A DNA stretch of 64,000 nt from a bacterium (lineage in GTDB: Bacteria; Patescibacteriota; Minisyncoccia; Phycocordibacterales; UBA5272). Positions within the stretch are counted from its first letter, which is position 1; each line of letters opens with the position of its first letter. The position numbers and the translations under genes are program-made. The stretch covers positions 5,077-69,076 of the forward strand of contig JAYUJP010000022.1 of assembly GCA_043765155.1 (NCBI GenBank), in the 5' to 3' direction. Shown here in pieces: positions 1 to 64,000 of this stretch. The notes under the pieces are model-generated. The model had not been told where the DNA came from. It made no database searches and saw only the letters and a program-made list of their open reading frames with translations.

Positions 1-1
1 G

Positions 2-250
2 CAAGGAATTATAGATAAAATTTGCTACACAGAACTTGTTTATCAAAGAATAAATAAGAAACTGAAAATAGAACTTTCAAAAGAGAGCATTGAAAAATTT
101 GTTCTTGCTATTCTCAAAGAAACTGACGAGTTAAATTACATAAAAATAGGTAAAAATATTTATATAACAAATAACGAAAAAAATATTAAGCTTACAATTA
201 ATTTCTACACAAATAGAATAATAACAGCCGACAAGTTAAACAAAAAATAA
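2..250 (+). CDS. 3' end of a gene that starts upstream of the window (hypothetical, C-terminal ~82 aa)
   Basis: An open frame runs from the window edge to TAA at 248-250 (...NFYTNRIITADKLNKK*). No recognisable motif. Confidence 0.3.
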   Translation, partial: QGIIDKICYTELVYQRINKKLKIELSKESIEKFVLAILKETDELNYIKIGKNIYITNNEKNIKLTINFYTNRIITADKLNKK

Positions 251-293
251 TATAATTAACGATATTAAAAAAGTTGCTAATATGACATTTTCA

Positions 294-1796
294 TTACCTC
301 AGCTCATCAATAACCTGATCCAGATCTTTGTGGCGCTCTTGTATAGTTTTATTTTTGATAAGCCAAAAGACTTTTGACTCTAGGCCCGCTATGAACTCAT
401 GGTCATGAGTAACTAGTAATATAGTACTGCTGGACTCATTACACGCATTGAGCAGTATCTGCCAAGTGACCTCATCTAGATTATTGGTCGGCTCATCAAG
501 TATTATAAAGTCAGGATTACCTCCAAATACCAATGCGAAACGTAAACGCATCCTCTCTCCTCCTGATAATTCGCCAACTTTTGTTTTCATTTTCTCTGGG
601 GTGAATTTCATCGCACCTAGGACTATCCTTGCTTTATTTTCATCACATATTAATGCCTCAGATATTATTTGCATAGCTTCCTTTTTAACATCAAATTCTG
701 CATGCTGGTCAAAGTAACTAGTCTTGAGATTGTCAGCCCATACTACCGAGCCAGAGGCGAGCTTGAGATTGCCAGTTATAGAGTTGAGAAAGGTAGATTT
801 GCCCGAGCCATTTCTGCCGAGCAGTACGATGTGACTACCGGTACGCATGTCTAGGGTTATGTCTTTGAATATTTCTTTGTTTTCATATGAGAAGCAGGCT
901 TTGTCTATTCTGCATAGCAGCTTACCATTGTGCAGGTCGCTACTACTACCGACTAATTTTATTTTTGTACGAGTATCATCAGCACGTGGATTAGCTTTTT
1001 GATATTCCTTCATTTCTTTTAACTCTTCTTTGCGTTTGAGGTATGAGGCTACGTCTTTACCGCGAAGGGCTTTCTGAGCTAGCATCGGCACCAGTAGCTC
1101 GAGCTGCTTGATACGTTTTGAGTCCGAGTCAAAGTTACGCTGTAGCCCGGCTATTCTAGAGAGTCTAGAATCTATATAGTCCTGATACGCCCCCTCTGAG
1201 ATAAAAACTTTTTTATCAGCAACCTCAGCTACCTTTGTGGCGACCGCGTCAATTATCATCCTGTCATGTGAGACAAATAGTACTCCGCCTCTATAATTTT
1301 GCAACACTTTTATAAGTTCCATACGACTCACAATATCAAGATGATTTTCAGGCTCATCTAAAAGTAAAAAGTCTGGCGTCATAGATATACCAACACTAAG
1401 AGCTAGGACTTTCTGCTGACCTCCTGACAGGCTAATGCACTGCGTAGTTAAAACCTTTTCAAGATCAAAGCCAAGCTGTACGCTGATAGAAAATAATTTT
1501 TTGAGCACAGATACTGATGCGTACTTCTTTATAAATTCCTCGACACTTGTATTTAGATCAGCTTTTGGGAATTCTTGGGGTACATAATAGCGTCTGCTGT
1601 GCGAGTCCATAACTACGCTACCTTCGTCTTGCTCTATCTCGCCTACAATTATTTTGAGTAGAGTGGACTTGCCAGTACCATTATCACCCACGATACATAC
1701 GCGATCATCACTGGTAAATTTAAATGACACTTCGTCCAGTAAAAGCTTTTCAATAAATGAGTGAGTTATATTTTTGAGGGATATTGTTTTGGTCAT
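294..1796 (-). CDS. ABC-F family ATPase (two tandem ABC nucleotide-binding domains, EttA/Uup-like)
   Basis: Two Walker A motifs (GDNGTGKST, GRNGSGKST) and two signature/Walker B pairs (LSGGQQ..LLLDEPENHLD; LSGGERMRL..ILDEPTNNLD), with no TM segments. The start is trimmed to MTKTISL because the longer ORF would read into the tRNA-Gln. Confidence 0.85.
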   Translation of the reverse strand: MTKTISLKNITHSFIEKLLLDEVSFKFTSDDRVCIVGDNGTGKSTLLKIIVGEIEQDEGSVVMDSHSRRYYVPQEFPKADLNTSVEEFIKKYASVSVLKKLFSISVQLGFDLEKVLTTQCISLSGGQQKVLALSVGISMTPDFLLLDEPENHLDIVSRMELIKVLQNYRGGVLFVSHDRMIIDAVATKVAEVADKKVFISEGAYQDYIDSRLSRIAGLQRNFDSDSKRIKQLELLVPMLAQKALRGKDVASYLKRKEELKEMKEYQKANPRADDTRTKIKLVGSSSDLHNGKLLCRIDKACFSYENKEIFKDITLDMRTGSHIVLLGRNGSGKSTFLNSITGNLKLASGSVVWADNLKTSYFDQHAEFDVKKEAMQIISEALICDENKARIVLGAMKFTPEKMKTKVGELSGGERMRLRFALVFGGNPDFIILDEPTNNLDEVTWQILLNACNESSSTILLVTHDHEFIAGLESKVFWLIKNKTIQERHKDLDQVIDELR

Positions 1797-1810
1797 AACT
1801 CTTGTACGTG

Positions 1811-1881
1811 CTGGCGGAATAAGAATCGAACTTATATTCACAGCTTCAAAGGCTGCTGTCCTACCATTAGACGATCCGCCA
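1811..1881 (-). tRNA. tRNA-Gln (anticodon UUG)
   Basis: The reverse complement folds as a cloverleaf. It has a 7-bp acceptor stem (TGGCGGA/TCCGCCA) with the U1:A72 pair typical of tRNA-Gln, anticodon stem GCAGC/GCTGT with loop CTTTGAA, and a T arm ATAAG-TTCGATT-CTTAT. No CCA is encoded. Confidence 0.8.
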
Positions 1882-2136
1882 AGATCTAAATTACTCTCTA
1901 AAATTATTAACTAACCCTAATAGATAAGTAATTTATTTTTAATTATAAATTATATATTTAAATAATTTTTAGGAAATATTTTTACTATTATATCACAAAA
2001 ACCAAGCTTATACAAAGTAACATTTATAACTTTTTGACAACAACACGAGTATGGAAAAGATAAATATTGTGTTTTATTTTTGAGAGGAGTATACTTAAGT
2101 TATTAAAAATTACTTCATTAAAATAAATAGAAATAC

Positions 2137-2310
2137 ATGAATATCAAATCTTTTTTCGGTGTAAAAAGTCCAACTAATGATTCTAATAATTTAGAAAAAT
2201 TAAATACAGTTGAATTGTCCTCTAACCAAGAATTAAGAATGCGCGAGCCGCTCTCTAGTCAAGAGATAAAGCTAGCAGCCACAAACGTGTCAGGATTATT
2301 TTCTTACTAG
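2137..2310 (+). CDS. Possible small ORF (57 aa, MNIKSFFGVKSPTNDSNN...)
   Basis: ATG..TAG open frame in an otherwise empty 500-nt gap. No RBS or known motif; it is below the 60-aa cut-off of the ORF track. Confidence 0.2.
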   Translation: MNIKSFFGVKSPTNDSNNLEKLNTVELSSNQELRMREPLSSQEIKLAATNVSGLFSY

Positions 2311-2340
2311 TTGACAAAATAAGAAAAATAAGTTAGTATA
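2311..2340 (+). promoter_or_regulatory. sigma70-like promoter (TTGACA-N17-TAGTAT)
   Basis: ttgacaaaataagaaaaataagttagtat lies about 30 nt upstream of the 2369 ORF. Confidence 0.4.
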
Positions 2341-2368
2341 TATTTAATATTTAAATTTTATTTAATTT

Positions 2369-2662
2369 ATGAACAAAGTAATAGCCCCAATTAAAAGTCT
2401 CTTGAGAGAAGCAGAAATGACCTATGACGAGGTTAGGGCATTTGAGATAGGTATAAGTAGTATAAGCACTGACAGTCAGGTTGAGCTATATAGATATTTC
2501 AATTATGATCGTAATCTGATATATCCTACCTTTGTTAACTATATGGCCAAAAAGAGAGCAAAAGAAACTGGCATGGGCTGGGATGAGGCGGTAGAGGCTG
2601 AGATAAAATTTTTAGAATCTTATACAGATGGCAAAAGAGTTGGTGACGAGGTAAAGATGTAA
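2369..2662 (+). CDS. Hypothetical protein (97 aa)
   Basis: Intact ORF preceded by the promoter-like element. No recognisable domain. Confidence 0.5.
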   Translation: MNKVIAPIKSLLREAEMTYDEVRAFEIGISSISTDSQVELYRYFNYDRNLIYPTFVNYMAKKRAKETGMGWDEAVEAEIKFLESYTDGKRVGDEVKM

Positions 2663-2723
2663 AGTGTTATTTTAGACAGAAAGTTTCTAAAATAAAAATC
2701 CCGTGAGGAATTTTTATTTTTTA

Positions 2724-2732
2724 TGCTATAAT
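2724..2732 (+). promoter_or_regulatory. Extended -10 promoter element TGCTATAAT
   Basis: Motif lies 24 nt upstream of the ATG at 2756. Confidence 0.45.
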
Positions 2733-2755
2733 TATTTGTATAATAAAATAAGCAC

Positions 2756-3433
2756 ATGACACATAATAAAAATAAGTTAGAAAATATTTTCTCTTTTAAA
2801 AACATAGTAATAGGATTAGTTTTGATCTTAATTGCCTTTTTTGCATTTTCAAAATATTCACAAATACAAAAAGATTCACAGCCTGTAGCAATAAAAGTTA
2901 CAAATACTGATCATACTATAGGTAGAGCAGATGCAAAAGTTAGCGTGATAGAATTTGCCGACTTACAATGTCCAGCTTGTAAGGCATTTGATCCGATAGT
3001 TACGCAGGTCATAGCTGACTATATAGCCAAAAATGCTAGTGTAAAGTTTACCTTTAAACATTTTCCGTTAACTGCTATACATCAAAATACATTACTAGCA
3101 GCAGTAGGATCTGAGGCAGCTGCAAAGCAGGGTAAATTCTGGGAATATAAAAAAGTAGTATATGAGAAGCAGGAGGACTGGGCCTCATCACTTGATGCAA
3201 AAGATAAGATAAAGTCATACTTATCTGCTGTGGGTATAGACACTACAAAGTGGGAGAAAGATCTATCAGATGCATCTCTGGAGGATAAAGTTCTCAGCGA
3301 CTTAAAAGAGGCTACAAGTATTAGCTTGTCAGGTACGCCAAGCTTTATAATTAACGGTGTAAAAGTCGATGCTTCTAAGTTATCTAGTCCAGAAAAAATG
3401 AAAGCATATATTGATGCAGAGTTAGCAAAGTAG
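2756..3433 (+). CDS. DsbA-like thioredoxin-fold thiol:disulfide oxidoreductase, membrane-anchored
   Basis: N-terminal TM helix, then a CxxC active site (DLQCPACKAFDP) in a DsbA/thioredoxin-like context. Confidence 0.8.
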   Translation: MTHNKNKLENIFSFKNIVIGLVLILIAFFAFSKYSQIQKDSQPVAIKVTNTDHTIGRADAKVSVIEFADLQCPACKAFDPIVTQVIADYIAKNASVKFTFKHFPLTAIHQNTLLAAVGSEAAAKQGKFWEYKKVVYEKQEDWASSLDAKDKIKSYLSAVGIDTTKWEKDLSDASLEDKVLSDLKEATSISLSGTPSFIINGVKVDASKLSSPEKMKAYIDAELAK

Positions 3434-3475
3434 GACTCTAAATATTAGATATTAAAAAATATAAAATAATAAAAT

Positions 3476-3509
3476 ACAGGCGCCCACGTAGCGGGCGCCT
3501 GTATTTTAT
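3476..3509 (+). terminator. Rho-independent terminator
   Basis: ACAGGCGCCC-loop-GGGCGCCTGT perfect 10-bp GC stem followed by ATTTTAT. Confidence 0.8.
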
Positions 3510-3519
3510 ATGACTTTTG

Positions 3520-3528
3520 TGTTATAAT
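3520..3528 (+). promoter_or_regulatory. Extended -10 promoter TGTTATAAT
   Basis: Motif lies 35 nt upstream of the lepA ATG. Confidence 0.45.
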
Positions 3529-3562
3529 ACTAACAAATAAAACCTCATTCTCATCAATTTAT

Positions 3563-5389
3563 ATGGACCGCATCAGAAATTTCTCAATCATAGCCCATAT
3601 TGATCACGGTAAGTCCACACTTGCTGATAGGTTACTTGAGGTGACAGGGACCATCGACAAGCGTAACATGCAGGATCAGGTACTAGATAGCATGGAGCTA
3701 GAGAGGGAAAGAGGTATCACCATTAAGATGACTCCAGTTAGGCTAGACTATACTAATAAAAAGGGAGAAAAATATATTTATAATCTTATCGACACTCCGG
3801 GGCATATAGACTTTTCATATGAGGTATCGCGCTCACTGCGCGCTGTGGAGGGGGCGCTATTGCTAGTCGACTGTACTCAGGGTGTGCAGGCGCAGACTAT
3901 GACGGTGCTAGAGATGGCGCGTGAGGTAGGACTAACTATTATCCCAGTACTAAATAAAATAGATTCGCCACTTGCCAATATAACTGAGACCGAAGATGAG
4001 ATTATCAAGCTCTTAAAATGCGAACGTGCTGATATTATGCGTGTAAGCGGTAAGACTGGCGAGGGAGTCGCTAGCCTTCTTGAGGTTATAGCAGACAGGG
4101 TACCTGCTCCAAAAGAAGGAGGAGCTACTTCTCCTGAAAAAAATGAAAACAAAAACATAGCGAGCTCAGCTATTTCTAATAGGGGACTTATTTTCGACTT
4201 TGAATACTCTAATCATCAAGGAGTAATTATATATTTGCGTGTACTAGACGGGTCTATTAAAAAGGGTGACGAGTTAAAATTTATAGCTAGTGATTATAAT
4301 TTTGTAGTCCGCGAAGTAGGAACTTTTAAGCCTAAAAAAGTAGAATGTGACAAAATAAGTGAGGGTGAGGTGGGATACATTGTGACTGGTATTAAGGAGC
4401 CAGGAGTCGCACGCGTCGGAGATACTGTGACTATGAGGTCACGCCCTATGGAGGCATTTCCAGGTTATGCATCACCGCGCCCACTTGTGTTCGCATCTGT
4501 GTATCCAGAGTATCAAGAATATTTTGACGACCTACGCCGCGCTCTAGATCGCTTGCGTTTATCTGACTCGTCATTAACTTATGAAGAGGAGCAGTCAGGA
4601 GCTCTTGGTCGCGGATTTAGATGCGGATTCTTGGGAATGCTTCACATGGAAATAATTACAGAGAGATTAAGAAGAGAATTTGATTTAGAGCTGATAGTAA
4701 CTAGTCCGTCTATTACATATGAAGTCACCACGCGTGATGGTGTAACTGAAAAAGTGTATACTCCTATACATTTCCCAGATTTCGGTGAGGTTACAAAAGT
4801 CCGCGAGCCGTGGATACTCACTACCATTATAACCCCTCATGATTATGTCTCAAATATTATGGAGCTATGTCATGAGTATGAAGCGAGTGTATTTGAAATG
4901 GAGGACTGGGGTGATAATAGGGTCAAGATTATTTTGGATATGCCGCTGCGTGAGCTGATGCGTAATTTCTTTGATACTATAAAGTCAGCAAGTAGTGGTT
5001 ACGCCAGTGTCGCCTATGAGGGTAATGACATGCGCGACGCGCAGGTGACTCGTATGGATATATACATAGCCGAGGAGCGCGTAGCCGCATTTTCAAGAGT
5101 AATACCAGAACACAGGGTAGACAAAGACTGTGACGAGGCAGTAGAAAAACTTTTTAAAATACTTCCTAGTGAGTGGTTTAGAGTAAAAATCCAAGCCTAT
5201 GTAAAAGGGAGAATAATCGCAAGCCGTAGTAAGTCTGCGCTAAGTAAAGACGTAACTGGTCACCTGTACGGAGGAGACATTACCCGTAAAATGAAGCTAC
5301 GTGAGAAGCAAAAAGAAGGTAAAAAGCGTATGCAGGCTGAGGGTAAAGTTCATATTAGTCACGATACTTTTCTCAAGATGATGAGGTAA
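3563..5389 (+). CDS. lepA: Elongation factor 4 (LepA)
   Basis: MDRIRNFSIIAHIDHGKSTLADRLL, DTPGH and NKID GTPase motifs, plus the LepA-specific C-terminal domain. It carries a ~40-aa low-complexity insertion (PAPKEGGATSPEKNENKNIASSAISN). Confidence 0.95.
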   Translation: MDRIRNFSIIAHIDHGKSTLADRLLEVTGTIDKRNMQDQVLDSMELERERGITIKMTPVRLDYTNKKGEKYIYNLIDTPGHIDFSYEVSRSLRAVEGALLLVDCTQGVQAQTMTVLEMAREVGLTIIPVLNKIDSPLANITETEDEIIKLLKCERADIMRVSGKTGEGVASLLEVIADRVPAPKEGGATSPEKNENKNIASSAISNRGLIFDFEYSNHQGVIIYLRVLDGSIKKGDELKFIASDYNFVVREVGTFKPKKVECDKISEGEVGYIVTGIKEPGVARVGDTVTMRSRPMEAFPGYASPRPLVFASVYPEYQEYFDDLRRALDRLRLSDSSLTYEEEQSGALGRGFRCGFLGMLHMEIITERLRREFDLELIVTSPSITYEVTTRDGVTEKVYTPIHFPDFGEVTKVREPWILTTIITPHDYVSNIMELCHEYEASVFEMEDWGDNRVKIILDMPLRELMRNFFDTIKSASSGYASVAYEGNDMRDAQVTRMDIYIAEERVAAFSRVIPEHRVDKDCDEAVEKLFKILPSEWFRVKIQAYVKGRIIASRSKSALSKDVTGHLYGGDITRKMKLREKQKEGKKRMQAEGKVHISHDTFLKMMR

Positions 5390-5439
5390 AAAGATAGAGG
5401 GTACTATAAAAGTAAGTTCAATAAGTAGACTTTGCATAT

Positions 5440-5603
5440 TTTTACTTTTTATGTTATTATGTGTGCATACACCAAAGAAGTAGGTGCAAAAATCTTTTAG
5501 AAATTTGCGTAAACCCTGCGGAGGAGTATCAAAAGCAGTAATGCTATTTGGTATAAATCTAACAATCTTAAAAAGACTCTGGTGTAAGAGTCTTTTTATT
5601 TTA
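5440..5603 (+). promoter_or_regulatory. Putative rplJ (L10) leader / attenuator region
   Basis: A 230-nt untranslated gap before rplJ with higher GC than neighbouring spacers. It has a terminator-like hairpin AAAAGACTCT-GGTGTAA-AGAGTCTTTT plus T-run at 5571-5603, immediately before the rplJ start. Bacterial L10 leaders are known autoregulatory elements. Confidence 0.35.
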
Positions 5604-5622
5604 TCAAGCACATTAAACAAAT

Positions 5623-6111
5623 ATGGCATTAACAAAAGCAAAAAAAGTAGAGCTTATTGATGTTTACAGTGAGTCATTAAAGAACGCGCAGTCAGCTGTG
5701 TATGTATCTTTTAAGGGTCTCGGTGTAGCCAAGCAAGAGCAACTACGCAAAAAATTATTTGCTGAGAAAATGAATTATACAGTGGTAAAGAAATCACTCT
5801 GGAGTATCGCAGCAAAAGCTGCTGATATAAAAGGTGAGGCGCCAGCTGTAACGTCTGAGATGGCTGTACTGTGGGGTAATGACTTACTCGCACCAGCACG
5901 TATCGCAAATGAATTCGCAAAAGCAAATAAAAAAGCTATCGCTATACTAGGAGGAATTTTTGAAGGATCTTATAAAGATGCTGCAGAGATGATGACAATT
6001 GCAACTATCCCATCAAGAGAAGTTCTATTGTCACAGATCGCGTACTTGCTTAAGAGTCCAGTTCAGAGACTTGCTATTGGTATTGACGCTGTAGCACAGA
6101 AGAAAGCATAG
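5623..6111 (+). CDS. rplJ: 50S ribosomal protein L10
   Basis: MALTKAKKVELIDVY...VSFKGLGVAKQEQLRKKL matches the L10 N-terminus. It is followed by rplL. Confidence 0.9.
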   Translation: MALTKAKKVELIDVYSESLKNAQSAVYVSFKGLGVAKQEQLRKKLFAEKMNYTVVKKSLWSIAAKAADIKGEAPAVTSEMAVLWGNDLLAPARIANEFAKANKKAIAILGGIFEGSYKDAAEMMTIATIPSREVLLSQIAYLLKSPVQRLAIGIDAVAQKKA

Positions 6112-6149
6112 GCTTATTCTAAAAAATTAACAAAAAATAAATATATTAT

Positions 6150-6515
6150 ATGGAAAAATACGCAGACATGTTAAATAAAATCGAGTCTATGTCAGTACTC
6201 GAGCTTAACGAATTAGTAAAAGCAATCGAAGAAAAATTCGGAGTATCAGCAGCGGCTGTATCAGCAGCACCAGCTGCAGGAGCAGCAGTAGAATCTGAGG
6301 CAAAATCAGAGTACACTGTACACCTTGTATCAGCAGGAGAGAGTAAAATCCCTGTGATGAAGGTTGTAAAAGAAGCTCTAGGTCTTGGACTTAAGGAGGC
6401 TAAGGATCTAGTTGACGGAGCTCCTGTTGATCTAAAAACAGGTGTTAAAAAAGCAGATGCAGAAGCTATGAAAAAAGCTCTTGAGGAAGCAGGTGCAAAA
6501 GTAGAACTAAAGTAA
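6150..6515 (+). CDS. rplL: 50S ribosomal protein L7/L12
   Basis: N-terminal dimerisation helix, Ala-rich hinge ([14 protein letters not shown]) and C-terminal domain ([27 protein letters not shown]...[14 protein letters not shown]). Confidence 0.95.
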
Positions 6516-6540
6516 TTTAGTATACTTATCACAAAATACA

Positions 6541-6570
6541 AAAGCGCCGCCCTACGGGCGGCGCTTTTAT
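6541..6570 (+). terminator. Rho-independent terminator
   Basis: AAGCGCCGCCC-TAC-GGGCGGCGCTT plus TTTTAT. Confidence 0.8.
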
Positions 6571-6571
6571 A

Positions 6572-6580
6572 TGCTATAAT
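6572..6580 (+). promoter_or_regulatory. Extended -10 promoter TGCTATAAT
   Basis: Motif lies 27 nt upstream of the 6608 ORF. Confidence 0.4.
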
Positions 6581-6607
6581 ATATTTAAGTTAATTTATAC
6601 ATAATAT

Positions 6608-7156
6608 ATGATGAGCTCAATCAAAGGCGCGCTAGGTATACTTTTAAAGTGGGGACTAATTGCTATCGCTCTTGTGATAGCTTTTAAACTTGTTACGACT
6701 TTTGTACCAGCCCTTTCTCAAGATAGCATAAAAGAAAAACTAAATAATAATTCTAATTCTATAAATAGTGCTGAGTCGCCAAAAAAAGACTTTATGACTT
6801 CACTTCGGGAATTCCTTACTCCTAATTTTAATAATGCAGCGACTACCACCTGTATAAAGTCTAAGAATAGTACAGTCGTAAATAATTCTAAATACAAAGC
6901 CATACAGGCACCCACTTTAGATTATTATATAAAAAGAGATACAAATATAAAATATTACAACAATGGTAATAGTGTTAGTTATGATAGTGATGTGTACGGA
7001 GCTGGTGATAATAGTAATACCTGGGGGCAAGTAGGTACAGATTGGAATGCGTCTAGTACAGACTGGGGAGCCGTAGAGACGGATTGGAATAAAAAGCAAA
7101 CTAATTGGGACCAAGGTCAGACTGACTGGGGTATAACCAAAACTGACTGCAATTAA
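6608..7156 (+). CDS. Membrane-anchored hypothetical protein with Asn-rich region and C-terminal TDW heptad repeats
   Basis: N-terminal TM (LGILLKWGLIAIALVIAF), then an Asn/Ser-rich linker, then six or more repeats of the form TDW/TNW + 4 aa (GTDWNAS STDWGAV ETDWNKK QTNWDQG QTDWGIT KTD). Confidence 0.6.
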   Translation: MMSSIKGALGILLKWGLIAIALVIAFKLVTTFVPALSQDSIKEKLNNNSNSINSAESPKKDFMTSLREFLTPNFNNAATTTCIKSKNSTVVNNSKYKAIQAPTLDYYIKRDTNIKYYNNGNSVSYDSDVYGAGDNSNTWGQVGTDWNASSTDWGAVETDWNKKQTNWDQGQTDWGITKTDCN

Positions 7157-7198
7157 GAATAGAATATAAATATTATAAACAAAAAATATAAATAAAAT

Positions 7199-7228
7199 AA
7201 GCGCGAACCTTCGGTTCGCGCTTTTAAA
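7199..7228. terminator. Bidirectional rho-independent terminator
   Basis: GCGCGAACC-TTC-GGTTCGCGC with an A-run upstream and a T-run downstream. It sits between convergent genes. Confidence 0.75.
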
Positions 7229-7230
7229 CT

Positions 7231-7407
7231 TTACAGTTGCTCTACATCAGGCTTTTCTCCAGAAGCGAGCTGCTTCTGATCTAAACCTCCAGACTGAGAT
7301 TGTTTAAGTTTTGGCGTTACAACTGCAGAAGTTTTTTTTGCAGGGTCTTCTTTTTTCTCTGGAAGACCATAATCACGAGGCCGTAATGCCTCAGCTACTC
7401 TACCCAT
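7231..7407 (-). CDS. Small hypothetical protein (58 aa, MGRVAEALRPRDYGLPEKKEDPAKK...)
   Basis: ATG preceded by the strong RBS AAGGAGAG, co-directional with and immediately downstream of the yqeY-like gene, and ending at the terminator. It is below the ORF-track cut-off. Confidence 0.4.
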   Translation of the reverse strand: MGRVAEALRPRDYGLPEKKEDPAKKTSAVVTPKLKQSQSGGLDQKQLASGEKPDVEQL

Positions 7408-7453
7408 GACTCTCTCCTTAAAAGTGTAAGTTACTAACTGTTGTAGTATATAA

Positions 7454-7933
7454 CTATTTTAATAAGTTGTCAACTACTTCCTTTATGTCTTTGCCATCTG
7501 CATTTGCTGATAAGGCTTTGATTATTCCTCCTGTTATTTGACCCTTTTTACTCATGTCTAATTCTCCGCCGTTAAAAGCTTTTATTTTCTCTATTTCTGC
7601 CTCTACAGCCTTAGTTAATTCCTCGCGTGACATTTGGGCAGGGAGAAGAGTTTCGAGTATTGCGAGCTCAGCTTTTTCATCTGAGGCTAAGTCTTCTCGA
7701 CCACCAGCTACAAATTGCTCGATACTGTCTTTTCTTTGCTTGACCAATTTCTTGACCACCTTTAGGCACTCTTCATCGCTTAGCATTTCTGTTGGAGCCT
7801 TGCCGCTAGCTATTCTTTGCTCTGACACCATCTCAGTAGTTAATGCTGCTGAGATACCGCGCATTACTCCTAATCTTACACTGTCTTTTGCTATCATCGC
7901 TGCCTTCATTTCTTGTTTTATTTTGTCTTGCAT
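7454..7933 (-). CDS. GatB/YqeY-domain protein
   Basis: Full-length similarity to the YqeY family (MQDKIKQEMKAAM...DMSKKGQITGGIIKAL...KEVVDNLL). Confidence 0.8.
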   Translation of the reverse strand: MQDKIKQEMKAAMIAKDSVRLGVMRGISAALTTEMVSEQRIASGKAPTEMLSDEECLKVVKKLVKQRKDSIEQFVAGGREDLASDEKAELAILETLLPAQMSREELTKAVEAEIEKIKAFNGGELDMSKKGQITGGIIKALSANADGKDIKEVVDNLLK

Positions 7934-8036
7934 ATATTTGATTTAGTAGAATCACCTACTGGGTATTTATTACTATTTTTTTATTATTTTGTATTTACTA
8001 TTATAATTTTTAATTATGTTTTTTGTTTTCTATAAA

Positions 8037-8426
8037 TTATTTTATTTTGACATAATAATCCTTATTGCCATATATGCTGTATTCATTTTCTGATAATTTA
8101 TCAGCATACACTTCTGCGTCTCTGCCTATTTTCTTTTCTATATCTCCTATATCTTCTGCACCTATTAGCTTACCAATTTCTTTAGGTCCCATTGATCTGC
8201 CGCCAGTGACTAGTATAACTTTTTTACCGGATATTGTGACGCTACATGTAGCATCAACAAAACATCCAGTATCAACAGCTTCTACTTTTCCTGTGAATCT
8301 TTTCACGTCTTTTATTTCTACTACTTGTGCCACTTTTTGAGTCGAGCTATATATCATAAATGCTATTACTAACATTGCCGACACGGCAATTATTTTTATT
8401 ATATTTTTTGTTTGTATTTTTTTCAT
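8037..8426 (-). CDS. Secreted/membrane-anchored hypothetical protein (129 aa)
   Basis: N-terminal hydrophobic anchor (IIKIIAVSAMLVIAFMIY), two Cys, Gly/Lys-rich. Confidence 0.55.
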   Translation of the reverse strand: MKKIQTKNIIKIIAVSAMLVIAFMIYSSTQKVAQVVEIKDVKRFTGKVEAVDTGCFVDATCSVTISGKKVILVTGGRSMGPKEIGKLIGAEDIGDIEKKIGRDAEVYADKLSENEYSIYGNKDYYVKIK

Positions 8427-8476
8427 ATGCTTTTTATATAGACTTATTATACTATATATTTAATATTTATGATATA

Positions 8477-8485
8477 TGTTATAAT
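8477..8485 (+). promoter_or_regulatory. Extended -10 promoter TGTTATAAT
   Basis: Motif lies 13 nt upstream of the ATG at 8499, giving a near-leaderless transcript. Confidence 0.4.
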
Positions 8486-8498
8486 ACACAAATAAATT

Positions 8499-9248
8499 AT
8501 GAGTCCAGCCCTAGAAATAAAAAACCTAACTAAAAAGTATATCGCTGATAAAAGTGGTCCAGCAAAAGTCGCAGTTGACGATGTGTCATTTTTAATTGAA
8601 AGCGGCGACATGCTCGCTTTGCTCGGCCCTAATGGTGCTGGTAAGTCTACTATTATTAACTGTATGGTAGGATTAGTCGACATAACAAGTGGTAGTATAA
8701 AAATAAACGGATATGATAGTGTGAGCGAATATGTTGAGGCCAAGCTAAGCGTTGGCATAGTACCCCAAGAGTTTAACTTTTCTATTTTTGAAAAAGTCAT
8801 AGATATAGTCACTACTCAGGCTGGGTATTATGGAGTACCTAGAAAGTTAGCACTAGAAAGAGCTGAGAGTATTTTAAAAGAATTAGACTTGTGGACTAAA
8901 AAAGATAGTCCTGCCAAGAACTTGTCGGGCGGTATGAAAAGAAGACTTATGATAGCACGCGCTCTTGCCCATAATCCAAAACTTCTCATCCTAGATGAGC
9001 CGACCGCAGGAGTGGATGTAGAGCTACGTAAGAGTATGTGGGTATATCTTAAGAAGCTTAACCAAGAAAATGGAATTACCATAATACTCACAACTCATTA
9101 TCTGGAGGAAGCCGAGGAGTTGTGTAACAAAGTAGTATTTATAAATAACGGAAAAGTGGTAGAAAGTGGTGATATGAAAAATATTATAAATAAATATGAT
9201 AATCAGAAACTAGAAGACATATATCTAAAAGTTATTAACAGAAAATAA
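8499..9248 (+). CDS. ABC transporter ATP-binding protein (ABC-2 exporter type)
   Basis: Walker A GPNGAGKST, signature LSGGMKRRL, Walker B LLILDEPTAGVD. Confidence 0.9.
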   Translation: MSPALEIKNLTKKYIADKSGPAKVAVDDVSFLIESGDMLALLGPNGAGKSTIINCMVGLVDITSGSIKINGYDSVSEYVEAKLSVGIVPQEFNFSIFEKVIDIVTTQAGYYGVPRKLALERAESILKELDLWTKKDSPAKNLSGGMKRRLMIARALAHNPKLLILDEPTAGVDVELRKSMWVYLKKLNQENGITIILTTHYLEEAEELCNKVVFINNGKVVESGDMKNIINKYDNQKLEDIYLKVINRK

Positions 9249-9315
9249 TCTACTAATTAAATAATTTTTTAAAAAATTAAAGTAGTAAAGAAAAAATCAG
9301 AATCGTAAAATAAAT

Positions 9316-10110
9316 ATGTCAAAAATAATAAATAATAAAATATTAAATATACAGGTAGTTGCGATACAGACCATGCTAAGAAAAGAGATGGTCAGGATAT
9401 TTCGCATATGGCCACAGACATTTTTACCAGCTGTGATAACTACGACGCTATACTTTTTGGTATTTGGTAAGTTCATCGGGTCACAGATAGCGCCTGTATC
9501 TGGCTACTCATATATGAGCTATATAGTACCTGGCCTTGTTATGATGGCGGTTATAACCGCTGCGTATACTAGCACCGTGTTCTCATATTTTGGGGCAAAG
9601 TTTATGAAAAATCTAGAAGAGGTCTTAGTAGCACCTGTTAGCTACTCATCTATTATTTTCGGCTATGTACTTGGCGGAGTGGTACGCGCACTTATAACAG
9701 GGTGTGTAATATTGGCGCTCAGTATGTTCTTTGTCAGTATTTCTATATCACATATTTGGGCTATATTATTTTTTATGATCTCAACTAGTATTATGTTCGC
9801 ACTGGCTGGACTTGTGAACGCTATATATGCCAAAAGTTTTGACGACACATCTATTGTTGCTACTTTTGTACTTACACCGCTCACTTATCTTGGAGGAGTA
9901 TTTTATAGCATATACATGCTACCAATATTTTGGCAAAATGTTTCTATGTTTAATCCGATATTTTATATGATTAATGGATTCCGTTACGGATTTCTCGGCA
10001 TTACTGATGTGAGTGTTATAAAAAGCGTTGTAGTCACAACAACATTTTCACTCGTATTTTTCTTTTGGTGCATATATCTTTTTAAAACAAAAAGAGCAGT
10101 TAGGGTTTAG
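9316..10110 (+). CDS. ABC-2 family transporter permease
   Basis: Six predicted TM helices, directly downstream of the ABC ATPase. Confidence 0.8.
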   Translation: MSKIINNKILNIQVVAIQTMLRKEMVRIFRIWPQTFLPAVITTTLYFLVFGKFIGSQIAPVSGYSYMSYIVPGLVMMAVITAAYTSTVFSYFGAKFMKNLEEVLVAPVSYSSIIFGYVLGGVVRALITGCVILALSMFFVSISISHIWAILFFMISTSIMFALAGLVNAIYAKSFDDTSIVATFVLTPLTYLGGVFYSIYMLPIFWQNVSMFNPIFYMINGFRYGFLGITDVSVIKSVVVTTTFSLVFFFWCIYLFKTKRAVRV

Positions 10111-10946
10111 AGGAACTCTATAACTTTTTTAAAGTCTATATCTTCATTAATCATAACAATATCAAAAGCTTCTTGATATTTTTCTAGATTAGAATCACTT
10201 GGTCCAGTTTTTGTATTTTCGTATATACCAATACGTAAAATATTTTTCTTATTTTCTTCTGGCGTATCTACTTGACTATCTTTTACTATGAACGCGTCAT
10301 GAAGTCCATCACCGATTATGATAATATTTTTCTTGATTTGTTCATTACTAATAAAATTATATTTGTTACCACTGTGAATTAAGGGTTCTAGATACCCAGT
10401 CATTACGCCATTATTGCCCCATACCATCTTATTAGAAATTATCTCTATGTTGTCATACGTTATATGATCACGCTCTAGTAATAATTTTATACTATCATAA
10501 CCAAGGCCGCCAGCTGAGAGTATTATAACTTGTATATTTTTATCAAAAGCCAGCTTAAGCATTTCTTTTACGCCAGGTCTAAATACCAACAACTCACTTT
10601 GCACAGCTTGTTGTATATGCTTAATATTTAATTTCTTTTCTATCATTATGTCAAAGTGTTTGGTCCACCACTCATGCATTTTTTCTGACTTATCCGCATC
10701 ACTCATATCCGGGTTCTTTTCTATGGAGTGATAATACTCAAATAGCGCGTGAGCTCTCTCTGCATAGTCTTCATCAAGGTAGTCTTCGCTACGAAGTATA
10801 GAAGTTATGCTTGGCACCTCTACTCCGTTAACTTTGCCGCAGATAAGAGTACGGTCAAAGTCTAAAATAAGAGTTTTGGTATCAGGTTCAGCATTTTTGA
10901 TTACGGATATTTTAGATTGTATTTTTTCTTGTATTTTATTTTGCAT
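10107..10946 (-). CDS. HAD-superfamily hydrolase, cytosolic 5'-nucleotidase III (UMPH-1)-like
   Basis: Motif I LILDFDRTL; ILSAGGLGYDSIKLL and ISNKMVW resemble the pyrimidine 5'-nucleotidase family; IIIGDGLHDA supplies the HAD motif IV. Confidence 0.65.
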   Translation of the reverse strand: MQNKIQEKIQSKISVIKNAEPDTKTLILDFDRTLICGKVNGVEVPSITSILRSEDYLDEDYAERAHALFEYYHSIEKNPDMSDADKSEKMHEWWTKHFDIMIEKKLNIKHIQQAVQSELLVFRPGVKEMLKLAFDKNIQVIILSAGGLGYDSIKLLLERDHITYDNIEIISNKMVWGNNGVMTGYLEPLIHSGNKYNFISNEQIKKNIIIIGDGLHDAFIVKDSQVDTPEENKKNILRIGIYENTKTGPSDSNLEKYQEAFDIVMINEDIDFKKVIEFL

Positions 10947-11037
10947 ATTTTTTATTATTTGTTTATATTTTAATTTGCTTTGTGATAACTATTTCTATTA
11001 AATAGATTATAACATATTTTTATATGCGAGTATTATA

Positions 11038-11046
11038 TGATATAAT
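11038..11046 (+). promoter_or_regulatory. Extended -10 promoter TGATATAAT
   Basis: It lies inside the longest ORF but 16 nt upstream of the in-frame ATG (MDDLKSE), which is therefore taken as the gltX start. Confidence 0.4.
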
Positions 11047-11062
11047 GCTCTTAAATAAATTT

Positions 11063-12877
11063 ATGGACGATTTAAAATCAGAAGACACATCAAAATTAGC
11101 TAGCTTACTTTTCCCAGATATAGCAAATGGCAGCAAAAATAACAGGTCTCATTTTGAACAAGAGAGAAATGCATTAATGGCCAAAAGAGATCTTCAGAAA
11201 AGCATTAACTCTGCAGGTGAGCAAGTTACACCAGAAGTCACCCGCGTCGGACCTAGCCCAACAGGGCCAATGCATATAGGTACGCTATACATGGCGCTGG
11301 TATCAAAGAAAATAGCGCAGCAGAGCGGCGGACTTTTTTATTTAAGAATAGAAGATACTGACAAGGCGCGTGAGGTGGAGGGCGCGAGAGAATTTATAAA
11401 AAGCACTCTGAGCGATTATGATTTAAATTTTGACGAGATATATACGCAGAGTGAGAGAGTAAAAGTATATAAAGCTTTTGCTTATGACCTTGTAGCAAGA
11501 GGCTTAGCCTACCCATGTTTTATGAGTAGCGCGGAACTAGATGCGATGCGCGAAGAGCAGACCGCAATGAAAACAAGACCGGGAGTATATGGTAAATATG
11601 CAAAGAGTAAGGGGTTATCTTTTGATGAGATAGAAAAATTATTGCAAGATAATTCAGAACAAAATAATCTAATAAGCGGCGCCAGCGAAGCTGGCGCCGG
11701 AGAAAGCAAAAATGAAAACAAATTAGAAAAAGTCACTAAAAATAACTTTGTATTAAGATTTAGAGCAAATGGTGATGTAAATAAAAAAGAAAAATTTATC
11801 GACGAATTTTTGGGCGAGCATAATATACCTGAGAATGATGAAGACTTTGTACTACTTAAAAGTGACGGAGTGCCAACTTATCATTTTGCCCACGTTGTAG
11901 ATGATTATACACTCGGTACAACTTTTGTTACGCGTGGTGAGGAGTGGTTGTCGAGTCTGGGTAAGCATTTGGCTTTATGGCGCGCCTGCGGCGCGCCGGT
12001 TCCAAAATACGGCCACATAATGCCTATTAATAAAAAAGAGATAAATGCAGAAAATAAATCAAGCGTGAGAAAGTTATCAAAAAGAAAAGATCCTGAGGCT
12101 AGTATGAGCTATTGGCAGGAAATGGGTTATACGCGTGACGCGATAGTGTCATATCTATTACGCCTTGCTAATCCTGATCTTGATATATGGTGGGACGAGA
12201 AAGTAAAAAGTAATACAGATATAAAAATAAATGAGTATGCTTTAGATCTAAAACAAATGAAAAGAGGAAGCCGTGGCCCGCTTCTTGACTTTGCTAAGCT
12301 AGATAATATGTTAGCTGATCTTATATCTCAAATGAGCGCAAAGGAAGTCTCGGAAAAAGTTTTAGACTATACAAAAAAGTATGATGTAGAATTATTTGAG
12401 ACCATAAATAACTTAGAAAATAAAGACGCAAATTATCTTGAGCAAATATTAAATATAGAAAGAGAGGGAGAACAAAAGAGAAAAGATATAGCCAAGTGGA
12501 GTGATGTGAGGGAGCAAGTATTTTATTTTTATGATGAATTATTTGAAGAGAGAAAAAGAGAGTCAGAAATTTTTACAGAACAAGAGAAAAAAATAGCAAA
12601 GCTATTTGCAAAAAAGTTAGAAGAAATAGGATTTGAAAACTGTATGACAAGCCTCGAAGTTTGGATGGAAAAGATGAAGATGATATACGCCGACAACTTT
12701 GCTGAAAATGAAGAATTTAAAGTAGAAGATAAAATAGGAAATAAATCTGCAGTAAAATTTGGTCAAGTCATGATGATGGTCAGAAAGTCCGTCACAACAA
12801 AAGAGAAAACTCCTAACTTGTATTATGTATTTGAAGTGCTAGGAAAAGAGAGAGTTATTAGTAGATTAAGTAATTAG
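11063..12877 (+). CDS. gltX: Glutamate--tRNA ligase (long form with insertions)
   Basis: Class I motifs PSPTGPMHIG (HIGH), RIEDTD and KLSKR (KMSKS). It has low-complexity insertions (GASEAGAGESKNENK) and a long C-terminal extension. Confidence 0.85.
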   Translation: MDDLKSEDTSKLASLLFPDIANGSKNNRSHFEQERNALMAKRDLQKSINSAGEQVTPEVTRVGPSPTGPMHIGTLYMALVSKKIAQQSGGLFYLRIEDTDKAREVEGAREFIKSTLSDYDLNFDEIYTQSERVKVYKAFAYDLVARGLAYPCFMSSAELDAMREEQTAMKTRPGVYGKYAKSKGLSFDEIEKLLQDNSEQNNLISGASEAGAGESKNENKLEKVTKNNFVLRFRANGDVNKKEKFIDEFLGEHNIPENDEDFVLLKSDGVPTYHFAHVVDDYTLGTTFVTRGEEWLSSLGKHLALWRACGAPVPKYGHIMPINKKEINAENKSSVRKLSKRKDPEASMSYWQEMGYTRDAIVSYLLRLANPDLDIWWDEKVKSNTDIKINEYALDLKQMKRGSRGPLLDFAKLDNMLADLISQMSAKEVSEKVLDYTKKYDVELFETINNLENKDANYLEQILNIEREGEQKRKDIAKWSDVREQVFYFYDELFEERKRESEIFTEQEKKIAKLFAKKLEEIGFENCMTSLEVWMEKMKMIYADNFAENEEFKVEDKIGNKSAVKFGQVMMMVRKSVTTKEKTPNLYYVFEVLGKERVISRLSN

Positions 12878-12883
12878 TACAAT

Positions 12884-13321
12884 ATGAAAGTATTTGATAA
12901 TATAAAAGAAATAGAAACAGAAGATGCCTGGATAGCCAAGACAAAAGTTAAAAAAGGATTAGCTGGATTTGGACTTTTCGCTGAGCAAGAGATCAAAAAA
13001 GGTGAAAAGATAATAGAGTATATTGGTAAGATATTACTGGGTAAAGAGGCAGAAGAAGTCAAAACTAATATGTACCTTTTTGAAGTGTCTAAAAATAAAA
13101 CTATAGACGGTAGTGTGAGGTGGAACAAAGCGAGATACATGAATCACAGCTGCAAAGGTAATAGTGAGAGCGAGATTAGAAAGGGTAGAGTATTTATAAT
13201 CGCTACCAAAAATATTAAAATAGGTGAGGAGATAGTTTATGATTACGGTGAAGTATTTTTCAAAGAGTATATAGGTAAAAATTGTAGATGCGATAGTAAA
13301 AAACATAGTTATCAGAAGTAA
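12884..13321 (+). CDS. SET-domain protein lysine methyltransferase
   Basis: GFGLFA (GxG), ARYMNHSCKGN (NHSC), EEIVYDYG, and post-SET Cys cluster CRCDSKKH. Confidence 0.85.
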   Translation: MKVFDNIKEIETEDAWIAKTKVKKGLAGFGLFAEQEIKKGEKIIEYIGKILLGKEAEEVKTNMYLFEVSKNKTIDGSVRWNKARYMNHSCKGNSESEIRKGRVFIIATKNIKIGEEIVYDYGEVFFKEYIGKNCRCDSKKHSYQK

Positions 13322-13465
13322 ATAAAATAAAAAATAAAGAGTTAAAAGATAGTAATTTAAAGTTTAAATATAAAAAGTGCTAAGCCTCATAGATATTAAA
13401 AAATAAGTTAATAATTAAAACAAAATATAAAATTAATAAAAAATATATAAATAACAAAAATTATA

Positions 13466-13494
13466 CAAATGCAAACGCGAAGTGTTTGCATTTG
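13466..13494 (+). terminator. Hairpin (possible terminator after the SET gene)
   Basis: CAAATGCAAAC-GCGAAGT-GTTTGCATTTG perfect 11-bp stem with a weak T tail. Confidence 0.35.
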
Positions 13495-13659
13495 TATCTT
13501 ATGAGTTATCCACAGAGAGATTATATAAAAACTATTTACAATAAATTTGTATCTGTCATAATGTAAATATGAGAGTGAAAGGCCTAGGTCAAAGTCTACT
13601 GTAAATAAATTAAAAACATTACGGAACACTCTCAAAAGTTTTAAATCTATATAATTACT

Positions 13660-13833
13660 ATGGCAGTAGCAAAAAAGAAAGTAGCAGCTAAAAAAGTTGC
13701 GAAAAAGGCAGTTAAGAAAGTGGTAGCAAAGAAAGTAGCAGCTAAAAAAGTTGCGAAAAAAGCTCCAGCTAAAAAAGTAGCAGCTAAAAAAGTTGCGAAA
13801 AAGGCAGTCAAGAAAGTTGCAAAAAGAAAGTAA
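13660..13833 (+). CDS. Lys/Ala-repeat histone-H1/Hc1-like small basic protein (57 aa)
   Basis: MAVAKKKVAAKKVAKKAVKKVVAKKVAAKKVAKKAPAKKVAAKKVAKKAVKKVAKRK*. It is followed by a perfect terminator. The 156-aa minus-strand ORF over the same DNA is a low-complexity antisense artefact. Confidence 0.55.
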   Translation: MAVAKKKVAAKKVAKKAVKKVVAKKVAAKKVAKKAPAKKVAAKKVAKKAVKKVAKRK

Positions 13834-13852
13834 TATTTCTGAGTATCGACTT

Positions 13853-13893
13853 AAAACAAAACACTTGAATAAAATCAAGTGTTTTGTTTTGGG
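13853..13893 (+). terminator. Rho-independent terminator
   Basis: AAAACAAAACACTTGA-ATAAAA-TCAAGTGTTTTGTTTT, a perfect 16-bp stem. Confidence 0.8.
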
Positions 13894-13971
13894 TATAACT
13901 CTAAAATTTTTCCCTAAAATTAAGATAAATTATAGTATAATAACCTTGAATAAGATAAATAATACAAAAAT

Positions 13972-15024
13972 ATGTTTTTTAGACAAGAAAATAAAATAGT
14001 GACAGCCATAGATATAGGTACAGCCAGTATAAAGTCAGTAGCCATAATAAGAGATGGAGAAAGGTTACTTCTTAATAATTATAATGAGATATATTCTGCT
14101 TCTTATGTGGGGAAAGACGTAGGACAATATGCCAAAATGGGATATTTAGAAATGGGAAAAATAATTAGTGATTCATATAATGAGCTAAAAGTAAAAACAG
14201 ACTTACTAGTTATGGGTATACCAGCTTCAGAATGTATTTTTAAAAATGTGAAAATACCTACACATGTTTTGAATGCAACCGAGGATAAAAATCTTATAGA
14301 TAACATAATAAAATTAGAATTCAAAAAAAATACTATAGGCTTAGACATTTTAAATTATAATTTTACCTTTTCAGAAATAAATCAAAATCAAAATGAGAGA
14401 GAGTATCTTGTGCTTGCTATCAAAAAAGAATATATATCAAATATAAGTAGCATAGCAAGCAGTATTAATAAAAACTATATAATAGAGCCAAATATTTTTG
14501 GAGGTATAGCAATGCTACCACATGAGATAGGAGTAAATAACGTGCTCCTAAATATAGGAGCTAATAATATAAATATAGTATTTATAAATGATGGTAAAAT
14601 TGTCGGCGTAGAAAATATAGAGCAAGGCATAAACAAAGTTATTTTTAATGTAAAGACCTCTATGCTACTTGGCTATAGAGAAGCAAGAGAATCAGTTTTT
14701 GCTTTTGATTATCTAAATGAAGAGGACCTAATATTAAAAGACATAATAAAGTTATCCACAATAAATCTTATAAATGACATTATAGACGTTCTTAATAGAT
14801 ATGAATTAAGATATAATGTAAAGTATAATAAAGTTTATATAGGAGGAAGTTCAGCCAAAATACTTAATACTAAAATTTTTTATGAGAATCATCTCAAAAA
14901 AGAGGTTGCAATTATGAGACCTTTTGAAAGAATAGAGATGCCTCAAGTTCTCCAAGATTCTCTTGTAAAAGATTCTGCTGTATTTATGAACTCAATAGGA
15001 CTCGCCATAAATCATGTAAACTAA
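13972..15024 (+). CDS. pilM: Type IV pilus assembly protein PilM (actin-like ATPase fold)
   Basis: N-terminus AIDIGTASIKSVAI is typical of PilM/FtsA-like proteins. It is the first gene of the pilus cluster. Confidence 0.75.
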   Translation: MFFRQENKIVTAIDIGTASIKSVAIIRDGERLLLNNYNEIYSASYVGKDVGQYAKMGYLEMGKIISDSYNELKVKTDLLVMGIPASECIFKNVKIPTHVLNATEDKNLIDNIIKLEFKKNTIGLDILNYNFTFSEINQNQNEREYLVLAIKKEYISNISSIASSINKNYIIEPNIFGGIAMLPHEIGVNNVLLNIGANNINIVFINDGKIVGVENIEQGINKVIFNVKTSMLLGYREARESVFAFDYLNEEDLILKDIIKLSTINLINDIIDVLNRYELRYNVKYNKVYIGGSSAKILNTKIFYENHLKKEVAIMRPFERIEMPQVLQDSLVKDSAVFMNSIGLAINHVN

Positions 15025-15038
15025 CATAAAAATAATTT

Positions 15039-15791
15039 ATGCCACCAATAAGACAAAATAATACATTTTTAAATACAGGTCAAGAAAATAGACAAGATCT
15101 AAATCCAGCTAATCCGTTTAAAACATTAGGTGTAATATTTTTAATTGTGTCAGTGCTATTAAGTGTAACAAGTTACTTAGTACTTAGCTTTACCGAGAGT
15201 AAAAATGTTAAAATTGAAAATAACATAAAAAGTATAGAAACTAGTCTTACAAATGTACCTCTGTCTGAGATGTTAGTGTTTTATAATAAGATAAGATCTA
15301 TAAACAGTGTTCTAAAGTCTCATTATTATGTTACAACGCATCTTGCGACACTCTCAGACGCAGTAGAATCGTCTACATATTTTAAAAATTATAACTTTAC
15401 AGTAAAAGAAAAAGGAGACAGTGAAATAACCTTTTCTGGAGTAACAACAAATGAGTCTAATGTAGTTAGGCAAATAGATTTATTTAAAAGCGATAAGTAT
15501 AGTAAGTTTATAAAAAGTGTAGAGCTAAAGTCTGTATCAAAGGATCAATTTGATAATATTTTGTTTGATTTAAAATTAACTATAGATAGCACCGTAAAGC
15601 CTGACTATATAATATCTGAGAACTTAAGAGTAAATACCCCGGTTAAAAATATTATACAGACAAATTCTACTAGCACTAATGGCACCGGTACTCAGGTTCA
15701 AATAGGATTTGACTCTGTAGTCAAAGGACAAAAGACAGTATCTAGCTCAACAGCTACAACAACAGCAACAACTAGCATAATAAAAAGGTAA
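15039..15791 (+). CDS. PilN-like bitopic membrane protein
   Basis: Single TM near the N-terminus (LGVIFLIVSVLLSVTSYLVLSF). Position after pilM and the Thr/Ser-rich C-terminus support the call. Confidence 0.5.
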   Translation: MPPIRQNNTFLNTGQENRQDLNPANPFKTLGVIFLIVSVLLSVTSYLVLSFTESKNVKIENNIKSIETSLTNVPLSEMLVFYNKIRSINSVLKSHYYVTTHLATLSDAVESSTYFKNYNFTVKEKGDSEITFSGVTTNESNVVRQIDLFKSDKYSKFIKSVELKSVSKDQFDNILFDLKLTIDSTVKPDYIISENLRVNTPVKNIIQTNSTSTNGTGTQVQIGFDSVVKGQKTVSSSTATTTATTSIIKR

Positions 15792-15793
15792 AT

Positions 15794-16363
15794 ATGAAAA
15801 AAGAAAATATTATAATAATTAGTTTATATGCGATATCTATATTTTTGATAATAGGTGTTGCTTATCCTATATATAGCGGAGGAGGCTTAAAAGTTTTACC
15901 AAATACCTCTAATATAATGTATGAGCTAGCGAGATATGACTCACTAAAAGATTTAGAGTTGGAGGCTCTAAAGTTAAAAGATAATGGTATTATACAGGCA
16001 GAAAACTATATAAATATAAGCCAGGATAAAAAAAGTAGAATAGACGTATCGATACCAGAAAAAATAGATATAGGCCGCAAGATAAATGATCTAGCTAAAA
16101 TAGCGCAGGCACACAAAATGAAAATGTCGGATATAAAGTTTTCTAAAAATACAGTTAACAAAAAATTTCCAGATCTTAACACCTATGACATGTCTATGTC
16201 TCTTGAGGGTGAGTATTTGAACTTTAGAGATTACATAAATACAATACAAAATAGCCTACAGATATATAATATAAAGTCTCTTAGCTTTTCTAGATCAGAC
16301 AGTCAGGATCAGGTATCTAGTTATAAGTTCTCATTAACAGTAGAAGCTTTTGAGCTAAAATAA
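15794..16363 (+). CDS. PilO-like bitopic membrane protein
   Basis: N-terminal TM followed by predicted coiled coil. Assigned by synteny. Confidence 0.45.
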   Translation: MKKENIIIISLYAISIFLIIGVAYPIYSGGGLKVLPNTSNIMYELARYDSLKDLELEALKLKDNGIIQAENYINISQDKKSRIDVSIPEKIDIGRKINDLAKIAQAHKMKMSDIKFSKNTVNKKFPDLNTYDMSMSLEGEYLNFRDYINTIQNSLQIYNIKSLSFSRSDSQDQVSSYKFSLTVEAFELK

Positions 16364-16368
16364 AATAT

Positions 16369-16665
16369 ATGAATAACAATTTTGTAGACAAAACTAAAGT
16401 AGTATTTTACGGATTTATATTAGTGATAACTATACTTGTTACAGGTATAGTGTATTCTTATACAACCTTTGATAAGGCTAGCATAGCCAAAAATCCCATA
16501 TTAGAAACTAGATTTTTTTCTATACTTAATACCTTTAAAAAGGATCAGATAGACTTTTCTAATATATCTCAGCTTTTATCAAATACTTTTGAGACTCTTG
16601 TAGACACACGCACCGAGATACCTTTTATTAAGAGTGAAGGTAGAGTTAACCCATTCTCCCTTTAA
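16369..16665 (+). CDS. Small single-TM protein (pilus assembly accessory?)
   Basis: 98 aa with one TM; its stop overlaps the pilB start region. Confidence 0.4.
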   Translation: MNNNFVDKTKVVFYGFILVITILVTGIVYSYTTFDKASIAKNPILETRFFSILNTFKKDQIDFSNISQLLSNTFETLVDTRTEIPFIKSEGRVNPFSL

Positions 16666-16666
16666 A

Positions 16667-18409
16667 ATGCAAGTATTAGACACGTTATTAAAGAGGAATA
16701 TATTAAGCGATCTTATTTTTAGGGATATAAAAAACTCTATAGATTCTGGTGATTATAATTATATAGAAGATGGTCTTATCAAAAATAATATAGATATAAG
16801 CATATTAAAAGACATAAGATCTGAGATTTTTAATATAGAAAAACGTATAACAGAAATTAAAATAGACAAACATCTCTCTGATTATTTTACCGAAGATTTT
16901 TGTATTAAAAATAAAGTATTACCATTAGAGAAAAATGTACTGGGAATATTAGATCCAGAGCAAAAAGATGTGTTGAGGTCTTGCCAAGAAGTTTCTATAA
17001 AGTTTAATTTGGATTATATTTTTAATATTATATCAAAACAAGAGTATGAAATAGGGCTTGAGCTTTTGATGAAAAATGACTCAAATAATTATAAGTCAGA
17101 AGGAGATACTGACCTGGTAATGAGGGATGTGTCGCATCTAAATGTTAGCAGTGACAAAAAAGAAGCAGATGATATAACTGAGGACCGTATAGACTTTGAA
17201 ACATATAAAGAAAAAATAGAAGAGGTTCCAATAGAGAAAATAATAAATAGTATTTTGTACATGGCTATACAAAAAGAAGCTAGTGACATACATATAGAAC
17301 ATACAGGCGAAAATAGTAGGGTAAGATTTAGAGTTGATGGTACATTAGCTCAGGTATTACAAGTATCACAAAAGCTACACTCTTCACTACTTGCTCGTAT
17401 AAAAATACTTTCTGACATGAAGCTGGATGAAAAAAGAAAACCTCAAGACGGTAGATTTTCGGTACGTGTCAAAAATGGCGAAGTTCTGCATAAGATAGAT
17501 TTTCGTGTCTCCACTATGCCAGCATATTATGGAGAGAAAGTGGTTATGCGTATACTTGATAGCTATAGAGGTATTAAAAAGCTAGAAACTGTAGGATTCT
17601 CTTCTACACATCTGAATCAAATAAGAAAAGCGCTCGAGAGGCCTTACGGCATGATAATAATAAGCGGACCGACAGGTTCTGGCAAGACTACAACTTTGTA
17701 TTCGATGTTAAATGAGTTAGACAGAGAAAAGAGAAATGTAGTATCTCTTGAGGATCCTATAGAATATAATGTTCCAAACATGAATCAGTCTCAAATATTT
17801 CCAGAAATAGGTTACACCTTTGCAACTGGTCTAAGGTCTATACTGCGCCAGGACCCTGACGTTATAATGGTGGGAGAGATACGCGACAAAGAGACTGCTG
17901 AGCTTGCGATACAGGCCGCCCTCACAGGTCACCTTGTATTCTCGACTATACATACAAATAATTCAGTCGGTGTTATAACGAGGTTAATGGACATGGGCGT
18001 AGATCCATACCTCATAGCACCTACTGTCATACTAGCTATAGCACAGAGATTATCACCTATGATATATCCTGGATGCGCCTCACCAGTTGAGATGACCCCA
18101 GCAGTAAGTAATATAATAAACGTAGAATTTGGAGATCTGAAAAATGAATATAAAGAAAAACTAAATCTAGGTAGACCATTTTACGAAGCATTGCCAAGCA
18201 ACGTATCACTCACCGGCACAAAGGGGCGTATGCCAATATTGGAGGTGCTAGAAGTTGATGACGATATACAAAATGCAATACTGGGTAGGAAAAACGAAGA
18301 CGAGATATTTAAAATAGCAAGAGAAAAGGGTATGCTAACAATGAGGCAGGATGCTATGCTAAAGTCTATGGACAGTAAGATACCTTTTGTGGAAATCGCA
18401 AGCTTGTAA
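16667..18409 (+). CDS. pilB: Type IV pilus assembly ATPase PilB (GspE family)
   Basis: Walker A GPTGSGKTTT, Asp box, Walker B and His box (VMVGEIRD..TGHLVFSTIHTN). Confidence 0.9.
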   Translation: MQVLDTLLKRNILSDLIFRDIKNSIDSGDYNYIEDGLIKNNIDISILKDIRSEIFNIEKRITEIKIDKHLSDYFTEDFCIKNKVLPLEKNVLGILDPEQKDVLRSCQEVSIKFNLDYIFNIISKQEYEIGLELLMKNDSNNYKSEGDTDLVMRDVSHLNVSSDKKEADDITEDRIDFETYKEKIEEVPIEKIINSILYMAIQKEASDIHIEHTGENSRVRFRVDGTLAQVLQVSQKLHSSLLARIKILSDMKLDEKRKPQDGRFSVRVKNGEVLHKIDFRVSTMPAYYGEKVVMRILDSYRGIKKLETVGFSSTHLNQIRKALERPYGMIIISGPTGSGKTTTLYSMLNELDREKRNVVSLEDPIEYNVPNMNQSQIFPEIGYTFATGLRSILRQDPDVIMVGEIRDKETAELAIQAALTGHLVFSTIHTNNSVGVITRLMDMGVDPYLIAPTVILAIAQRLSPMIYPGCASPVEMTPAVSNIINVEFGDLKNEYKEKLNLGRPFYEALPSNVSLTGTKGRMPILEVLEVDDDIQNAILGRKNEDEIFKIAREKGMLTMRQDAMLKSMDSKIPFVEIASL

Positions 18410-18462
18410 TATCTAAAAGTGTAGTATAATAAAATTAGGAATAAATATTAACAATAGCTATT

Positions 18463-19521
18463 ATGAACAACAAAGAACTTTTAAATATTTTAATATTAAC
18501 TCTTGTAAAAGAGTCGGGCTCAGACATACACTTGGTCACAAAGTCTAGTCCTATACTGCGTATACACGGAGAACTCATAACTGTGTCTAGGCTTGATATT
18601 TTAAAGTCATCTGATACCATAGATCTGCTACGAGAGATGACAAATGACAGCCAGTATCAAGACTTTGTTAATAATAAGCAATTAGACTTTTCTTATACGC
18701 ATGCAGGTGAGTATAGGTTAAGAGGTAACGCTTTTATGCAAAGCGGTGAGGTTACTATAACTCTAAGATTGGTCACAAAAGTTAAAACTATTTCTGATCT
18801 AAGCTTACCAAAAGAATTATTAGAATTTTCAGCCAAAAAGCAAGGTTTCTTTTTGGTGGTTGGTCCAGTGGGACAGGGTAAATCTACAACTATAGCAGCC
18901 ATGATAGACAATATAAATCAAAAAGAAAAGAGAATGATAATGACTATTGAGGATCCTGTAGAATATATACACGAGAACAAGAATAGTATAATAATGCAGC
19001 GTGAGGTAGGATTTGATGTTAATGATTTTAACTCGGGACTAATAGGGGCATTACGTCAGGACGTGGACGTTATATTTATAGGTGAGATGAGGGACTCAGC
19101 AACCATGAGCGCAGCAGTAACTGCGGCTGAGACAGGTCATCTTGTATTTTCTACACTGCACACTAACTCCGCTTCACAGACTATAGACAGAATTATAGAC
19201 TCTTTTCCTTCTGGTCAACAGGACCAAATACGCACTCAGCTAGCCTCGTCATTACTAGGTATATTTTCTCAGAGATTACTTCCAAAAGTTGGTGGTGGTC
19301 AAGTCCCTGTGTACGAACTTCTTGTTAGTAATACAGCGGTTCAGAATCTTATACGTGAAAAGAGAATATTTGAAATAGACAGAATTATAGAGACTGGCGG
19401 TGATATGGGTATGATAAGTTTTGATAGATGTCTAGCTGATTTAGTTAGAAAAGGTGAAGTGCCCCTTGATGAGGCTATGAAGTATGCGAAATACTCAAAA
19501 GTATTTGAGCAGATGATATAA
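18463..19521 (+). CDS. pilT: Twitching motility / pilus retraction ATPase PilT
   Basis: GPVGQGKSTT, IFIGEMRD..TGHLVFSTLHTN; PilT-length (352 aa). Confidence 0.9.
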   Translation: MNNKELLNILILTLVKESGSDIHLVTKSSPILRIHGELITVSRLDILKSSDTIDLLREMTNDSQYQDFVNNKQLDFSYTHAGEYRLRGNAFMQSGEVTITLRLVTKVKTISDLSLPKELLEFSAKKQGFFLVVGPVGQGKSTTIAAMIDNINQKEKRMIMTIEDPVEYIHENKNSIIMQREVGFDVNDFNSGLIGALRQDVDVIFIGEMRDSATMSAAVTAAETGHLVFSTLHTNSASQTIDRIIDSFPSGQQDQIRTQLASSLLGIFSQRLLPKVGGGQVPVYELLVSNTAVQNLIREKRIFEIDRIIETGGDMGMISFDRCLADLVRKGEVPLDEAMKYAKYSKVFEQMI

Positions 19522-19555
19522 AAAAGATAACAGCAACTAAAAAGTTTTTACAATT

Positions 19556-20764
19556 ATGAAATTTAAATACAAAGTATTTGGCCAAGATACAAGAATAAAA
19601 GAAGCCTATATAGACGAAATAAGCCGTGACAATGCTATATCAAAACTTCAGAGTGAGGGTAATATTATAATAGAAGTTACCGAGGCCCCAATAGATCTAG
19701 AGGACTCTATTTTTAAAAAGTATCAAAATAGAATATCTAACAAGGACCTAGTTATGTCAGCCAAACAATTAGCAACCCTAATTGGTGGCGGAGTAAATGT
19801 GCTCAAGGCTTTTAGATTACTTGCCAGTGAGTCAACTTCACCAGGTCTCGCCAATAGGTTCAAAATAATAGCTGAGGACATACAGTCTGGTATGCCCGTA
19901 TATAAGTCGATGGGAAGGCACACAGACATATTTGATAACTTTTTTATATCAATGGTGCACTCGGGTGAGGAGAGTGGTAAGCTAAAAGATACACTTAACT
20001 ACCTAGCTGACTTTTTAGAGCGTAATTACGAGTTAACCCAAAAAACCAAAAAGGCCCTTACTTATCCGATGTTTGTACTGGTAACCTTTTTTGTAGTTAT
20101 GATAATAATGACAGTATTTGTACTACCAAAATTAGCCGAAATGATAAGTAGCCAAGGCCAAGAGCTTCCAACCTTTACAAAGATAATAATGAGTTTTTCT
20201 AACTTTGTTATAAGCTATTGGTGGATGATAATACCGAGTATTTTTGCAGCGGGATATTATTTGCGTTCTTATGCAAGGACTGCGGACGGCTCAGCTTATT
20301 TTGATACTTTAAAATTAAAGATACCAATAATATCAGGACTATATAAAAAGCTATATCTTTCTCGCTTTGCGGATAATATAAATACCATGATATCAAGCGG
20401 CGTACCTATAGTGCAGGCACTGCAGATAACAAGTGAAGTGGTTGATAATTATGTATACAAAAAAGTATTTGAGAGAGTAGCTGAAAAGGTGCGTGATGGA
20501 AAGGTGCTGTCATTATCCCTTGCTGACGAGCCCCTAATTCCAAGTATTATGGTCCAGATGACGCGTATAGGTGAGGAGACTGGCGAGCTAGGTTATATGT
20601 TATCAAATGTAGCTAAATTTTATAAAAGAGAACTTGAGCAGACAATAGATTCAACCATAGCCCTCATCGAGCCGCTTATGATAGTTGTACTTGGCGGCTC
20701 AGTCGGTGTGCTGATGGCATCTATACTACTGCCTATATATAATATTGCGACAAATATACAGTAA
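19556..20764 (+). CDS. pilC: Type IV pilus platform protein PilC (GspF family)
   Basis: Two GspF repeats with three TM segments, about 400 aa. Confidence 0.9.
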   Translation: MKFKYKVFGQDTRIKEAYIDEISRDNAISKLQSEGNIIIEVTEAPIDLEDSIFKKYQNRISNKDLVMSAKQLATLIGGGVNVLKAFRLLASESTSPGLANRFKIIAEDIQSGMPVYKSMGRHTDIFDNFFISMVHSGEESGKLKDTLNYLADFLERNYELTQKTKKALTYPMFVLVTFFVVMIIMTVFVLPKLAEMISSQGQELPTFTKIIMSFSNFVISYWWMIIPSIFAAGYYLRSYARTADGSAYFDTLKLKIPIISGLYKKLYLSRFADNINTMISSGVPIVQALQITSEVVDNYVYKKVFERVAEKVRDGKVLSLSLADEPLIPSIMVQMTRIGEETGELGYMLSNVAKFYKRELEQTIDSTIALIEPLMIVVLGGSVGVLMASILLPIYNIATNIQ

Positions 20765-20788
20765 ATAAATATATTATCAAATATAAGT

Positions 20789-21208
20789 ATGGAAAATTTA
20801 GATCTCAAAAAAACATATCAAAAAGATTTTGATAGCTGGATAAAAATAAAAAAAGATATAGAAGATAGACAAAGAGTTGAAGCTTACAAGTACTCTATAT
20901 TCTGGTCTTCTTTTGGAGAGAATATTGGCTCTGAGGTCTGCGGCAAGGGTACATCTTTTTTGCGCCCTGTAGTTATCTTAAAAAAATTTGGTGAAAGATG
21001 TGTACTTGTAGCCCCGTTAAGTTCAAAAATAGACACTGATAAAAATAATATAAATATAAAGTTAGACTTTGAAGAAGGAGAAAGATGTGTTTTAATTTCT
21101 CAAATAAGAGTTTTGGATACTAAAAGGCTTTTTGACTATATGGGTAAAGTTAAGAAAGATAGCAGAGAAGATCTTAAAAATTCTTTTAACAAAATAGTTA
21201 AAATGTAG
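20789..21208 (+). CDS. MazF/PemK/EndoA-family endoribonuclease-like protein with a 40-aa N-terminal extension
   Basis: GSEVCGKGTSFLRPVVILKKFGERCVLVAPLSS... and ERCVLISQIRVLDTKRLFDYMGKV align with B. subtilis EndoA (GSEQGGVRPVLVI...SPTAIVAAITAQ...SVILLEQIRTIDKQRL). Confidence 0.6.
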   Translation: MENLDLKKTYQKDFDSWIKIKKDIEDRQRVEAYKYSIFWSSFGENIGSEVCGKGTSFLRPVVILKKFGERCVLVAPLSSKIDTDKNNINIKLDFEEGERCVLISQIRVLDTKRLFDYMGKVKKDSREDLKNSFNKIVKM

Positions 21209-21243
21209 CTAGCTATAAAGGTTAGCCGGTATATAAAAATCCT

Positions 21244-21270
21244 CCCCCCCTATTTTTAGATAGGGGGGGG
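21244..21270 (+). repeat. C7 / G8 homopolymer hairpin
   Basis: CCCCCCC-TATTTTTAGATA-GGGGGGGG; the only long G/C homopolymers in the window. Confidence 0.6.
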
Positions 21271-21394
21271 AAGTGCGATGATCAAGTCATCAATATATTT
21301 ATTATAGCAAATCAAAAATAAAAGTCAAGTGTTATTATTTTATAAGCTCCCTGTGTATAACTCACTAGTTATAACTTTTTTATGATAACTATTT

Positions 21395-21403
21395 TGTTAT
21401 AAT
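21395..21403 (+). promoter_or_regulatory. Extended -10 promoter TGTTATAAT for the major pilin
   Basis: Motif lies 80 nt upstream of the pilin ATG. An 18-bp palindrome TATAACT-CAC-TAGTTATA sits at 21357-21376. Confidence 0.45.
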
Positions 21404-21483
21404 ATGAGTATAATTAAAAAATAAATTAAAATATGTTAATACACAATTTAAAAAATAAAATCTCTAATCTTTTAAGAAGAAGT

Positions 21484-22095
21484 ATGAAAGGTGGTATGCG
21501 CGGATTTACATTACTCGAGCTAGTTATTGTTATAGCAATTATCGGTATACTTGCAGTTATAGTTCTACCTTCAATGCTAAGTGCCCTTTCAAAAGCTCGT
21601 GACGCTAAAAAAATGAGTGAGCTTAGGGGTATTCAATCTTTTTTGACAGTATCAGGTATAGACACTTCTTTAAGGTATCCAAAAGATACAACAGAACTGA
21701 AGCTTTGGTACGGATATAGAAAGGAAAGAGGTCCCGTTGCTTTGACTCAAACAGCTCCAGAATACAGATATGCGGGTATCGGCTGTGACACCACAGCAGG
21801 TGCTGTTAGAGTAGGGTCTGGCACATCTGATGCTACCACTTGTCAGTCTTATCAGTTGTGGACCGAGTTAGAAATAGATGCTGCTGCACTTCGTTTAGAC
21901 GCTGACCTTATTGGCGCCGCTGCTGGCACAGCATGTAGCGGTACTGGTACAGGTCCATGTGTTAATACTGGCGATATAGATGGATCTATTGTCATACCTA
22001 CAGGAGGTAAAGAAGGTAATCTAGAAGCTTGTACAAATAGGGCAGCCACAACAGCAAACACAACAGCAGACTGTGTATTTGATCTAGTGCCATAA
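21484..22095 (+). CDS. Type IV major pilin (prepilin)
   Basis: MKGGMRG|FTLLELVIVIAIIGILAVIVLP is a class III signal with Glu+5. The C-terminus is Ala/Thr/Gly-rich with 4 Cys. The longer upstream-extended ORF was rejected. Confidence 0.8.
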   Translation: MKGGMRGFTLLELVIVIAIIGILAVIVLPSMLSALSKARDAKKMSELRGIQSFLTVSGIDTSLRYPKDTTELKLWYGYRKERGPVALTQTAPEYRYAGIGCDTTAGAVRVGSGTSDATTCQSYQLWTELEIDAAALRLDADLIGAAAGTACSGTGTGPCVNTGDIDGSIVIPTGGKEGNLEACTNRAATTANTTADCVFDLVP

Positions 22096-22133
22096 TTTTT
22101 AGGATATAAATTTGTAATATAAAAATTATACAC

Positions 22134-22931
22134 ATGCTTACTATTTTATCTTTTATATATGGTGCGTCGCTAGGTTCATTTGCTAACCTCATAGCTGATA
22201 GGCTGCGTGTACGCACTATATTTAAGGATCGTAGTATGTGTCTGCATTGTGGTAAAAAGTTAACTTGGCGTGAGTTATTTCCCGTGCTCTCTTATCTGGT
22301 TCAGAAGGGTAAATGTTCTGGTTGCAAGTCAGATATATCTCAGATGTATTTCTGGTCTGAGATAGTGTGCGGATTACTTATAGCATTTTTGCCATTAGTT
22401 ATAACTCAATACGTGGACGTGGTTGCCAGCCCTGCTAATTTATTTTATGGTGTATTTCTATTTTTTGTTATATCAGCAAGCTTAGCATTATGTATAGCCA
22501 TAGCAATATATGACCTGCGCCATATGGTTGTACCATTTGAGCCGGCTATGGTCTTATTATCTATAGGGTTATTAGCCTCTATAGTAAGGCAATACATGCT
22601 CGGGTTTAACTTATACGACTTTTTTGCGGGCGCACTCGTCGCTGCTCCATTTGCATTTATGTACATACTATCAAAAGGCAAATGGGTTGGTATGGGGGAT
22701 GTGCTTATGTATGCAGCGCTTGGATTTGTGCTAGGGTTACCAATAGGAGCGACTACCTTCTTCTATTCAGTGTGGCTCGGATCTTTTATATCACTATTTT
22801 TACTTATAATGCATAAGAGAGAGTATAATCTAAAGTCAGAGATACCATTTACGCCGTTTATAATAATAGGAGCTATACTCGCTTTTTATACACATGCTGA
22901 TATACTTGGACTTTATGATATCTTGTATTAA
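22134..22931 (+). CDS. pilD: Prepilin peptidase PilD (A24 family)
   Basis: Zn-binding CLHCGKKL...CSGCKS tetracysteine motif, about 7 TM helices and conserved Asp residues. Confidence 0.85.
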   Translation: MLTILSFIYGASLGSFANLIADRLRVRTIFKDRSMCLHCGKKLTWRELFPVLSYLVQKGKCSGCKSDISQMYFWSEIVCGLLIAFLPLVITQYVDVVASPANLFYGVFLFFVISASLALCIAIAIYDLRHMVVPFEPAMVLLSIGLLASIVRQYMLGFNLYDFFAGALVAAPFAFMYILSKGKWVGMGDVLMYAALGFVLGLPIGATTFFYSVWLGSFISLFLLIMHKREYNLKSEIPFTPFIIIGAILAFYTHADILGLYDILY

Positions 22932-23640
22932 AAATAATCTAAAAAAATATTTTAATTGTAAAAATCTTTGTAAAAATTATAAAGGATTCACTTTGGTAGA
23001 AGTCGTAGTAACAGTAGCTATATTTTCTATTATAGCGACCATAACATATACTTCTTATCCTAATGCCAACAACATATTATCTTATAATATAACAGTACAA
23101 GAAGTAGTGAGTAGGGTAAAAGATGCCCAGATATACGGCTCTAGCGCCGGAGTAGACAGTGTATCTGGTGAGGATTATAAGGGGGCTGGATTATTTTTTG
23201 AGACAGATATTGTTAACTCTAAATATATAACAGAATTTTTAGACTTATCTACTAAAATAAGTGACTTAGCTGTAAAAGATAGCAATAAATATTATGATGA
23301 CCTGTCTGCTGCTAATCCAGACAAGATAAGCTCACAAGATAGTATTAAAAATAATGTGATAATAAGTAAGCTGTGCGTGAAGTCTACAGGCGCAGGAATA
23401 ATAGATTGTAGCCCTACTCAATTGTCTGTCACATATATAAGACCAGACACTCAGGCTAATATTACAAACATGGTTGCTGAGCCAGATACGATAAATAATC
23501 CTAATCTAAGTGGTAAAAAAGCTTTTGATATAGGCTATATAGAATTAAAATCAAATGTTATAAGAAGCGGTGAAAACTTGAGATGTATACAAGTATATAA
23601 AAATGGACAAGTTAATGTCAAAAAAGAAGCTTGCCAGTAA
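22915..23640 (+). CDS. Minor pilin / pseudopilin
   Basis: ...KNYKG|FTLVEVVVTVAIFSIIATI prepilin N-terminus. Confidence 0.7.
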   Translation: MISCIKNNLKKYFNCKNLCKNYKGFTLVEVVVTVAIFSIIATITYTSYPNANNILSYNITVQEVVSRVKDAQIYGSSAGVDSVSGEDYKGAGLFFETDIVNSKYITEFLDLSTKISDLAVKDSNKYYDDLSAANPDKISSQDSIKNNVIISKLCVKSTGAGIIDCSPTQLSVTYIRPDTQANITNMVAEPDTINNPNLSGKKAFDIGYIELKSNVIRSGENLRCIQVYKNGQVNVKKEACQ

Positions 23641-23691
23641 GTTTACTTATTTTAAAATATAAAATATAAATTAATATAAAAGTATAAATAC

Positions 23692-24276
23692 ATGAGAAAA
23701 AAATTATTAAATCTAAATAAAAAATATAAAAACTCTATCAGTAATATTAATAGTATGCGAGGTTTTTCACTTATAGAGTTACTTGTATCTATAACCCTTT
23801 TTACTTTTGTTGCCCTTGTTGCTATTGCCTCATTAGTGTCTACTCAGCAGCTTAATAGTAGACAAAAAGCGATTAATAATCTCTACAGTAATATGTACTT
23901 TTCAACTGAGGAGATAGCGCGCGAGCTCAGGCAGGGGAGTGGATACTCTAATACTGCAGGAGCTATGCAGTTCACTCCTTATCAGCCGAACGCCTCATCT
24001 TTTTATAAAGTTAAATACTTTCTAAATGCTAGCGGGGCTATAGAAAAGTCTAATAATTCTGCTAACTCTTCAATATTTGTGTCAGAGGGTAATCTTACCA
24101 ATGATAATATTACAATAACAGATTTAAAATTTGAGATTATTGGCGGTGGTAATTTTACTAGTGATGATAGGCAGCAGCCGAGTGTCAAGATTTTTATAAA
24201 AGGAGAGACAAAAGAAAAGCCATTTGTTAAATTTCAGCTTGAGGACTTTATAACTCAGCGTGACACAGATCAGTAA
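23692..24276 (+). CDS. Minor pilin / pseudopilin
   Basis: SMRG|FSLIELLVSITLFTFVALV. An alternative start at 23755 would give the leader MRG. Confidence 0.7.
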   Translation: MRKKLLNLNKKYKNSISNINSMRGFSLIELLVSITLFTFVALVAIASLVSTQQLNSRQKAINNLYSNMYFSTEEIARELRQGSGYSNTAGAMQFTPYQPNASSFYKVKYFLNASGAIEKSNNSANSSIFVSEGNLTNDNITITDLKFEIIGGGNFTSDDRQQPSVKIFIKGETKEKPFVKFQLEDFITQRDTDQ

Positions 24277-24311
24277 AATAAACTAACAGGTCATAATACT
24301 AAATAAAAAAT

Positions 24312-25007
24312 ATGCAAATAAAATTTTTAAATATAAATAATATAAAATCTAAAACTTACATAAGAGGGGTAAGTCTACTTAATATGCGCGGCTTTACCCT
24401 GGTAGAGTCACTAATGGCTATACTTATACTCACTACTGCGATAATAGCCCCATTATCTCTTGCTATGCAGACACTCAGATATAGCAAGATAGCAACTGAG
24501 AAAATAGAAGCTACCTATATGGCTGAGGAGGCGATAGAAATGATTTATAATGTAAAGAAGAGCGCGGAGGTATACTGTTCAGATCCTGCCTCACCATCTG
24601 CTATATGCACTAACTATTTTACTGATTATTTTTTGGATCAGAATAATTTATCAGAAAATGTAATAGATACAAAATGTTTTGGTTTTGCTATTGGTGGAAT
24701 AAAAAGATTTTGTAACTTTGATATTAGTAATATTGTATACGCATCTGATAAGACAACCAAGCTTAAAAATATAGATTCTACATCTGTGTATTTACTTAAA
24801 AATGATAGTGGCCTCTCATCAGCAACAAATGCTAAGAATAACTTTAAAAGGAGTGTTAATATAACTCAGACAGACTTTAATTCTTTCGGCCAACTGTCTA
24901 ATTCAAATAGCATATTAGTTACTAGTATAGTCTGTACCAGAGAAGAGGGAGAATGTGATGAAAATAGTCAAAATAAAGTAATATTACAAAGCTTAATAGC
25001 TAGGTAA
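24312..25007 (+). CDS. Minor pilin / pseudopilin
   Basis: NMRG|FTLVESLMAILILTTAII. Its 5' region is duplicated in the next gene (MQIKFL...). Confidence 0.7.
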   Translation: MQIKFLNINNIKSKTYIRGVSLLNMRGFTLVESLMAILILTTAIIAPLSLAMQTLRYSKIATEKIEATYMAEEAIEMIYNVKKSAEVYCSDPASPSAICTNYFTDYFLDQNNLSENVIDTKCFGFAIGGIKRFCNFDISNIVYASDKTTKLKNIDSTSVYLLKNDSGLSSATNAKNNFKRSVNITQTDFNSFGQLSNSNSILVTSIVCTREEGECDENSQNKVILQSLIAR

Positions 25008-25025
25008 AATAAAAAATAAAAAAGT

Positions 25026-25727
25026 ATGCAAATAAAATTTCTAAAATTAAATATAAATTATGCAAGTAACTTTTCTTTAGAAAGAGAAAATAAAACAAGT
25101 GCTATGCGCGGCTTCACTCTCGGTGTTGCTATGATAATAATGGGTATACTGGTCACTATATCAATAGGTATGAGCACTTTACTCCTCAAGGATTTAAAAC
25201 TTGTGAGCGTAACAGAAAAAAGTAGCATAGCGTATAATATAGCCGACTCTATATTAGCCTGCGCCACTAGTTATGAGAATCATATTAGATATATTAACCC
25301 TTCAGGAGTAGATGACACAGGAATATTTCCAACCTCTACTCAGTATAATTATGGTTCAAATTATAAAGAAAATTATACAACTGTTAATACAGATAATCAA
25401 TTAAGTTTCGATAAAAGTAGTATAAAGTGTTTTGATCAGGAAATATTGGACGAAATAAACTCTGACCCTAAAAATATTACAAAAGTCATGGCTATTAATA
25501 ATATAGATGCTGACCGAGAAAATGATGGTCCAAGTAATTATGCTGGGGGGGTAAAGACTATTGTAAGGGTGCAGACTGATTATATGAAAAGTAATTTGCG
25601 TGACGCATGCGCCGAGGTAGAAATATACTCTATAGTTTCTCAGGATAAACTCTTGGTAGCAAAGGGTAAAGTCCCATGTACCGGACCCAAAATAATTGAA
25701 AAGGTTATAGTTAAAAGCGTGCAGTAA
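25026..25727 (+). CDS. Minor pilin-like protein (atypical, no Glu+5)
   Basis: AMRG|FTLGVAMIIMGILVTISIG. It is a paralog of the preceding gene with the same MQIKFL N-terminus. Confidence 0.6.
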   Translation: MQIKFLKLNINYASNFSLERENKTSAMRGFTLGVAMIIMGILVTISIGMSTLLLKDLKLVSVTEKSSIAYNIADSILACATSYENHIRYINPSGVDDTGIFPTSTQYNYGSNYKENYTTVNTDNQLSFDKSSIKCFDQEILDEINSDPKNITKVMAINNIDADRENDGPSNYAGGVKTIVRVQTDYMKSNLRDACAEVEIYSIVSQDKLLVAKGKVPCTGPKIIEKVIVKSVQ

Positions 25728-25749
25728 TATTTTATTTATATTAAAAAAG

Positions 25750-25758
25750 TGTTATAAT
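25750..25758 (+). promoter_or_regulatory. Extended -10 promoter TGTTATAAT
   Basis: Motif lies 21 nt upstream of the ligA ATG. Confidence 0.4.
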
Positions 25759-25779
25759 ATATACATATATTATATACTA

Positions 25780-27846
25780 ATGACAAAAATAGAAGCTAAA
25801 AATAGAATAGAAATACTAAGCTTGGAGCTAGAAAAACATAGAGTATCATATCATGTTAATGACTCGCCCGCTATAAGTGATGAGATTTATGATTCTCTTA
25901 TGAGCGAGTTATCTAGATTAGAAGTAGAGTATCCAGAATATAATAGCAGTACTAGTCCGACCAAAAGAGTGGGAGGAGAAGTGTTGGATAAATTTGAAAA
26001 AGTCACCCACGCTTTTCCGCAGTGGAGTTTTGATAATGTTTTTAATTTTGAAGAATTAGAAGAGTGGAACACTCGTAATAAAAAAATTATAGATAAATTA
26101 GAAAATAAAAATGACATCACATATAATCCTAGCTATATGTGTGAGATGAAAATAGATGGGTTAAAAGTTATATTAACTTATAAAAGTGGCGCGCTATCGC
26201 GCGCCGCCACTCGCGGCGACGGTGTAATGGGTGAGGACATAACAGAAAATGTAAAAACTATAAAGTCCATACCGTTAATTTTAAAAGATAAAACAGACGT
26301 TACAGTAGTAGGTGAATGTTGGTTAGAAAAGTCTGAGCTGATTAAAATAAATAATGAGCAAAAAAATCTCGGACTAAAAGAATATGCTAATACGCGCAAC
26401 CTGGCAGCTGGTACGTTACGCCAGCTTGACCCAAAAATAGTAGCTAAGAGAAATCTAAAAATATTTGCTTATCGTGTAGAGTCTCATACTCCAGAAATCG
26501 TTCAAGAAGCTTTTGATTATATGGACAAATTAAACACTCAAGAAAAAGTATTAAAATTTTTAGAGGAGCTAGGATTTTTAGTTAACAGGGAGAGAAAACT
26601 ATGTAAAAATCTAAAACAGGTGCAGCAATATTATGAGTCACAAGTTAACAAAAGAAATAGTTATGAGTATGGTGTTGATGGTATGGTTATAAAAATAAAT
26701 GAAAATAAGATTTGGGACGAATTAGGTTATACAGCCAAAAGCCCAAGAGCGGGAGTCGCTTATAAGTTTCCAGCTGAAGAGGCAGCTACTATTATTGAGA
26801 GTGTGATATTTCAAGTAGGTAGGACGGGGGCAATAACGCCTGTTGCTAATCTGCGCCCAGTACTACTAGCTGGGTCTACTGTCTCGCGTGCTACACTGCA
26901 TAATCAGGATGAAGTAAATAGACTGGGGGTCAAAGTACATGATACTGTTATGCTACGCAAAGCAGGGGATGTGATACCAGAGATATATGAAGTGGTGTTA
27001 AGCTTGCGTGATGAAAACAAATCACAAGATATTATCTTTCCAAAAAATTGCCCAGTATGTAAAAGTGTACTCATAAAAAGAGTAGTCGGAAAAGAAGAGG
27101 GTGTAAAAATATTTTGTGATAATAGTGAATGCGAAGCTAAGCATATAGAAAACCTTATACATTTTGTCAGCAAAAAAGCTATAAATATAGATGGCATGGG
27201 GCAAAAAATAATAGAGGAATTTTGCACATTAGGAATTGTAACTGATTATGCTAGTATATATAATCTTAAAATAAGTGACATAGAAAATCTTTTTGGTTAT
27301 GGACTAAAAAGCGCAGAGAATATAATAAGCAGTATAGATAAGAGTAGAGAGGTAAAATTAAATAATTTTATTTACTCTCTGGGTATACTGAGTGTGGGCG
27401 AGACTACTGCTAAGGATCTGGCTAAGTATTTTGTGGACCTAGCCGCGCTTCGCGCGGCTACAATTGAGAATATAATCCCTATTCCTAACATGGGCCCAGT
27501 TACAGCCAAAAATATATTTGAATATTTTAGAGACAAAAAAAATATAGATAAACTAGAAAGATTACTCAAAGAGATAAAAATAGAAAATGCTCAGCCTATT
27601 TTTAGCCAAACAAGTAAAATATTAGATAGTAAAACTTTTGTAATAACAGGATCTTTTGCTATATCTCGTGACTTTTTAAAAGATAAAATAGAAAGGAGTG
27701 GGGGGCGAGTTTCTGGATCTGTCTCGTCTAAGACTAATTATCTGCTAGCTGGCGATAATGCTGGGTCAAAATTATCAGATGCTGAAAAGCTAAATATAAA
27801 AATAATTAATGAGGAAGACTTTCTAAAAATGTTAGGAGAGTTATAA
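25780..27846 (+). CDS. ligA: NAD-dependent DNA ligase
   Basis: Adenylation motif CEMKIDGLKV (KxDG), OB fold, Zn finger Cys cluster (CPVCKS...C..C), HhH, and C-terminal BRCT (FVITGSF). Confidence 0.95.
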   Translation: MTKIEAKNRIEILSLELEKHRVSYHVNDSPAISDEIYDSLMSELSRLEVEYPEYNSSTSPTKRVGGEVLDKFEKVTHAFPQWSFDNVFNFEELEEWNTRNKKIIDKLENKNDITYNPSYMCEMKIDGLKVILTYKSGALSRAATRGDGVMGEDITENVKTIKSIPLILKDKTDVTVVGECWLEKSELIKINNEQKNLGLKEYANTRNLAAGTLRQLDPKIVAKRNLKIFAYRVESHTPEIVQEAFDYMDKLNTQEKVLKFLEELGFLVNRERKLCKNLKQVQQYYESQVNKRNSYEYGVDGMVIKINENKIWDELGYTAKSPRAGVAYKFPAEEAATIIESVIFQVGRTGAITPVANLRPVLLAGSTVSRATLHNQDEVNRLGVKVHDTVMLRKAGDVIPEIYEVVLSLRDENKSQDIIFPKNCPVCKSVLIKRVVGKEEGVKIFCDNSECEAKHIENLIHFVSKKAINIDGMGQKIIEEFCTLGIVTDYASIYNLKISDIENLFGYGLKSAENIISSIDKSREVKLNNFIYSLGILSVGETTAKDLAKYFVDLAALRAATIENIIPIPNMGPVTAKNIFEYFRDKKNIDKLERLLKEIKIENAQPIFSQTSKILDSKTFVITGSFAISRDFLKDKIERSGGRVSGSVSSKTNYLLAGDNAGSKLSDAEKLNIKIINEEDFLKMLGEL

Positions 27847-27874
27847 AATATAAGTTTTGTCTGAGATATTTTTA

Positions 27875-27883
27875 TGTTATAAT
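27875..27883 (+). promoter_or_regulatory. Extended -10 promoter TGTTATAAT
   Basis: Motif lies 20 nt upstream of the gatC ATG. Confidence 0.4.
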
Positions 27884-27903
27884 ACTTGTAATAAATTAAA
27901 AAT

Positions 27904-28185
27904 ATGATCACCACAGAAAATATGTTATATCTAGAAAATCTTGTAAAAGTAAGACTAGACGCAGAAACAAGAGAAAAGTACAGACTTCAGATGGGAAGTA
28001 TTTTAGATTATGTCCAAGAGATAACAAGTTTAGACCTTGGTGATGTAATTCCTGATCATACGCATAAGAATATTTACAAAAATGACATAGTAGACCAGGA
28101 TACAGATCATATAAAGAGAGCATTAGCAAATGCGCCTGACAAAATAGGTAATCTCTATAAAGTGGCTCAGGTTATAAAGCAGTAA
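27904..28185 (+). CDS. gatC: Asp/Glu-tRNA amidotransferase subunit C
   Basis: 93 aa; VKVRLDAETREKYRLQMGSILDYVQEI matches the GatC pattern, directly upstream of gatA. Confidence 0.75.
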   Translation: MITTENMLYLENLVKVRLDAETREKYRLQMGSILDYVQEITSLDLGDVIPDHTHKNIYKNDIVDQDTDHIKRALANAPDKIGNLYKVAQVIKQ

Positions 28186-28204
28186 AAATTTTTTAATAAA
28201 AAAT

Positions 28205-29644
28205 ATGAAAAGTCTAATACAAGATATAAATAATAAAATAAAGTTAAAAGAAAAGTCAGTGCGTGATATCGTGGACGAGTATGTAAAAGTTTTAAAAGAG
28301 AAAGATGTTGAGATAGGCGCTACTCTTGAGATATTTGATAATGATTATATATCTGAGCAGATAGTATCCGCTGAGCACATGTTTGCGTCCAATACTAGTA
28401 CATTAATGACAGGTGTGCCAATAGTTATAAAAGATAATCTCTGTATCAAGGGGAAAATAGCTAGCGCTGGATCAAAAATGCTTGAAAATTATGTCTCGAC
28501 TTATGACGCCACTGTTATCAAAAAGTTAAAAGAGGCTGGCGCTATTATTATAGGTAGAGCCAATATGGACGAGTTCGCAATGGGTGGTAGTACAGAAAAT
28601 AGCGCCTACAAAAATACTAAGAATCCGCTAGACATTACCCGTGTACCTGGTGGCTCATCAGGAGGATCAGCAGCGGTGGTCGCCATGGGCGGAGTCCCGG
28701 TCTCACTTGGATCTGATACTGGCGGATCAGTGAGGCAGCCAGCAAGCTTTACGGGGTTAGTAGGTCTCAAGCCAACATACGGATCAGTGTCACGTTACGG
28801 ACTTATAGCTATGGGGTCATCACTTGACATAGTGGGTCCATTTTCACATAATGTGCGTGACTGCGAGATAATCTTTGATATTATAAAAGGCGAAGATGAC
28901 AAAGATGCGACTACTATAAAATCTTTTGAACTAGAAAAAATAAAATCAGAAAATAAAGAAAAAGAAAAAGGAGACAAAAAATTAAGAATAGGTGTCCCAA
29001 GGAAATTTGTAGACCAAGATGGAGTAGATAAAAATATCAGAGATAACTTTTACAAAACTTTGGAAGTATTAAAATCAAAAGGTTATGAGATTGTGGACAT
29101 AGAAATAAATAATATAGAAAAAGCTTTGTCTGTATATTATATACTTATGTTCGCAGAAGTTTCGAGCAATCTAGCTCGTTTTGATGGGGTGCGTTATGGT
29201 AAAAGTGTCGCAGGAGAAAAGCCAGAAGAAAGTATGATACTCAGCCGTTCAGCAGGCCTTGGTGATGAGCCGATAAGAAGATCACTTATGGGAGCTTATG
29301 TTCTCAGTAGCGGTTATTATGATGCGTATTATAATAAAGCTATCAAAATGCGTGACTATCTAAAGTCAGAATTTGCAAAAGTTTTTGAAAATGTTGACCT
29401 CATAGCTACGCCAACCTCGCCGGTATTTGCTTGGAAATTTGGAGAAAAGTCAGATCCGCTCGCTATGTACCTCGCTGATATATTTACAGTGCCCGCTAAT
29501 ATTGTGGGCGTACCAGGTATAAGTATACCTACAGGAAAAGTTGAAGTAGAAGAGTATAAAAATTTAAATTATGGTGTACAATTTTTAGCTAGCTGGCACT
29601 GTGAGGATAAACTGTTTAAAACTGGCTATGATTTAGAGGTTTAA
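28205..29644 (+). CDS. gatA: Asp/Glu-tRNA amidotransferase subunit A (amidase signature family)
   Basis: GGSSGGSAAVVA amidase signature, Ser-cisSer-Lys context, and GatA length. Confidence 0.9.
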   Translation: MKSLIQDINNKIKLKEKSVRDIVDEYVKVLKEKDVEIGATLEIFDNDYISEQIVSAEHMFASNTSTLMTGVPIVIKDNLCIKGKIASAGSKMLENYVSTYDATVIKKLKEAGAIIIGRANMDEFAMGGSTENSAYKNTKNPLDITRVPGGSSGGSAAVVAMGGVPVSLGSDTGGSVRQPASFTGLVGLKPTYGSVSRYGLIAMGSSLDIVGPFSHNVRDCEIIFDIIKGEDDKDATTIKSFELEKIKSENKEKEKGDKKLRIGVPRKFVDQDGVDKNIRDNFYKTLEVLKSKGYEIVDIEINNIEKALSVYYILMFAEVSSNLARFDGVRYGKSVAGEKPEESMILSRSAGLGDEPIRRSLMGAYVLSSGYYDAYYNKAIKMRDYLKSEFAKVFENVDLIATPTSPVFAWKFGEKSDPLAMYLADIFTVPANIVGVPGISIPTGKVEVEEYKNLNYGVQFLASWHCEDKLFKTGYDLEV

Positions 29645-29743
29645 TATATTATAATTGAGTTATAATATAAATACTTATATATAAATTTATATAATGTTTT
29701 TTAATTTTGTATTTTTTACAAATATATTAACTCATAACAATAC

Positions 29744-31192
29744 GTGCAATCTTTTAACTTTAATTCTATTTTCGATACCTTTTATGATGGCATGCTCTGG
29801 ATAAAGTATGTAGTTTATTTTAATATATTAGGTTATGACAAAGATAGGTATCTTAGTCTAGTTCAAGGCGAAGCTTCAGATGGTTTACGTGATAGGGGCT
29901 GGCTTACAGGGTCAGGCTCATTATCCGCCGGTCCTGGTGATAAAATATCAGACCTGCTTGCTAGCTCAGGCATAGATATAAAAAGAGATAATGACGGTGA
30001 TGGCATACCAAATCTAAAAGATGATTATCCAAATGATCCAAATAATTTTTCTAATGAAAAGATAAAGGAAATATTTTCAAGTGAGCTATCTTGGGGTGAT
30101 AATGTGCGAGATTTTTTTGGACTTAACGTTATGGATAGAGACGGTGATGGCGTACCAGATAGCGCAGAGAGTCTGCGAGGTACAGATCCGCTCAAAGTCG
30201 ATACTGACGCTGATGGAGTTTATGATGGGGAGGAAGTATTTAAAAATCTAGACCCTAAAAATCCAGATACCGACGGTGACGGGGTTATTGACGGGCGTGA
30301 CGCTCAACCACTCGACAAATATAAGAGTATATTCGAAAGTGACGTAGATACTGATGGTGACGGCGTGGGTGATAGATTTGAAAAAATATTAGGCACTGAT
30401 TCAAATATGACTGATACCGATAGTGACGGACTGCGTGACGGCATAGACCCTAATCCAAGTATAGCTGAAAATAAAATACAAGCTGCTGCAAATATTTACG
30501 GCACATTTTCAGATGGGCTAAGCTTAGTAATACAAAATAAATTTTTAGCCTTTATGGCTGATGTTTTGACTATTTTAACTTTATTTACTATACCACTTTC
30601 TATATTTATATTTTTAAAATGGTATTGGAAGTTAAAAGAAGCTAATGAGCATTATTATCATCTTTTTCACAATGCTTTTGGATATAAAGAAGCTTTCGGA
30701 CACGCTTCACATGATTATATTAATGATCTTAAGACTCACAAAAATGAAAGCAAAAGTGATGATTCTCATATACACAAAGAGGCTCATAAAAATGAAAATT
30801 TGTCATACAAGCAAGAACATAAAAGCCAGAGTGCTAATGTCTTAGAAAATAACATTTCTACTGCACCAAAAGAAAAAGATTACATTAATAACCCAAAATG
30901 GGCCATAATAAAAAGCTATATGAGTGAGAGTCATCAAGTCTTTTGGCGTATGGGTATTATCGAGGCTGATGCGATGCTTGATAATATTTTGATAGAAAGG
31001 GGCGCCTTGGGGCGAGATCTGGGTGAGAGGCTTAAGAGTATAAGACTAGAAAGTATCAATAGTGCCTGGGAGGCACATAAGGTCAGGAATAGAATATCAC
31101 ATGAAGGCTCAAATTATAACTTATCAGAGAGAGACGCCAGGCTAACTTTTAATAATTATGAGAGGGTATTTATAGAGTTAAAGGTTATTTAA
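29744..31192 (+). CDS. Membrane protein with thrombospondin-type-3-like Ca-binding repeats, a His-rich segment and a C-terminal HEPN-like (Rx4H) domain
   Basis: At least six DxDxDGxxDxxD repeats (DNDGDGIPNLKDD, DRDGDGVPDSAE, DTDADGVYDGEE, DTDGDGVIDGRD, DTDGDGVGDRFE, DTDSDGLRDGID). A central TM follows (FMADVLTILTLFTIPLSIFIFLKWYW), then a His-rich stretch, then the C-terminus ...AHKVRNRISHEG. Confidence 0.6.
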   Translation: MQSFNFNSIFDTFYDGMLWIKYVVYFNILGYDKDRYLSLVQGEASDGLRDRGWLTGSGSLSAGPGDKISDLLASSGIDIKRDNDGDGIPNLKDDYPNDPNNFSNEKIKEIFSSELSWGDNVRDFFGLNVMDRDGDGVPDSAESLRGTDPLKVDTDADGVYDGEEVFKNLDPKNPDTDGDGVIDGRDAQPLDKYKSIFESDVDTDGDGVGDRFEKILGTDSNMTDTDSDGLRDGIDPNPSIAENKIQAAANIYGTFSDGLSLVIQNKFLAFMADVLTILTLFTIPLSIFIFLKWYWKLKEANEHYYHLFHNAFGYKEAFGHASHDYINDLKTHKNESKSDDSHIHKEAHKNENLSYKQEHKSQSANVLENNISTAPKEKDYINNPKWAIIKSYMSESHQVFWRMGIIEADAMLDNILIERGALGRDLGERLKSIRLESINSAWEAHKVRNRISHEGSNYNLSERDARLTFNNYERVFIELKVI

Positions 31193-31274
31193 AATACCCA
31201 GTAGGCGATTCTGCTGAATCGAATATAAATAAAAAAATAAGAATAAAATTAGATAATTAAAATTAAAATAAATA

Positions 31275-31283
31275 TGTTATAAT
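31275..31283 (+). promoter_or_regulatory. Extended -10 promoter TGTTATAAT (leaderless transcript predicted)
   Basis: The motif ends 7 nt before the ATG at 31291, so transcription should start at or next to the start codon. Confidence 0.45.
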
Positions 31284-31290
31284 ATAAAAT

Positions 31291-32025
31291 ATGAAAAATA
31301 AAGTAGCTATTGTAACAGGGGGTAGTGGGGGTATAGGATCAGAAATATCACGTATGCTCGCCGCTGAGGGCTGTAAGGTTGTCATAAATTACTTTAACAA
31401 TAAAGAGCTAGCCGAAAATCTTAAATTAGAATTAGATAATAAAAATTTTACTTGCGAGGTATTCAAAGCTGACATTAGATCAGAAAAAGACGTGGACGCT
31501 CTGATTGATTTTACATTTAAAACATATGGGAGTATAGATTTTATAATAAATAATGCTGCTATCGTTTATGATAAAGAATGGAACACGAAAGAAATGGTAG
31601 AGTGGGAGAATACTTTTCGTACAAATGTTTTCTCTATCTTTTATATAATTAAAAAAGCTGAAAAGTTTTTAAAAGAAAGTAAACAAGGTAGAATAGTGAA
31701 TATATCTTCTACTAACGCTACGAACTCGTACTCGTCTTTTTCTATGGACTATGACGCATCAAAAGCGGCGGTGATTAGTATGACCAAGAATTTTTCTAAA
31801 ATATTTGCGCCTAACGTAACCGTAAATACTGTCTTACCTGGGTGGGTAAATACAAAAATGAATGACTCCCTGGATAAAGATTTTATAAAAAATGAATGTG
31901 AGAAAATTTCTTTAAAAAGATTTGCAGAGCCAAAAGAAATAGCCTCTGTTGTTAAGTTTTTATGTAGTGAAGATGCTAGCTATATAAATGGAGCCGAAAT
32001 AGTGGTGGATGGCGGAGTAATTTAA
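31291..32025 (+). CDS. SDR-family oxidoreductase (FabG-like)
   Basis: TGGSGGIG Rossmann motif, NNAAI, and catalytic YxxxK context (YDASKAAV). Confidence 0.85.
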   Translation: MKNKVAIVTGGSGGIGSEISRMLAAEGCKVVINYFNNKELAENLKLELDNKNFTCEVFKADIRSEKDVDALIDFTFKTYGSIDFIINNAAIVYDKEWNTKEMVEWENTFRTNVFSIFYIIKKAEKFLKESKQGRIVNISSTNATNSYSSFSMDYDASKAAVISMTKNFSKIFAPNVTVNTVLPGWVNTKMNDSLDKDFIKNECEKISLKRFAEPKEIASVVKFLCSEDASYINGAEIVVDGGVI

Positions 32026-32033
32026 TGCTATAA
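32025..32033 (+). promoter_or_regulatory. Extended -10 promoter TGCTATAAT
   Basis: It overlaps the SDR stop codon, 72 nt upstream of the SOD-like gene. Confidence 0.35.
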
Positions 32034-32105
32034 TATATTCATAAAAATACTTAACTAATTAAGTATTAACAAATATTAAAAATAAAAAACTTAAAAAATA
32101 ATTAT

Positions 32106-32675
32106 ATGTATACAGCAAAAGACTTTACACACTTGTTAGGGTTAGCAGGATTCTCAGATACAATGCTAACCAATCATTTTACTTTATATAATGGTTACGT
32201 TAACAATATAAACACTATGCTGACAAAGTTTGAAACTTTGGATCAGGCCTCTATGGAGATGTCAGAGCTTAGTAGGAGATTCGCTTGGGAGTATGACGGC
32301 ATGAAAATGCATGAGTTATATTTTGGTAACATGACCAAGGAGAAGACAGAAATAAACAAAGAGGGTGAATTATACAAGAGGCTAATCTCTACTTATGGTA
32401 GTTATGAAAAATGGGTAGAGGTACTAAAGGCCAAAGGTATGATGCGTGGTATAGGCTGGGTTATGCTAAGCGTGGATACCGATAATGGAGAATTATACAC
32501 TCACTGGATACGCGAACATGAGATAGGTCATATGGTAGGTTCAAAGTCACTTTTGATTATGGATACTTGGGAGCATGCCTATATGACTGATTACGGACTT
32601 AAAAAGGCAGACTATATAAATGCGTTTATAAGTGCCATAGACTGGAATGTAGTTGAAAGTAGATATAAAGCGTAG
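32106..32675 (+). CDS. Fe/Mn superoxide dismutase family protein (divergent)
   Basis: C-terminal DTWEHAYM (D-x-W-E-H ligand motif), central MHELYFGNM and N-terminal HFTLYNGYVNNINTML all match SOD. The first His ligand region is altered (NHF instead of HH). Confidence 0.65.
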   Translation: MYTAKDFTHLLGLAGFSDTMLTNHFTLYNGYVNNINTMLTKFETLDQASMEMSELSRRFAWEYDGMKMHELYFGNMTKEKTEINKEGELYKRLISTYGSYEKWVEVLKAKGMMRGIGWVMLSVDTDNGELYTHWIREHEIGHMVGSKSLLIMDTWEHAYMTDYGLKKADYINAFISAIDWNVVESRYKA

Positions 32676-32821
32676 ATAAAAAAAGAGACCTAAACTACCA
32701 CACGGCAATTTAAGTCTCAAGTCATACGGCAACTGCAAAGTGTTCGTATGAGAGCTTGATAGTCATTAGGGGGAGGAACCTAATCTTACCAAACTCGATT
32801 ATAATTTTAACACACAATAAC

Positions 32822-32852
32822 AAAAATTGCAAGCTTTTAGCTTGCAATTTTT
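32822..32852. terminator. Bidirectional rho-independent terminator
   Basis: AAAAATTGCAAGC-TTTTAG-GCTTGCAATTTTT, a perfect stem flanked by an A-run and a T-run, between the SOD gene (+) and tRNA-Leu (-). Confidence 0.8.
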
Positions 32853-32858
32853 AATTTG

Positions 32859-32939
32859 TGCCGAAGGCGGGACTTGAACCCGCACACCCGAAGATAAGCG
32901 ATTTTGAGTCGCTCGCGTCTACCATTCCGCCACTTCGGC
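32859..32939 (-). tRNA. tRNA-Leu (anticodon CAA), type II with long variable arm
   Basis: The reverse complement reads GCCGAAG...CTTCGGC-A as acceptor, anticodon stem AGCGA/TCGCT with loop CTCAAAA, variable arm TATCTTCGGGTGT, and T arm GCGGG-TTCAAGT-CCCGC. Confidence 0.85.
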
Positions 32940-33002
32940 ATATCAAGTACAAATTATATCACAAAAAATGTGAATATGTAAGTTAAAAATTTTACTTTTA
33001 AA

Positions 33003-33011
33003 TGCTATAAT
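33003..33011 (+). promoter_or_regulatory. Extended -10 promoter TGCTATAAT
   Basis: Motif lies 24 nt upstream of the parB ATG. Confidence 0.4.
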
Positions 33012-33035
33012 ACTTTTAAGAAAAGAAAAATTATT

Positions 33036-34235
33036 ATGGCAGCAACAATGGAAAACGCAATATATTGGATAGAAATAGAAAAGTTAGTTCCTAATCCATA
33101 TCAGCCCAGAAGAGAATTTGAAGAAGTGGCCCTTAATGAATTAGCCGATAGTATAAGGCAATATGGAATACTACAGCCTCTTGTTGTGTCTCGTTTTGAG
33201 CAAGATAGTGAGGACGGGGGTATGGAGGTGGTATATCAGCTCATAGCAGGTGAGAGGCGTATGAGGGCGAGCAGGCTTGCTGGTCTATCTCAGGTGCCAT
33301 GTATTATACGCATAGGTGATGATAACAGGGATAAGCTAGAGCTCGCTATAATTGAGAACGTTGTGAGGGCCGACCTTAATGCTGTAGAAAGGGCGATGGC
33401 ATATCAGAGGTTAGCTGACGAGTTCAAAATGAATTGGACTGAGATAGGTAAAAAAGTTAGCAAGAGCCGTGAATATGTATCCAATACCGTCCGTATACTT
33501 ATGCTGCCCCAAGATATACTTGATGGGCTTTCAAAAGGTAAAATAACAGAGGGTCATACTAGGCCGCTCCTGATGCTTATAGACAGGCCTGATGAGATGA
33601 TGACACTCTTCAAAGAGATGTTAATCAGGAAAATGACAGTACGTGAGGCAGAGAAGATTGCCAGAAAGATAGCTTTTGAAAAGACCAGGAAAAAGAGTAC
33701 CATGATGACTCCAGAGGTTGTGGATATGGAGGAGGTAATAGCAAGCGCCTTAGGCACTAGAGTGACCATAGATCCAAAGGAAAGAGGAGGCAAGATAACT
33801 ATAGAGTACTTTACCCATGATGAGCTGATGTCATTGTCACGTCTACTACGTAGTGCGGGTGAAAACAAAACTCATAAGGGTATGTTTGATATTATCCGTG
33901 AAGACAATAATAATAATGCTATAGGGGGCTATAATCCAGAAAATATTTTTGTTGCTGAGCTGGTTAATGATATAACACCAAGCATGGAGACAGATAATAT
34001 TTTGGTAAGCACTGACATGAATAATATTTCTATAAGTTCTGACATGCAAAATGTCTCTGCAAGTATAGAAGTAGAAAATATTTTGCCAAGCGTAGAGGCT
34101 CAAGATATATTACCAGTAGGATATGACGCTAATGAATCAGCTCTTGCTGTTAATGATATGACAAAAGATGAGGAGAGGGAGATACAAAACGCTCAAGATG
34201 ATGATCTTTATAATATAAATAAGTTTACTTTATAA
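33036..34235 (+). CDS. parB: ParB/Spo0J-family partition protein with a repetitive C-terminal extension; no adjacent parA
   Basis: ParB box GERRMRAS, an HTH region, then about 130 aa of Asn/Ile/Ser-rich quasi-repeats (ILVSTDMNNISISSDMQNVSASIEVENILPSVEAQDILP). Confidence 0.8.
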   Translation: MAATMENAIYWIEIEKLVPNPYQPRREFEEVALNELADSIRQYGILQPLVVSRFEQDSEDGGMEVVYQLIAGERRMRASRLAGLSQVPCIIRIGDDNRDKLELAIIENVVRADLNAVERAMAYQRLADEFKMNWTEIGKKVSKSREYVSNTVRILMLPQDILDGLSKGKITEGHTRPLLMLIDRPDEMMTLFKEMLIRKMTVREAEKIARKIAFEKTRKKSTMMTPEVVDMEEVIASALGTRVTIDPKERGGKITIEYFTHDELMSLSRLLRSAGENKTHKGMFDIIREDNNNNAIGGYNPENIFVAELVNDITPSMETDNILVSTDMNNISISSDMQNVSASIEVENILPSVEAQDILPVGYDANESALAVNDMTKDEEREIQNAQDDDLYNINKFTL

Positions 34236-34262
34236 ATTTTAAATAATTCTTGTAAAACAATA

Positions 34263-34296
34263 AGCGCTGACGAAGTCGGCGCTTATTGTTTTATTT
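34263..34296. terminator. Bidirectional rho-independent terminator
   Basis: AACAATAAGCGC-TGACGAAGTCG-GCGCTTATTGTT between convergent parB and dnaB. Confidence 0.8.
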
Positions 34297-34337
34297 AGTT
34301 AATTTTATTTTTCTACTTGTGTTTTATTTTCTTTTTC

Positions 34338-35861
34338 CTAAAACTCTCCGCTAATATTTACATTCATACTCGGCACTGCAAAGTCTCCAAATACATCTTC
34401 GGCCATTTCCATAAAGCTAGTGGTCTTAGCATCGAACATCAGCTTGACTACACCCGTCGCACCATTACGATGCTTTTCTATGAGTAGCTCGACCATGTTA
34501 TTGTTTTGACTTTGCTCACCATATTTTTCTTCACGGTGTATAAACATAACAACGTCAGCATCTTGCTCTATAGATCCTGAGTCGCGTAGGTCAGAAAGAC
34601 GTGGCTTACCACCGCGCTGCTCCACGTTACGGCTTAGCTGCGATAGGGCAATTACGGGCGCGTTAAATTCTTTGGCTAATTGCTTGAGTGACTTTGAGAT
34701 ATCCGAGACCTGATGCACCATGCTATCATAATTTTTAGAAGTATTCATTAACTGTAAATAGTCGACTATAATTAACCCTATAGGCTTTTCAGCTTTTAGT
34801 CTACGTAGCACACTACGCATGTTAACTATAGTGTTACCTGCGGTGTCATCGATAAAAATAGGCGCTTTGGATAATTCATTTAGCCCTTGCTGTAGCCTTT
34901 CTATATCATGCTCCATAGAGAGTGCGCCTGTGCGTAGCTTCCAGCCGTCAACCTTACTTTGAGCCGCTAGCATACGGTCAAATAGCTGTTCCTTACTCAT
35001 TTCAAGCGAGAACAATGCGGTGTGCACATTATGATTAACAGCTGCTGAGCGCGCAAAGTCTAGCATTAGTGATGACTTACCCACTGATGGGCGCGCCGCT
35101 AGTATTATAAGATCAGACTTTTGGAATCCGCTTAGCTTATTATCGAGTGACTTGAACCCGCTCGGAACTCCGCGCATACCGCCGCCGCCATCTTGCATTG
35201 TCTCGATACGCTTCCAAGCATCCTCGATGAGGGTGCTGACGGCGATGAGCTTACCGGCGCCGCTACCGTGACTAGTTATATCATATATTTCTTTTTCGGC
35301 AGTCTCGAGTATATGCTCAACTTCGTGTTTCTCCTCATATGAAAAGTCAGATATTTTGTTACTACTTTCTATTAACCTTCTTAGTAATTCTTTTTTCTTA
35401 AGTAGTGTTGCATAATATTTTATATTTGCAGCTGAAGCTATGAATCCAGATAGCTCGGCCAGGTAGATAGATCCTCCTATACTTTCTAGCTCACTTTTTA
35501 TTTTGAGTTTATTATTAAGAGAAATAAGGTCCACCGGCTCACGCGCACCTACTAACTCCTGCATCGCGCGCCAAATTGATCTATGCTTTTCAGCATAAAA
35601 AGTTTTCTCAGTTATCAGGTCCTCTATATCATAAAAACTTTCGGGTGATATTATAATAGCTCCGAGCAAAGCCTTTTCACTATCAAGATCCTGAGGTGGT
35701 ATACGCAGCCCTTCAAATGGAGACTTTTCTATATATTTTTTTTCAGAGTTAGAATCAGAGTTAGATTTCTTCTCAAAGTTAACGTCAGTCAGCTCGCTAG
35801 TATCTCTTTTATTTTTAGAGTATTTGCCCTTTTCAAAATAATTGTTTTCGTTTTTAGCCAT
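34338..35861 (-). CDS. dnaB: Replicative DNA helicase DnaB
   Basis: Walker A ARPSVGKSS, the GFKSLDNKLSGFQKSDLIILAARP context, a RecA-like C-terminal domain and an N-terminal DnaB domain. Confidence 0.95.
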   Translation of the reverse strand: MAKNENNYFEKGKYSKNKRDTSELTDVNFEKKSNSDSNSEKKYIEKSPFEGLRIPPQDLDSEKALLGAIIISPESFYDIEDLITEKTFYAEKHRSIWRAMQELVGAREPVDLISLNNKLKIKSELESIGGSIYLAELSGFIASAANIKYYATLLKKKELLRRLIESSNKISDFSYEEKHEVEHILETAEKEIYDITSHGSGAGKLIAVSTLIEDAWKRIETMQDGGGGMRGVPSGFKSLDNKLSGFQKSDLIILAARPSVGKSSLMLDFARSAAVNHNVHTALFSLEMSKEQLFDRMLAAQSKVDGWKLRTGALSMEHDIERLQQGLNELSKAPIFIDDTAGNTIVNMRSVLRRLKAEKPIGLIIVDYLQLMNTSKNYDSMVHQVSDISKSLKQLAKEFNAPVIALSQLSRNVEQRGGKPRLSDLRDSGSIEQDADVVMFIHREEKYGEQSQNNNMVELLIEKHRNGATGVVKLMFDAKTTSFMEMAEDVFGDFAVPSMNVNISGEF

Positions 35862-36047
35862 ATTTTTATTTCTAAATTTATATTTTCTCTTAATTACATT
35901 ATATTCTTATATCATAAAAATCACTAATTATCATAATTACAAAAATCCTTATATATCAAAATTAAGCTGGGGATAAGGTGGAGAAGTTCTAATAATTAAT
36001 TAGGTGGCTGTAAGTGATTATAGAAATAAGAACATTTAAAATTTATT

Positions 36048-36077
36048 TGACACTACTCAAAATATTTGTTAGTATAA
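36048..36077 (+). promoter_or_regulatory. sigma70-like promoter TTGACA-N17-TAGTAT
   Basis: ttgacactactcaaaatatttgttagtat lies upstream of the 36131 ORF. Confidence 0.35.
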
Positions 36078-36130
36078 ATTGTTCTTTCTAAAATCAAAAC
36101 TTTGGCGTATTCCGCCAAGAAAGGTAAGTC

Positions 36131-36859
36131 ATGACAAATCGTTCTTTCGTTAACGTCCTGCTATCAGCTGGATTGTTCTTAGCGCTCTTATTTATCTCCG
36201 TCGTGCCATCTTTGGCGCACGCAGGGGATAAATTTTTCTGCAAAAGTGACATAAAATGTGAACAGGAAGGCTCATTTGCTCATGTTAAGGGAGATTTAAA
36301 ACTTAGCAGTGATCAAGTGGCTAAAGTTGTAGCAGCAAAAGGTTTACCTGTGAATATCGAAACAGTGAAAAGAGAGTGGGTCTACCCATTTAATAGTTAT
36401 AAAGAGGTAAAGATACCAACCGTCACTGCTGTGTACGAGAGTGAAGAGGTTGTCAGAGTTACCCCAACTCAGCCTGAAAGTACGCAGATCGTAAGTAGTT
36501 ATGCCCTGTACATGTTTGGAGTAGGAATTCTGTTTGGGCTCACATTTTTTACTTTTTCAGGTGAGAGAAACCAGTTAGTGAATAAAACTAGTTTCTTTGA
36601 CATCTTGTCGCTTATTTGCATGTTGCTGTTGCCTGTTTTTGCTTTAATTTTTATCTCCTCTAGCTTTATGTATTTAGGTTTTGTTTTACTGGTTACATTC
36701 TTATATATGATTTTTATCTGTATATTAAGTCTCTTATTCTATAAACTATTGGCATGCTTAAGGCCAGCGCCTTTGGATAGCGAGGATTCGTATAGAAAAT
36801 TTTGTGTCTTTTACATTTCTTCAAACCTCTTAATTGGCTTATCAATTTGGAATCTTTAA
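36131..36859 (+). CDS. Signal-peptide-bearing polytopic membrane protein, hypothetical (compositionally atypical)
   Basis: Signal peptide ...VVPSLAHA|GDKFF, a soluble domain of about 110 aa with 3 Cys, then 4 TM helices. GC is visibly higher than in flanking genes. Confidence 0.6.
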   Translation: MTNRSFVNVLLSAGLFLALLFISVVPSLAHAGDKFFCKSDIKCEQEGSFAHVKGDLKLSSDQVAKVVAAKGLPVNIETVKREWVYPFNSYKEVKIPTVTAVYESEEVVRVTPTQPESTQIVSSYALYMFGVGILFGLTFFTFSGERNQLVNKTSFFDILSLICMLLLPVFALIFISSSFMYLGFVLLVTFLYMIFICILSLLFYKLLACLRPAPLDSEDSYRKFCVFYISSNLLIGLSIWNL

Positions 36860-36900
36860 GGACGCGGTAAGATATATTCCTAGGACCTGTAAATCAATCA

Positions 36901-36935
36901 GCCCCTCAAGCGTACGCGTGAGGGGCTTTTTTTTA
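36901..36935 (+). terminator. Rho-independent terminator
   Basis: GCCCCTCA-AGCGTACGCG-TGAGGGGC followed by T8. Confidence 0.85.
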
Positions 36936-37024
36936 TTTCAAATACAGAAAAACCAAAATTTTAAAAAACCTACTAAATATGATATAATCTTAATTAAGAA
37001 AAACTAATAATTTAGAATAATACC

Positions 37025-37438
37025 ATGATAAATGTAACCATAGCAACTCCAAGCGAAAGCATATTTAAAGGTGAGGCCAAGAAAATAATAATAAGCACAA
37101 GTACGGGTGAGATAGCCGTACTAGCTGGTCATGAGCCGCTTATGACTACTGTTGACGCGGGGCAAGTTATTATTGAAAATAAAGACGACACTAAAATTGT
37201 ATACTCAGCATACAATGGAGTAGTAAATATAGAAAATAATAAAGGTAAGACTAATGTTAGCGTACTACTCGAGAGCGGTGAAGATGTAAAAAAGATAGAT
37301 GAAAAGTCACTTGAGGAAAGTGTAAAAAGAGCTAAAGAAGCAAATGTAGAAAAAATGGATGAAATGGGTCTAGAGCTTAACTCTGAGCTAATGCGTGACC
37401 TAAATAAAATAAAATTAGCCAGAAGATACGCTAGATAA
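37025..37438 (+). CDS. atpC: F-type ATP synthase epsilon subunit-like protein (isolated)
   Basis: The N-terminal beta-sandwich pattern V.IATPSESIFKGEAKKIIISTSTGEIAVLAGHEPLMT aligns with epsilon subunits, and the helical C-terminus fits. No other atp genes are adjacent. Confidence 0.65.
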   Translation: MINVTIATPSESIFKGEAKKIIISTSTGEIAVLAGHEPLMTTVDAGQVIIENKDDTKIVYSAYNGVVNIENNKGKTNVSVLLESGEDVKKIDEKSLEESVKRAKEANVEKMDEMGLELNSELMRDLNKIKLARRYAR

Positions 37439-37481
37439 GTCAAATTTTAGGGGAAATATTGATTTTTGTTTTCATTTTTCA

Positions 37482-37490
37482 TGTTATAAT
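37482..37490 (+). promoter_or_regulatory. Extended -10 promoter TGTTATAAT
   Basis: Upstream of the smc-like gene. Confidence 0.35.
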
Positions 37491-37558
37491 TCGTATAAGA
37501 AATAAAATTATTTTATTATATTTTTCTAAATATCTATCTTTTCTAAAATAAAAATAAT

Positions 37559-39928
37559 ATGATACTCAAATCAATTACACTCACAGGGTTCAAGTCTTTT
37601 GCTAAAAAGACGACTATTGATATATCTAAAAATGTAACTGGTATAGTAGGTCCAAATGGTAGCGGTAAAAGTAATATAGCTGAGGCTGTCAGGTTTGTGA
37701 TGGGTGAGCAGTCGATGAAAAGTATAAGGTCAAAGTCTATGGGTGACCTGGTGTTCAAAGGGTCAGAGCATATATCACAAATGTCACGCGCTAGTGTATC
37801 CATCGAGATAGACAACAAAATAAAAACATATAATGAGGGAGTGTCACCAGAACTTGCAACTTATTTGTCATATGACGAGATAACTTTGTCACGTGAGGTA
37901 TTTGTAGACGGTGGTAGTATATACAAGATTAATGGCGGCGAGGTTAGGTTAAAAGACGTGCAGTCACTATTGGCGCTCGCGGGCATAGGAGCGAGCGCCC
38001 ACACTATAATATCTCAAGGTGAAGCGGACAAAATACTAATGTCTAGCAGCAAAGATAGAAAAGAGATGATAGAGGACGCCCTAGGCCTCAAGATACATCA
38101 GATACGTCTCAAAGATAGCGAAAGAAAGCTTAAAAAAGTAAATGAGCATGTACGCACGGCGGAGTTACTTAGGCGTGAGATAGCTCCAGAGCTGTCTCAC
38201 CTAAAAGTGCAAATGGAAAAGATAAATAAAATAGAAGGAGAAAGAGAAAAATTACTCGCTTGTTATCTTAATTATTTTGCGTATGAGAATGCAGAAATAG
38301 ATAATCTCAAAAATAAAATAAATAATAATAAAAGTGATGATGAGCTTATAAATACAAAAAAGTCAGAGCTAGATAGTCTTAGAACAAAAGAAAGAGAGTT
38401 AAACTCTCTAAATCCTTCAGATAACACTAACGCATCTAAGAATATTAAAAGTGAAAGTATTATATCTCTAGAAAAAGAAATAAGCGAGTATGTAGAATCT
38501 AGATTTGAACTAGAGAGAAATCTGAGCGTATACATGTATGAGAAAAAGAACCTACTCACACAAATAGAAAAAGAAATAGAAAGTGTAACTTTTACTAAGT
38601 CAGAATTTTTATCTTTTAAAAATAATTTAAAACAAGAAATAGAGAAAATAGAAAATATAATTTTAGACTTAAATAAAAGTCTAAATAATAACTATAACTC
38701 AGATACTAATTCAAATGCTCACAGTAATCTTTCTAACTTAGAAAATATAAAAAGTGTAAATAGTGGTATTAAAAATATTTTGTCTTTTGGGGAGGGGTTA
38801 TTAAAAGAAAATAATAATAGTAAAATAAGACTCAATATAGAAAATGTAGATAAAAATATACAAGATATTTCTAATCATATTTTAGAAATTAAAAATAAAA
38901 TAGAAATTTTAAATAGTAAAATAAAAGAGGAGTTAGCAGAAATAGAAAAAGAGAAAGTAGAAAAAGAAAAGTTGAAATTAGAAAGTGTTAAAAATATTTA
39001 TAGTGATATATATAAAATAGAAAAAGAAATAAATAATTTAGAAAGTGAAAAGCAAAATGTTATCCTGGATATGCAGGCACTTAAAACTAGAGAAAGTGAT
39101 TTTACATTCAAATTAGAAGAGGGGACAAAATTTGTAGGACCTCAAATTTTAAATTATAAAATGTATAATGTTGGAGAAAATATAGATGATAAAATAGAAC
39201 AAAATAAAAATAATTATAATCACTCAGATGGTCAAAGAATGATAGAGAGACTAAAAATAAGAATAGAAGAAATAGGAATACTAGATCCGACCAGTGTCAA
39301 AAATAGCTTTGAAGAGATAAGCGGCCGAGACATACATCTGAGTACCGAGGTCCAAGATCTCAAGAATACCCAAAAGAGTCTGGACGAGATAATAGTTGAG
39401 CTTGAAAATAATATCAAGAATGATTTTAATCGTGGTATAGAAAAGATTAACTTTGCCTTTAATAATCTATTTCATGAAGTGTTTCCTGGTGGACGTGCCA
39501 GTATAAAAGTAGAAAAGATTTTAAATAAAAATGATAAAGATTATACTGGAGATATACAAGATGAAGAAAATAGTTTTGGAGACATAGAAGTCGCAGAGGG
39601 TATTAATCTTTCTATAAACTTACCAAGTAAAAAGGTAAGTGATATCAATATGCTTTCAGGCGGGGAAAAGACACTCGCCAGTATAGCGCTACTATTTGCG
39701 CTCACAAGTATAACTCCGCCACCATTTATGGTGCTGGACGAGACGGACGCCGCACTGGATGAGATGAACGCCCGTAAGTATGGAAAGTTATTATCAAAGC
39801 TCGCTGAGAAAAGCAGATTACTTGTTATAACTCACAATAGAGAAACCATGAATGAATGTGACATATTATACGGTGTTACTGTTGGTGGTGACGGATCATC
39901 AAAGATACTCTCTATCAAGTTTGATTAA
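37559..39928 (+). CDS. smc: SMC-like chromosome segregation ATPase (short, 789 aa)
   Basis: N-terminal Walker A GPNGSGKSNI in an SMC head context, a long Lys/Glu/Asn-rich coiled coil, and C-terminal LSGGEKTLASIALLFAL...MVLDETDAALDE (signature motif and Walker B). Confidence 0.8.
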   Translation: MILKSITLTGFKSFAKKTTIDISKNVTGIVGPNGSGKSNIAEAVRFVMGEQSMKSIRSKSMGDLVFKGSEHISQMSRASVSIEIDNKIKTYNEGVSPELATYLSYDEITLSREVFVDGGSIYKINGGEVRLKDVQSLLALAGIGASAHTIISQGEADKILMSSSKDRKEMIEDALGLKIHQIRLKDSERKLKKVNEHVRTAELLRREIAPELSHLKVQMEKINKIEGEREKLLACYLNYFAYENAEIDNLKNKINNNKSDDELINTKKSELDSLRTKERELNSLNPSDNTNASKNIKSESIISLEKEISEYVESRFELERNLSVYMYEKKNLLTQIEKEIESVTFTKSEFLSFKNNLKQEIEKIENIILDLNKSLNNNYNSDTNSNAHSNLSNLENIKSVNSGIKNILSFGEGLLKENNNSKIRLNIENVDKNIQDISNHILEIKNKIEILNSKIKEELAEIEKEKVEKEKLKLESVKNIYSDIYKIEKEINNLESEKQNVILDMQALKTRESDFTFKLEEGTKFVGPQILNYKMYNVGENIDDKIEQNKNNYNHSDGQRMIERLKIRIEEIGILDPTSVKNSFEEISGRDIHLSTEVQDLKNTQKSLDEIIVELENNIKNDFNRGIEKINFAFNNLFHEVFPGGRASIKVEKILNKNDKDYTGDIQDEENSFGDIEVAEGINLSINLPSKKVSDINMLSGGEKTLASIALLFALTSITPPPFMVLDETDAALDEMNARKYGKLLSKLAEKSRLLVITHNRETMNECDILYGVTVGGDGSSKILSIKFD

Positions 39929-39998
39929 TATAATTAAATTGAAAACAAAAAAGTAAACTTACAAAAGAATATATTTTATAAGTTTATTTTTTGCTAGA

Positions 39999-40943
39999 TT
40001 ACAACCACTTTTTCCATTTAAAATAAGTAAAGAATATAATAGACATGATAAACATCATAAGTATGATAATCTCAAAATCATAGCGGGCGCCGACTATTGG
40101 CATATTTTCTACATTCATACCAAACACGCCAGCCATGAGCGATAGCGGGAATATTACAAAGCTCATCATGGTGAGTGTCTTCATGGCGTCAGCTGTTTTA
40201 TGTTGTAATAGAGAATCATTAGTATTTTGGAATTCTCGAAAGGCATCTTTTAAGAATTTTATGCGACTGGTTACCTCACTATAGGTAGAATGTAGATTAT
40301 TCATACCGCGAGTAAAATTATCGCCATATAATTTTTGACCAAAACTAGCTGCGTCTACTATTATGTTCTCATGCATCGAGAATGAATGCTCAAGGTCGAT
40401 AAGATCGCGCATTTTTTGTGATAATACGCTTACCATATTTCTCTCTTTGCCTGAGTAGATATTTTTTTCTACTAGGTCCAGCGATGAGTCTATTTCATCT
40501 ATTTTGCCATCGCATTTTTTGTATATGCTTTTTATTATTTGTATATAAAATCTACCTACATCTATATTATGGTAAGTGGTCTGATCGGTTGTATAGTCAA
40601 ATATACTATGCAGATCGACTATACTATTTACGTCAGTATAACTAACACTTATAATCCAGTTTTCACCTAGGACAAAGTCTATCTCATGTTTTCTTACCGC
40701 TTCTGCCTTTTTATCTTTGTTAGAGTGAGGCTCTTTTTCTATGTTACGCATTTGCGGAAAATGCTGCACTATATACATACATTTTTCATATATCTTAGCT
40801 CCCGGTCTTAGTGTTGGAGTGGCTATATCGTCGTACACATCAAAAGGTAAAAGGAATTCCTCTTTGACTTTTTCTATGTCTTCTTTGGTTGGATTTTGTA
40901 TATCTATCCAGGTTATTTTGCTAGCGCTTTTTCTAGTTAACAT
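39999..40943 (-). CDS. corA: CorA-family Mg2+/Co2+ transporter
   Basis: Two C-terminal TM helices with the GMN motif (VFGMNVENMP) and a cytoplasmic N-domain of CorA size. Confidence 0.85.
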   Translation of the reverse strand: MLTRKSASKITWIDIQNPTKEDIEKVKEEFLLPFDVYDDIATPTLRPGAKIYEKCMYIVQHFPQMRNIEKEPHSNKDKKAEAVRKHEIDFVLGENWIISVSYTDVNSIVDLHSIFDYTTDQTTYHNIDVGRFYIQIIKSIYKKCDGKIDEIDSSLDLVEKNIYSGKERNMVSVLSQKMRDLIDLEHSFSMHENIIVDAASFGQKLYGDNFTRGMNNLHSTYSEVTSRIKFLKDAFREFQNTNDSLLQHKTADAMKTLTMMSFVIFPLSLMAGVFGMNVENMPIVGARYDFEIIILMMFIMSIIFFTYFKWKKWL

Positions 40944-41018
40944 ATTTTTATTTATATTATTTTTCTATTTCTAATTATAGCATTTTTGTAGTATAATAGT
41001 ATTATAAAAATAAACCTT

Positions 41019-42320
41019 ATGCACAATTTTGTAAACAAAACACAGTCAGGTGAGACTTCAAATTTCTTTAGCTTTAAAAACTCTAAGTATTTAGTTTTGG
41101 CTATAGCCATGTCACTCGCTTTTGGATATTATACAGGCAGTAAAAATATTATACCCAAAATATTTGCTCAGAATATTACAACTGATATGGTCTTAGAAAA
41201 TAAATATAATGCATCCGGGACCTCTAATTTTTTTGATAAAAAAATAGAGGTAAACAATAGTGACCTATTTAATGAAGTTAAAAACTCTCTAGATAGCAAA
41301 TTTGTAAGCTGGAAGGCTACATATACTCCGCCAACAGCAAAAGATTTTGAGAACAGTATAATCTCAGGATATGTGTCTGCTTATAAGGATCCATATACGC
41401 AATATTTCCCACCAACTGAAGCCAAGATATTTAAAGATCAAGTTAAGGGTTCATTTGGAGGTGTTGGTATGGAGGTGGGTAATAAGGATGGATTCATAAC
41501 AGTCATAGCCCCTCTCAAGGACACACCTTCTATGAGAGCAGGTATAAAATCAGGTGATATTATTTTAAAAGTTGATGACAAAGATATATCCGGCATGAGT
41601 ACCGAGCAAGCAGTAGGTCTTATAAGAGGTGAAATAGGAACAGAGGTAAGAGTAACTATAATAAGTAAGACAAGCAAGACCCCAAAAGAAATAAAAATAA
41701 AAAGAGAAGAGATAAAAATACCAACCATAGACACTAAGCTGATAAGCGGAGTGTTTATAATATCACTTTATAGCTTTACGGCCGAGAGTCCAGAATTATT
41801 TAAAAATGCCCTAATCAAATTTGTCGAGTCTAAAAGCAATAAGTTGGTTATAGATTTGCGTGGCAATCCAGGAGGATATCTTGACGCTGCAGTAGAGATA
41901 GCTTCATTCTTCTTGCCTCAAGGGAAAGTGATAGTATCAGAAAAAGGCTCAGATCCAAGCAAAGACGTTGAGCTTAGGTCAAAGGGTTATAATGTTTTGG
42001 GTGATAATTTAAAATTATACATAATAGTAGACGAGGGTTCAGCTAGTGCGAGCGAGATATTAGCAGGGGCGCTCCAAGATCAAAAAGTTGCAAAAGTTTA
42101 TGGTCAAAAAAGCTATGGCAAGGGTAGTGTGCAAGAGTTAATAGATCTTAAAAATGGCGGCTCATTAAAAGTCACAATAGCCAAATGGTTTACCCCAAAT
42201 GGACGTAGCATAACCGAGGAGAAAATAGTCCCAGACTTTATAGTTGTCCGTAGCGCTACTACAACACTAGATATAGAAACCAAAACTATTGTAAAGATGA
42301 TACTAAAAGAAAAGAAGTAA
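41019..42320 (+). CDS. C-terminal processing peptidase, S41 family (CtpA/Prc-like)
   Basis: N-terminal TM, PDZ domain (GIKSGDIILKVDD), S41 catalytic region (DLRGNPGGYL ... GSASASEILAGALQD). Confidence 0.85.
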   Translation: MHNFVNKTQSGETSNFFSFKNSKYLVLAIAMSLAFGYYTGSKNIIPKIFAQNITTDMVLENKYNASGTSNFFDKKIEVNNSDLFNEVKNSLDSKFVSWKATYTPPTAKDFENSIISGYVSAYKDPYTQYFPPTEAKIFKDQVKGSFGGVGMEVGNKDGFITVIAPLKDTPSMRAGIKSGDIILKVDDKDISGMSTEQAVGLIRGEIGTEVRVTIISKTSKTPKEIKIKREEIKIPTIDTKLISGVFIISLYSFTAESPELFKNALIKFVESKSNKLVIDLRGNPGGYLDAAVEIASFFLPQGKVIVSEKGSDPSKDVELRSKGYNVLGDNLKLYIIVDEGSASASEILAGALQDQKVAKVYGQKSYGKGSVQELIDLKNGGSLKVTIAKWFTPNGRSITEEKIVPDFIVVRSATTTLDIETKTIVKMILKEKK

Positions 42321-42353
42321 AAGAAAGAAAGTGAGTTTATCATAAAAAATTAT

Positions 42354-42390
42354 AGTCCAGCATTGCCTACAATGCTGGACTATTTATGTT
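42354..42390. terminator. Bidirectional terminator hairpin
   Basis: AGTCCAGCATTG-CCTAC-CAATGCTGGACT, a perfect 12-bp stem between convergent genes. Confidence 0.75.
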
Positions 42391-42401
42391 TAGAGTTTTT
42401 C

Positions 42402-42749
42402 TTAAATTGAAGTCATTTTTTTTAGAGACCTCAACATTATCTCTTTTTGAATTCGCCCAAACCTTTCTGACACTCTTTCAATCTCTTCTGCAAGATTCGC
42501 AGAAGATGACCCAGTCATATTTTTTACTTGCTCACAAAAGTGAGGGTTACTTAAGAGTCCTTCCGAGATAACTTTTGCCATCTCGTCATAAAACGTAACA
42601 TTAATTTTCGTGCATTCAAAACCTGCTGAGACCATCATTCGCTGAGCAAGAATAAGTTCCGAGAGGGGCTCATTTTTCCCTATATGTTTTCTACCTTCCT
42701 GTGCAAGGTCAGTCAAAGTCATTTCCGCGATAGGTTTTTTATTACTCAT
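42402..42749 (-). CDS. Hypothetical protein (115 aa), compositionally atypical
   Basis: Intact ORF with local GC well above the window average. No recognisable motif. Confidence 0.45.
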   Translation of the reverse strand: MSNKKPIAEMTLTDLAQEGRKHIGKNEPLSELILAQRMMVSAGFECTKINVTFYDEMAKVISEGLLSNPHFCEQVKNMTGSSSANLAEEIERVSERFGRIQKEIMLRSLKKMTSI

Positions 42750-42832
42750 TTCAAACTCCTGTTAAAATTTAAGAACTTTATTATAATATAACTTTTTATA
42801 GTATAAGTCAAGTTTTTATAATTGGTATATTT

Positions 42833-42841
42833 TGTTATAAT
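42833..42841 (+). promoter_or_regulatory. Extended -10 promoter TGTTATAAT (leaderless rplI predicted)
   Basis: The motif ends 7 nt before the in-frame ATG at 42849 (MKIILTQ). Confidence 0.45.
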
Positions 42842-42848
42842 GTTTTAT

Positions 42849-43307
42849 ATGAAAATAATCTTAACACAAAATGTACCGCGCATAGGGGTTAAGGGGCAAA
42901 TATTAGATATGACTCAGGTCTACGCTATGAATGCTTTTGTTAACAAAGGTTTGGCTCGTCTCGCTACTGTTAACGACGAAAAGCTCATAAAAAATAAAGA
43001 AGACAAAAAAAGAGAAGTAAAAGAAAACGAGAGCGATAAGAGCTCGCAATTATTTTCAAAATTAGAAAAAGATTCAGCCGAGAATGCATTTGTAATAAAA
43101 AAGAAAATAGATGCGAAGGGAAACTTTTATGCAAAGCTATCAAAACAAGATATAGAAAATGTTATTTTTGAAAAGGCAAAAATTTCTATAAATGAGTCGC
43201 AAATAATCTCAGATACACAAAGCATAATAAAAGTTGGGGAGTATGGTATAGAGCTAAAAGTTAACAATAAAAAGTACAAAATACTCGTAAAAATAGTAAA
43301 AGAGTAA
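42849..43307 (+). CDS. rplI: 50S ribosomal protein L9
   Basis: MKIILTQNVPRIGVKGQILDMTQVYAMNAFVNKGLARLAT matches the L9 N-domain. The start is trimmed to the ATG after the promoter. Confidence 0.8.
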   Translation: MKIILTQNVPRIGVKGQILDMTQVYAMNAFVNKGLARLATVNDEKLIKNKEDKKREVKENESDKSSQLFSKLEKDSAENAFVIKKKIDAKGNFYAKLSKQDIENVIFEKAKISINESQIISDTQSIIKVGEYGIELKVNNKKYKILVKIVKE

Positions 43308-43349
43308 TTGGGGTATAAATTAAAACTTCTTGTAAAAAAGAAATTATTA

Positions 43350-43358
43350 TGCTATAAT
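43350..43358 (+). promoter_or_regulatory. Extended -10 promoter TGCTATAAT
   Basis: Motif lies 18 nt upstream of tRNA-Ala. Confidence 0.4.
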
Positions 43359-43376
43359 TTTGTTACAAATTAATAA

Positions 43377-43449
43377 GGGCCCTTAGCTCATTTGGTAGAG
43401 CGCCTCATTTGCACTGAGGAGGCGAGCGGTTCGAATCCGCTAGGGTCCA
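43377..43449 (+). tRNA. tRNA-Ala (anticodon UGC)
   Basis: GGGCCCT acceptor with the G3:U70 Ala identity pair, D arm GCTC-ATTTGGTA-GAGC, anticodon stem CCTCA/TGAGG with loop TTTGCAC, and T arm AGCGG-TTCGAAT-CCGCT. No CCA is encoded. Confidence 0.9.
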
Positions 43450-43450
43450 C

Positions 43451-44113
43451 ATGAAAATAATATCTTGGAATATAGGTAATTTTATTTGGATAAAACATTT
43501 ACCCGGCAGATCGCATTATGCATTTCAAAGTGAGAATGTAGGTGAAGTCTCACGTCTTATAAAAAAAGAAAATGCAGATGTGATATTTTTGCAAGAAATA
43601 ATGGACGGTAAAGATGTAGATCTTATAACAGAAAGTTTTTCAGAATTCCCGCATTTTTTAAAAATAAAAACAGGAGATAGAATTTCAGTTTCTCTATTTT
43701 TAAGTAAATACGAAATAAGAGAAATACATCACACCAACAGCAACGATTATATTATAAATAGTCTTAGCTTCTTTCCCGTACATCTTAATGCTTTTTCTCC
43801 AAGGAAAAGATTTGAGCAGGCTAATAAGTTGATTTTAGACTTACCAAAAGAAAAAGGAATTATTTTGGGTGATACTAATTTTTGGATACTTAATAAATTT
43901 TTCTTTTCAAGTAGAGATAAGACCTCTTATTCTAAAATAGTAGCAGATCATACGGATATATTAAAAAAACTAGGTGCGACTTGTAGGTTTTTTCTGTCCC
44001 TAGATAAAATATTTATTACAAAAGATCTTGATTATAAAAATACTAAAATAATAAAACATAAAATAGGTCATATGGATCACTATATGATAAGCTCTGAGGT
44101 TAATGTGTTATAA
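43451..44113 (+). CDS. Endonuclease/exonuclease/phosphatase (EEP) family protein
   Basis: N-terminal IISWNIGNF and ADVIFLQEI are typical EEP motifs. The ATG starts 1 nt after the tRNA-Ala. Confidence 0.7.
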   Translation: MKIISWNIGNFIWIKHLPGRSHYAFQSENVGEVSRLIKKENADVIFLQEIMDGKDVDLITESFSEFPHFLKIKTGDRISVSLFLSKYEIREIHHTNSNDYIINSLSFFPVHLNAFSPRKRFEQANKLILDLPKEKGIILGDTNFWILNKFFFSSRDKTSYSKIVADHTDILKKLGATCRFFLSLDKIFITKDLDYKNTKIIKHKIGHMDHYMISSEVNVL

Positions 44114-44123
44114 TTAACTCATC

Positions 44124-45140
44124 ATGATCAAGCACATATCCTCGATAAGTAAAAAAATTAAAAGTGATGCCTTTACAAAAATAGAAAAGACTATTATTTT
44201 TGTGGTTATATTATTACTTATAACATCACTTGTTGTTATCGGTTATTCTTATAAAGTAAATATCGAGCAAAAGAATAATATTCTAGTAATACAGTCAGAG
44301 GCCAAAAATCTAAAAGCTGATCTTGAGTCACTTAATTCAAAGTATGTAGACATACTGAGTCAAATAGAAATATCAGAAAAAGATAAAACCTCACTCATGC
44401 AGGCGCTTAGTCAGGTTGGTGTGGAGTATAGCAGTCTAATGCAAAATTATAATACAAAAATAACAGAGGTAGACAAGCTACAAAAGACAGTGCTTATCGA
44501 TGATGAGTTACTCAAAAAGTATTCAAAATATTATTTTCTAAATGAAAACTATGCGCCATCTTCTACCTCTATTATAAATAGTGATTACACTTTTAATAAA
44601 AAAGAAATAAGCATACTCTCAGAAGTAAAGCCAAAACTTGAGCAGATGATAAATGACGCTAGAAATTCTGGCATTACAAATAATACAAATAATAACATAA
44701 GTAATAATACTGGGACTAATAGCGGTAGCGATAAAAAGATAGCCTTAGTAGTTAATTCTGGCTATAGATCATTCAAGGAGCAAAAGGGACTCAAGGGTGC
44801 CTATGTACAAAAGTACGGCCTGACCAAGTCCAATCAATTCTCAGCTGATCAGGGATATAGCGAGCATCAGCTAGGCACTGCTGTAGACCTCAGTAATAAT
44901 AATCCAGATCTTAGTATTAGCTTTGACAAGACAGATACTTTTGCTTGGCTCAAAGACAATGCTCACAAGTACGGGTTTATATTATCTTATCCAAAAGGTA
45001 ATAGTTATTATATGTATGAGCCATGGCATTACAGATTTGTCGGAGTTGAGCTCGCTACTTACTTATATTCTAACAATCTTAACTTTTATGATTTAGATCA
45101 AAAGTTTATAGATGGTTATAAAGTCAAAATATTTGAGTAA
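44124..45140 (+). CDS. VanY/M15B-family D-alanyl-D-alanine carboxypeptidase with N-terminal TM and coiled coil
   Basis: SGYRSFKEQ, SEHQLGTAVDL and YGFILSYPKGNSYYMYEPWHYRF, the Zn-ligand motifs of peptidase M15. Confidence 0.8.
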   Translation: MIKHISSISKKIKSDAFTKIEKTIIFVVILLLITSLVVIGYSYKVNIEQKNNILVIQSEAKNLKADLESLNSKYVDILSQIEISEKDKTSLMQALSQVGVEYSSLMQNYNTKITEVDKLQKTVLIDDELLKKYSKYYFLNENYAPSSTSIINSDYTFNKKEISILSEVKPKLEQMINDARNSGITNNTNNNISNNTGTNSGSDKKIALVVNSGYRSFKEQKGLKGAYVQKYGLTKSNQFSADQGYSEHQLGTAVDLSNNNPDLSISFDKTDTFAWLKDNAHKYGFILSYPKGNSYYMYEPWHYRFVGVELATYLYSNNLNFYDLDQKFIDGYKVKIFE

Positions 45141-45163
45141 GATTTGATAATTATCCAAAAAAG

Positions 45164-45172
45164 TGTTATAAT
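45164..45172 (+). promoter_or_regulatory. Extended -10 promoter TGTTATAAT
   Basis: Motif lies 27 nt upstream of tRNA-Asp. Confidence 0.4.
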
Positions 45173-45199
45173 AATATTCTGTTAATATACAGATAGTTT

Positions 45200-45276
45200 G
45201 CAGATGTAGCTCAACTGGTTAGAGCACCCGCCTGTCACGCGGGAGGTTACGGGTTCGAGTCCCGCCATCTGCGCCA
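45200..45276 (+). tRNA. tRNA-Asp (anticodon GUC), CCA encoded
   Basis: Acceptor GCAGATG/CATCTGC with discriminator G and CCA, D arm GCTC-AACTGGTTA-GAGC, anticodon stem CCCGC/GCGGG with loop CTGTCAC, and T arm (A)CGGG-TTCGAGT-CCCG(C). Confidence 0.85.
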
Positions 45277-45584
45277 TGCTTACCAAAGAAATAGTCCTAC
45301 AAGAACTCAAAAAAGTTATAGACCCAGAGCTTAACATAGACATAGTTGCTTTAGGTCTTATTCGTGACGTCACAGTGGGTGAATATTTTGAAGAGCTAGG
45401 AGTACATGAAAACATAAGCGTGCTTATGACTTTCACCAGCCCTATGTGTCCATTTGTAGATAGTATGCTACAAGACGTGGAGGATACTATAAATATTTTA
45501 GGCAAAGGTGAAGCTCAAGTAGAAGTAACTTTTGATCCACCGTGGGAATGCCCAGAAGATTTGAGATTAGAGCTGGGCCTATAG
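45276..45584 (+). CDS. DUF59/MIP18 (SufT-like) Fe-S cluster assembly-associated protein
   Basis: LKKVIDPELNIDIVALGLI...TFTSPMCPF matches the DUF59 signature. The ATG overlaps the last A of the tRNA-Asp CCA. Confidence 0.7.
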   Translation: MLTKEIVLQELKKVIDPELNIDIVALGLIRDVTVGEYFEELGVHENISVLMTFTSPMCPFVDSMLQDVEDTINILGKGEAQVEVTFDPPWECPEDLRLELGL

Positions 45585-45714
45585 AAAATCAGAGGATGTA
45601 AACTACTTGACTTTTCACACTAAATATGTTTTAATATTAGAGTTGTGAATTCGTCACAATTTCGCCTCGGAGTAGAGGAAAACCAATGCGCAATGTAGCG
45701 CAGAAGGAAATGAA

Positions 45715-46302
45715 ATGAATGAGTTCTTTATTAAAAAAATGACAGTCGGTCAGTTGAATGCAGTCGTCAAATTTATATCGGGTCAAACCGGGATAAAAGA
45801 CACTGACGAGATTGTTCGTCAACTTGACATGGGGTTTTGGAAAATAGTTTCTACGGGTGAGGATGTTCTCATTGCGAGCAATATCTTGGTTGTCAAAAAC
45901 CAGACTATTCAGCAAGCCATCGCAGCCGGTAACTACGACTGGCACAATGACTTGATTCCCCAAAAATTTACCCATGACAACAGTTTGGTGGGCAAATGGG
46001 AATTTAAGCTTATTAACCCAAACAGAGACATCTCATCAGAAGACGCGAAAAAAATGTGTGAGGTAGATGGCTGGCAAGTTGGAGATATTGAGCATGAGCT
46101 TGCTATCGGGGCGCAGTTTCCGTCTTTACAGAAAGATGGACCCATAATTGCCTTGGGTTCTGTCTGCGAGCACTACGGCAGTCGTCGCGTGCCAGCGCTC
46201 TGGACTGACGGTGCGCGGCGTGAGCTGCGTCTGTACGATTGGGACGGAGACTGGCCTAGTCATTTTCGTTTCCTTTCTGTTCGTCCGCTCTCAGAGTCTT
46301 AA
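45715..46302 (+). CDS. Hypothetical protein (195 aa) inside a GC-rich island
   Basis: Intact ORF with a sigma70-like promoter (TTGACT-N17-TTTAAT near 45617-45645) and its own terminator. GC and codon usage differ sharply from the host. No known motif. Confidence 0.45.
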   Translation: MNEFFIKKMTVGQLNAVVKFISGQTGIKDTDEIVRQLDMGFWKIVSTGEDVLIASNILVVKNQTIQQAIAAGNYDWHNDLIPQKFTHDNSLVGKWEFKLINPNRDISSEDAKKMCEVDGWQVGDIEHELAIGAQFPSLQKDGPIIALGSVCEHYGSRRVPALWTDGARRELRLYDWDGDWPSHFRFLSVRPLSES

Positions 46303-46338
46303 ACTCTTAGATTTCGATCTCTGTCCCTTGGACACTTT

Positions 46339-46372
46339 GACCCTTTTGCTTTTTGCAAAGGGGTCTTTTTTA
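46339..46372 (+). terminator. Rho-independent terminator
   Basis: GACCCTTTTGC-TTTTT-GCAAAGGGGTC plus T6. Confidence 0.75.
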
Positions 46373-46726
46373 TATTATAATAAATACGTCACGAGATAAA
46401 TCCAAGGTTAAGGCTCTGGGTATTGTGTCCGCAGATTATGCATGAGAATTATTTTGGATACGTCTAAAATAAGTGTGTGCATAGAATGTTTAAATAAAAT
46501 ATAATTGGTGTGATGCTTTTGATAATTGCGATTACAAGTAATATACAATCCAAAGATATTTCGATGGGTGGTGACACGGATGGGGTATCACACATAGCAC
46601 TTACCTGTTTCCAGTGAACGTCTACTGGAACGGTGACAACCAGAAGTGGAATGTCAACTGTTATCACTTTGACCAGAATGGTAACTGGAATGCTGACAAT
46701 CTTGTATGTGGTAAATATATTAATTT

Positions 46727-46758
46727 CTCCCTGAGTTATCTCAGGGAGTTTTGTTTTT
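46727..46758 (+). terminator. Rho-independent terminator
   Basis: CTCCCTGAG-TTAT-CTCAGGGAG followed by TTTTGTTTTT. Confidence 0.75.
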
Positions 46759-47061
46759 CCACCTGCCCCAACCAGCCACCAAGCATACGGCCGACTTCAT
46801 CGAGCGGTATTGATATCAGCTCATACTTTTTATAATCATAGAGTATTACGCACGAGCACAAAGAGGAGGACGCTAAAAAGGGTGAATGAGAAAAATGTAA
46901 GTAGTTATTTGGGGATATTAAAGTGGTGTAAGAGGTGGAAGGTGGAGAGAGAGGTTTTGGGGAAGCTTGAGTGCGTAAGCTTGTAAAATGGCTGTTTTTG
47001 TGTTATTATATATTTAAGAAAAATAAATATATAATATATTATTTAAATTAAAAATAAACAT

Positions 47062-48036
47062 ATGCTACTCGACAAAATAACTTTAGATCTTAGTGCTGGA
47101 AAAGGAGGCGATGGCGTCGTGCGCTGGAGACGTGAAAAAGGTATACCTTATGGTGGTCCTGCTGGAGGTGACGGTGGCAAGGGTGGTGACGTGTACGTAA
47201 AAGTTATACGTGACATATATGCTCTGGGTCAATATCGTATGAAAAGAGAATGGCAAGCCGAAGTGGGAGAGATGGGGCAAAAGAGGTCAATGCATGGCGG
47301 TGACGCCAAGGACCTTATTTTGAGCCTACCTATTGGATCTGTTATCTATAACAAGGACTATGACATAACATATGATCTGAGTGAGGACGGAGCACTGATT
47401 AAAATATTAAAAGGTGGCAAGGGTGGCCTCGGTAATGAGAACTTTAAGACATCTACTAATCGCGCCCCAGAAGAATTTACCAAGGGTCAACTGGGTGAAA
47501 GTGGTACATTTGAGATAGAGCTACGTCTTATCGCGGATGCAGGATTCATAGGTAAGCCTAATGCCGGAAAAAGTTCACTACTCAATTCGCTAACACGCGC
47601 CGGAGCCAAAGTTGCCGATTATGCTTTTACTACTCTTGAGCCTAATCTAGGGTCATACCACACGTACGTACTAGCTGACATACCAGGACTAATTGAGGGT
47701 GCGAGTGAAGGCAAGGGTCTAGGTCATAAATTTTTAAAGCATGTTCGCCGTACAAATACACTCGTGCACCTGATAGCTAGTGATGAAGTTGATCATGTCG
47801 AGACTTACAAGGTCATAAGAAAAGAGCTTGAAGCTTTTGACTCAGAAATGATGAAAAAGGACGAGATAGTCTTATTATCTAAAATAGACCTTATAGACGA
47901 AAAAGAAATGGAGAAAATAGTAAAGAAGTTCAAAAAAGAATTAAAGCTAGACATAACCCCAATCACAATACTTGATGATGCTAGCGTCAAAAACTTTGGA
48001 GATAAGCTTGTAAAAGTTTTGAGAAAAGAAATTTAA
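47062..48036 (+). CDS. obg: GTPase Obg/CgtA
   Basis: Obg fold with Gly-rich N-terminus (GKGGDGVVRWRREKGIPYGGPAGGDGGKGGDVY), G1 GKPNAGKSS, and G3 DIPG. Confidence 0.95.
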   Translation: MLLDKITLDLSAGKGGDGVVRWRREKGIPYGGPAGGDGGKGGDVYVKVIRDIYALGQYRMKREWQAEVGEMGQKRSMHGGDAKDLILSLPIGSVIYNKDYDITYDLSEDGALIKILKGGKGGLGNENFKTSTNRAPEEFTKGQLGESGTFEIELRLIADAGFIGKPNAGKSSLLNSLTRAGAKVADYAFTTLEPNLGSYHTYVLADIPGLIEGASEGKGLGHKFLKHVRRTNTLVHLIASDEVDHVETYKVIRKELEAFDSEMMKKDEIVLLSKIDLIDEKEMEKIVKKFKKELKLDITPITILDDASVKNFGDKLVKVLRKEI

Positions 48037-48115
48037 TAAATAAAAAGTAATTTTTTATATTTTTAGTTAAACTTCACCTTTTAAGTAATTTTGGTTTGTA
48101 TTTTATAGGTTTTTT

Positions 48116-48124
48116 TGGTATAAT
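48116..48124 (+). promoter_or_regulatory. Extended -10 promoter TGGTATAAT
   Basis: Motif lies 27 nt upstream of the atpB ATG. Confidence 0.4.
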
Positions 48125-48151
48125 ATATGCAAGATTTTTAAAATAAGAGTT

Positions 48152-48952
48152 ATGAAAGAAAAGATATTAGGATTAATACAGATAAAAGAAGAGATACCGG
48201 GGATTAATCCGCATGAGCTATTTCACGTTGGGTTCTTATCTTTTTCTTCATCTACAATGATGGCAATACTTGGCGTAATATTATTTTCTATACTAGCAAG
48301 TAGAGTCGCAAAGTTTAAGTTACTTCCAAGCAAATTTCAACTCATAGTCGAGGATATAGTTATGTTTGTGCAGAACTTTATAGTGCAGATTATAAATGAC
48401 GAAGATAGAGCCAAAAAAATAATGCCATTTGTGGGTGCTGTATTTATGTTTATACTTTTCGCTAACCTGATATCACTTGTACCATTTTTATCAAGTATAA
48501 CTTTTAATGATTATCATGTGTTTACCGCTAGTACCGCTGACTTTAATACGACATTCGCTCTCGCTCTCGCCTCTGTGGTTATTATAAACATAAATGCAGT
48601 AGTTGAAAATGGGCTCTTTTCGCATCTTGGGCATTTTATACAAATAAAACCAATTATAACTGGATTCAAAAAATCTATGGGTGATGGATTTTTAGCTATA
48701 GTTAACTTCTTTGTGGGGTTAATAGAGGTCATTGGTGAAGTCGCTAAGATCATCTCGTTATCACTTAGACTATTTGGAAATATGTTTGCCCATGAGGTGC
48801 TAACTATAATATTGCTCGGCGCCTTCTCAGTTGGAGTGCCAGCCATTTGGATGGGTATGGGTATACTTGTAGGTGTAGTGCAGGCAGTAGTATTTACTGC
48901 GCTAATTACAGTATATTACTCACTCACAATCAGAACAAAAGCGCATCATTAG
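48152..48952 (+). CDS. atpB: F-type ATP synthase F0 subunit a (isolated)
   Basis: The conserved Arg motif LSLRLFGNMFAHE, plus PSKFQLIVEDIVMFV and FILFANLISLVPF, match subunit a. Neither atpE nor other atp genes follow. Confidence 0.8.
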   Translation: MKEKILGLIQIKEEIPGINPHELFHVGFLSFSSSTMMAILGVILFSILASRVAKFKLLPSKFQLIVEDIVMFVQNFIVQIINDEDRAKKIMPFVGAVFMFILFANLISLVPFLSSITFNDYHVFTASTADFNTTFALALASVVIININAVVENGLFSHLGHFIQIKPIITGFKKSMGDGFLAIVNFFVGLIEVIGEVAKIISLSLRLFGNMFAHEVLTIILLGAFSVGVPAIWMGMGILVGVVQAVVFTALITVYYSLTIRTKAHH

Positions 48953-48961
48953 TATAAACAC

Positions 48962-49279
48962 ATGAAAGAAAATACTTTTATTATAATATACGTCACACAT
49001 AAAAATAAAGATGAGGCTGAAAAAGTAACTAAGCATTTGCTAAGTCAAAAATTAATTGCTTGTGTTAATTATTTGCCAATACAAAGTGAATACTTTTGGA
49101 AAGGTGAAATGGCAAATGAAAATGAAGTTGTTACATTACTTAAGACTAAAAATGAAAATTGGGATAAAGTAAAAAGTGAAGTTGAGAAGATTCATACATA
49201 CGAAGTGCCAGCAATAATAAAATTTGAAGTAGAAGCAAATCCAGCTTATGTAAAATGGATTAATGATATGAGTATATAA
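48962..49279 (+). CDS. cutA: Divalent-cation tolerance protein CutA
   Basis: IIYVTHKNKDEAEKVTKHLLSQKLIACVNYLP...YFWKGE...HTYEVPAII matches CutA1 throughout. Confidence 0.8.
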   Translation: MKENTFIIIYVTHKNKDEAEKVTKHLLSQKLIACVNYLPIQSEYFWKGEMANENEVVTLLKTKNENWDKVKSEVEKIHTYEVPAIIKFEVEANPAYVKWINDMSI

Positions 49280-49291
49280 AAAATATTTATT

Positions 49292-49804
49292 ATGAAGACT
49301 TTCACTTTTGTAGATACTCAAAATCTCTTAAAAACATTTGAAGCTAATTCTTGGATTTTAGATTATTCAAAATTATTTGATTATATAAAAAATGACTTGA
49401 AGTCTGAGAAAGTTATATTATTTTTTGGTTATAACAATAAAAATAAAAAACTGTATCAAGAATTAGAAAATATAGGTTACGAACTAGTCTTTAGACCTAT
49501 GTATAATGGTAAGGCTAATGTCGATAATGATATAGTCTTACATGCTGTAGATAGGCTGAATAAGTACGATGCTTTCATTCTTATTTCAAATGATGGAGAT
49601 TTTTATAATCTTATAAAATATCTTAAAGAAAAAAATAAGTTTAGAAATATAGTCAGTCCAGCCAGGATAACTTGCTCCAAACTTTTGAGGAAAATATCAG
49701 ATAATAAGATAATATTTGCAGATGATATATTAATTAAGATTACAGAAGGCGTAAAAGTATCAGCGGTAAAAGTAAGCATAAAAACACAAAACACTTCTGA
49801 GTAG
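49292..49804 (+). CDS. NYN (LabA-like) domain protein
   Basis: FVDTQNL ... VDNDIVLHAVDRLNKYDAFILISNDGDFYNLIKYLKEKNKF matches the NYN ribonuclease-like fold signature. Confidence 0.65.
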   Translation: MKTFTFVDTQNLLKTFEANSWILDYSKLFDYIKNDLKSEKVILFFGYNNKNKKLYQELENIGYELVFRPMYNGKANVDNDIVLHAVDRLNKYDAFILISNDGDFYNLIKYLKEKNKFRNIVSPARITCSKLLRKISDNKIIFADDILIKITEGVKVSAVKVSIKTQNTSE

Positions 49805-49885
49805 AAGTGTTTTGGAAAGACTGCCAACACCTAATCGGTAAGAGCTTATCTTTTAATATCTTAATTATATACTAATTAAAAAAAT

Positions 49886-50803
49886 ATGTCAAATAAAACA
49901 GATCTAGAAATAAATGATACCAAAATCATAGAGTTCAGAATAATAGAAATAGAAAATGCTATGCAGACTGCAGAGTTTTGGCTTGATAAAGTGACTGCAA
50001 CTGAAATGATCAAGGAGCTCAAGATTTTGAAAAATAAATTATTGGGTGAGAAAGCTTTGGATCAAGGCGGCGCTATTATAAACATAATAGCTGGTGCTGG
50101 TGGTGACGATAGTGAAGACTGGGCCTATATACTTTTTGATATGTATAGTAAATATTTTGAAAAGAGAAGTAAAAATATTTCTGCTTGCAGTATAAGCATC
50201 TTACACTCACATTATAATGAACACAAGGGGATTAAAAATATTACTTTAGAAGTTACGGGTAAAAATATCTTTGGTGATCTTAAAAACGAATCTGGAGTGC
50301 ATAGGCTGGTGCGCATATCGCCATTTGACTCTAATTCAAAAAGGCATACTAGCTTTGCGATGGTAGAAGTTCTGCCTATTATTGATGACAGTATAGAGAT
50401 AAATATAAGACCTGAGGACATAGAGATAACAACGCAGCGTGCTGGTGGTCCTGGTGGGCAAAATGTAAACAAACGTGAGACTGCAGTGCGCATAGTGCAT
50501 AAGGCCACAGGCCTTAGCGTGCATATAAGTGACGAAAGGTCACAAGAAGCTAATCGTGAAAAAGCGATGCAGCTAATCAAGTCAAAATTATACGCTCTAG
50601 AGCAAGAGAAAATAAAAGCTGAAAAAGAAGGACGAAGCATAACCAAAACTACTGAAATAGAATGGGGTAATCAGATACGTAATTATGTATTGCATCCTTA
50701 TAAGCTAGTAAAAGATCTGCGTAGTAACTTTGAAACTAGTGATACAGAGGCTATATTATCTGGGGAAATACAAGAATTACTGGATGCAGAAAAGAGTATT
50801 TAA
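49886..50803 (+). CDS. prfB: Peptide chain release factor 2 (N-terminally short, no programmed frameshift)
   Basis: SPF tripeptide ([20 protein letters not shown]), GGQ ([21 protein letters not shown]) and the RF2-type domain 3-4. At 305 aa, domain 1 is about 60 aa shorter than E. coli RF2. All upstream frames are closed, so there is no +1 frameshift window. Confidence 0.85.
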
Positions 50804-50982
50804 AACTAATGTCTTTAAAAACATAAAGAAAAAACTTAAAAAATAAAGCCAGAATTTAATTTTCTAAAATAAGATTTTTGTAGTATAATATAAGAAATAA
50901 AAAATAAGATAAAAACATATCTTAAAAATAAAACCTAAATTAAATTTAAAACTTTTTACTAAGTATTTAAGAAACAAAAAGT

Positions 50983-53568
50983 ATGAAATACTCTAAAAAT
51001 TGGCTACAAGAATACATAAAAGAAAGTCTTCCGCAAGATAAGATAATAGAGGATGTTTTAAATGCCAAAGCTTTTGAAGTAGAAGGATTAGAGGTTATAA
51101 AATATTCTAAAATATCTAAAAATGGAGAGATAAAAGAAGTACAGGATACTATTTTTGATATAAAAGTTTTACCTAATCGCGCCCATGACGCACTGTGCCA
51201 CTTGGGTATGGCGCGTGAAGTTGCTGCTTGTCTTGACTTAACTTTTAAAAAAGAGGAGATAGATAAATATGAGAATCTTGATAATTTTAAAAGTATAAGC
51301 AAATTTGAATTTGATAATAATATAAAAAAAGTAAGTATAAAAATTCTAGAAGATAAATCTTGTACAAGATTTATGGCTACGCGTATTGACGGAATTGTCG
51401 TAGGAGAGAGTCCAGAGTGGCTCAAAAATAAATTAGAAGCAATAGGGCAGAGAAGTATTAATAACATAGTAGATATAACTAATTATGTGCAGTATACCCT
51501 CAACAAGCCGATGCACGCTTATGATGCTAATAATATTGCTGGCGGCTTACAAGCGAGATATGCTGCAGAAGGTGAAGTGTTGGTAACACTTGATGACAAG
51601 GAGTTAATTTTGAATCAAAGCGGCACAGAAAAAGTTTTGGTTATTAGTGATGATAAAAAAGCCTTAGGTCTAGCTGGTATTAAGGGTGGTAAATACTCAG
51701 GCGTTAACTCAGACACTACCAGTATGATATTAGAGAGCGCTAATTTTGATCCAGTTTTAATACGTAAAACTAGTCAAAAATATAACATTAAAACAGATGC
51801 TAGCAAAAGATTTGAGAATGGTATTGCTGATACCCTAGTCGAGTCAGGATTACACATGACAATAAGTGAGATCTTAAAGCTTTTCCCAGATGCAAAAGTT
51901 GGAGAGATTGGTGACACAAAATTAAGAGAATATAAAAATTATAAATCTGGGGTTACTTTAGATGATGCAAATAGTATATTAGGTTCTGACATATCAGAAC
52001 AAGAATTAGAGAATATTTTAAATAGACTTGGATTTGAATATGATAAAGTTAATACGACAGAAAAGTTGAAAGAGCTTATAAAAATAGCTATAGATAAGCC
52101 ATATAAAAGAGGGGCTAGTGTAATGTATGATGCGCCAGAAAGTTTTGACTGCTCATCACTCACTAATTATTTTTATAAAGAAAGTTATGGTCACATACCC
52201 AGAATATCAATAGATCAGTATGTATTTTCAAAAGCAATTAAAACAGAAGAAGCAAGATTTGGAGATTTGGTATTTACCAATACAAATATTATCAAGACAA
52301 AAGATAATAATATATTTTCACAGGTTCTAGGTAAAGTTGTAAATGATATAGGCACTAGAACAGAAAGTTTAGAATTTATGAAGGGTGCAAAAGTAGAGGG
52401 CGGCATAGATCATGTGGGATTTTATATAGGTAATAATCAAGTTTTGCATGCGAATAGTACTGATGGAAAAGTGGTATTAGAAGATATTGATGATTCAAAT
52501 GCTTTTAAGAATTCTAAATTGCTTAGAAGACCTTTTGAAAATATAAAAGATTTTAGTTATATAGTGAGCATACCTCACGAAAGACTAGACCTGCGTACAA
52601 AAGAGGACTTAATAGAAGAGGTTGGTAGAATATATGGTTATGAAAAATTAGTGCCTATTTTGCCAGATCTTAAAAATAAAATACAAGAAAATAAAATAGG
52701 ATTAATAAATAATAGATTGAATACTCAAAATATAATTAGAAACATTTTGAATAAATATGACTTTTCAGAGGTTATAACTTATAGCCTCACAGAAAAAGGT
52801 GATATAAAATTAGCTAAGTCAGCGAGTGACAAGACAAAGTTACGCATTAATATAAGTGATGGACTTTTAGAATCCCTTAATAAAAATCTTGGCAATATGC
52901 CACTACTTAATCTTGAGACTGTTAAAATGTATGAGATGGGTTCTGTATTTATATTGGGCAAAGATACAAATAAAATCACAGAACCTCTTAACCTTGCTAT
53001 CGCTATAGATGACGGCAAGAAGAAAAGTCATTTCCAAGAAGAGATTAAAAATATTTTATTAGAAATAGAAAAAAAGTTAAACTTAGAAAAAATAGATTTT
53101 GTAGTAAAAAGTGTTAAGCCTTATGTTATAGAAATAAGTCTAGATAACATAATAAATCAAATAGAAAATATAACAACAGGAGAAAATTTAGGAAATAACT
53201 TTTTAAGTCTAGATAATAAAAAAATAGAAAATATAAAATACAAATCATTTTCTCAAATGCCATTTGTTGTGCGTGATGTGGCATTTTGGTGTGATGTTAA
53301 TACTGACAAAATAGAAATATTAGGAGTGATAAAAGATAATGCTGGGGAATTGTGTGTTAGTGTTAATATATTTGATGAGTTCACAAAAGAAATAGAAATA
53401 AAAAAAGACTCACAAGAAAATAGCGTAACAGAAAAGAAAACTATGAAAAGTCTAGGTTATAGATTAGTCTATCAAGATAATATTAGAACACTCACTGATG
53501 AGGAAGTTAATACATACTCTGATAAAGTGTATGAAGTATTAAAAAATAAAGGATTTGAGATAAGGTAA
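50983..53568 (+). CDS. pheT: Phenylalanine--tRNA ligase beta subunit with an NlpC/P60 domain inserted in the B5 domain
   Basis: N-terminal tRNA-binding domain (MKYSKNWLQEYI...), B3/B4 (SPEWL...VDITNYV...PMHAYD), B5 halves (ILGSDISEQELENILNRLGFEY / RRPFENI..IPHERLDL..EDLIEEVGRIYGYE) and the C-terminal domain (FVVRDVAFW) are all present. Between the B5 halves sits a roughly 135-aa NlpC/P60 core (FDCSSL...GDLVF...HVGFYIGNNQVLHA). Confidence 0.9.
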   Translation: MKYSKNWLQEYIKESLPQDKIIEDVLNAKAFEVEGLEVIKYSKISKNGEIKEVQDTIFDIKVLPNRAHDALCHLGMAREVAACLDLTFKKEEIDKYENLDNFKSISKFEFDNNIKKVSIKILEDKSCTRFMATRIDGIVVGESPEWLKNKLEAIGQRSINNIVDITNYVQYTLNKPMHAYDANNIAGGLQARYAAEGEVLVTLDDKELILNQSGTEKVLVISDDKKALGLAGIKGGKYSGVNSDTTSMILESANFDPVLIRKTSQKYNIKTDASKRFENGIADTLVESGLHMTISEILKLFPDAKVGEIGDTKLREYKNYKSGVTLDDANSILGSDISEQELENILNRLGFEYDKVNTTEKLKELIKIAIDKPYKRGASVMYDAPESFDCSSLTNYFYKESYGHIPRISIDQYVFSKAIKTEEARFGDLVFTNTNIIKTKDNNIFSQVLGKVVNDIGTRTESLEFMKGAKVEGGIDHVGFYIGNNQVLHANSTDGKVVLEDIDDSNAFKNSKLLRRPFENIKDFSYIVSIPHERLDLRTKEDLIEEVGRIYGYEKLVPILPDLKNKIQENKIGLINNRLNTQNIIRNILNKYDFSEVITYSLTEKGDIKLAKSASDKTKLRINISDGLLESLNKNLGNMPLLNLETVKMYEMGSVFILGKDTNKITEPLNLAIAIDDGKKKSHFQEEIKNILLEIEKKLNLEKIDFVVKSVKPYVIEISLDNIINQIENITTGENLGNNFLSLDNKKIENIKYKSFSQMPFVVRDVAFWCDVNTDKIEILGVIKDNAGELCVSVNIFDEFTKEIEIKKDSQENSVTEKKTMKSLGYRLVYQDNIRTLTDEEVNTYSDKVYEVLKNKGFEIR

Positions 53569-53613
53569 AAAGAAAACCCACCTAGATGAATTTTCTTCAC
53601 CGGTGAGTTTTTA

Positions 53614-54222
53614 TTAGGGGTCTGTCTTGTATTTTCCTTTTGAGTATATTATGGAGATATTTTTTGGTGTTGCTTCTAGCCCCTTAGCTCTACAATATTT
53701 TAGTATCGGTACATAATTTTTAGATGACATACCGATAAAAATAAAACTGTAAGAAATAAAAAGTTGCACATCTACACCTAGCCTCCTTGCTTTTTTAAGC
53801 TTAGTGTCTATATTCTCAAAAGATAATCCAAGTATAGCCGGTGACGAAGTGATCAACTTTTGCGGATCTTTAAATCCTCGCTCAATTAATCCTGCAATCT
53901 TAGTGTCTATATTCTCAAAAGATAATCCAAGTATAGCCGGTAACGAAGTGATCAACTTTTGCGGATCTTTAAATCCTCGCTCAAGTAATCCTGCAATCTT
54001 AGTGCCTATATTCTCAAAAGATAATCCAAGTATAGCCGGTAACGAAGTAATCAACTTTTGCGGATCTTTAAATCCTCGCTCAAGTAATCCTGCAATCTTC
54101 GTGCTTATTTCTGATGCTGGCCACAAAGCTGGCTTAAAAGGTGTCTGTTTGTCTACCCATACCTGACCAAACGTTTTTACATATGCCATTTTTCTAGCTT
54201 GGTGTTCATGGTTTGAAAGCAT
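53614..54222 (-). CDS. Tandem 33-aa helical-repeat protein, mTERF-like
   Basis: Three nearly identical repeats TKIAGLLERGFKDPQKLITSLPAILGLSFENIG, plus degenerate flanking repeats (KKARRLGVD...NYVPILKYCRAKGLEATPKNI), fit the L..G.s...i..lP.iL..s.e.i periodicity of mTERF motifs. Confidence 0.55.
   Translation of the reverse strand: MLSNHEHQARKMAYVKTFGQVWVDKQTPFKPALWPASEISTKIAGLLERGFKDPQKLITSLPAILGLSFENIGTKIAGLLERGFKDPQKLITSLPAILGLSFENIDTKIAGLIERGFKDPQKLITSSPAILGLSFENIDTKLKKARRLGVDVQLFISYSFIFIGMSSKNYVPILKYCRAKGLEATPKNISIIYSKGKYKTDP
53800..54096. repeat. 3 x 99-bp near-perfect direct tandem repeat (coding)
   Basis: Units 53800-53898, 53899-53997 and 53998-54096 differ by only 2-4 substitutions. 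Confidence 0.9.
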
Positions 54223-54308
54223 GTAATCTCCTTTTTCGTTAATGAAAGAACTTGATAGATAATATCATTATAAAAAGCCTAAGTCAAGTTTAGTAAAATT
54301 CATATTTT

Positions 54309-54317
54309 TGTTATAAT
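54309..54317 (+). promoter_or_regulatory. Extended -10 promoter TGTTATAAT
   Basis: Motif lies 10 nt upstream of the murC ATG. Confidence 0.4.
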
Positions 54318-54327
54318 ATAATTACTT

Positions 54328-55638
54328 ATGTATATAAAATATAAAAAAATACATTTTATAGGAATTGGTGGTATAGGAATGTCAGCTCTTGCTAGATATT
54401 ATAAGTCTCAAGGTGTAATTATTAGCGGTAGTGACTCATCAGAAAGTGAGCTAATAGATAATCTTAGATCTGAGGGTATTATTGTAAATATTAGCGAAAG
54501 TTCTGATAATGTAGCGGATGACATAGACTTACTAGTCTATACTATTGCTATTAAGAGTGATAACGTGGAGCTATTAAAAGGTTTAGAACTAGCCAATAAT
54601 AATGAAAAGAGCTGTAGAGTGTTAACTTATCCACAAGCACTCGGAGAGATGTCACGTGAAAAAAAAGTGATAGCCGTATGTGGTACTCATGGCAAGACCA
54701 CAACTACGGCGATGGTATATAATGCCCTGCAAAATGCTGGATTAGATGTCTCTATGATACTTGGTTCACTAATTAAGGATAAAAATAGTGAAAACAAAAT
54801 GACTAATTATATACACGGCAATAGTGACTGGATAGTTATAGAAGCTTGTGAGTACAGGAGAAGCTTTTTAAATTATAATCCTGAGATAATATTAATTACT
54901 AATATCGATGCCGATCATCTAGATTATTATAAAGACATCGATGATATTGAAAATGCTTTTAGAGAGTTTATAGACAGGTTATCAGAAAACGGAAAAGTTA
55001 TAATACATAAAAACGAAGAGAATATTCTCGAAAAATTAGAAAAGAAAAAAGTTGTAAATAAGATTATTTGTGAAGATGTTATAAATCTAGAAGATGTAAA
55101 ATTAAGTGTACCAGGCGAGCATAATAGAAAAAATGCGCAGCTTGTTGTCGCTCTGGGTGATATGCTTAGTCTAAATAGAGAAAAAGTTTTAGAGGGCCTT
55201 AAAAATTTCGCTGGTACATGGAGAAGGCAAGAATATAAAGGTAAGCATTTTGATATGGAGTGTTATGATGATTATGCTCATCACCCATCAGAAATAAAAG
55301 CAACTTTGCAAGCCTTTAGAGAAAAATGTCCTGATAAGAAAATCATAGCTTGCTTTATGCCTCATCTTTATAGTAGAACCAAGATATTATTTGATGACTT
55401 TGTAAATAGCTTTGAAGATGCTGACGAAATTATACTATTGCCAATATACGCAGCGCGCGAGCAAGTAGATATTAGTATAAGTAGCGACATGTTAGCGCGT
55501 GAGCTTAATAACATAAATAAAAAGGCTGTATCACTTGCTAATATAAATACTTTGAAAGACTATTTAAAAATTCATAGTGACAAAGATAATGTAGTAGTAA
55601 CTATGGGTGCGGGAGATATTTATAAACTCTACGAATAA
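54328..55638 (+). CDS. murC: UDP-N-acetylmuramate--L-alanine ligase
   Basis: HFIGIGGIGMSALA N-terminus, GTHGKTTTT P-loop, and Mur ligase middle and C domains. Confidence 0.9.
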   Translation: MYIKYKKIHFIGIGGIGMSALARYYKSQGVIISGSDSSESELIDNLRSEGIIVNISESSDNVADDIDLLVYTIAIKSDNVELLKGLELANNNEKSCRVLTYPQALGEMSREKKVIAVCGTHGKTTTTAMVYNALQNAGLDVSMILGSLIKDKNSENKMTNYIHGNSDWIVIEACEYRRSFLNYNPEIILITNIDADHLDYYKDIDDIENAFREFIDRLSENGKVIIHKNEENILEKLEKKKVVNKIICEDVINLEDVKLSVPGEHNRKNAQLVVALGDMLSLNREKVLEGLKNFAGTWRRQEYKGKHFDMECYDDYAHHPSEIKATLQAFREKCPDKKIIACFMPHLYSRTKILFDDFVNSFEDADEIILLPIYAAREQVDISISSDMLARELNNINKKAVSLANINTLKDYLKIHSDKDNVVVTMGAGDIYKLYE

Positions 55639-55714
55639 GCTCTATGAATAAAGTTTATAAATAAAAATACACTAATTATTAAAAATAAGATACAAATAAA
55701 ATTATCAGCAAATT

Positions 55715-57202
55715 ATGAAAGCCTACTTAATATACCCGCATCAATTATACAATCCAGATAGCATAAAAAATCTTTTACTTGAGAGCAATTTTGACTATAT
55801 TGTACTTGCTGAAGAGTTTTTATATTTTAAGCATTTTTATTTTCACCCTATCAAGGTAAAATTCCACATAGATACTATGCATGCTTATAAGTTAGAATTG
55901 GAAAAATTTTTAGAAAAAACAAAAATAAAAAATATTAAAATTATTTATATAAAATCAGAAGAGCTAGGTAGTACAGAAAAGCTGGCACAATTATTAAAAA
56001 ATGAGTACAAAATTAAAAATATAATCACTCATGACCCGACAGATGTATGGTTAACAAAACACATGTCTGCTGAGTGTAAAAAGTTAGATATAGAAATAGA
56101 GTATATGGACTCGCCTAATTTTATTTTCTCAAAAAAAGATATAGAAGACTTTTACGTTGTAAAAATAGGTGAGAAAAATAGTATCAAAAAAATGCTTATG
56201 AATACCTTTTATATACATTCTCGTAAGAAGTTAAATATTTTGATAGCTGGCGGAGAAGAGAAAATAGATTATAAAAACATGATGCCGATTGGAGGCAAGT
56301 GGAGCTATGATGTTGAAAATAGAAAAAGTATACCCAAGGGTATGGAGACGCCAGACGAGTCACATTTTAAATGGGCGACTACAAGAGCTGAAGCAGAAAA
56401 AGTAATGAATCAATTTTTCAAAACAAAATTTGCAATGTTTGGTGACTATGAGGATGCTATTGTGAGTGATAAAAATTTTCTTTATCATTCAACACTCTCT
56501 GCGTATATAAATGTGGGACTACTTGACCCAAAACAAGTTGTAAACGAGGCTCTAAAATTTTATGAGAATAGTAAAAAAGAAAACAAAAAAGATGAAGGTG
56601 AGATAAAATTAGCAACGATAGAAGGATTTGTAAGGCAGATTATCGGCTGGAGAGAGTATATGAGAATAGTTTATATTTTGAAAGGTGATGAGATCAGGAC
56701 TAAAAACTTTTTTAAATTTGACAAAAAATTACCTTATACTTTTTGGACAGCAACTACAGGTAACGATGTTATAGACAAGACAATAGCCAAAACTATTAAG
56801 TATGCCTATAATCACCACATAGAAAGACTTATGATACTGGGTAATTATATGTTACTCAAGGAATATAATCCAGATGATATATACAAGTGGTTCATGGAAA
56901 TGTATATAGATGCTTATGACTGGGTGATGGTGCCAAATGTATACAGTATGAGCCAATACGCTGACGGTGGTATTATAACTACTAAGCCGTACGTCTCAGG
57001 CAGCGCTTATGTAAAAAAGATGAGTGACTACAAAAGTAGTAGTAAAAAAGAAATAAAATCAGAAGGATGGGACACAGAGTGGGACAATTTATACTGGGAC
57101 TTTATTTATAAAAATAGAGAAAAGTTTAAAAATAATTTCCGTATGGCCATGATGGTTAATATGTCTATCAAAAGATTTGAGAAAAATAATATAAAAGAAT
57201 AA
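55715..57202 (+). CDS. Cryptochrome/photolyase-family protein of the FeS-BCP / (6-4) photolyase PhrB type, lacking the Fe-S cysteines
   Basis: Near-identical blocks to A. tumefaciens PhrB: GFVRQIIGWREYMRIVY, HHIERLMILGNYMLL, WFMEMYIDAYDWV, KPYVSGSAYVKKMSDY, and NLYWDFIYKNREK. The positions of the four PhrB [4Fe-4S] cysteines are not Cys here. Confidence 0.85.
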   Translation: MKAYLIYPHQLYNPDSIKNLLLESNFDYIVLAEEFLYFKHFYFHPIKVKFHIDTMHAYKLELEKFLEKTKIKNIKIIYIKSEELGSTEKLAQLLKNEYKIKNIITHDPTDVWLTKHMSAECKKLDIEIEYMDSPNFIFSKKDIEDFYVVKIGEKNSIKKMLMNTFYIHSRKKLNILIAGGEEKIDYKNMMPIGGKWSYDVENRKSIPKGMETPDESHFKWATTRAEAEKVMNQFFKTKFAMFGDYEDAIVSDKNFLYHSTLSAYINVGLLDPKQVVNEALKFYENSKKENKKDEGEIKLATIEGFVRQIIGWREYMRIVYILKGDEIRTKNFFKFDKKLPYTFWTATTGNDVIDKTIAKTIKYAYNHHIERLMILGNYMLLKEYNPDDIYKWFMEMYIDAYDWVMVPNVYSMSQYADGGIITTKPYVSGSAYVKKMSDYKSSSKKEIKSEGWDTEWDNLYWDFIYKNREKFKNNFRMAMMVNMSIKRFEKNNIKE

Positions 57203-57203
57203 C

Positions 57204-58544
57204 ATGCAAAAATTTGAAACAGATTATAACAAAATAATAGAGAGGATAAAAAATATAGATCCAGTCATTTATGCTAGGACCAGAAATAGCCTTGATGGTG
57301 ATGTGAGTTATATATCAAGATACCTCACTCATGGAGTTGTCAGTCTAAAATTAGTAAAAGATATTACCAATAAAATCTCTAATACAAATCTAGAAAATAA
57401 AAATTACTCTGATAATATAAAATATGAAAAATGGAATCAGGAGTTAGCTTGGCGGGAATATTTTCATAGGGTGTGGCAGTCACTCGGCGACGATATATTT
57501 TCTAGTATAAGACAGGATCAGAGTAACGTTAAGCATGCAAGTGGTATACCGATATCTTTTGCAAATCTTTCTTCTTATAGTAAAATAGAAGAAGTAAAAA
57601 AAGATAATAAAGAGAGTGGAAAAGAAAACTCAGAACTAGATAGTACTGGTGTAAAAAGCCTAGATAGAAATATAGAAAAACTAATAGAGACTGGTTATAT
57701 GCATAATCACGCCCGTATGTGGACTAGCATGCTAGCTACAAATATAGCCGGCTATGCTTGGAGTGATTGTAGCCGCTGGATGTATTATCACCTAATCGAT
57801 GGTGATCTGGCTAGTAATACCCTCAGCTGGCAGTGGATATGCTCTACATTTTCAGCAAAGCAGTATGTTGCTAATCAAGAGAATATAAATAAGTATGACA
57901 GGGACAATGCACAGCGTAAAACTTATCTGGACTGTGAATATGAGGACTTATATGACGCAGTATTACCAGAAAGCATGATAGCTAGTTTTGATATACAAAA
58001 ATATTTTGATGATGATTTTGAATTAGATACCCAAGCGTTAAATAAATACTCTATAGGAAATATTTTAAAAGATAAAAATAAGGAAGGAGAAAATGAAAAC
58101 AAAAAAGAAGAAAATAAATTAGAATTAGAGCAAGTGTTAAACTTTGAAAATAATTTTGATAAAAATAAAAATACTATAATATATAGCATGTGGAACCTGG
58201 ATCCGACTTGGTATGAGGATAAAGGTGACAATATAAACAGAATTTTATTTATAGAAAAGTCAGCATTAAAAGACTTTCCTATGAGCACCAAGCGTATAGA
58301 ATTTGTACTAGAAATTACTAAAAATATCTCAGATAAATATAAGAATTTTCAGATACTATACGGAGAAATTAACGAGTTAGAAGGTCTTGTTACAAAAGAT
58401 AAGCTTGATAACAGTATCTCACGTGAGTATCCGCTTTGTAATCACTGGGGTAACTTGGTAGAAGATAGAGAGTGGCTATATCCTAATTACTCTTGGAGTA
58501 GCGGCGGCTTTATGTCATTCTGGTCAAAAGTTAATGGGAGGTAA
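57204..58544 (+). CDS. Photolyase-family protein with permuted domain order (FAD-binding domain N-terminal, alpha/beta photolyase-like domain C-terminal)
   Basis: Residues 20-235 align with the photolyase FAD domain (YARTRNSLDGDVSYISRYLTHGVVS; LAWREYFHRVW; TGYMHNHARMWTSML...YHLIDGDLASNTLSWQW). The C-terminal 150 aa resemble the N-terminal alpha/beta domain (IIYSMWNLDP...ILFIEKSAL...MSTKRIEFVLEITKNISDKYKNFQILYGE). Confidence 0.65.
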   Translation: MQKFETDYNKIIERIKNIDPVIYARTRNSLDGDVSYISRYLTHGVVSLKLVKDITNKISNTNLENKNYSDNIKYEKWNQELAWREYFHRVWQSLGDDIFSSIRQDQSNVKHASGIPISFANLSSYSKIEEVKKDNKESGKENSELDSTGVKSLDRNIEKLIETGYMHNHARMWTSMLATNIAGYAWSDCSRWMYYHLIDGDLASNTLSWQWICSTFSAKQYVANQENINKYDRDNAQRKTYLDCEYEDLYDAVLPESMIASFDIQKYFDDDFELDTQALNKYSIGNILKDKNKEGENENKKEENKLELEQVLNFENNFDKNKNTIIYSMWNLDPTWYEDKGDNINRILFIEKSALKDFPMSTKRIEFVLEITKNISDKYKNFQILYGEINELEGLVTKDKLDNSISREYPLCNHWGNLVEDREWLYPNYSWSSGGFMSFWSKVNGR

Positions 58545-60084
58545 AAATATGAATACAAAATTAGAATACAAAAAATATTTTGAAGGTAAAAAAATAACTA
58601 AGCAGGGATTTGGTATACTCGGACGCGGTATTGGAGTTGTAAAGTTTTTGCTTGAAAGCGGAGCACAAGTACTTGTTACAGATACAAAGCCTGAATCAGA
58701 CTTCTTAGAAAATATAAAAGAGGTGACTAATTTTATGTTAGAAAAAAATATATCGAGCAGTAAAGTTTCGTATGTATTTGGCGAGCACAGAATGCAAGAT
58801 TTTGTAGAATGTGACTATGTGGTGCAGGCTAGTGGCGTGCCAAAAGATAATATATATTTAAAACATGCGCGTGATAATAATGTAAAAGTTTATCAAGAGA
58901 GTAGCCTTTTTTGTGAGATTATAAGAGAATACAACAAAAACATATTTGAAGAAATTTCAAAAGAAAATAAAATAAGCATAATAGGAATCACGGGTACAAG
59001 AGGTAAGACTACAACAACATTTTTGATAAAGAAAATAATAGAAGATTGTATAAATAACGAGAATAGAAGTAAAGAAATTTCTGAAAGTATTAACTTAGAC
59101 AATTTTGACTTAGAAAAAAATAGAGGAAATACCAGAAAAGTATATTTTGGTGGTAATGTACAAGGAGTAGCAACCCTTGAGAATTTAAAATATATAAAAA
59201 GCGGTGATGTGATTGTGATGGAGCTGGACTCCTGGATATTACAGGGGTTCAGAGATATAAATTATAGTCCAGAGATAGCAGTATTTACTACTTTTATGGC
59301 TGATCACATGAATTATTATAAGGGCGATATGCAAGATTATTTTCTAGATAAAGCTAATATATTTCTGTGTCAAAATTTTGATGACATATTCATAACTACT
59401 GATAAAATAGAGGCAGATATAAAAAAGTATTTAAAAATAGAAGAGTATGAGAATATAAAATATAATAAAATATTTTTAAGTGACAAAGAGATCTGTGGAA
59501 TTAAAAATAACTTTACTAGTAAGCTAATAGGAGCGCACAATGACGTTAATGTTGCTCTTGCCATTAGTGCTTGTAAAGTATTTGGTGTTGACGATATTAG
59601 TATACAAAAATCTCTTGAAAGCTTCACGGGCGTAGCAGGGAGATTAGAATTTTTAAAAGAATTAGATGGAGTTAAATATTACAATGACACGACCTCAACA
59701 ACACCGGACTCTCTTATAGTTGCTTTAGAATCTTTTAAAAATGAAAATATAATTTTAATTTGTGGTGGTAGGGATAAAGAGCTAGATATGACACTTGCCG
59801 CAGAAAAAATAATTAATTTTAAAAATGAAAACAAAATAAAGCAGATAATATTACTGAGTGACGATACTACTACGGGGACAAAAAAGCTGATAGAGCTATT
59901 TAGCCCCCTCCATTTTGAAGATTATTTGGAGTGCGAGAATCTAGAAGTTGCAGTACAGGCCGCGCGAAGCGCGGCCACAAGTGGCGACATAATCCTATTC
60001 TCGCCAGGCTTTGCATCTTTTGGTATGTTCCAAAATGAATACGACAGAGGAGATAAATTTAATCAAATGGTAAATAGTTTGTAG
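58534..60084 (+). CDS. murD: UDP-N-acetylmuramoylalanine--D-glutamate ligase
   Basis: N-terminal Rossmann GFGILGRGIGVVKFLLESGAQVLVTD, P-loop GITGTRGKTTTT, and a Mur ligase C domain. The true start may be the ATG at 58549. Confidence 0.85.
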   Translation: MGGKNMNTKLEYKKYFEGKKITKQGFGILGRGIGVVKFLLESGAQVLVTDTKPESDFLENIKEVTNFMLEKNISSSKVSYVFGEHRMQDFVECDYVVQASGVPKDNIYLKHARDNNVKVYQESSLFCEIIREYNKNIFEEISKENKISIIGITGTRGKTTTTFLIKKIIEDCINNENRSKEISESINLDNFDLEKNRGNTRKVYFGGNVQGVATLENLKYIKSGDVIVMELDSWILQGFRDINYSPEIAVFTTFMADHMNYYKGDMQDYFLDKANIFLCQNFDDIFITTDKIEADIKKYLKIEEYENIKYNKIFLSDKEICGIKNNFTSKLIGAHNDVNVALAISACKVFGVDDISIQKSLESFTGVAGRLEFLKELDGVKYYNDTTSTTPDSLIVALESFKNENIILICGGRDKELDMTLAAEKIINFKNENKIKQIILLSDDTTTGTKKLIELFSPLHFEDYLECENLEVAVQAARSAATSGDIILFSPGFASFGMFQNEYDRGDKFNQMVNSL

Positions 60085-60116
60085 ACTATTGTCAAGTGTT
60101 AAAAGTTATGTAAAAA

Positions 60117-60125
60117 TGATATAAT
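60117..60125 (+). promoter_or_regulatory. Extended -10 promoter TGATATAAT
   Basis: Upstream of gyrB with a long (~105 nt) leader. Confidence 0.35.
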
Positions 60126-60214
60126 ATAAACATATAAAAATCTCTTAAAACACTTATAAAACAAAGAGTTTAATCTTATTTAAAAATATAAATTAAAAAA
60201 TATCCAGTAGGTGA

Positions 60215-62305
<2,091 letters not shown>

Positions 62306-62347
62306 ATACAATATATAATTTTTGTTTAGATAGACAAAATATTATAT

Positions 62348-63397
62348 TTGTGTTATATTAAAGACATGAAAACAAATAACCAAAAAGATAATTTTGACCA
62401 AATAAGCAAAGCTTTTGATAGAGAAGAAAAGTCCGAAAGAAAAGAAGAAGTTAAAAATAAAAAAACTATAAATAAAAGTAGCGTTGGTAAAAGCTGGGAG
62501 GAGATAAAAAATGGCGGAGTGAAAATAAAAGAAGATCAAAATAGAGAAGGTAGAAAACTGGAGAGAAAAAGTGAGAATATAAAAACTGACTGGGGTAATG
62601 TCTCAAAAAGTTATGACAAGTATCTTGTTAGCGACGGGTCATATCATGCTGATGTTATAATGCCTAATCTTTTTAGAATGATAGGTAAGGTTGTAGATGA
62701 GAAAAATAAAAACCCTTTAACTATTTTAGACATAGCTTGTGGTCAGGGACAGATAGTAAGTGAGCTGCACAAGCTTGGGGCAAAAGCGGAAGGATTTGAT
62801 TATGGTATAGATCTCATAAAAATAGCCAAAGAAAATACCAAAAAAGACAATTCTAATATTAATTATCTTGTTGCTGACGCTCAGAACTTTGCCGATAATT
62901 ATTTTGATAAAAAAGAAAATAAATATAAGACCTTTGATATTATAACCTGCGTACTTGCCATACAGAACATAGAAAATATTAAGCTAGTTCTAGAAAACAT
63001 TAAAAAAGTTACTAATAAAAATAGTAAGATATATCTGGTTATAAATCATCCAGCCTACAGAATACCAAAACATACTGAATGGGGTTATACTCAAGAAGGT
63101 TCTGGGGACAAAAATACAAGTATACAGTACAGAAGAGTAGATAAGTATATGAGTGAGGAGAAAATAAAAATGGATATGAATCCAAGTGTTAAAATAGAAG
63201 CATCAAAAGAGTATACTTATAGTTATCACAGGCCGCTACAATATTATTTTAAACTATTTAGCAATAACAGCTTTGCGGTGACTAGGTTAGAAGAATGGAT
63301 AAGCAACAGGGTGAGCGATGGCAAGCATGAGGACAGAGAGAATACAGCCAGACGCGAATTTCCAATGTTTATGTGTCTAGAGATAAAGAATATCTAG
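62348..63397 (+). CDS. Class I SAM-dependent methyltransferase with a Lys/Glu-rich N-terminal extension
   Basis: Motif I ILDIACGQGQIV, with acidic and aromatic motif II/III residues downstream. The first ~90 aa are a low-complexity K/E region. Confidence 0.7.
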   Translation: MCYIKDMKTNNQKDNFDQISKAFDREEKSERKEEVKNKKTINKSSVGKSWEEIKNGGVKIKEDQNREGRKLERKSENIKTDWGNVSKSYDKYLVSDGSYHADVIMPNLFRMIGKVVDEKNKNPLTILDIACGQGQIVSELHKLGAKAEGFDYGIDLIKIAKENTKKDNSNINYLVADAQNFADNYFDKKENKYKTFDIITCVLAIQNIENIKLVLENIKKVTNKNSKIYLVINHPAYRIPKHTEWGYTQEGSGDKNTSIQYRRVDKYMSEEKIKMDMNPSVKIEASKEYTYSYHRPLQYYFKLFSNNSFAVTRLEEWISNRVSDGKHEDRENTARREFPMFMCLEIKNI

Positions 63398-63435
63398 TAT
63401 TCTATAACAGAAAAAATAATCACAATCATAAAAAA

Positions 63436-63470
63436 ACAAAAGCGCCGGCTACGCCGGCGCTTTTGTTTTT
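63436..63470. terminator. Bidirectional rho-independent terminator
   Basis: ACAAAAGCGCCGGC-TAC-GCCGGCGCTTTTGT between the convergent MTase and thrS. Confidence 0.85.
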
Positions 63471-63480
63471 AAATATATCT

Positions 63481-64000
63481 TTACTTTTTCTCCACTATCT
63501 CAAGTTTTAGCTTAGCCACCAACTCTTCTTTTGTTATATTTAATTTCTCGCCGCTTCTACTTTCTAGGGTCAAAGTATTGGTTTCTATATCATTATCACC
63601 GACTACAATCCAGTAAGGATATTTCATTTCTTTTGAATTACGCACTTTTTTACCTAATCCATTTGTATTTAATTCTTCGTATTCTGATCTTATTTTTTCT
63701 TGCTTTAGTAGAGTATGTATTTCTTTTGCATAGTCTCCATGCTTTTCGAGGTTAACAGGTATAACAGCAATTTGCACTGGCGCTATCCAAAGAGGAAAAT
63801 TACCAGCAGTGTGTTCTATATATACTGACATGAATCTCTCAAGTGATCCAGCTATCGCGCAGTGTATCATTACCGGCATCTCACGCACACCCTCCTCATT
63901 AACATATTCTAATCCAAAATTGGTCGGCTGTACAAAGTCTACCTGTATTGTACCAACTTGATGCTCGCGTCCTATTGCATCCTTGGCCATAAAGTCTATT
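63481..64000 (-). CDS. thrS: Threonine--tRNA ligase, C-terminal part (gene continues beyond window end)
   Basis: Class II motif 3 and anticodon-binding domain (GTIQVDFVQPTNFGLEYV...PVMIHCAIAGSLERFMSVYIEHTAGNFPLWIAPVQIAVIPV) match ThrRS. Confidence 0.85.
   Translation of the reverse strand, partial: IDFMAKDAIGREHQVGTIQVDFVQPTNFGLEYVNEEGVREMPVMIHCAIAGSLERFMSVYIEHTAGNFPLWIAPVQIAVIPVNLEKHGDYAKEIHTLLKQEKIRSEYEELNTNGLGKKVRNSKEMKYPYWIVVGDNDIETNTLTLESRSGEKLNITKEELVAKLKLEIVEKK

Follow-up and report, generated by a model that had tools for sequence, protein, structure and literature searches.

Results

A predicted minimal SET-domain methyltransferase gene

The window, meaning the whole 64,000-nt stretch of Patescibacteriota DNA analysed here, carries on its plus strand a SET-domain gene (12884..13321) and, downstream of it, a short gene of lysine-rich repeats (13660..13833), which we call the minigene. 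The 145-aa product of the first gene matches the Pfam SET profile (PF00856) over its full length (profile positions 1-105; E = 3.2e-23, 82.6 bits against a cut-off of 22.4). Its S-adenosylmethionine-binding and catalytic motifs, GFGLFA, RYMNHSC and EEIVYDYGE, align with those of KMT2C, bearing out a preliminary description of the locus that had reported a complete SET domain with GxG, NHSC and EEIVYDYG. Invariant across 66 SET homologues are G28, G30, N87, H88, C90, Y119, D120, Y121, C134, C136 and H141. The post-SET motif, previously given as CxC..C, has to be corrected: it is C134-x-C136-x4-H141, all invariant in the 66 homologues along with C90 of NHSC, and the canonical zinc motif CxCx4C is absent, with a histidine invariably where the third cysteine is expected. 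CxCx4H is therefore a predicted variant zinc site with histidine as the third ligand; remoter homologues have CxCxxC.

Profile searches of PDB sequences retrieved the SET domains of KMT2C/D and MLL1 (E about 1e-22). An AlphaFold2 model (pLDDT 75.6) has the predicted SET fold, and a Foldseek search with this model placed MLL1, G9a/GLP, NSD and SET8 at the top (probability 1.0, TM-score 0.6-0.7). Judged by these sequence features, the gene encodes a minimal but complete SET-domain protein-lysine methyltransferase. If MLL1 is taken as a guide, the tyrosine at the first position of YDY presumably points to mono- or di-methylation. In most of the Patescibacteria homologues the N-terminus is extended by a Lys-rich stretch of about 45 aa, and homologues in Alphaproteobacteria have a fused C-terminal tail rich in K, R and A (for example ...KKSVAKKARSARKADKAAAPKKRAKAKKAKARAKR). 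In the window the gene starts 7 nt beyond the stop codon of gltX (12877), and co-transcription with gltX is therefore probable in this genome.

The minigene is a selected coding gene

The SET stop codon is separated from the minigene by 338 bp, in agreement with the earlier estimate of about 340 bp. The minigene encodes a 57-aa polycationic protein made of (A/V)KK(A/V) repeats of 4-5 residues, its DNA comprises about 2.3 copies of a 54-nt unit, and no other ORF of the 64-kb window is Lys/Ala-rich. We collected 72 distinct orthologues of 16-62 aa, a family whose Lys/Ala-rich repeat composition is shared throughout (K 47%, A 29%, V 11%). All 72 keep an ATG-GCA start and an open frame 0, and stops occur in frames +1 and +2 of 52 and 55 of them, respectively. 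Substitutions per codon position number 82/91/336, with 66% falling on third positions, and dN/dS is about 0.13 in the sense frame against 2.25 in the antisense register, so that the Ka/Ks comparison proposed earlier points to purifying selection on the sense frame. The codon choice for Lys and Ala departs from that of the flanking genes in 47/49 loci; for lysine, AAG makes up 65% of codons in the minigene and 33% in its flanking genes, and is higher in the minigene in 47/49 loci. Because of the intact orthologues, the excess of third-position substitutions, the low dN/dS and the distinct codon bias, we consider the minigene, as predicted from sequence, a real and strongly selected coding gene. 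Purifying selection acts on the SET gene as well as on the minigene.

A 156-aa ORF on the opposite strand (13408..13878, minus strand) does exist, and its dismissal in the preliminary description as an artefact was justified. Sense third positions are antisense first positions in this register, as computed from the coordinates, and composition alone leaves one antisense frame stop-free in 67/72 orthologues; we therefore rejected it as a gene. The same description had the minigene overlooked by ORF callers. This is only partly so: the gene caller used on ENA assemblies did find the 57-aa gene, whereas an exact look-up of the window sequence and five orthologues in a clustered protein collection recovered 0/6, and annotation pipelines may thus treat the minigene poorly. 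A phmmer search gave 8000 word candidates and 0 significant matches, because of composition filtering. With the protein searches blank, the distribution of the minigene was established from DNA.

In composition and periodicity the product resembles the C-terminal tail of linker histone H1 and bacterial H1-like proteins. The globular H15 winged-helix domain is absent, since all 57 residues are repeats, and no Pfam linker-histone profile matched. Scores against HC2 were 14 bits for the window protein and 17.6 bits for one orthologue (cut-off 40), the NCBIfam HC2 score was 13.4 (cut-off 135), Hc1 was unmatched in Pfam and NCBIfam, and the Burkholderia-type histone H1-like family (NCBIfam NF038053) scored 14.1-17.8 bits (cut-off 80). 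The likeness to the Hc2 and Burkholderia H1-like families is compositional. Ribosomal-protein profiles were matched neither by the window protein (E up to 0.1 in Pfam and up to 1 in NCBIfam) nor by six orthologues (E up to 10), a blank result with which a novel ribosomal protein is compatible, as HMMER filters discard most weak matches.

The minigene has its own predicted promoter, leader and terminator

Upstream of the minigene lies the element AGTTATCCACA (13504..13514, plus strand), which holds a perfect DnaA-box consensus, TTATCCACA, at 13506-13514. Some 19 nt separate this site from the -35 element downstream, and its centre is near -58. AGTTATCCACA is invariant in 49/49 distinct orthologous upstream regions, lies 37-40 nt from the promoter TG (exactly 38 nt in 38/49), and accompanies the minigene even where the latter has parted from the SET gene. 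Three perfect copies of TTATCCACA occur in the window against 0.57 expected, and only that in the minigene promoter is intergenic; the others, at 14752 (pilM) and 54627 (a Mur-ligase-like ORF), are inside coding regions and were set aside as probably chance or codon-driven. The sigma-70-type promoter itself (13535..13562, plus strand) consists of a -35 TTTACA (13535-13540), a TG (13554-13555) and a -10 CATAAT (13557-13562); it is the best promoter match of the region (10/12 with TG) and predicts a transcription start at about 13569-13571. In 49/49 orthologues TGnnATAMT is kept, and is followed by GAGAG after 7-9 nt (5 nt in one). The arrangement is thus that of a predicted DnaA box at a conserved position upstream of a sigma-70-type promoter.

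The minigene had been described as bracketed by hairpins and ending in a perfect 16-bp terminator. Hairpins do flank it, but the upstream one is in fact two. That following the SET gene (13463..13497) is a perfect 14-bp hairpin within a wider imperfect repeat (13451-13509), has a T-run on its minus-strand side only, and touches the DnaA box with its right flank; it may terminate SET transcripts or work bidirectionally, with an uncertain function for the plus strand. The other (13570..13634, plus strand) is located in the 5' UTR of the minigene, at the predicted mRNA 5' end, with an outer stem formed by UGAGAGUG and CACUCUCA (arms 13570-13577 and 13627-13634). Its outer-stem GAGAG...CTCTC is invariant, and an inner hairpin, GAUCA-nGGUCG-UGAUC, is present in most relatives. 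On an alignment of 49 sequences, pairing is found in 93.7% of alignment cells and in 31-50% of those of slid controls; five pairs have compensatory changes. The fold of the window leader is unexceptional (z-score -1.0), and from RNAalifold alone came the 4-bp inner helix and nothing else. As an invariant outer stem cannot display covariation, the leader structure is moderately supported. An Rfam scan of the whole window reported four tRNAs only, leaving leader and terminator unmatched, and a covariance model of the leader recovered no copy besides this one, whether in the window or in SET loci that lack the minigene; weak matches in two such loci (L005, L012) were unrelated hairpins, that in L012 lying in a contig-end palindrome.

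Behind the minigene, the 16-nt inverted repeat is exact (13853-13868 / 13875-13890, 6-nt loop), forming a perfect 16-bp stem (13853..13890, plus strand) that can be lengthened to about 20 bp and whose arms carry an A-tract and a T-tract, a putative intrinsic-type terminator. It was passed over by a consensus terminator scan, since its T-run lies inside the 3' arm of the stem rather than after it. The 75-nt downstream segment containing the stem folds at -30 kcal/mol, and nearly all of 73 distinct orthologous downstream regions fold strongly (median -23.8, weakest -15.7 kcal/mol). The window stem is AT-rich, whereas orthologues show the classical form of A-tract, GC-stem and T-tract; in most lineages the 3' stem-loop has an invariant CUCCCAYG loop. 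With a DnaA-box consensus, an extended -10 promoter, a leader hairpin and a putative terminator, the minigene is predicted to be a transcription unit of its own.

The two genes are adjacent in most loci

Looking for the pair in relatives, as had been proposed, gave a strongly positive answer from both sides. Among 49 minigene loci from GTDB species-representative genomes, the SET gene is the immediate upstream ORF in 39 and is 0.9-3.1 kb away in a further 9. Searching metagenomes with the minigene promoter pattern alone yielded 28 distinct loci, some of which share contigs with the genome loci; 25 of these have a SET gene upstream (21 directly, 4 within 0.7-1.3 kb), and three do not (L113, L122, L130). 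About 19/57 metagenome pattern matches lacked a minigene and came from unrelated genomes; these we took as other promoters or chance. In the genome and metagenome sets the SET gene is the upstream neighbour of the minigene in 80-90% of loci, a figure to be read with the ascertainment bias of both samples, as the promoter pattern was built from SET-linked copies. Enzyme and Lys-rich partner are thus genetically linked in the same genome.

The genes downstream of the pair are variable (secA 15, hpf 6, pilM 3, and others). For this reason, and because of the strong predicted terminator between them, we rejected the idea that the minigene is a leader peptide of pilM. The common gene order is hsp20-valS-SET-minigene-secA/hpf; in the window and in one other locus (L003) it is gltX-SET-minigene-pilM, indicating that the pair survived a rearrangement in which valS was replaced by gltX. 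Seen from the SET gene, the minigene is absent within 4 kb in about 15-20% of loci (L004-L009, L012, L013, L024 and others). About 10 Patescibacteria SET loci, which include five of the six relatives nearest in SET identity (L004-L009, L012), lack a minigene over 4 kb, and their spacer to the next gene is short. Relatives lacking the minigene or carrying it with frameshifts, and a different constant partner of the SET gene, had been named beforehand as observations that would speak against the pair. None of these was fully encountered, and an intact minigene is present in most relatives. A short SET N-terminus and a longer minigene are uncorrelated (Spearman -0.01).

Discussion

The SET gene and the minigene appear, from the comparative sequence data, to be a two-gene module conserved in Paceibacteria-type Patescibacteria of the candidate phyla radiation. 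Separate predicted promoters and terminators mean that co-transcription is not the basis of their linkage. The adjacency supports functional coupling of the two genes, most likely as enzyme and substrate, and the association of the SET family with basic tails at the domain level, seen in the N-terminal extensions and in the Alphaproteobacterial fusions, adds to the case for a pair. Precedents for such a pairing exist in cpnSET with Hc1, Go1-SET with MC1-alpha and BaSET with H1 (PMC3980110).

We therefore propose a module of a SET enzyme and an H1-tail-like substrate, a reading to which, with methylation and DNA binding included, we give about an even chance. According to this proposal, the minigene peptide would be abundant and would bind polyanions, most likely chromosomal DNA, through charge neutralisation. 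The SET enzyme would use S-adenosylmethionine to methylate the epsilon-amino groups of the repeated AKK motifs, and this methylation, which keeps the charge, would tune binding, condensation or protease resistance. Synthesis of the peptide may be tied to DnaA and hence to replication status; the conserved predicted DnaA-box promoter suggests that replication control is linked to the supply of a nucleoid protein. As a conserved pair, the two genes make the coupling of a writer with a chromatin protein directly testable.

Inheritance of a whole block, hsp20-valS-SET-minigene-secA, could also account for the adjacency, with the SET enzyme acting on another target, such as a translation factor, a ribosomal protein or the basic tail that it carries itself. 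A divergent valS is found upstream of SET, at times with one gene between, in most loci (untallied); this arrangement recurs as SET-minigene does, and therefore part, possibly much, of the linkage would be inherited synteny within one clade. The separate transcription signals of the two genes, the loci in which either gene occurs alone, and the Lys-rich tails of most homologues agree with this, as does the chlamydial enzyme NUE, which methylated itself at a KK site of its tail but did not methylate Hc1 (PMC2904774). Set against it are the constancy of the SET gene upstream compared with the highly variable downstream neighbour, the persistence of the pair through the exchange of valS for gltX in the window and L003, and the Alphaproteobacterial fusions with H1-like tails, which point to a functional tie between domain and tail. 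On balance we think that synteny as the whole explanation is unlikely, while taking it seriously. A different doubt concerns the peptide, which might mainly bind RNA, ribosomes, tRNA or polyphosphate rather than act in the nucleoid, its modification by SET being optional. The genes conserved next to it serve translation (valS, gltX, hpf, fmt, def), but reduced genomes are dominated by such genes and the neighbours are little informative; a structured 5' leader is a usual feature of ribosomal-protein mRNAs under autoregulation, and the ribosomal-protein families of Pfam and NCBIfam were unmatched. For one orthologue, NCBIfam gave as best sub-threshold match a ValRS family, at the Lys/Ala-rich tail of its C-terminus (E = 4.5e-5); the match is compositional. 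Pseudomonas H1-like repeats bind polyphosphate granules (AlgP, PMC9239181) or RNA (PhaF, PMC12818456), whereas the DnaA-box promoter better suits a link to replication or the nucleoid, and we regard a role mainly in binding RNA or polyphosphate as rather improbable.

More remote still is the idea that the SET protein is an effector directed at chromatin proteins of a host, such as archaeal histones or the MC1 of methanogens, and that the minigene is unrelated. Such a role would parallel the SET effectors of Legionella and Chlamydia. Characterised bacterial SET proteins are mostly secreted effectors (PMC3980110), some Patescibacteria parasitise methanogenic archaea, and in both sequence and fold the protein comes nearest to eukaryotic histone methyltransferases. 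However, the 145 aa are nearly all SET domain, with no secretion signal or targeting domain evident by eye, the family also occurs in free-living Alphaproteobacteria with fused basic tails, and it would be left unexplained why an endogenous Lys-rich gene is linked to SET so tightly and in both directions; we judge an effector role very unlikely. Hardly credible is an untranslated minigene, that is, a repeat-derived open frame or a non-coding RNA. A low-complexity repeat is open in several frames, as the antisense frame illustrates in 67/72 orthologues, and neither phmmer homologues nor an entry in the protein cluster collection were found; but the start and frame are intact in 72/72 where +1 and +2 acquire stops (52 and 55), substitutions concentrate on third positions (66%; dN/dS 0.13 sense, 2.25 antisense), and Lys and Ala codons are chosen unlike those of the flanking genes in 47/49 loci.

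Returning to the enzyme-substrate module, one may speculate further on a minimal chromatin-like circuit in Paceibacteria-type Patescibacteria. According to this speculation, which we consider improbable as a whole, the H1-tail-like polycation would be the main DNA coat, with DnaA-box-coupled synthesis, mRNA control by the 5' and 3' stem-loops, and a dedicated, co-evolving SET writer. Coupling of synthesis to replication initiation would then be analogous to histone synthesis in S phase. If true, bacteria would possess a 'histone tail plus writer' system of their own, unconnected with manipulation of a host.

Comparison with known systems

A close counterpart is found in Chlamydia, where a bacterial SET methyltransferase (cpnSET/NUE) exists beside the small Lys/Ala-rich, H1-like DNA-condensing proteins Hc1 and Hc2. 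The precedent, invoked in the preliminary description as methylation of Hc1/Hc2, is contested. One report describes binding of cpnSET to Hc1/Hc2 and its methylation of truncated Hc1 fragments (Murata 2007, reviewed in PMC3980110), but C. trachomatis NUE left full-length Hc1 unmethylated and instead automethylated at a KK site in its own basic tail (PMC2904774). Unlike in Chlamydia, SET and minigene are adjacent here, and their adjacency is conserved over many genomes; the minigene product consists of repeats only, without the N-terminal domain of Hc1 and below the HC2 threshold, and the post-SET motif is CxCx4H. NUE is moreover a type III-secreted effector (PMC2904774), whereas no secretion signal is evident by eye in the window protein. 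Go1-SET of Methanosarcina mazei is likewise a minimal prokaryotic SET protein, and there an endogenous small DNA-architectural protein, MC1-alpha, is methylated (PMC3980110). MC1 is folded and has a single target lysine, Lys37, while the candidate substrate here has about 25 lysines in a disordered chain of polycationic repeats, and the lineage of Go1-SET is archaeal where that of the window is bacterial.

Among eukaryotic proteins the SET domain is closest to MLL, G9a/GLP, NSD and SET8, and the peptide mimics the composition of the H1 C-terminal domain. Unlike the eukaryotic system, there is no winged-helix H1 domain, no pre-SET/AWS or accessory domain and no nucleosome, and the zinc site has a histidine. 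In mycobacteria, the Lys/Ala/Pro-rich C-terminal repeat tails of the nucleoid-associated proteins HBHA and HupB/MDP1 are methylated on lysines, and to our knowledge the methyltransferase responsible is not a SET protein. These tails are of the AKK/PAKK type and bear lysine methylation and other modifications that affect function (PMC10665949, PMC5931751, PMC13639343). They are tails on folded domains, whereas here the repeats form a free-standing gene next to a SET gene. Pseudomonas AlgP and PhaF are also bacterial (K/A/P)-repeat polycations that bind polyanions, and we know of no dedicated methyltransferase partner for them. Both are much longer and form part of multidomain proteins, and their ligands are polyphosphate granules, PHA granules or RNA (PMC9239181; PMC12818456). 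With DnaA-regulated promoters, whose high-affinity box is TTATCCACA, the minigene promoter shares a perfect 9-mer at fixed spacing in all orthologues, here as a sequence match. In the literature we found no described case of DnaA control of a histone-like gene and no earlier report of a SET-minigene pair in Patescibacteria.

Bacterial SET proteins have been viewed mostly as effectors against host histones, and the evidence for modification of an endogenous bacterial chromatin protein by SET is a single, contested chlamydial report. The module described here is compact, is conserved across many uncultured ultra-small bacteria, and encodes its candidate substrate next door to the enzyme; the enzyme-substrate question is therefore directly testable. 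The minigene product is probably a major binder of nucleic acids in a phylum with a scarcely explored chromosome biology. If it is indeed methylated, endogenous lysine-methyl marking of chromatin-like proteins would take in a deep bacterial radiation.

Results

By its motifs and predicted fold, the 145-aa SET protein is an intact enzyme. It scores 82.6 bits against Pfam SET, and a profile built from 20 homologues matched the KMT2C/D and MLL1 SET domains at E ~1e-22. An AlphaFold2 model (pLDDT 75.6) returned MLL1, G9a/GLP, NSD and SET8 in Foldseek with probability 1.0. The motifs GxG, RYxNHSC and E-I-x-YDYGE are invariant among 66 homologues. The preliminary description had thus read GxG, NHSC and YDYG correctly, but its post-SET CxC..C was slightly wrong, since the third Cys of canonical enzymes is replaced by an invariant His, giving C-x-C-x4-H. 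Across many MAGs family members share 60-92% identity, an unusually high conservation, and an identical protein is present on ENA metagenome contigs; all named relatives come from Patescibacteria, Paceibacterota, Nomurabacteria or Parcubacteria MAGs. The source is therefore most likely a candidate-phyla-radiation bacterium with a reduced genome.

In most family members a conserved Lys-rich stretch of ~45 aa extends the N-terminus (MKKKQSxILKKGG...KKV...), more fully MKKKQSxILKKGG...KKVxKKV...LPDHHFK in homologues P0025-P0120 and loci L010-L069. The window protein has none, and extension length shows no correlation with minigene length (rho = -0.01). In alphaproteobacterial homologues (Xanthobacteraceae, Hyphomicrobiales) a K/R/A-rich tail is fused right after the zinc motif, e.g. 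...CDKCIEKRAEKRKLARKKSVAKKARSARKADKAAAPKKRAKAKKAKARAKR; in L074-L077 and L080-L082 these tails span 15-50 residues and resemble H1 tails (e.g. L075:3962-4504), and the zinc motif is CxCxxC instead of CxCx4H. Such basic tails may indicate that the enzyme acts on or beside polycationic, nucleic-acid-bound sequences. Alternatively, they may be automethylation sites, as in the chlamydial SET protein NUE, whose tail was shown to be automethylated (PMC2904774).

The locus (GC of the window ~34%) runs on the forward strand from gltX (11024-12877) through SET (12884-13321) and an AT-rich spacer of 338 bp, close to the 340 bp first estimated, to the minigene (13660-13833), a 57-aa (A/V)KK(A/V)-repeat ORF. 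Directly 3' lies a type IV pilus assembly cluster of pilM, pilN, pilO, a 98-aa ORF and the T2SSE/PilB ATPase (13972-16363 and onward; L001:6089-10438), and the L017 minigene likewise adjoins pilM-pilN. No recognisable Shine-Dalgarno sequence stands before the start codons of SET, the minigene or pilM, the three inspected (12850-12884, 13630-13660 and 13940-13972), where the DNA is simply A/T-rich.

Apart from the minigene, the 64 kb window has no Lys/Ala-rich ORF. Genome and metagenome loci yielded 85 orthologues, comprising 72 distinct DNA sequences, which encode 16-62 aa (K 47%, A 29%, V 11%). None of the 72 has a stop in the annotated frame, whereas frame +1 is interrupted in 52 and frame +2 in 55. 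Substitutions per codon position number 82/91/336 in 45 close same-length pairs, and dN/dS (Nei-Gojobori), a comparison proposed in the preliminary description, is 0.13 versus 2.25 in the antisense register tested. AAG supplies 65% of Lys codons versus 33% in flanking genes (higher in 47/49 loci), and GCA 69% of Ala codons versus 42%. Such bias marks a translated gene under translational selection, and expression would be high. The open sense frame, third-position substitutions, dN/dS and codon bias thus expose the overlapping antisense ORF of 156 aa as an artefact, as had been supposed. By these measures the minigene is a real, selected gene, and a non-coding stretch is barely conceivable. 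The claim that gene callers miss it was half right: the sequence is absent from the clustered protein collection, but the ENA-contig caller did call the 57-aa gene. A phmmer search with it found nothing because of composition filtering.

In composition and periodicity the protein is H1-tail-like, yet it is no demonstrable member of any named family. It scored 14-17.6 bits against the HC2 threshold of 40 and 14-18 against the Burkholderia H1-like threshold of 80, missed the NCBIfam Hc2 threshold as well, lacks a globular H1 domain and matched no ribosomal-protein family.

We aligned the 130-160 nt before the ATG of 49 distinct orthologues and measured the spacings. An invariant AGTTATCCACA (window 13504-13514) is followed, after 37-40 nt (exactly 38 nt in 38/49), by the TG of an extended -10, TGnnATAMT. 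In the window, TTTACA (13535-13540), TG (13554-13555) and CATAAT (13557-13562) form the best promoter match of the promoter scan. The leader, GAGAG(T)...(A)CTCTC, lies 7-9 nt further on (5 nt in one orthologue); in most genomes it encloses a GATCA-nGGTCG-TGATC hairpin, and an A/T-rich stretch, often TTTGTATAAT, separates the leader from the ATG. The predicted transcription start is the first base of the outer stem, and the mRNA would therefore open with a 5'-terminal stem-loop. Such stem-loops are known to stabilise mRNA, and this one would presumably do the same. In the leader structure 93.7% of alignment cells are paired, slid controls reaching 31-50%. Five pairs show compensatory changes, although the outer stem does not vary and is therefore uninformative on covariation. 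RNAalifold alone recovered the inner helix only, and the window leader folds with z = -1.0. Support for the RNA structure is moderate. A weak match of the leader covariance model in L012 was discarded as spurious, arising from a long perfect palindrome at the contig end (L012:8230-8338) that looks like an assembly artefact.

A strong hairpin follows nearly every orthologue (median -23.8 kcal/mol, weakest -15.7); in the window it is the perfect 16-nt inverted repeat at 13853-13890 recognised at the outset. Promoter and hairpin mark the minigene as its own transcription unit, which is probably strongly transcribed. In the majority clade (L014-L069, L084-L139) the hairpin lies within ~75 nt of the stop codon (e.g. 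L015:4806-4880), its stems varying freely around a conserved CTCCCAYG loop that is absent in the window, L003 and L027. Perfect-stem hairpins with a TCCCA loop number 33 across ~0.5 Mb of related loci, every one of them just 3' of a minigene. The conserved loop suggests a specific 3' RNA element, e.g. a protein-binding site.

The classical consensus of a high-affinity DnaA box, TTATCCACA, turns up three times in the window versus 0.57 expected, the minigene copy alone being intergenic. The coding copies, at 14752-14760 in pilM (also conserved in L003) and at 54627-54635 in a 436-aa Mur-ligase-like ORF (54328-55638), are probably chance or codon-driven. In related loci the element occurs essentially once, at the minigene-promoter position, centred near -58, ~19 nt 5' of the -35 and rigidly phased with the promoter; where the minigene is parted from SET, it stays with the minigene. 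By position, phasing and co-movement AGTTATCCACA therefore behaves as a transcription-factor site, and from the consensus alone we infer DnaA as the factor. In one subclade a second conserved AGTTATCCACA occupies the short spacer between the valS 3' end and the hsp20 start, both genes on the opposite strand (L052:1595, L053:1591, L057:1466, L058:1593, L065:860, L066:208, L069:639), where the same factor may also control hsp20. Four unrelated AT-rich metagenome contigs (L095, L107, L135, L137; GC 21-28%) carry a homologous promoter, AGTTATCCACA + ~38 nt + TGATATAAT, without a minigene; the geometry is therefore used elsewhere too.

The SET-minigene adjacency, first noticed in the window, recurs in relatives and is reciprocal and rearrangement-resistant. 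Scanning a single genome for each GTDB species gave 80 SET loci. The minigene lies 184-446 bp downstream of SET on the same strand in 39 Patescibacteria loci and 0.9-3.1 kb downstream in nine; two SET loci on truncated contigs still show the upstream element. Some ten Patescibacteria loci have no minigene within 4 kb of SET, among them L004-L007 and L012, where only 30-140 bp separate SET from the next gene. Seen from the minigene, SET is the immediate upstream ORF in 39/49 loci, and the downstream ORF is secA (15), hpf (6), pilM (3) or one of many others. A metagenome scan by promoter pattern alone returned 57 loci; among 28 distinct ones that have a minigene and extend at least 600 nt 5' of it, SET is directly upstream in 21, 0.7-1.3 kb upstream in four and missing in three, both surveys being ascertainment-biased and some metagenome contigs duplicating genome contigs.

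Discussion

There is about an even chance that SET and the minigene form an enzyme-substrate pair. In such a pair the peptide would coat polyanions, most likely DNA, SET would methylate lysines in its AKK repeats, and expression of the minigene would be tied to DnaA.

A quite possible, if less likely, reading is that the adjacency is inherited synteny and SET has a different target. The common order is hsp20<, valS<, SET>, minigene>, then secA> or hpf>, and the divergent valS recurs across most loci (uncounted); an inherited block thus accounts for part of the linkage. In the window and L003, gltX stands in place of valS and pilM lies downstream, with SET and minigene still together. It is rather unlikely that the peptide mainly binds RNA, ribosomes or polyphosphate. 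One observation touching that reading is the best sub-threshold match of one orthologue, to the Lys/Ala-rich C-terminal tail of the ValRS family (PRK14900, E = 4.5e-5). The match is probably coincidental and due to composition; in most genomes (L004-L069) the conserved divergent gene beside SET is valS. Least expected of the roles for SET itself, and improbable in our judgement, is that of a host-directed effector.

Our full-text search found no paper joining 'SET domain' with Patescibacteria; the sole one joining it with 'candidate phyla radiation' appears to concern another subject. Among the titles and abstracts listed by a search on nucleoid proteins, none tied Patescibacteria to H1-like proteins, a weak negative since two of the four terms sufficed for a match. 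The Lys/Ala/Pro tails of mycobacterial HBHA and MDP1, which are methylated, serve as functional analogues. The closest precedents for the pair are cpnSET-Hc1/Hc2 and Go1-SET-MC1-alpha (PMC3980110). The chlamydial parallel drawn in the preliminary description exists, but it is contested: NUE, a secreted effector, left full-length Hc1 unmethylated (PMC2904774). The SET-substrate concept has precedents, and for the present pair the biochemistry is putative. What appears new is the genetic linkage of SET to an H1-tail-like partner, a pair that has a DnaA-box promoter of its own and belongs to a deep, uncultured radiation; it is strongly conserved and lends itself readily to testing.

Follow-up and report, generated by a model that had tools for sequence, protein, structure and literature searches.

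A predicted ribonuclease toxin that sits inside a type IV pilus (T4P) operon with no protein antitoxin raises two questions: what keeps it in check, and what ties it, if anything does, to the pilus. The gene lies at 20789..21208 on the plus strand of the window, that is, the whole 64,000-nucleotide stretch of patescibacterial DNA that was analyzed. It encodes a 139-aa protein, as quoted in a sequence-only reading of this DNA, which had described a solitary MazF/EndoA-like endoribonuclease gene with an acidic 40-aa N-terminal extension. In that reading, the extension might act as an antitoxin, fused or in cis; alternatively, the enzyme might have been domesticated to regulate pilin mRNA or might stabilize the T4P locus in the manner of an addiction module. 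The enzyme family and the gene position were borne out. The gene is not solitary, however, since a conserved small RNA (sRNA) gene lies convergently downstream of it, and the pair is probably a previously unrecognized RNA-antitoxin system.

The toxin, its subfamily and its genomic setting

Family and fold both support the assignment of the window ORF to the MazF/PemK endoribonucleases. The Pfam model PF02452 (PemK_toxin) matches residues 36-136 with 49.5 bits (cutoff, 23.1) and is covered over profile positions 4-108/109. Residues R59-P60 (R59 at 20963-20965, plus strand) and S78 (21020-21022, plus strand) align to the catalytic Arg25 and Thr48 of the Staphylococcus aureus and Bacillus subtilis MazF. 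In the family, R59-P60 is invariant, and the Thr48 equivalent is a Thr in most members. The protein has the SH3-like beta-barrel of the MazF/Kid/CcdB fold, and its best structural matches are the MazF proteins of S. aureus, Mycobacterium tuberculosis, B. subtilis, and Escherichia coli. Both this fold and the catalytic Arg and Ser/Thr are fully conserved in the subfamily to which the protein belongs, and the window protein is presumably toxic. PADLOC gave no match for the gene, and no specific NCBIfam model applies to it.

The N-terminal segment turned out to be neither acidic nor a special addition at this locus. It comprises ~35 aa and, as counted from the sequence, has a near-neutral net charge (9 K/R versus 8 D/E). 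Residues ~11-35 are conserved throughout the subfamily, and the first ~10 residues alone are specific to the window clade. An exhaustive HMMER search retrieved 1467 cluster representatives at a threshold of E<=1e-3, 449 of which also passed E<=1e-10; in nearly all hits listed among the latter, the alignment starts at query residue ~7-14. By profile search, the subfamily extends to >5000 clusters at 90% identity. Its hallmarks are a KxFxxWxxxK N-terminal helix, placed by the structural model at residues 14-26 of the window protein (20828-20866, plus strand), and an invariant GxNxGxExxGK loop between beta1 and beta2. Residues W17, K21, G43, N45, G47, E49, G52, R59, P60, P76, and R113 are invariant in the subfamily, and K12, F14, and K53 are conserved at >=90%; the window protein has both hallmarks (K12, F14, W17, and K21; G43, N45, G47, E49, G52, and K53). 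A helix with invariant basic and aromatic residues that is shared by more than 5000 clusters speaks against a fused antitoxin acquired here.

Current annotation of the subfamily consists solely of the generic label "PemK/MazF family toxin." We took 80 further family loci from reference genomes, and their hosts are mostly Patescibacteria, with some Bacteroidota, Proteobacteria, Verrucomicrobiota, and Campylobacterota. Plasmids of cultivated Campylobacterota also carry the subfamily, with members on Campylobacter, Helicobacter, and Nitratiruptor plasmids. Two loci hold decayed toxin genes with in-frame stops, namely, L041 (835-1305), a pseudogene, and L094 (1501-1836), the sole relative found on a viral contig. 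A search for a link to phages yielded this single decayed copy and no match in a phage collection.

At the window locus, the gene order is pilC, toxin, pilin, and prepilin peptidase. The toxin gene starts 24 nt past the co-oriented pilC (19556..20764, plus strand; Pfam T2SSF, 215 bits), and the major pilin gene (21433..22095, plus strand; N_methyl motif) follows after a 224-nt spacer. Because a consensus scan found no terminator-like site in the 24-nt gap, the toxin is probably cotranscribed with the pilM-pilC unit, and there is no room after pilC for a promoter of its own. The earlier statement that no antitoxin ORF is present was also confirmed: none of >=20 aa exists in the spacer, and no antitoxin-like ORF lies upstream. 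This extends to the family, as no MazE/PemI-like ORF was found in ~80 loci, where the upstream neighbors are heterogeneous and the small ones encode BolA, MGMT, or PG-binding proteins or belong to no family. The objection that the sequence-only reading had raised against itself, an overlooked antitoxin, does hold in an unforeseen form: the likely antitoxin is an RNA specified downstream on the other strand.

The proposals of a pilin mRNA regulator and of a T4P addiction module find no support in a comparison with the relatives, in which the pilus location is not conserved. The gene of P0002 (73% identity) lies 9 nt past a class II aminoacyl-tRNA synthetase (aaRS) gene, and those of P0003, P0004, and P0006 (60-64% identity) lie 3-14 nt past a seryl-tRNA synthetase gene. 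Using the window pil proteins as tblastn queries, we found a pilB homolog near only 3 of ~80 other loci (L020, L029, and L034), on the opposite strand; none of these other loci is embedded between pilC and a pilin gene. The GC content of the toxin/sRNA module (~0.29-0.31, or 0.25-0.31 over 20800-21400 including the spacer) is lower than that of its pilus neighbors (pilC, 0.33-0.41; pilin, up to 0.48), which fits an insertion. Most plausibly, the module came to lie in the pilus operon by an incidental insertion, which ties toxin transcription to a housekeeping operon, like the aaRS insertions of the relatives. The module is mobile, patchily distributed, and plasmid-borne, as toxin-antitoxin systems are.

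Some further features of these neighborhoods deserve mention. Past the prepilin peptidase gene of the window, four consecutive ORFs (22894-25727) are likely minor pilins, two of which bear N_methyl motifs in RefSeq-style gene calls for the identical contig; together with pilM, pilB, pilT, pilC, pilin, and pilD, they form a complete T4P locus that ends at ligA (25780). Among the relatives, tRNA genes or clusters adjoin L046, L075, and L088 (Rfam), and a tRNA-like sequence lies downstream in L019, which fits integration hot spots. In L048, a 188-nt direct repeat with 95.7% identity flanks the module of toxin (2489-2896) and leader RNA at ~300 nt on each side and could mark an insertion or a target-site duplication. 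In L038, from a Yanofskybacteria MAG, an unrelated SAM-I riboswitch (71.2 bits) at 1910-2007 (plus strand) precedes the toxin module by ~500 nt.

The small RNA gene and its counterparts across the family

The sRNA promoter of the window lies on the minus strand at 21301..21328, back to back with the upstream region of the pilin gene. It consists of a -35 element TTGACT (21328-21323), a 16-nt spacer, and an extended -10 element TG-n-TATAAT, with the -10 at 21306-21301. With 11 of 12 consensus positions, it is the best promoter-like site in 19400-22300, an AT-rich region where 19 such sites were found versus 11.9 expected. The predicted RNA of ~60 nt (21234..21294, minus strand) begins with 5'-AU and continues with hairpin H1 (UGAUGA-CUUGA-UCAUCG, 21292-21276), the linker CACUUC (21275-21270), hairpin H2 or terminator (C7UAU-CUAAAA-AUAG7, 21269-21244), and a U-tail (AGGAUUUUUA, 21243-21234), all on the minus strand. 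It folds as two hairpins at -25.7 kcal/mol (z -4.15), is present in a single copy in the window, where 0 chance matches are expected, and has no Rfam match. H2 is the only terminator-like hairpin of the region, and a terminator was called on the minus strand only. Read in the plus direction, H2 has no U-tract, and transcription of the pilus operon and toxin therefore probably continues across the entire sRNA gene.

This mini-gene is kept downstream of the toxin in L001, L002, and L092, and the 5' flanks of the loci are unrelated. The promoter hexamers (TTGACT/TTGCAA/TTGCAT, 16-17 nt, TATAAT) are retained in these loci, and the spacers have diverged. Within the window clade, H1 shows a compensatory change from GAUGA/UCAUC to GAUGG/CCAUC; at the top of H2, UAU/AUA gives way to ACA/UGU and then to ACC/GGU. 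Over the four sequences of the clade, 95.4% of cells are paired versus 43-65% in shifted registers, and 4 pairs are doubly changed. The locus L093 (P0006) stops short of the RNA position and stands outside this comparison. The window variant, known from these four sequences only, was missed by our covariance models R1 and R2, and its CACUUC linker differs from the commoner CCGAG and CGAC types. In a scan of metagenomes with a 16-mer pattern for window-type RNAs, at least 120 chance matches were obtained, with no genuine copy among the matches listed, as the 16-mer was too unspecific. The segment at 21328-21234 (minus strand) has every part that defines the module, namely, a promoter, H1, a short linker, and H2 adjoining the toxin.

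Across 84 loci, the final tally was ~65 with a downstream-convergent RNA (11 of these 65 assigned by eye), 13 with an upstream RNA in the sense orientation, and 6 with none or an unclear one. A strict promoter-to-terminator unit downstream of the toxin was found on the minus strand in 27 of 82 loci; the plus strand gave 4 of 82 and shuffles 0.35. Spacing within the units of this strict search was constant, at 47-57 nt between the -10 and the end of the stem and 2-13 nt between terminator and stop codon; over the family loci, the convergent RNA gene lies 2-36 nt from the toxin stop codon. The full architecture (promoter, H1, 2-8-nt linker, and H2) was present in 41/84 loci, compared with 3/84 for the strand control and 0.3 after shuffling. 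At many of the loci, the design of H2 is GAAAC...GUUUC, that of a bidirectional terminator common to both transcripts.

The covariance model R1, seeded with 14 examples of the CCGAG-linker type, matched the expected site and strand in ~35 loci. In the 24 confident matches, 95.7% of cells were paired versus 35-57% in shifted registers, 12 of 14 pairs showed compensatory changes, and none of 500 shuffles equaled this result. The CCGAG linker is single stranded and almost invariant, and the stems that flank it covary freely. Covariation in H2 is expected of any terminator, and the evidence for H1 is thinner (2/3 modeled pairs in the type A RNA and 1/6 pairs in the window clade). A MAFFT alignment of all RNA types lost the register of the arms because stem lengths vary, and it was replaced by subtype-specific seeds and Infernal realignment. 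One covariance model uniting all RNA types was not achieved, and R1 and R2 are narrow.

The upstream RNAs belong to a subclade that had seemed to be RNA-less. There, two hairpins lie between the RNA's own promoter and the toxin ATG, typically 10-20 nt before the start codon, in a single copy and without a terminator (13 loci); the L038 example reads ACCAU-CGCC-GUAA-GGCG-UCAAC-GACUCC-UGCAA-GGGAGUC-GUAAAC. A model trained solely on upstream copies matches the convergent RNA of L045 with 33 bits (E ~1e-5, under a rough calibration), and the downstream-type model matches the same element. The upstream-sense and downstream-convergent RNAs are very similar and appear homologous, judging from their architecture, their visual similarity, and this single cross-model match. 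Taken together, we hold with high confidence that the partnership of RNA and toxin is real and linked across the subfamily.

Some loci depart from the single-copy arrangement or carry more than one module. L023 has two tandem RNA copies past one toxin gene (2876-2934 and 2966-3026, minus strand; 76.6 and 54.6 bits with R1), which recall the repeat arrays of type III antitoxins. In L035, an upstream-type RNA (2242-2292, plus strand) lies ~220 nt from the ATG (~2510), separated from it by a hairpin-rich segment that may have been inserted or may act as a further regulatory element. Furthermore, two genomes have two family copies each with differing RNA variants (L014/L027 in MAG GFS_3417 and L043/L047 in MAG UBA6187), as expected if toxin-RNA pairs are insulated from cross talk.

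Plasmid pVir as an experimental anchor

One member of the MazF subfamily is pVir0047 (CJJ81176_pVir0047) on plasmid pVir of Campylobacter jejuni 81-176. Past this gene in our locus L215 (1480-1884), the minus strand holds a TTGATT-17-TATAAT promoter and a hairpin-rich RNA. Table S12 of Dugar et al. 2013 (PMC3656092) lists a 77-nt RNA, CJpv3, on the minus strand of pVir (31119->31043), arranged as "><>" between pVir0047 and pVir0048; it was detected by dRNA-seq and northern blotting, and the table gives no function for it. After a +4 offset between two pVir records was taken into account, the mapped 5' end of CJpv3 falls 7 nt past the predicted -10, and its 3' end falls 4 nt from the stop codon of the MazF-family gene. 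CJpv3 (fold z -3.93), the pVir homolog of the RNA described here, has the same convergent position, the same promoter spacing, and a terminal hairpin abutting the stop codon but differs from the window RNA by its three hairpins. Three hairpins are also found in the Helicobacter suis RNA, and the RNA of the Nitratiruptor plasmid has the classic two.

In PMC10470494 and PMC7826846, which cite Shen et al. 2016, a validated RNA antitoxin on pVir, cjrA (toxin cjpT), is described as antisense and type I. This pair is possibly identical to the pVir MazF module, or it might instead correspond to CJpv2 and a small hydrophobic ORF near 25.3 kb. The latter region (L218:900-1420; pVir ~25.2-25.7 kb) is an unannotated gap with CJpv2 and convergent minus-strand hydrophobic ORFs of 41 and 58 aa, which resemble a classical type I pair and are candidates for one.

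How the RNA may act

We propose a two-part mobile module in which a MazF-family endoribonuclease with the subfamily helix is paired with a dedicated two-hairpin sRNA of ~60 nt. The sRNA would be transcribed constitutively from its own strong promoter, convergent with the toxin and just past its stop codon, and would stand in for the absent protein antitoxin. The folded RNA (H1, conserved linker, and H2) may bind the MazF dimer and hold it inactive in a structure-dependent, type III-like manner, with the N-terminal helix and the beta1-beta2 loop as candidate surfaces for RNA recognition. In the window, the module would have been inserted 24 nt past pilC so that the toxin is transcribed with the pilus operon. 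A structure-dependent role is favored on three grounds, namely, the sense orientation of the RNA in one subclade, the conservation of the linker, and the covariation of H1. We put the probability that the RNA is an antitoxin acting through direct toxin binding at roughly 0.45. Held a shade more tentatively still is the general claim that, in this mainly CPR/Patescibacteria MazF subfamily of >5000 clusters, a single-copy two-hairpin RNA of ~50-60 nt replaces the protein antitoxin by direct binding, is recognized by helix and loop, and is encoded as a leader or as a convergent gene. Two more specific ideas were discarded. Base pairing between the 5' half of the sRNA and the translation initiation region (TIR) or coding sequence of the toxin, as in the par/Fst model, was rejected on the uniform ranks of cognate versus noncognate duplexes. 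The conserved UACAU/ACAAAU had been considered as a mimic of the MazF cleavage site (a "pseudo-substrate leader") and was dropped, since the spacing from the -10 to H1 and the start of CJpv3 place the start of transcription at the conserved A and leave a leader of only 1-5 nt.

Direct binding has to be weighed against an antisense role like that of type I systems, which seems unlikely but is to be taken seriously. Transcripts of the toxin or the operon would be bound by the convergent sRNA at their complementary 3' ends, or the strong promoter facing them would cause transcriptional interference, leading to degradation or to blocked expression. The position of the RNA gene so close to the stop codon suits this role, as do the bidirectional-terminator design of H2 in many loci and the description of cjrA as an antisense type I antitoxin (PMC10470494 and PMC7826846); a read-through toxin mRNA in the window would be 100% complementary to the sRNA. 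On the contrary, the sense-upstream RNA of 13 loci cannot be antisense to the toxin mRNA, and RNAduplex found no cognate-specific pairing of the sRNA with the TIR or coding sequence in 31 loci, where cognate duplex energies rank uniformly. A purely antisense RNA would, moreover, leave the H1 covariation and the near-invariant single-stranded linker unexplained. It is also conceivable, but improbable, that the RNA does not inhibit the protein and is instead its target, as an operator in cis or in trans, an autoregulatory decoy, or an RNase substrate, with the protein possibly being a dedicated RNA-binding or processing factor. The distance of 10-20 nt between the upstream RNA and the start codon fits translational autorepression, the linkage is tight and nearly universal, and a true toxin would seem risky inside essential or housekeeping operons of small CPR genomes. 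For the leader-RNA subclade, a single RNA copy on each mRNA would seem insufficient for titration of the protein, which favors a cis-regulatory reading there; under our own proposal, the RNA could double in that subclade as an operator for translational autorepression or self-processing. For a role as mere target, however, the full conservation of the catalytic Arg, the Ser/Thr, and the MazF fold is unexpected, as are the mobile, patchy, and plasmid-borne distribution typical of toxin-antitoxin systems and the decay of one copy (the L041 pseudogene).

Two remaining explanations carry far less weight. We regard as very improbable that the N-terminal extension provides an antitoxin in fused or cis-acting form, or that the RNase serves to regulate pilin mRNA or to keep the pilus locus stable: the gene is co-oriented between pilC and pilin, a protein antitoxin is absent, and pilB is near three other loci, but the extension is subfamily-wide and co-occurs with the RNA partner, the closest homologs are in aaRS contexts, and the GC of the module, which is lower than the 0.33-0.48 of the pilus neighbors, fits insertion. 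Hardly credible is the view that the downstream element is a mere terminator with a chance promoter-like sequence and no tie to the toxin. The excess of promoter-like sites in this AT-rich DNA and the terminator-type H2 would allow for it; however, the complete unit accompanies the toxin into unrelated neighborhoods, the full architecture far exceeds its strand and shuffle controls, H1 and the linker are conserved, and the pVir RNA was detected experimentally and begins exactly where the promoter predicts.

It is important to consider how such a module relates to known toxin-antitoxin systems. With MazEF and PemIK (Kid-Kis) of type II, the window toxin shares PF02452, the fold, and the catalytic Arg-Pro and Ser/Thr. 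In contrast to these systems, the subfamily lacks a MazE/PemI protein antitoxin (~80 loci), adds the N-terminal helix and the GxNxGxExxGK loop, and has an RNA partner; in the window, no adjacent protein antitoxin of the kind that defines type II (MazE/PemI/AbrB, RHH, etc.) was found. The toxins of type III systems have a MazF-like fold, are inhibited by direct RNA-protein contact, and process the RNA. ToxIN, CptIN, TenpIN, and AbiQ/antiQ likewise combine an endoribonuclease of MazF/Kid-like fold with a small structured RNA and no protein antitoxin, and the subfamily has type III-like traits in the upstream same-strand RNA of one subclade and the two tandem copies of one locus. Nonetheless, the window toxin lies outside the ToxN/AbiQ, CptN, and TenpN families, and its RNA is single copy, downstream, and convergent, unlike the upstream tandem repeat array with terminator of type III.

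Type I systems such as par/Fst RNAI-RNAII, txpA/RatA, and bsrG/SR4 have convergent antisense RNAs that overlap at the 3' end, and type I toxins are typically small hydrophobic peptides, with SymE and RalR as exceptions. The systems par/Fst and B. subtilis txpA/RatA and bsrG/SR4 resemble the module in having a convergent sRNA of ~60 nt with a strong promoter that ends at or shares a bidirectional terminator. They differ in that the toxin of the module is a 15-kDa protein with an RNase fold (in the window, soluble and 139 aa long) and not a small membrane peptide, TIR complementarity is missing, and the RNA is sense-oriented in one subclade. Among conserved RNA structures, the Rfam pemK RNA motif (RF02913) is named for pemK genes and classed as cis-regulatory; it reportedly comes from the candidate set of Weinberg et al. 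2017. The RF02913 model gave no match at E<=10 in short inputs from the window region, L033, and L050 and none at E<=0.1-1 in 25 further loci, and no Rfam family, RF02913 included, matches any form of the RNA. The RNA partner of this MazF subfamily appears to be previously undescribed.

These results emphasize that the toxin-family label is probably wrong about the partner for thousands of clusters, as current annotation is blind to an RNA antitoxin. The suggestion of a pilus-specific function for the window gene is removed. The two arrangements of one RNA amount to a natural experiment in regulator wiring, and the plasmid members in Campylobacter, Helicobacter, and Nitratiruptor, together with the detected CJpv3, bring the hypothesis within reach of experiments on cultivated bacteria. 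If cjpT is pVir0047 and cjrA is CJpv3, an RNA antitoxin has already been shown for one member, and the present result generalizes it. If the RNA inhibits the protein directly, the module would be a new family of RNA antitoxins acting on a canonical MazF, analogous to type III, and would connect type II with type III systems in evolution. Such a system, if true, would explain why the very small genomes of CPR bacteria hold many seemingly orphan MazF genes.

Follow-up and report, generated by a model that had tools for sequence, protein, structure and literature searches.

The locus and its predicted membrane protein

The window, a 64,000-nucleotide stretch of contig JAYUJP010000022.1, contains one copy of a 482-aa ORF on the forward strand (29744..31192; GTG start, stop codon included). 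The predicted product consists of an N-terminal helix, a TSP3 ectodomain, a TM helix, a His-rich linker and a HEPN domain, in that order. Upstream on the same strand lie ligA (25780-27846), gatC (27904-28185) and gatA (28205-29644), all assigned by Pfam on identical public contigs. Most of 81 related loci share the gene order of this block (25780..29644). In the window, gatA ends at 29644, and the neighbors of the ORF are housekeeping genes: ligA, gatCA, an SDR gene downstream, SOD and parB. We did not find gatB among the ORFs of 400-520 aa in the window.

A public call of this gene (P0172, 466 aa) begins at M17. Nonetheless, conservation of the first 16 residues among the orthologs, of which at least 120 are full-length and TSP3-type, supports the GTG at 29744 over M17 as the start. 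An initial annotation of this DNA reported that the protein lacks an N-terminal signal peptide. This is correct, yet aa 6-28 (FNSIFDTFYDGMLWIKYVVYFNI; 29759..29827, + strand) form a conserved, confidently modelled helix (AF2 pLDDT about 87-92), with S3, F10, Y14, L18 and F26 invariant in the ortholog alignment. The hydropathy of this helix is weak (0.81), and it is a candidate for a weak TM1, a signal anchor or an interfacial helix. Most shorter relatives have a clearly hydrophobic TM1 in its place, and among the 141 family representatives in which one or more TM segments were detected, 84 show a clear TM1 at this position. That a 240-aa acidic region must cross the membrane, with an N-terminal helix so weakly hydrophobic, counts against our main reading. 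We also considered a frameshift that would fuse a hydrophobic upstream frame (ATG at 29694) to the ORF and so supply a signal peptide, and rejected it because orthologs conserve the in-frame N-terminus that begins at 29744.

The repeat region (aa 82-237; 29987..30454, + strand) is modelled with pLDDT about 90 and is predicted to be extracytoplasmic. It contains six DxDxDGxxDxxD sites, starting at aa 82, 131, 153, 175, 202 and 224, and the Asp residues of these sites are invariant in 53 aligned orthologs. The Pfam model TSP3_bac (PF18884) matches with 36 bits (cutoff 25; E 5.9e-9), and local NCBIfam matches are to the CglD and MtsD thrombospondin-repeat proteins. By motif and by above-threshold profile match, these are bacterial TSP3 putative Ca-binding repeats, in agreement with the earlier count of at least six. 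A TM helix follows (aa 268-292; 30545..30619, + strand), defined by a hydropathy peak and an AF2 helix. It is the one strong hydrophobic segment of the protein (aa 273-291, Kyte-Doolittle 2.19, inside AF2 helix 266-309), as expected from the single central TM helix described previously. Its C-terminal flank is rich in K and R (KWYWKLK), consistent with a C-in topology.

The juxtamembrane linker (aa 293-374; 30620..30865, + strand), predicted to be cytoplasmic, combines an EHYYHLFH motif with the His-rich stretch that the initial annotation had placed after the TM helix. This stretch starts at H303, with 9 His in 49 aa, and the linker is largely disordered in its His-rich part (pLDDT < 50 for aa 329-368). 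Both the motif and the composition are common to the orthologs, which have a median His fraction of 0.15 vs 0.01 in the wider family. Over the 15 residues that follow the last TM helix, mean K+R is 3.4-3.5, vs 0.8-1.2 on the loop side, and the loops bear extracellular-type domains (TSP3 here, SH3_3 in relatives). Based on the positive-inside rule, the HEPN domain is predicted to be cytoplasmic and the repeats to lie on the opposite side of the membrane. The arrangement that the initial annotation regarded as fatal to its proposal, cytoplasmic repeats with no membrane insertion, is contradicted by the TM helix and by this charge-based topology.

The C-terminal HEPN-type domain

AF2 models the last 108 residues (aa 375-482; 30866..31189, + strand) with pLDDT 93 as a four-helix up-down bundle like those of solved HEPN domains. 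The Rx4H (RNxxxH) signature, R448-N449-R-I-S-H453 (31085..31102, + strand), lies within the sequence ...EAHKVRNRISHEG at the end of helix 3; it occupies the last third of the helix at domain positions 64-83 and is followed by an EG loop. The R, N and H are invariant in alignments A3 and A4, and 119 of 120 full-length orthologs carry R-N-x3-H (the remaining one is truncated). Of 153 retrieved family proteins, 152 contain the conserved WxAHxxRN core according to a pattern search. Helix 2 (domain 24-44) carries acidic residues at E407-A408-D409 (30962..30970, + strand); in the same two alignments, E407 and A408 do not vary and D409 hardly does. Helices 2 and 3 are separated by an insert (domain 45-63) that includes a short helix (52-57). 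HEPN domains as described in the literature have a conserved acidic position in helix 2, an insert separating that helix from helix 3, and an Rx4H motif that closes helix 3 (PMC3710099, section 7). All three features are found here. The initial annotation recognized the R-x4-H spacing of HEPN proteins, and considered the idea lost if no HEPN fold were predicted and the motif were not conserved in homologs. The invariance of R448 and H453, the predicted fold and the matching helix positions bear this idea out.

A closer assignment, to the DUF4145 or Swt1 families named there, was not supported. The query has no Pfam HEPN match even at E <= 10, single-sequence and profile searches with the C-terminal domain (Pfam, NCBIfam, PADLOC, PDB sequences) returned nothing meaningful, and neither Pfam nor NCBIfam has a model for the domain. 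Matches to CutA, Top7 and GDH (E >= 0.06) were set aside as chance. Relatives of the query give sub-threshold Pfam matches to five HEPN families: HEPN_Swt1, RiboL-PSP, Cthe2314, DUF4145 and Ymh. HEPN_Swt1 (PF18731) is matched by 20 of 38 relatives, and DUF4145 (PF13643) by 4 of 38 (best E 5.1e-5). The best HEPN_Swt1 score among relatives is that of P0121, at 17.4 bits against a cutoff of 27.5 (E 1.3e-3). Both families have the RNxxxH-type motif, and the sub-threshold matches are collinear with nearly the whole profile; in a HEPN-clan profile comparison, aa 358-464 of P0121 align to positions 9-108 of 115. However, the query and most family members fall below the Pfam thresholds.

In structural comparison, the top matches of the domain include HEPN toxins, HepS, AbiV and AbiA, and KNTase, ANT and MtlR are also matched. 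Foldseek against the PDB ranks HEPN proteins first, with E-values that are not significant (best 0.48). Four-helix bundles are common, which counts against the HEPN identity. Judged from its predicted structure and conserved residues, the C-terminal domain is a genuine HEPN-type domain. The sequence comparisons place it in the HEPN superfamily but not demonstrably in DUF4145 or HEPN_Swt1.

A gatCA-linked family in Patescibacteria

When only the domain was used, a word-indexed search for homologs found 3 relatives; the family emerged from an exhaustive profile search, which returned 2,879 cluster representatives at E <= 1e-3. At least 597 species genomes encode family members, and the top 80 are Patescibacteria or unclassified MAGs. 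The domain is C-terminal in 149 of the 150 representatives listed, of 2,879. The signature of the family is an invariant (A)WxAHKxRNxxxH in a C-terminal HEPN domain, which one or two TM helices anchor to the membrane. The outer segment differs by lineage: it is nearly absent in forms of ~190 aa, is built from SH3b repeats in some of the long forms, and is the six-site TSP3 region in the clade of the query, which also has the His-rich juxtamembrane linker. In source records, names of family members are absent or "hypothetical protein", and we found no description of the family in the literature on HEPN domains with Patescibacteria/CPR or with membrane anchoring. The ORF has the (A)WxAHKxRNxxxH domain at its C-terminus, at least one TM helix upstream of it, and a position immediately downstream of gatA. 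Hence, it is best read as the representative, in this window, of a large Patescibacteria (CPR) family that has no name.

The position of the gene is highly conserved. In 77 of 81 loci, gatA is directly upstream of the family gene, with a median gap of 12 bp (<=20 bp in 45 of the 77). The usual order is ligA-gatC-gatA-X, where X is the family gene; one verified family locus (L018) has gatC-gatA-X-gatB. We looked for a conserved downstream partner in the 81 loci and found none, the largest downstream cluster being present in 11. Two short members that we examined as possible TM-less forms, P0114 and P0116, are on contigs of 0.7-1.8 kb without gatA/gatB context, P0116 at a contig edge, and hence give no guide to whether such forms occur. 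Since the family gene consistently follows gatC-gatA directly, and in some cases sits between gatA and gatB, it is almost certainly co-transcribed with the genes for the tRNA-dependent amidotransferase. Its place right after gatC-gatA in related Patescibacteria loci also makes it look like a vertically conserved, core housekeeping gene rather than a phage-defense gene. ligA and gatCAB are near each other in Firmicutes too. Inheritance, rather than function, may account for the conserved gene order, and we count this against our main reading.

A probable ortholog, judged by position and fold rather than by sequence, is SEML1_0535 of Southlakia epibionticum, which lies immediately after gatA, between gatA and gatB (PMC10633639, Tables S1/S2; Wang et al. 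2023, Cell 186:4803). Its family is flagged as core and Patescibacteria-enriched, and its Tn-seq calls are GD/GD/ES, i.e. growth-defect/essential (PMC10633639). The ProtNLM name is "DUF4145 domain-containing protein", and in the DPAM assignment aa 26-135 of the 139-aa protein form the HEPN-type ECOD domain e1wtyA1 (PMC10633639). The portions of the article text that were searched do not discuss this gene. SEML1_0535 resembles the query family in following gatA and in its HEPN-type fold, and the order gatC-gatA-X-gatB is that of L018. In contrast to the query, it apparently lacks a TM helix and an ectodomain. Since this protein is only 139 aa long and apparently has no TM helix, membrane anchoring may be dispensable for the core function. 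The Tn-seq phenotype could be a polar effect on gatB. These data are the only Patescibacteria Tn-seq set that we found.

Proposed function and alternatives

What is the function of a membrane-anchored HEPN protein encoded with gatCA? We propose, with a probability of roughly 0.6, that the family represents a core HEPN protein anchored in the membrane, which is probably an RNase and whose ectodomains vary between lineages (TSP3 here, SH3b elsewhere). The analysis shows the domains, the HEPN fold and its motif, the size of the family, the taxonomy of its best matches, the synteny and the charge-based topology; we infer that the protein is an RNase, what it cleaves, that the ectodomain regulates it, and that the gene is essential in this organism. 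By analogy with other HEPN RNases, the HEPN domain would dimerize to form a composite R/H active site and act as a metal-independent endoribonuclease at the inner face of the membrane. The substrate would be a translation-related RNA, with tRNA as the leading candidate; the gatCA product is the enzyme that makes Gln-tRNA and Asn-tRNA. The ectodomain would localize, oligomerize or regulate the RNase, following an Ire1-like logic, and the function would be core and vertically inherited rather than that of an abortive-infection toxin. A more specific version, in which a phylum-wide, probably essential HEPN RNase in the gatCA(B) operon couples surface sensing (Ca2+, host or cell-wall contact via TSP3/SH3b) to how tRNA or other RNAs of translation are cleaved or handled, is doubtful at present.

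Elements of this proposal have precedents. Anantharaman et al. described three groups of bacterial membrane-associated HEPN proteins which, like the query, combine one or more TM segments with a cytoplasmic HEPN domain carrying an Rx4-6H motif, and already suggested that a sensor, external or within the TM region, governs the cutting of RNA at the inner membrane face (PMC3710099). Their architectures differ from that of the query: a WP-signature TM region with DUF4145; an alpha-helical domain, a TM segment and an Abi2/Swt1 HEPN domain; and a HEPN domain, two TM helices and a Zn-ribbon. Those groups come from Proteobacteria and Planctomycetes, and none is described as gatCA-linked, Patescibacteria-wide or equipped with TSP3/SH3b ectodomains. 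The KEN domains of Ire1 and RNase L, and C6orf70, may offer a functional analogy, with a sensor on the far side, a single TM segment and a cytosolic HEPN-type RNase that depends on oligomerization (PMC3710099). In contrast to Ire1 and RNase L, the query is bacterial, has no kinase domain, and has a canonical HEPN domain rather than one circularly permuted as in KEN.

Alternatively, the HEPN domain may be non-catalytic, binding RNA, nucleotides or proteins as an accessory of the GatCAB transamidosome, for example by tethering tRNA amidation or translation to the membrane without cleavage. The tight operon linkage with gatC-gatA, and sometimes gatB, fits such a role. HEPN folds also serve as the substrate-binding domains of nucleotidyltransferases, as reflected in the KNTase and ANT matches and the ECOD name, and as regulators such as MtlR. 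Moreover, the GatB and GatC families of S. epibionticum are flagged as Patescibacteria-enriched, i.e. divergent (PMC10633639). However, strict conservation of R, N and H together with the helix-2 acidic residue typifies catalytically active HEPN families (PMC3710099), and we consider a purely accessory role unlikely.

The initial annotation proposed a one-protein phage-defense or abortive-infection module, in which a surface TSP3 sensor would detect phage or envelope damage and switch on a toxic HEPN RNase. The architecture that it described, a Ca-binding surface region joined to an intracellular HEPN domain, stands, with TSP3 repeats, TM helix, HEPN domain and predicted topology all in place. 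Many HEPN proteins are Abi or toxin-antitoxin toxins, and the conserved catalytic-type motif, the HEPN toxins, HepS, AbiV and AbiA among the top structural matches, and the sensor-TM-effector layout would all suit such a module. The defensive function is not supported. The gene is fixed after gatA at the short spacing described above in loci across Patescibacteria, is present once in the window among housekeeping neighbors, and has a probable ortholog in a core family that scores as a fitness or essential gene. PADLOC gave no match for the query, no relative was found among the 2.9 million viral contigs of IMG/VR, and we saw neither a match to a known defense model nor, among the 81 loci, a patchy distribution on islands or mobile elements. 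No antitoxin or MNT gene is adjacent to the ORF, which has gatA upstream and the SDR gene downstream. Unlike the HEPN toxins of HEPN-MNT systems (PDB 5yep, 7ae2, 8xdj), to which its identity is 7-11%, the query is membrane-anchored and sits in a housekeeping locus. We therefore regard a self-contained defense module as improbable, though a weaker form of the idea, a stress or signaling module, may hold.

It is similarly hard to credit that the synteny is a frozen accident, and that the ectodomain is the important part, for adhesion or Ca-dependent surface binding, with the HEPN domain as a generic cytoplasmic anchor. The ectodomains are of adhesion type: SH3b, and the TSP3 repeats also present in CglD and MtsD, which are proteins of gliding and cohesion. 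Nonetheless, the ectodomain is the variable part of the family, almost absent in most members, whereas the HEPN domain is the invariant part. Least probable of all is a pore like Csx28, the type VI-B CRISPR accessory protein with a divergent HEPN domain, in which the TM helix and a scaffolding HEPN domain would oligomerize and depolarize the membrane: the minimal architecture of an N-terminal TM helix and a C-terminal HEPN domain is shared (bioRxiv 10.1101/2021.11.02.466367), but the query has a conserved catalytic-type motif, variable ectodomains and gatCA and housekeeping neighbors with no CRISPR or Cas13b context, Csx28 is absent among the structural matches listed, and a constitutively encoded core gene is hard to square with a depolarizing pore.

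Prokaryotic HEPN domains are mostly known from conflict systems: toxin-antitoxin modules, Abi systems and CRISPR accessory nucleases. In contrast, the family proposed here is vertically inherited, fixed in an operon and present across a phylum with tiny genomes, and has a fully conserved catalytic-type signature. If it is indeed an RNase, it would be, to our knowledge, the first core, non-conflict catalytic HEPN protein in bacteria. Defining the family would improve the annotation of thousands of genomes, since it is large (~2,900 cluster representatives) but still unnamed and without a model in Pfam or NCBIfam. An active RNase would represent a new CPR-specific housekeeping activity in RNA processing or regulation. 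The lineage-variable ectodomains suggest that the family may link the cell surface, the interface between epibiont and host, to translation. If so, a bacterial Ire1-like signaling RNase would be a housekeeping component of minimal epibiotic cells.

Domain architecture of the membrane protein

The ORF at 29744..31192 (+) is real, has a GTG start and encodes 482 aa. The public call of the identical protein (P0172; also loci L082 and L083) starts at M17 (ATG 29792) and has 466 aa, which removes 16 N-terminal residues (29744–29791) that are conserved in orthologs, with S3, F10 and Y14 invariant. Because of this conservation, GTG 29744 is the better predicted start. A short out-of-frame reading frame at 29694–29804 (+), MFFNFVFFTNILTHNNTCNLLTLILFSIPFMMACSG and a stop, overlaps the ORF start and is hydrophobic and signal-peptide-like. 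It is probably a by-product of AT-rich sequence, since the conserved N-terminus lies in the ORF's own frame.

The initial annotation described at least six TSP3 repeats, a single central TM helix, a His-rich stretch and a C-terminal Rx4H motif; all four were recovered. TSP3_bac (Pfam) scores above threshold (36 bits vs 25, E 5.9e-9), local NCBIfam matches fall on the thrombospondin repeats of two myxobacterial surface proteins, CglD and MtsD, and a search for the pattern DxDxDGxxDxxD locates it exactly six times (aa 82, 131, 153, 175, 202 and 224). By hydropathy, the sole strong TM segment is aa 273–291 (KD 2.19), and a second, weak segment spans aa 12–30 (KD 0.81). Nine His occur within 49 aa starting at H303, and the C-terminus, ...AWEAHKVRNRISHEG, includes R448...H453 (nt 31085–31102). 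In the full-length AF2 model (pLDDT 80.8), the repeat region is well defined and is followed by a long TM helix (266–309), a disordered linker (329–368) and the HEPN domain. The model also has a 23-residue helix at aa 6–28. Since this helix occupies the position of TM1 in relatives, it is probably a weak signal anchor, which would resolve the earlier concern that the protein has no signal peptide.

At least 120 full-length orthologs (37–60% identity, full coverage) form the sub-clade of this protein. They come from Patescibacteria, Moraniibacteriota and Paceibacterota, and their only source name is “hypothetical protein”. Common to them are a strongly conserved N-terminus (MYSLxxDYxFNxVYDxLLWIKY...), a WDGLRDRGW motif, six TSP3 sites with invariant Asp, the TM helix, an EHYYHLFH motif with a His-rich linker, and the HEPN domain. 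EHYYHLFH directly follows the TM helix and precedes the disordered linker (window 30620–30865; columns about 320–400 in A4, the alignment of TSP3-type orthologs). Motif and linker are specific to this TSP3-bearing sub-clade, where the median His fraction of the linker is 0.15, and they may be a cytoplasmic metal-binding element.

HEPN fold and membrane topology across the family

Searched by sequence alone, the C-terminal domain had no meaningful match in Pfam, PADLOC or PDB. An exhaustive profile search, seeded with a small alignment of three relatives (180–195 aa), retrieved 2,879 cluster representatives at E ≤ 1e-3, including 616 at E ≤ 1e-30. The domain reaches the C-terminus in 149 of the best 150 of these representatives, the exception being P0108. 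In the domain model, helix 1 (domain residues 10–19) precedes helix 2 (24–44), which carries an invariant or near-invariant E-A-D; an insert with a short helix (52–57) leads to helix 3 (64–83), whose last third holds R-N-x3-H, and helix 4 (88–104) comes after a loop. This arrangement fits the HEPN helix layout in Anantharaman et al. 2013 (PMC3710099). When 38 relatives were scanned one by one against Pfam and sub-threshold matches were counted, the matches converged on HEPN families: HEPN_Swt1 (20/38), RiboL-PSP-HEPN (9/38), Cthe_2314-HEPN (8/38), DUF4145 (4/38, best E 5.1e-5) and Ymh (4/38). One full-length relative covers positions 9–108 of the 115 in the Swt1 model. The R, N and H of the motif do not vary in either alignment, and 119 of 120 full-length orthologs carry them. 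Helix layout, converging Pfam matches and the conserved R, N and H together lead us to accept the domain as a member of the HEPN superfamily. The proposed DUF4145-like HEPN assignment stands for fold and motif, but membership of DUF4145 or Swt1 in particular is not supported, as scores for both stay below the Pfam thresholds.

Among the best 150 representatives, two hydrophobic segments precede the HEPN domain in 84 and one in 57. Where there are two TM helices, 1 to 497 aa separate them, and long loops hold bacterial SH3 domains in repeats (SH3_3 scores 42.7 bits in the family protein P0099 and less in four others). In two-TM members, the mean K+R per 15-aa flank is 2.2 before TM1, 1.1 after TM1, 1.2 before TM2 and 3.5 after TM2; in one-TM members, it is 0.8 before the TM and 3.4 after. 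These counts obey the positive-inside rule and therefore predict a cytoplasmic HEPN domain and a variable segment outside the membrane, a placement that fits its extracellular-type domains. They also bear out the suggestion of surface repeats joined to an intracellular HEPN domain.

Fixation behind gatC-gatA

Upstream of the gene lie ligA (25780–27846, +), gatC (27904–28185, +) and gatA (28205–29644, +); downstream are an SDR gene, an Fe/Mn-SOD-like gene, tRNA-Leu and parB. At E ≤ 1e-5, the sole match of the SOD-like ORF (32106–32675, 189 aa) is to Sod_Fe_C, the C-terminal domain of Fe/Mn-SOD, with no N-terminal SOD domain detected at that cutoff. The ParB homolog (33036–34235, 399 aa) has ParB_N, HTH_ParB and ParB_C domains on an identical public contig; it ends in a long acidic tail of repetitive, low-complexity sequence (…ISISSDMQNVSASIEVENILPSVEAQDILPV…). 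Elsewhere in the window, two adjoining photolyase-related ORFs at 55715–58544 (DPRP family, 495 aa; FAD_binding_7, 446 aa) are flanked by two Mur-ligase genes (54328–55638 and 58534–60084).

The association with gatCA is operon-like and fixed. Across 81 loci, gatA is directly upstream on the same strand in 77, ligA precedes gatC-gatA in most, and no conserved downstream genes were found. The median distance between the gatA stop and the earliest start codon available to the family gene is 12 bp (≤ 20 bp in 45/77). Among these 77 loci, only at L002, the closest genome-collection relative, does this gap exceed 300 bp; there, the gap is 648 bp and contains an additional ORF of 183 aa (4264–4815) that has a hydrophobic segment at its N-terminus. 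Locus L018 (3952–7795) reads gatC-gatA-family gene-gatB with very short gaps (about 8 and 20 bp); in Southlakia epibionticum, SEML1_0537 to SEML1_0534 are arranged in this order too. Since the gatB signature (GLE[IV]H...) was not found in the flanks of the other 80 loci, gatB seems to have moved out of the operon in most lineages.

In S. epibionticum, SEML1_0535 is a 420-bp “hypothetical protein” gene overlapping gatA (SEML1_0536) and gatB (SEML1_0534) (Wang et al. 2023, PMC10633639 Tables S1/S2), flagged there as core family and Patescibacteria-enriched, with families from Meheust et al. Position and fold, rather than sequence, make it a probable ortholog. Tn-seq calls it growth-defect or essential (GD/GD/ES), a phenotype that could alternatively reflect polarity on gatB. 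Two amidotransferase subunit families of S. epibionticum, GatB (SEML1_0534) and GatC (SEML1_0537), are flagged “Patescibacteria enriched” and GatA is not (PMC10633639 Table S1), which hints at a divergent CPR amidotransferase of possible relevance to partnership with the HEPN protein.

A signature-peptide scan of one genome per GTDB species confirmed at least 597 relatives. The best 80 are labelled Patescibacteria, Paceibacteria, Parcubacteria, Saccharibacteria, Kaiserbacteria, Nomurabacteria or Taylorbacteria, or are unclassified MAGs. The family is very large, and all taxon-labelled best matches are Patescibacteria. The gene is single-copy in the window, and a search of 2.9 million viral contigs from IMG/VR turned up no relatives. 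A one-protein phage-defence or abortive-infection module, as initially proposed, is improbable given this distribution, the gatA-linked neighbourhood in related genomes and the lack of PADLOC and viral matches.

Possible function

Anantharaman et al. 2013 (PMC3710099) described three other bacterial TM-plus-HEPN architectures and, drawing an analogy with Ire1, proposed that RNA is degraded at the membrane in response to a stimulus. The membrane HEPN concept is therefore already known; those architectures share TM and HEPN with the gatCA-linked family but belong to other families, and text searches of the literature found no papers discussing it. It is a distinct, unnamed family inside the known HEPN superfamily.

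What might such a protein do? The conserved R, N and H, together with the conserved acidic residue in helix 2, suggest that the HEPN domain has endoribonuclease activity. Many HEPN nucleases cleave tRNA; together with the gatCAB linkage, this makes a translation-related substrate probable, with tRNA the obvious candidate. The ectodomain would position or regulate the HEPN domain. In CPR bacteria, the family may serve as an Ire1-like signalling RNase with a housekeeping role, a reading to which we assign a probability of roughly one in five. A non-catalytic accessory role for GatCAB or tRNA is a tentative alternative. It is quite unlikely that the function centres on the ectodomain at the surface, and a Csx28-like pore is very improbable. 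The family unites features in an unusual combination: an apparent core gene, a fixed gatCA(B) association, and a membrane anchor with swappable ectodomains.

Follow-up and report, generated by a model that had tools for sequence, protein, structure and literature searches.

The closest described relatives of the domain reported here are the DL-endopeptidases of the NlpC/P60 family (C40, PF00877), among them C. difficile Acd24020 (7cfl), E. coli MepS/Spr, B. subtilis CwlO and LytE, and M. tuberculosis RipB; these enzymes are exported or tethered by a lipid and work on the cell wall. YkfC, by comparison, is a cytoplasmic gamma-D-Glu-diamino-acid endopeptidase used in murein-peptide recycling: its two N-terminal SH3b domains select the free L-Ala end, and it is co-encoded with an L-Ala-D/L-Glu epimerase and an LD-carboxypeptidase. 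The structure 3h41 ('NLP/P60 family protein (BCE_2878)', B. cereus) is presumably that of a YkfC ortholog. The joining of a papain-like NlpC/P60-CHAP amidase to an ATP-dependent ligase in one cytoplasmic chain has a precedent in E. coli Gsp (glutathionylspermidine synthetase/amidase) and in trypanothione synthetase. Few proteins are as conserved as the aminoacyl-tRNA synthetases, whose acquired domains usually help to bind tRNA or to edit; CP1 (class I LeuRS, IleRS and ValRS), INS (ProRS) and B3/4 (PheT) are likewise hydrolase domains nested in a synthetase loop. None of these is papain-like, and their target is the tRNA that the same enzyme has mischarged.

The phenylalanyl-tRNA synthetase beta subunit (PheT) of the bacterium analysed here holds a complete NlpC/P60 cysteine peptidase inside its B5 domain. 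Whereas those wall-acting enzymes are exported, this insert has no signal peptide and lies within a cytoplasmic synthetase; it also differs from the canonical DL-endopeptidases by an extra family-specific beta-hairpin of 20-40 aa before the catalytic His and by its motif, YK(N/R)xxS...DAPxxF(S/D)CSS instead of PYxxGG...GFDCSG. In place of the SH3b gating and the epimerase/LD-carboxypeptidase operon of YkfC, it has a B5 scaffold and a Peptidase_C39_2 partner, and Pfam finds no SH3b domain; this weakens the proposition that it is a YkfC and leaves unaffected the one that it works like YkfC. In contrast to CP1, INS and B3/4, the domain stays conserved once excised from the synthetase, in which the B3/4 domain itself is intact. 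We report as new that the module occurs in three architectures, namely inside PheT, as a stand-alone gene and fused to C39_2. No NlpC/P60 domain in PheT and no C39_2-paired module is described in the literature that we searched, in agreement with the statement of a first-pass annotation that no peptidase domain was known in PheT.

The peptidase domain nested in PheT

In the window (the whole 64-kb stretch of DNA analysed), pheT is a single ORF whose translation is free of stops and frameshifts, with the following features.

50983..53568, + strand: pheT, PheRS beta subunit of 861 aa, lacking B2 and with the nested peptidase inside
51361..51882, + strand: B3/4 editing domain, aa 127-300 (Pfam B3_4, 184 bits; alignment with E. 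coli PheT; codons checked)
51934..52041, + strand: N-terminal half of the B5 domain, aa ~318-353, beta1, two helices and beta2 (first Pfam B5 stretch)
52042..52548, + strand: NlpC/P60 (C40) papain-like domain in the B5 beta-hairpin, aa 354-522 (alignment with insert-less relatives)
52150..52152, + strand: catalytic Cys390 (TGC), at the N-terminus of helix 390-401, in the motif FDCSSL
52282..52392, + strand: family-specific beta-hairpin extension, aa 434-470, between GDLVF and the catalytic His (alignment with 7cfl_A)
52411..52413, + strand: catalytic His477, in the motif HVGFYIGNNQVLHA
52447..52449, + strand: third triad residue, His489, in the same motif
52549..52650, + strand: C-terminal half of the B5 domain, aa 523-556, beta3 and helix (Pfam B5 stretch 521-553)
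52708..53121, + strand: B6/7 catalytic-like module, aa 576-713 (PF17759, tRNA_synthFbeta, 40.3 bits)
53251..53565, + strand: FDX-ACB (B8) anticodon-binding domain, aa 757-861 (PF03147, 62.3 bits)

Each of the Pfam domains B3_4, B5 (split), tRNA_synthFbeta and FDX-ACB exceeds its gathering threshold, their order is canonical, and Foldseek matches the protein to bacterial PheRS beta chains with E 1e-45 to 1e-49. The first-pass annotation had called the protein full length, which is true of B3/4, B5, B6/7 and FDX-ACB and not of the B2 OB-fold (roughly E. coli residues 40-150), absent here as in the other Patescibacteria PheT of the alignment; B2 is missing from the PheT of many CPR bacteria (PMC5370408). 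The score against the TIGR00472 equivalog model, 357.3 bits, is below the cut-off of 402.65. On these comparisons the low score and the absence of B2 reflect lineage reduction rather than another protein, since insert-less Patescibacteria PheT show both, and the idea that the insert compensates for the missing OB-fold was rejected because B2 is absent from these insert-less relatives too. Reading by eye of seven window ORFs of 314-402 aa revealed no pheS among them; in the relative locus L091, pheS lies directly upstream of pheT.

The insert matches Pfam NLPC_P60 (PF00877) in two stretches, scoring 56.6 bits when the entire protein is searched and 61.4 bits when only the insert is (gathering score 23), NCBIfam NlpC/P60 models match the window PheT with E 1e-9 to 1e-11, and phmmer matches the insert to 7cfl_A with E 2e-14. 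AF2 (pLDDT 86 with the entire PheT and 89.9 with the isolated insert) predicts an independent papain-like alpha+beta domain, as NlpC/P60 proteins have, within a B5 domain whose N-terminal half folds as E320-325, H326-333, H339-348 and E352-357. The first-pass annotation had thus rightly seen an intact NlpC/P60 domain there, with the motifs FDCSSL, GDLVF and HVGFYIGNNQVLHA (Cys390, G427-D428, His477 and His489); its boundaries, 52043-52523, fall in the right place, with a start one base out of frame and an end about eight residues short, since alignment with insert-less relatives extends the insert to aa 522 and takes in the conserved Arg516 of the fold. The length of roughly 160 aa that it gave lies between the 169 aa of the window and the ~150 aa of most homologs, and where it supposed that bacteria normally have about 10 residues, insert-less relatives have 7.

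The order Cys390, His477, His489 is non-permuted, with both His on adjacent strands (AF2, codons). NlpC/P60 domains pair a GD motif on strand 1 with an Arg on strand 5 (PMC10318531), and the insert family has both: G427 in 219/223 copies, D428 in 223/223 and R516 in 202/223. At the site of the hairpin extension, where canonical NlpC/P60 domains have ~5 residues in the 7cfl_A alignment, aa 436-454 form an extra 19-aa piece found only in the sub-lineage of the window (gapped in 105 of 121 aligned sequences), and the pLDDT of the extension is lower (74-79). No SH3b domain, LysM domain or signal peptide was detected in the module proteins by Pfam and sequence inspection, and no second, free-standing NlpC/P60 copy was found elsewhere in the 64-kb window. 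A mobile-element or intein-like insertion was rejected: the GC content of the insert (0.29-0.31) is that of its flanks, which carry short chance repeats only.

Conservation, excision and loss of the module

Among the best 120 homologs (42-95% identity; NCBI, JGI, ENA and Logan), 115 pair PF00877 with PheT domains, so that the ortholog survey proposed in the first-pass annotation finds the same insert widely; a 95%-identical protein from a separate ENA assembly has the same architecture. PheT-embedded NlpC/P60 domains make up more than 200 protein clusters. The insert is conserved to the same degree as the synthetase domains (mean pairwise identity 57%, against 56% for B6/7 and 55% for FDX-ACB). 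Cys390 is kept in 220, His477 in 219 and His489 in 218 of 223 PheT-embedded copies (~98%), in line with the catalytic competence that the first-pass annotation had suggested; among stand-alone copies the figures are 46/46, 46/46 and 44/46 (Gln in the remaining two), and each residue is present in 16/16 C39_2-fused copies. Over the 285 copies in three architectures, the triad residues are thus ~98-100% kept despite ~45% sequence divergence. These alignments point to strong purifying selection on the triad, which speaks for catalytic competence, and the nested peptidase is probably active. In rough neighbour-joining trees, lineages without the insert branch from within those that have it, and several lineages have lost the insert cleanly. 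On this comparative evidence, the nested peptidase arose long ago and has been conserved within one group of Patescibacteria (ultra-small bacteria).

The B5+NlpC/P60 module also exists as a stand-alone gene of ~220 aa with its own starts and stops (46 clusters) and in fusion with Peptidase_C39_2 (16 clusters, proteins of 391-399 aa); the fused copies and some of the stand-alone copies are found at loci without a nearby PheRS gene. In PheT, the residues R534, D536, E545, E546, R549 and G552 of the C-terminal half of B5 are each conserved in at least 97% of 223 proteins. In the excised forms, E545 and R549 fall from this level to 0/46, while the catalytic Cys and His477 stay at 46/46. These gene forms show, at the sequence level, that the peptidase module is separable from PheT. 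The excised forms always retain the B5 half-domains, and four stand-alone copies adjoin a single-chain PheS::FDX-ACB (PheRS-like) gene without a B3/4 editing domain; both features could indicate a remaining link to PheRS or tRNA. An origin of this single-chain gene in situ from the local pheS is not supported (28-31% identity to the PheS of L091, 34-36% to E. coli PheS), and we found no description of a monomeric PheRS in Patescibacteria in the literature.

The Peptidase_C39_2 partner and the gene neighbourhood

Downstream of pheT, the window carries the following genes.

53614..54222, - strand: mTERF-like repeat ORF, in place of the C39_2 gene of relatives (Pfam mTERF, 28.4 bits)
54328..55638, + strand: murC (Pfam)
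58534-60084: murD-like gene (Pfam)
60233-62305: gyrB (Pfam)

In related loci a C39_2 gene lies directly downstream of pheT (L002, L003, L006, L007, L008, L013 and L091) or 1.5 kb downstream (L010), that is, in 8/15 informative insert-bearing pheT loci versus 0/~62 insert-less ones (Fisher p = 3e-7, phylogeny ignored). It likewise follows the stand-alone gene in 5/8 loci (L082, L086, L087, L088 and the P0258 contig). The C39_2 proteins keep a Cys and a His of their own and score 30-54 bits (cut-off 24) against PF13529, which has been catalogued as a peptidase domain in 260 phage lytic proteins (PMC8310338); a sequence search of the PDB with the C39_2 partner gave no match. Adjacency, co-loss and gene fusion together show, in the sequence record, a link between the NlpC/P60 module and C39_2, and the NlpC/P60 peptidase seems to work with this second peptidase rather than with the synthetase.

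The order pheT-(C39_2)-murC-murD-gyrB is conserved in the window, in L091/L092 and in other loci, and in L091 the genes pheT[NlpC/P60]-C39_2-murC-murD-like have overlapping stop and start codons. The proximity of murC was rejected as specific evidence, as murC also trails insert-less pheT (L014, L016-L019); because insert-less pheT genes have the same neighbours, the murC/murD surroundings are unspecific lineage synteny. In the window itself, HMM searches of all ORFs of the 64 kb found no C39_2 gene, and tblastn searches for pseudogene remnants between pheT and murC, in the insert-less lineages and in the window, gave chance matches only (E > 0.4). The window and its close relative L089 both have an intact triad and no adjoining C39_2 gene; the pairing is therefore not obligatory or not always locally encoded.

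Candidate roles of the peptidase pair

The explanation that we prefer, tentatively and as something short of probable, is that PheT is the carrier of a cytoplasmic peptidase that acts together with C39_2 and whose most plausible substrates are peptidoglycan stem peptides. An NlpC/P60 (C40) domain of the canonical, non-permuted kind would have entered the B5 beta-hairpin of PheT in the ancestor of a large Paceibacteria (Patescibacteria/CPR) group and would have been retained ever since as an active enzyme, with a task independent of aminoacylation. The peptidase is predicted to fold as a globule of its own, with its N- and C-terminal ends side by side at the hairpin, an arrangement that would leave the synthetase domains undisturbed. 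Its functional partner would be the small cytoplasmic Peptidase_C39_2 cysteine peptidase, in an ancestral gene order presumed to be pheT, C39_2 (with overlapping stop and start codons), then murC, the murD-like gene and gyrB. The two enzymes would most likely cleave one cytoplasmic peptide sequentially, and the released amino acids would feed an organism of very limited biosynthesis. Every nearest neighbour of the NlpC/P60 domain, in sequence and in structure, is a gamma-D-glutamyl-diamino-acid (DL-) endopeptidase, and C39_2 domains have been catalogued among the peptidase domains of phage lytic proteins, which makes a peptidoglycan stem peptide, imported or from turnover, the most plausible substrate. 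Catalysis, cytoplasmic location (no signal peptide by eye), substrate and salvage role are all features that we infer from sequence. Of the three targets guessed at in the first-pass annotation (tRNA, peptidyl-tRNA and the cell wall), the last comes closest, although the wall itself is not a likely substrate: by inspection there is no N-terminal hydrophobic stretch, and, as all forms lack a signal-peptide-like stretch, a cell-wall-related substrate would need to be a cytoplasmic peptide. A counterpoint is that a cytoplasmic DL-endopeptidase could attack the cell's own UDP-MurNAc-peptide precursors, and a gating mechanism is not evident. We found no description of peptidoglycan recycling in Patescibacteria in the literature; if the substrate is a peptidoglycan peptide, the pair would provide a cytoplasmic salvage route, helping to explain the supply of the Mur ligases in Patescibacteria with minimal biosynthesis.

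The evidence for an active, PheRS-independent, C39_2-coupled peptidase is silent on the substrate, and it would be compatible with a pair that cuts another cytoplasmic amide or isopeptide bond, for instance in a gamma-glutamyl compound, in a protein peptide tag or in N-terminal processing, with PheT again only the carrier. The absence of signal peptides, SH3b and LysM domains would fit such a role, as would the weak Pfam matches of the C39_2 partner to families unrelated to the cell wall (BtrH_N, E 0.015; actin maturation protease C-terminal domain, E 0.077). We nevertheless regard it as unlikely, if worth serious consideration, given that the nearest NlpC/P60 neighbours are without exception peptidoglycan enzymes, that PF13529 is catalogued in phage lytic proteins and that no candidate ligase or tagging gene recurs beside the pair at the loci examined.

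Action on the products of PheRS appears improbable. The domain would then hydrolyse mischarged, D-aminoacyl-, N-acyl- or peptidyl-tRNAPhe, serving as a second editing or rescue site, or pass Phe from the tRNA to an acceptor via a Cys390 thioester, which would suit its physical place in PheRS in more than 200 protein clusters, the B5 halves kept by stand-alone copies and the four editing-less PheS::FDX-ACB neighbours; ester hydrolysis is within the reach of papain-like Cys enzymes, some of which, such as LRAT and BtrH, are acyltransferases. However, the B3/4 site is conserved: residues H178, E251, T271 and A273 of the window align with E. coli H265, E334, T354 and A356, and all seven positions that we take to form the PheRS editing site (E. 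coli R244, N254, H265, G318, E334, T354 and A356) are identical. The insert is therefore probably not an editing substitute, and replacement of a lost editing site was rejected. Clean loss of the insert in several lineages, the copies without a nearby PheRS gene, the decay of PheT-specific B5 residues after excision and a constant partner that is C39_2 and not PheRS also count against the action on tRNA or peptidyl-tRNA proposed in the first-pass annotation. A related and quite improbable variant is that NlpC/P60 and C39_2 together confer a new tRNA-linked activity on PheRS, as a second thiol editing or rescue site for aberrant aminoacyl-, N-acyl- or peptidyl-tRNAPhe, or as a transferase that passes Phe from tRNA to a peptidoglycan precursor or a protein through a Cys390 thioester; the B5 halves of the stand-alone forms, several of them neighbours of an editing-less single-chain PheRS-like gene, would then serve for docking in trans on PheRS or tRNA.

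A non-catalytic binding or regulatory module, such as a muropeptide sensor or a PheRS docking surface, is very improbable: inactive NlpC/P60 proteins exist, RipD is among the NCBIfam matches and the Cys is missing in 3/223 PheT-embedded copies, but Cys, His and His are otherwise near-invariant throughout, and conservation extends to the GD motif and the Arg. An assembly chimera or a frameshifted join (both raised in the first-pass annotation), or a recent, functionless selfish insertion, is a practically negligible possibility, for which we found no evidence, in view of the uninterrupted ORF, the independent 95%-identical protein, more than 100 diverged homologs in independent NCBI, JGI, ENA and Logan assemblies, a composition like that of the flanks without meaningful flanking repeats, and an insert conserved as strongly as the synthetase domains.

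To return to the preferred explanation of PheT as a carrier, the comparative data indicate an independent enzyme, of a cell-wall-hydrolase family, inside PheT throughout a large group of ultra-small, host-dependent bacteria, and they define a new two-enzyme module of B5-nested NlpC/P60 and C39_2 peptidases, whose three natural architectures are ready constructs for biochemistry. Database pipelines already call some of these proteins 'C40 family peptidase', while others appear under inconsistent names such as 'PheT-related protein' and 'lipoprotein Spr'.

An NlpC/P60 domain within the B5 domain of PheT

The window pheT is a single uninterrupted ORF with the following features:

50983-53568, + strand: pheT, 861 aa
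aa 127-300: B3_4 (Pfam, 184 bits)
two separated stretches, the second aa 521-553: B5 (Pfam)
aa 354-522, nt 52042-52548, + strand: insert, in frame, delimited by alignment gaps against insert-less relatives
two stretches in PheT: NLPC_P60 (Pfam PF00877, 56.6 bits; gathering score 23)
52150-52152, + strand: TGC codon of Cys390, motif present
aa 576-713: tRNA_synthFbeta (Pfam)
aa 757-861: FDX-ACB (Pfam)

The first-pass annotation had started the insert at 52043, one base off the reading frame; the motifs that it quoted are all present (Cys390, His477, His489), and the Pfam search and structure prediction that it proposed both identify an NlpC/P60 domain, located within B5 as that annotation described. 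Its description of PheT as canonical holds for B3_4, B5, tRNA_synthFbeta and FDX-ACB, but the protein is not fully canonical, since alignment shows that the tRNA-binding B2 OB-fold (roughly E. coli residues 40-150) is absent from the N-terminus (50983-51240). B2 is missing from every aligned Patescibacteria PheT, insert-bearing or not, and its loss does not track the insert; a published study describes its absence in many CPR bacteria (PMC5370408).

NCBIfam assigns the protein to pheT_bact (357 bits) and to several NlpC/P60 endopeptidase models. The insert is 169 aa long versus ~150 aa in most homologs, and its site comprises 7 residues in insert-less relatives; GC content is constant across insert and flanks, and no meaningful repeats flank it. 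In the AlphaFold2 model of the whole PheT (mean pLDDT 86; 87-96 across most of the insert), the domain lies between B5 strands 352-357 and 524-530, in the hairpin of B5. Structure comparison with this model retrieves bacterial PheRS beta chains at E 1e-45 to 1e-49 and, as a separate set of hits, NlpC/P60 structures. All sequence and structure tests applied agree on NlpC/P60 membership, the sole unusual feature being a beta-hairpin extension of 20-40 aa that separates GDLVF from the catalytic His.

Distribution and inferred losses of the insert

The insert is genuine, ancient and under selection, and an assembly artefact can be dismissed. The ortholog survey suggested by the earlier reading found PF00877 together with PheT domains in 115 of the 120 best homologs (42-95% identity) from separate sources (NCBI, JGI, ENA and Logan assemblies), whose names include Candidatus Nomurabacteria, Paceibacterota and 'Patescibacteria group'; the other five, of 633-638 aa, lack the insert. 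Queried alone against 1.8 billion cluster representatives, the insert retrieved 194 proteins at E <= 1e-10, the majority of 770-840 aa with the match around residues 330-500. The catalytic Cys, His and His are kept in 220, 219 and 218 of 223 PheT-embedded copies, respectively, and mean pairwise identity is 57% for the insert, 56% for B6/7 and 55% for FDX-ACB. Among the best 80 loci kept from a species-representative genome scan, 14 carry the insert. In a rough neighbour-joining tree of the synthetase part, several insert-less lineages (L014/P0053, L016, L017-L019, L020) fall inside insert-bearing clades, implying clean secondary losses.

The module outside PheT and its C39_2 partner

The search of cluster representatives also recovered stand-alone proteins (199-241 aa) with a Met at the B5 start, followed by NlpC/P60, and ending soon after a degenerate second B5 half. 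These are real genes, as their contigs show own intergenic regions or convergent neighbours. The collection comprises 46 stand-alone clusters plus a further 16 in which the module is fused to Peptidase_C39_2 (PF13529) in proteins of 391-399 aa. The triad is kept in 46, 46 and 44 of the 46 stand-alone forms and in 16 of 16 fusions at each position. B5 residues E545, E546, R549 and G552, at least 97% conserved in PheT, are retained in 0, 18, 0 and 0 of the 46 stand-alone forms and mostly deleted in the fusions. On a rough domain tree, both forms branch from within the PheT-embedded copies at five or more points, and the fused genes and one stand-alone gene occupy loci without a nearby PheRS gene. 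The kept triad, the decayed B5 residues and these loci therefore indicate that the peptidase, rather than a PheRS-related role of B5, is under selection.

The small gene following the stand-alone module, from which we built a partner HMM, is itself a Pfam Peptidase_C39_2 (30-54 bits versus a cut-off of 24). C39_2 directly follows insert-bearing pheT at six loci of relatives (L002, L003, L006, L007, L008, L013) and lies 1.5 kb downstream at L010, and the HMM gave no match at ~62 insert-less pheT loci. Among informative loci, it occurs at 8/15 insert-bearing versus 0/62 insert-less pheT (Fisher p = 3e-7, loci treated without phylogenetic correction). The 514-kb Nomurabacteria contig L091 reads rpsB-tsf-...-GT2-pheS-(IVP)-pheT[NlpC/P60]-C39_2-murC-murD-like-gyrB, with overlapping stop/start codons from pheT up to the second Mur ligase; where the insert is lost, C39_2 is also absent and pheT abuts murC. 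Gene adjacency, co-loss and natural fusion together make a strong case that NlpC/P60 and C39_2 are functionally linked.

The partners (156-204 aa; L082 9509-10087, L088 10593-11159, L091 8405-8917) keep their own Cys and His, share the motifs vPYxSQ...W..RaCG...GW.H...H(l/v)..G...hDPe...W and showed no signal peptide on sequence inspection. A PDB search gave no sequence homolog, so they seem to belong to an uncharacterised, cytoplasmic part of PF13529. Between pheS and pheT, at L091 5605-5961 and L092 86-442, lies a gene for a 23S rRNA intervening-sequence protein (PF05635). The insert search also returned P0121, a protein of 1183 aa whose N-terminus has a hydrophobic, signal-like stretch and which comprises ~10 tandem NlpC/P60 domains, most with the catalytic Cys replaced (GFNGSGF, GFNISGF, GLSSYGF) and one, near the C-terminus, with FDCSSF kept.

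Proposed function and window neighbourhood

Ordinary peptide hydrolysis is the most probable function of the insert. We propose that PheT serves as carrier of a cytoplasmic C40 peptidase that is autonomous and catalytically active and would work with the C39_2 peptidase, the pair degrading peptidoglycan stem peptides stepwise in the cytoplasm; this breakdown would serve salvage or turnover in CPR bacteria, organisms with little biosynthesis. It is likely that the peptidase is active, does not depend on aminoacylation and has C39_2 as its partner; the full scheme with its inferred substrate is plausible but tentative. Stem peptides are favoured because the insert's close relatives, by sequence and by structure, are all gamma-D-Glu-diamino-acid endopeptidases, because PF13529 is a peptidase domain catalogued in 260 phage lytic proteins (PMC8310338), and because the ancestral operon runs on into murC and murD, a synteny also found beside insert-less pheT and so not insert-specific. 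Action of the pair on a different cytoplasmic amide substrate is distinctly less probable.

A tRNA-directed hydrolase or transferase, also envisaged in the first-pass annotation, is unlikely: the stand-alone forms retain B5 halves and four of their genes adjoin a single-chain PheS::FDX-ACB gene without an editing domain, but what we take to be the B3/4 editing residues of E. coli PheRS (R244, N254, H265, G318, E334, T354, A356) are identical in the window PheT, and the insert is therefore no substitute for a lost editing site. Given the retention of the triad in PheT-embedded copies, which favours the catalytic competence first suggested, a non-catalytic module is very improbable.

The proposed peptidase would most resemble in its working the YkfC-type cytoplasmic murein-peptide endopeptidase; it is not a YkfC, because SH3b domains are absent and the partner differs. 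For a papain-like amidase and a ligase on one polypeptide there is a precedent in Gsp synthetase/amidase, but that enzyme is a terminal CHAP fusion and acts on the product of its own ligase. Full-text literature searches yielded no description of the NlpC/P60-in-PheT architecture or of the NlpC/P60-C39_2 gene pair, consistent with the earlier remark that no peptidase-fold domain is known in PheT. In a 2023 paper that classifies papain-like enzymes comprehensively, 'tRNA' occurs four times, with the inspected occurrences in the reference list, and no tRNA-synthetase context is mentioned. Databases already hold many copies of these proteins under inconsistent names. Specialists in aaRS would find the architecture surprising, and it can be put to a direct test.

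The single-chain PheS::FDX-ACB proteins (382-389 aa; L082 7655-8803, L083 8312-9481 on the - strand, L084 2409-3578 on the - strand) take the place of PheS in the rpsB-tsf-GT2-pheS...gyrB order of some Paceibacteria, beside the stand-alone B5-NlpC/P60 gene. Their architecture is that of mitochondrial-type PheRS. Their scores fall slightly short of the NCBIfam thresholds for 'SrmL mystery ligase' and pheS_mito, and they share only 28-31% identity with PheS of a neighbouring lineage. Judging from sequence, they may represent a monomeric PheRS of bacteria that has no editing domain.

Three features neighbour the window pheT:

49886-50803, + strand: release-factor ORF, 305 aa, PCRF and RF-1 domains
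53614-54222, - strand: mTERF-like ORF, 202 aa (Pfam mTERF, 28.4 bits versus a cut-off of 23.1)
55715-58544, + strand: photolyase-related genes, DPRP (PF04244) and FAD_binding_7, between murC and a murD-like ligase

The PCRF match begins at profile position 73: either the N-terminus is short or the gene is an RF2 with a programmed frameshift, its first part being encoded in a different frame. No C39_2 ORF was detected by HMM across the entire 64 kb, despite which the insert triad is intact; nor does C39_2 adjoin pheT in the window relative L089 (~52-55% identity). The mTERF-like ORF sits at the exact position of C39_2 in relatives, contains three tandem ~31-aa repeats (KIAGLLERGFKDPQKLITSLPAILGLSFENI) and has a homolog at L041 5374-5754 (tblastn); the mTERF family is known chiefly from organelles. 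It is followed by murC, the two photolyase-related genes, the murD-like ligase and gyrB. In L091, murC and the murD-like ligase are adjacent with overlapping stop/start codons, and in the window the photolyase-related pair intervenes.
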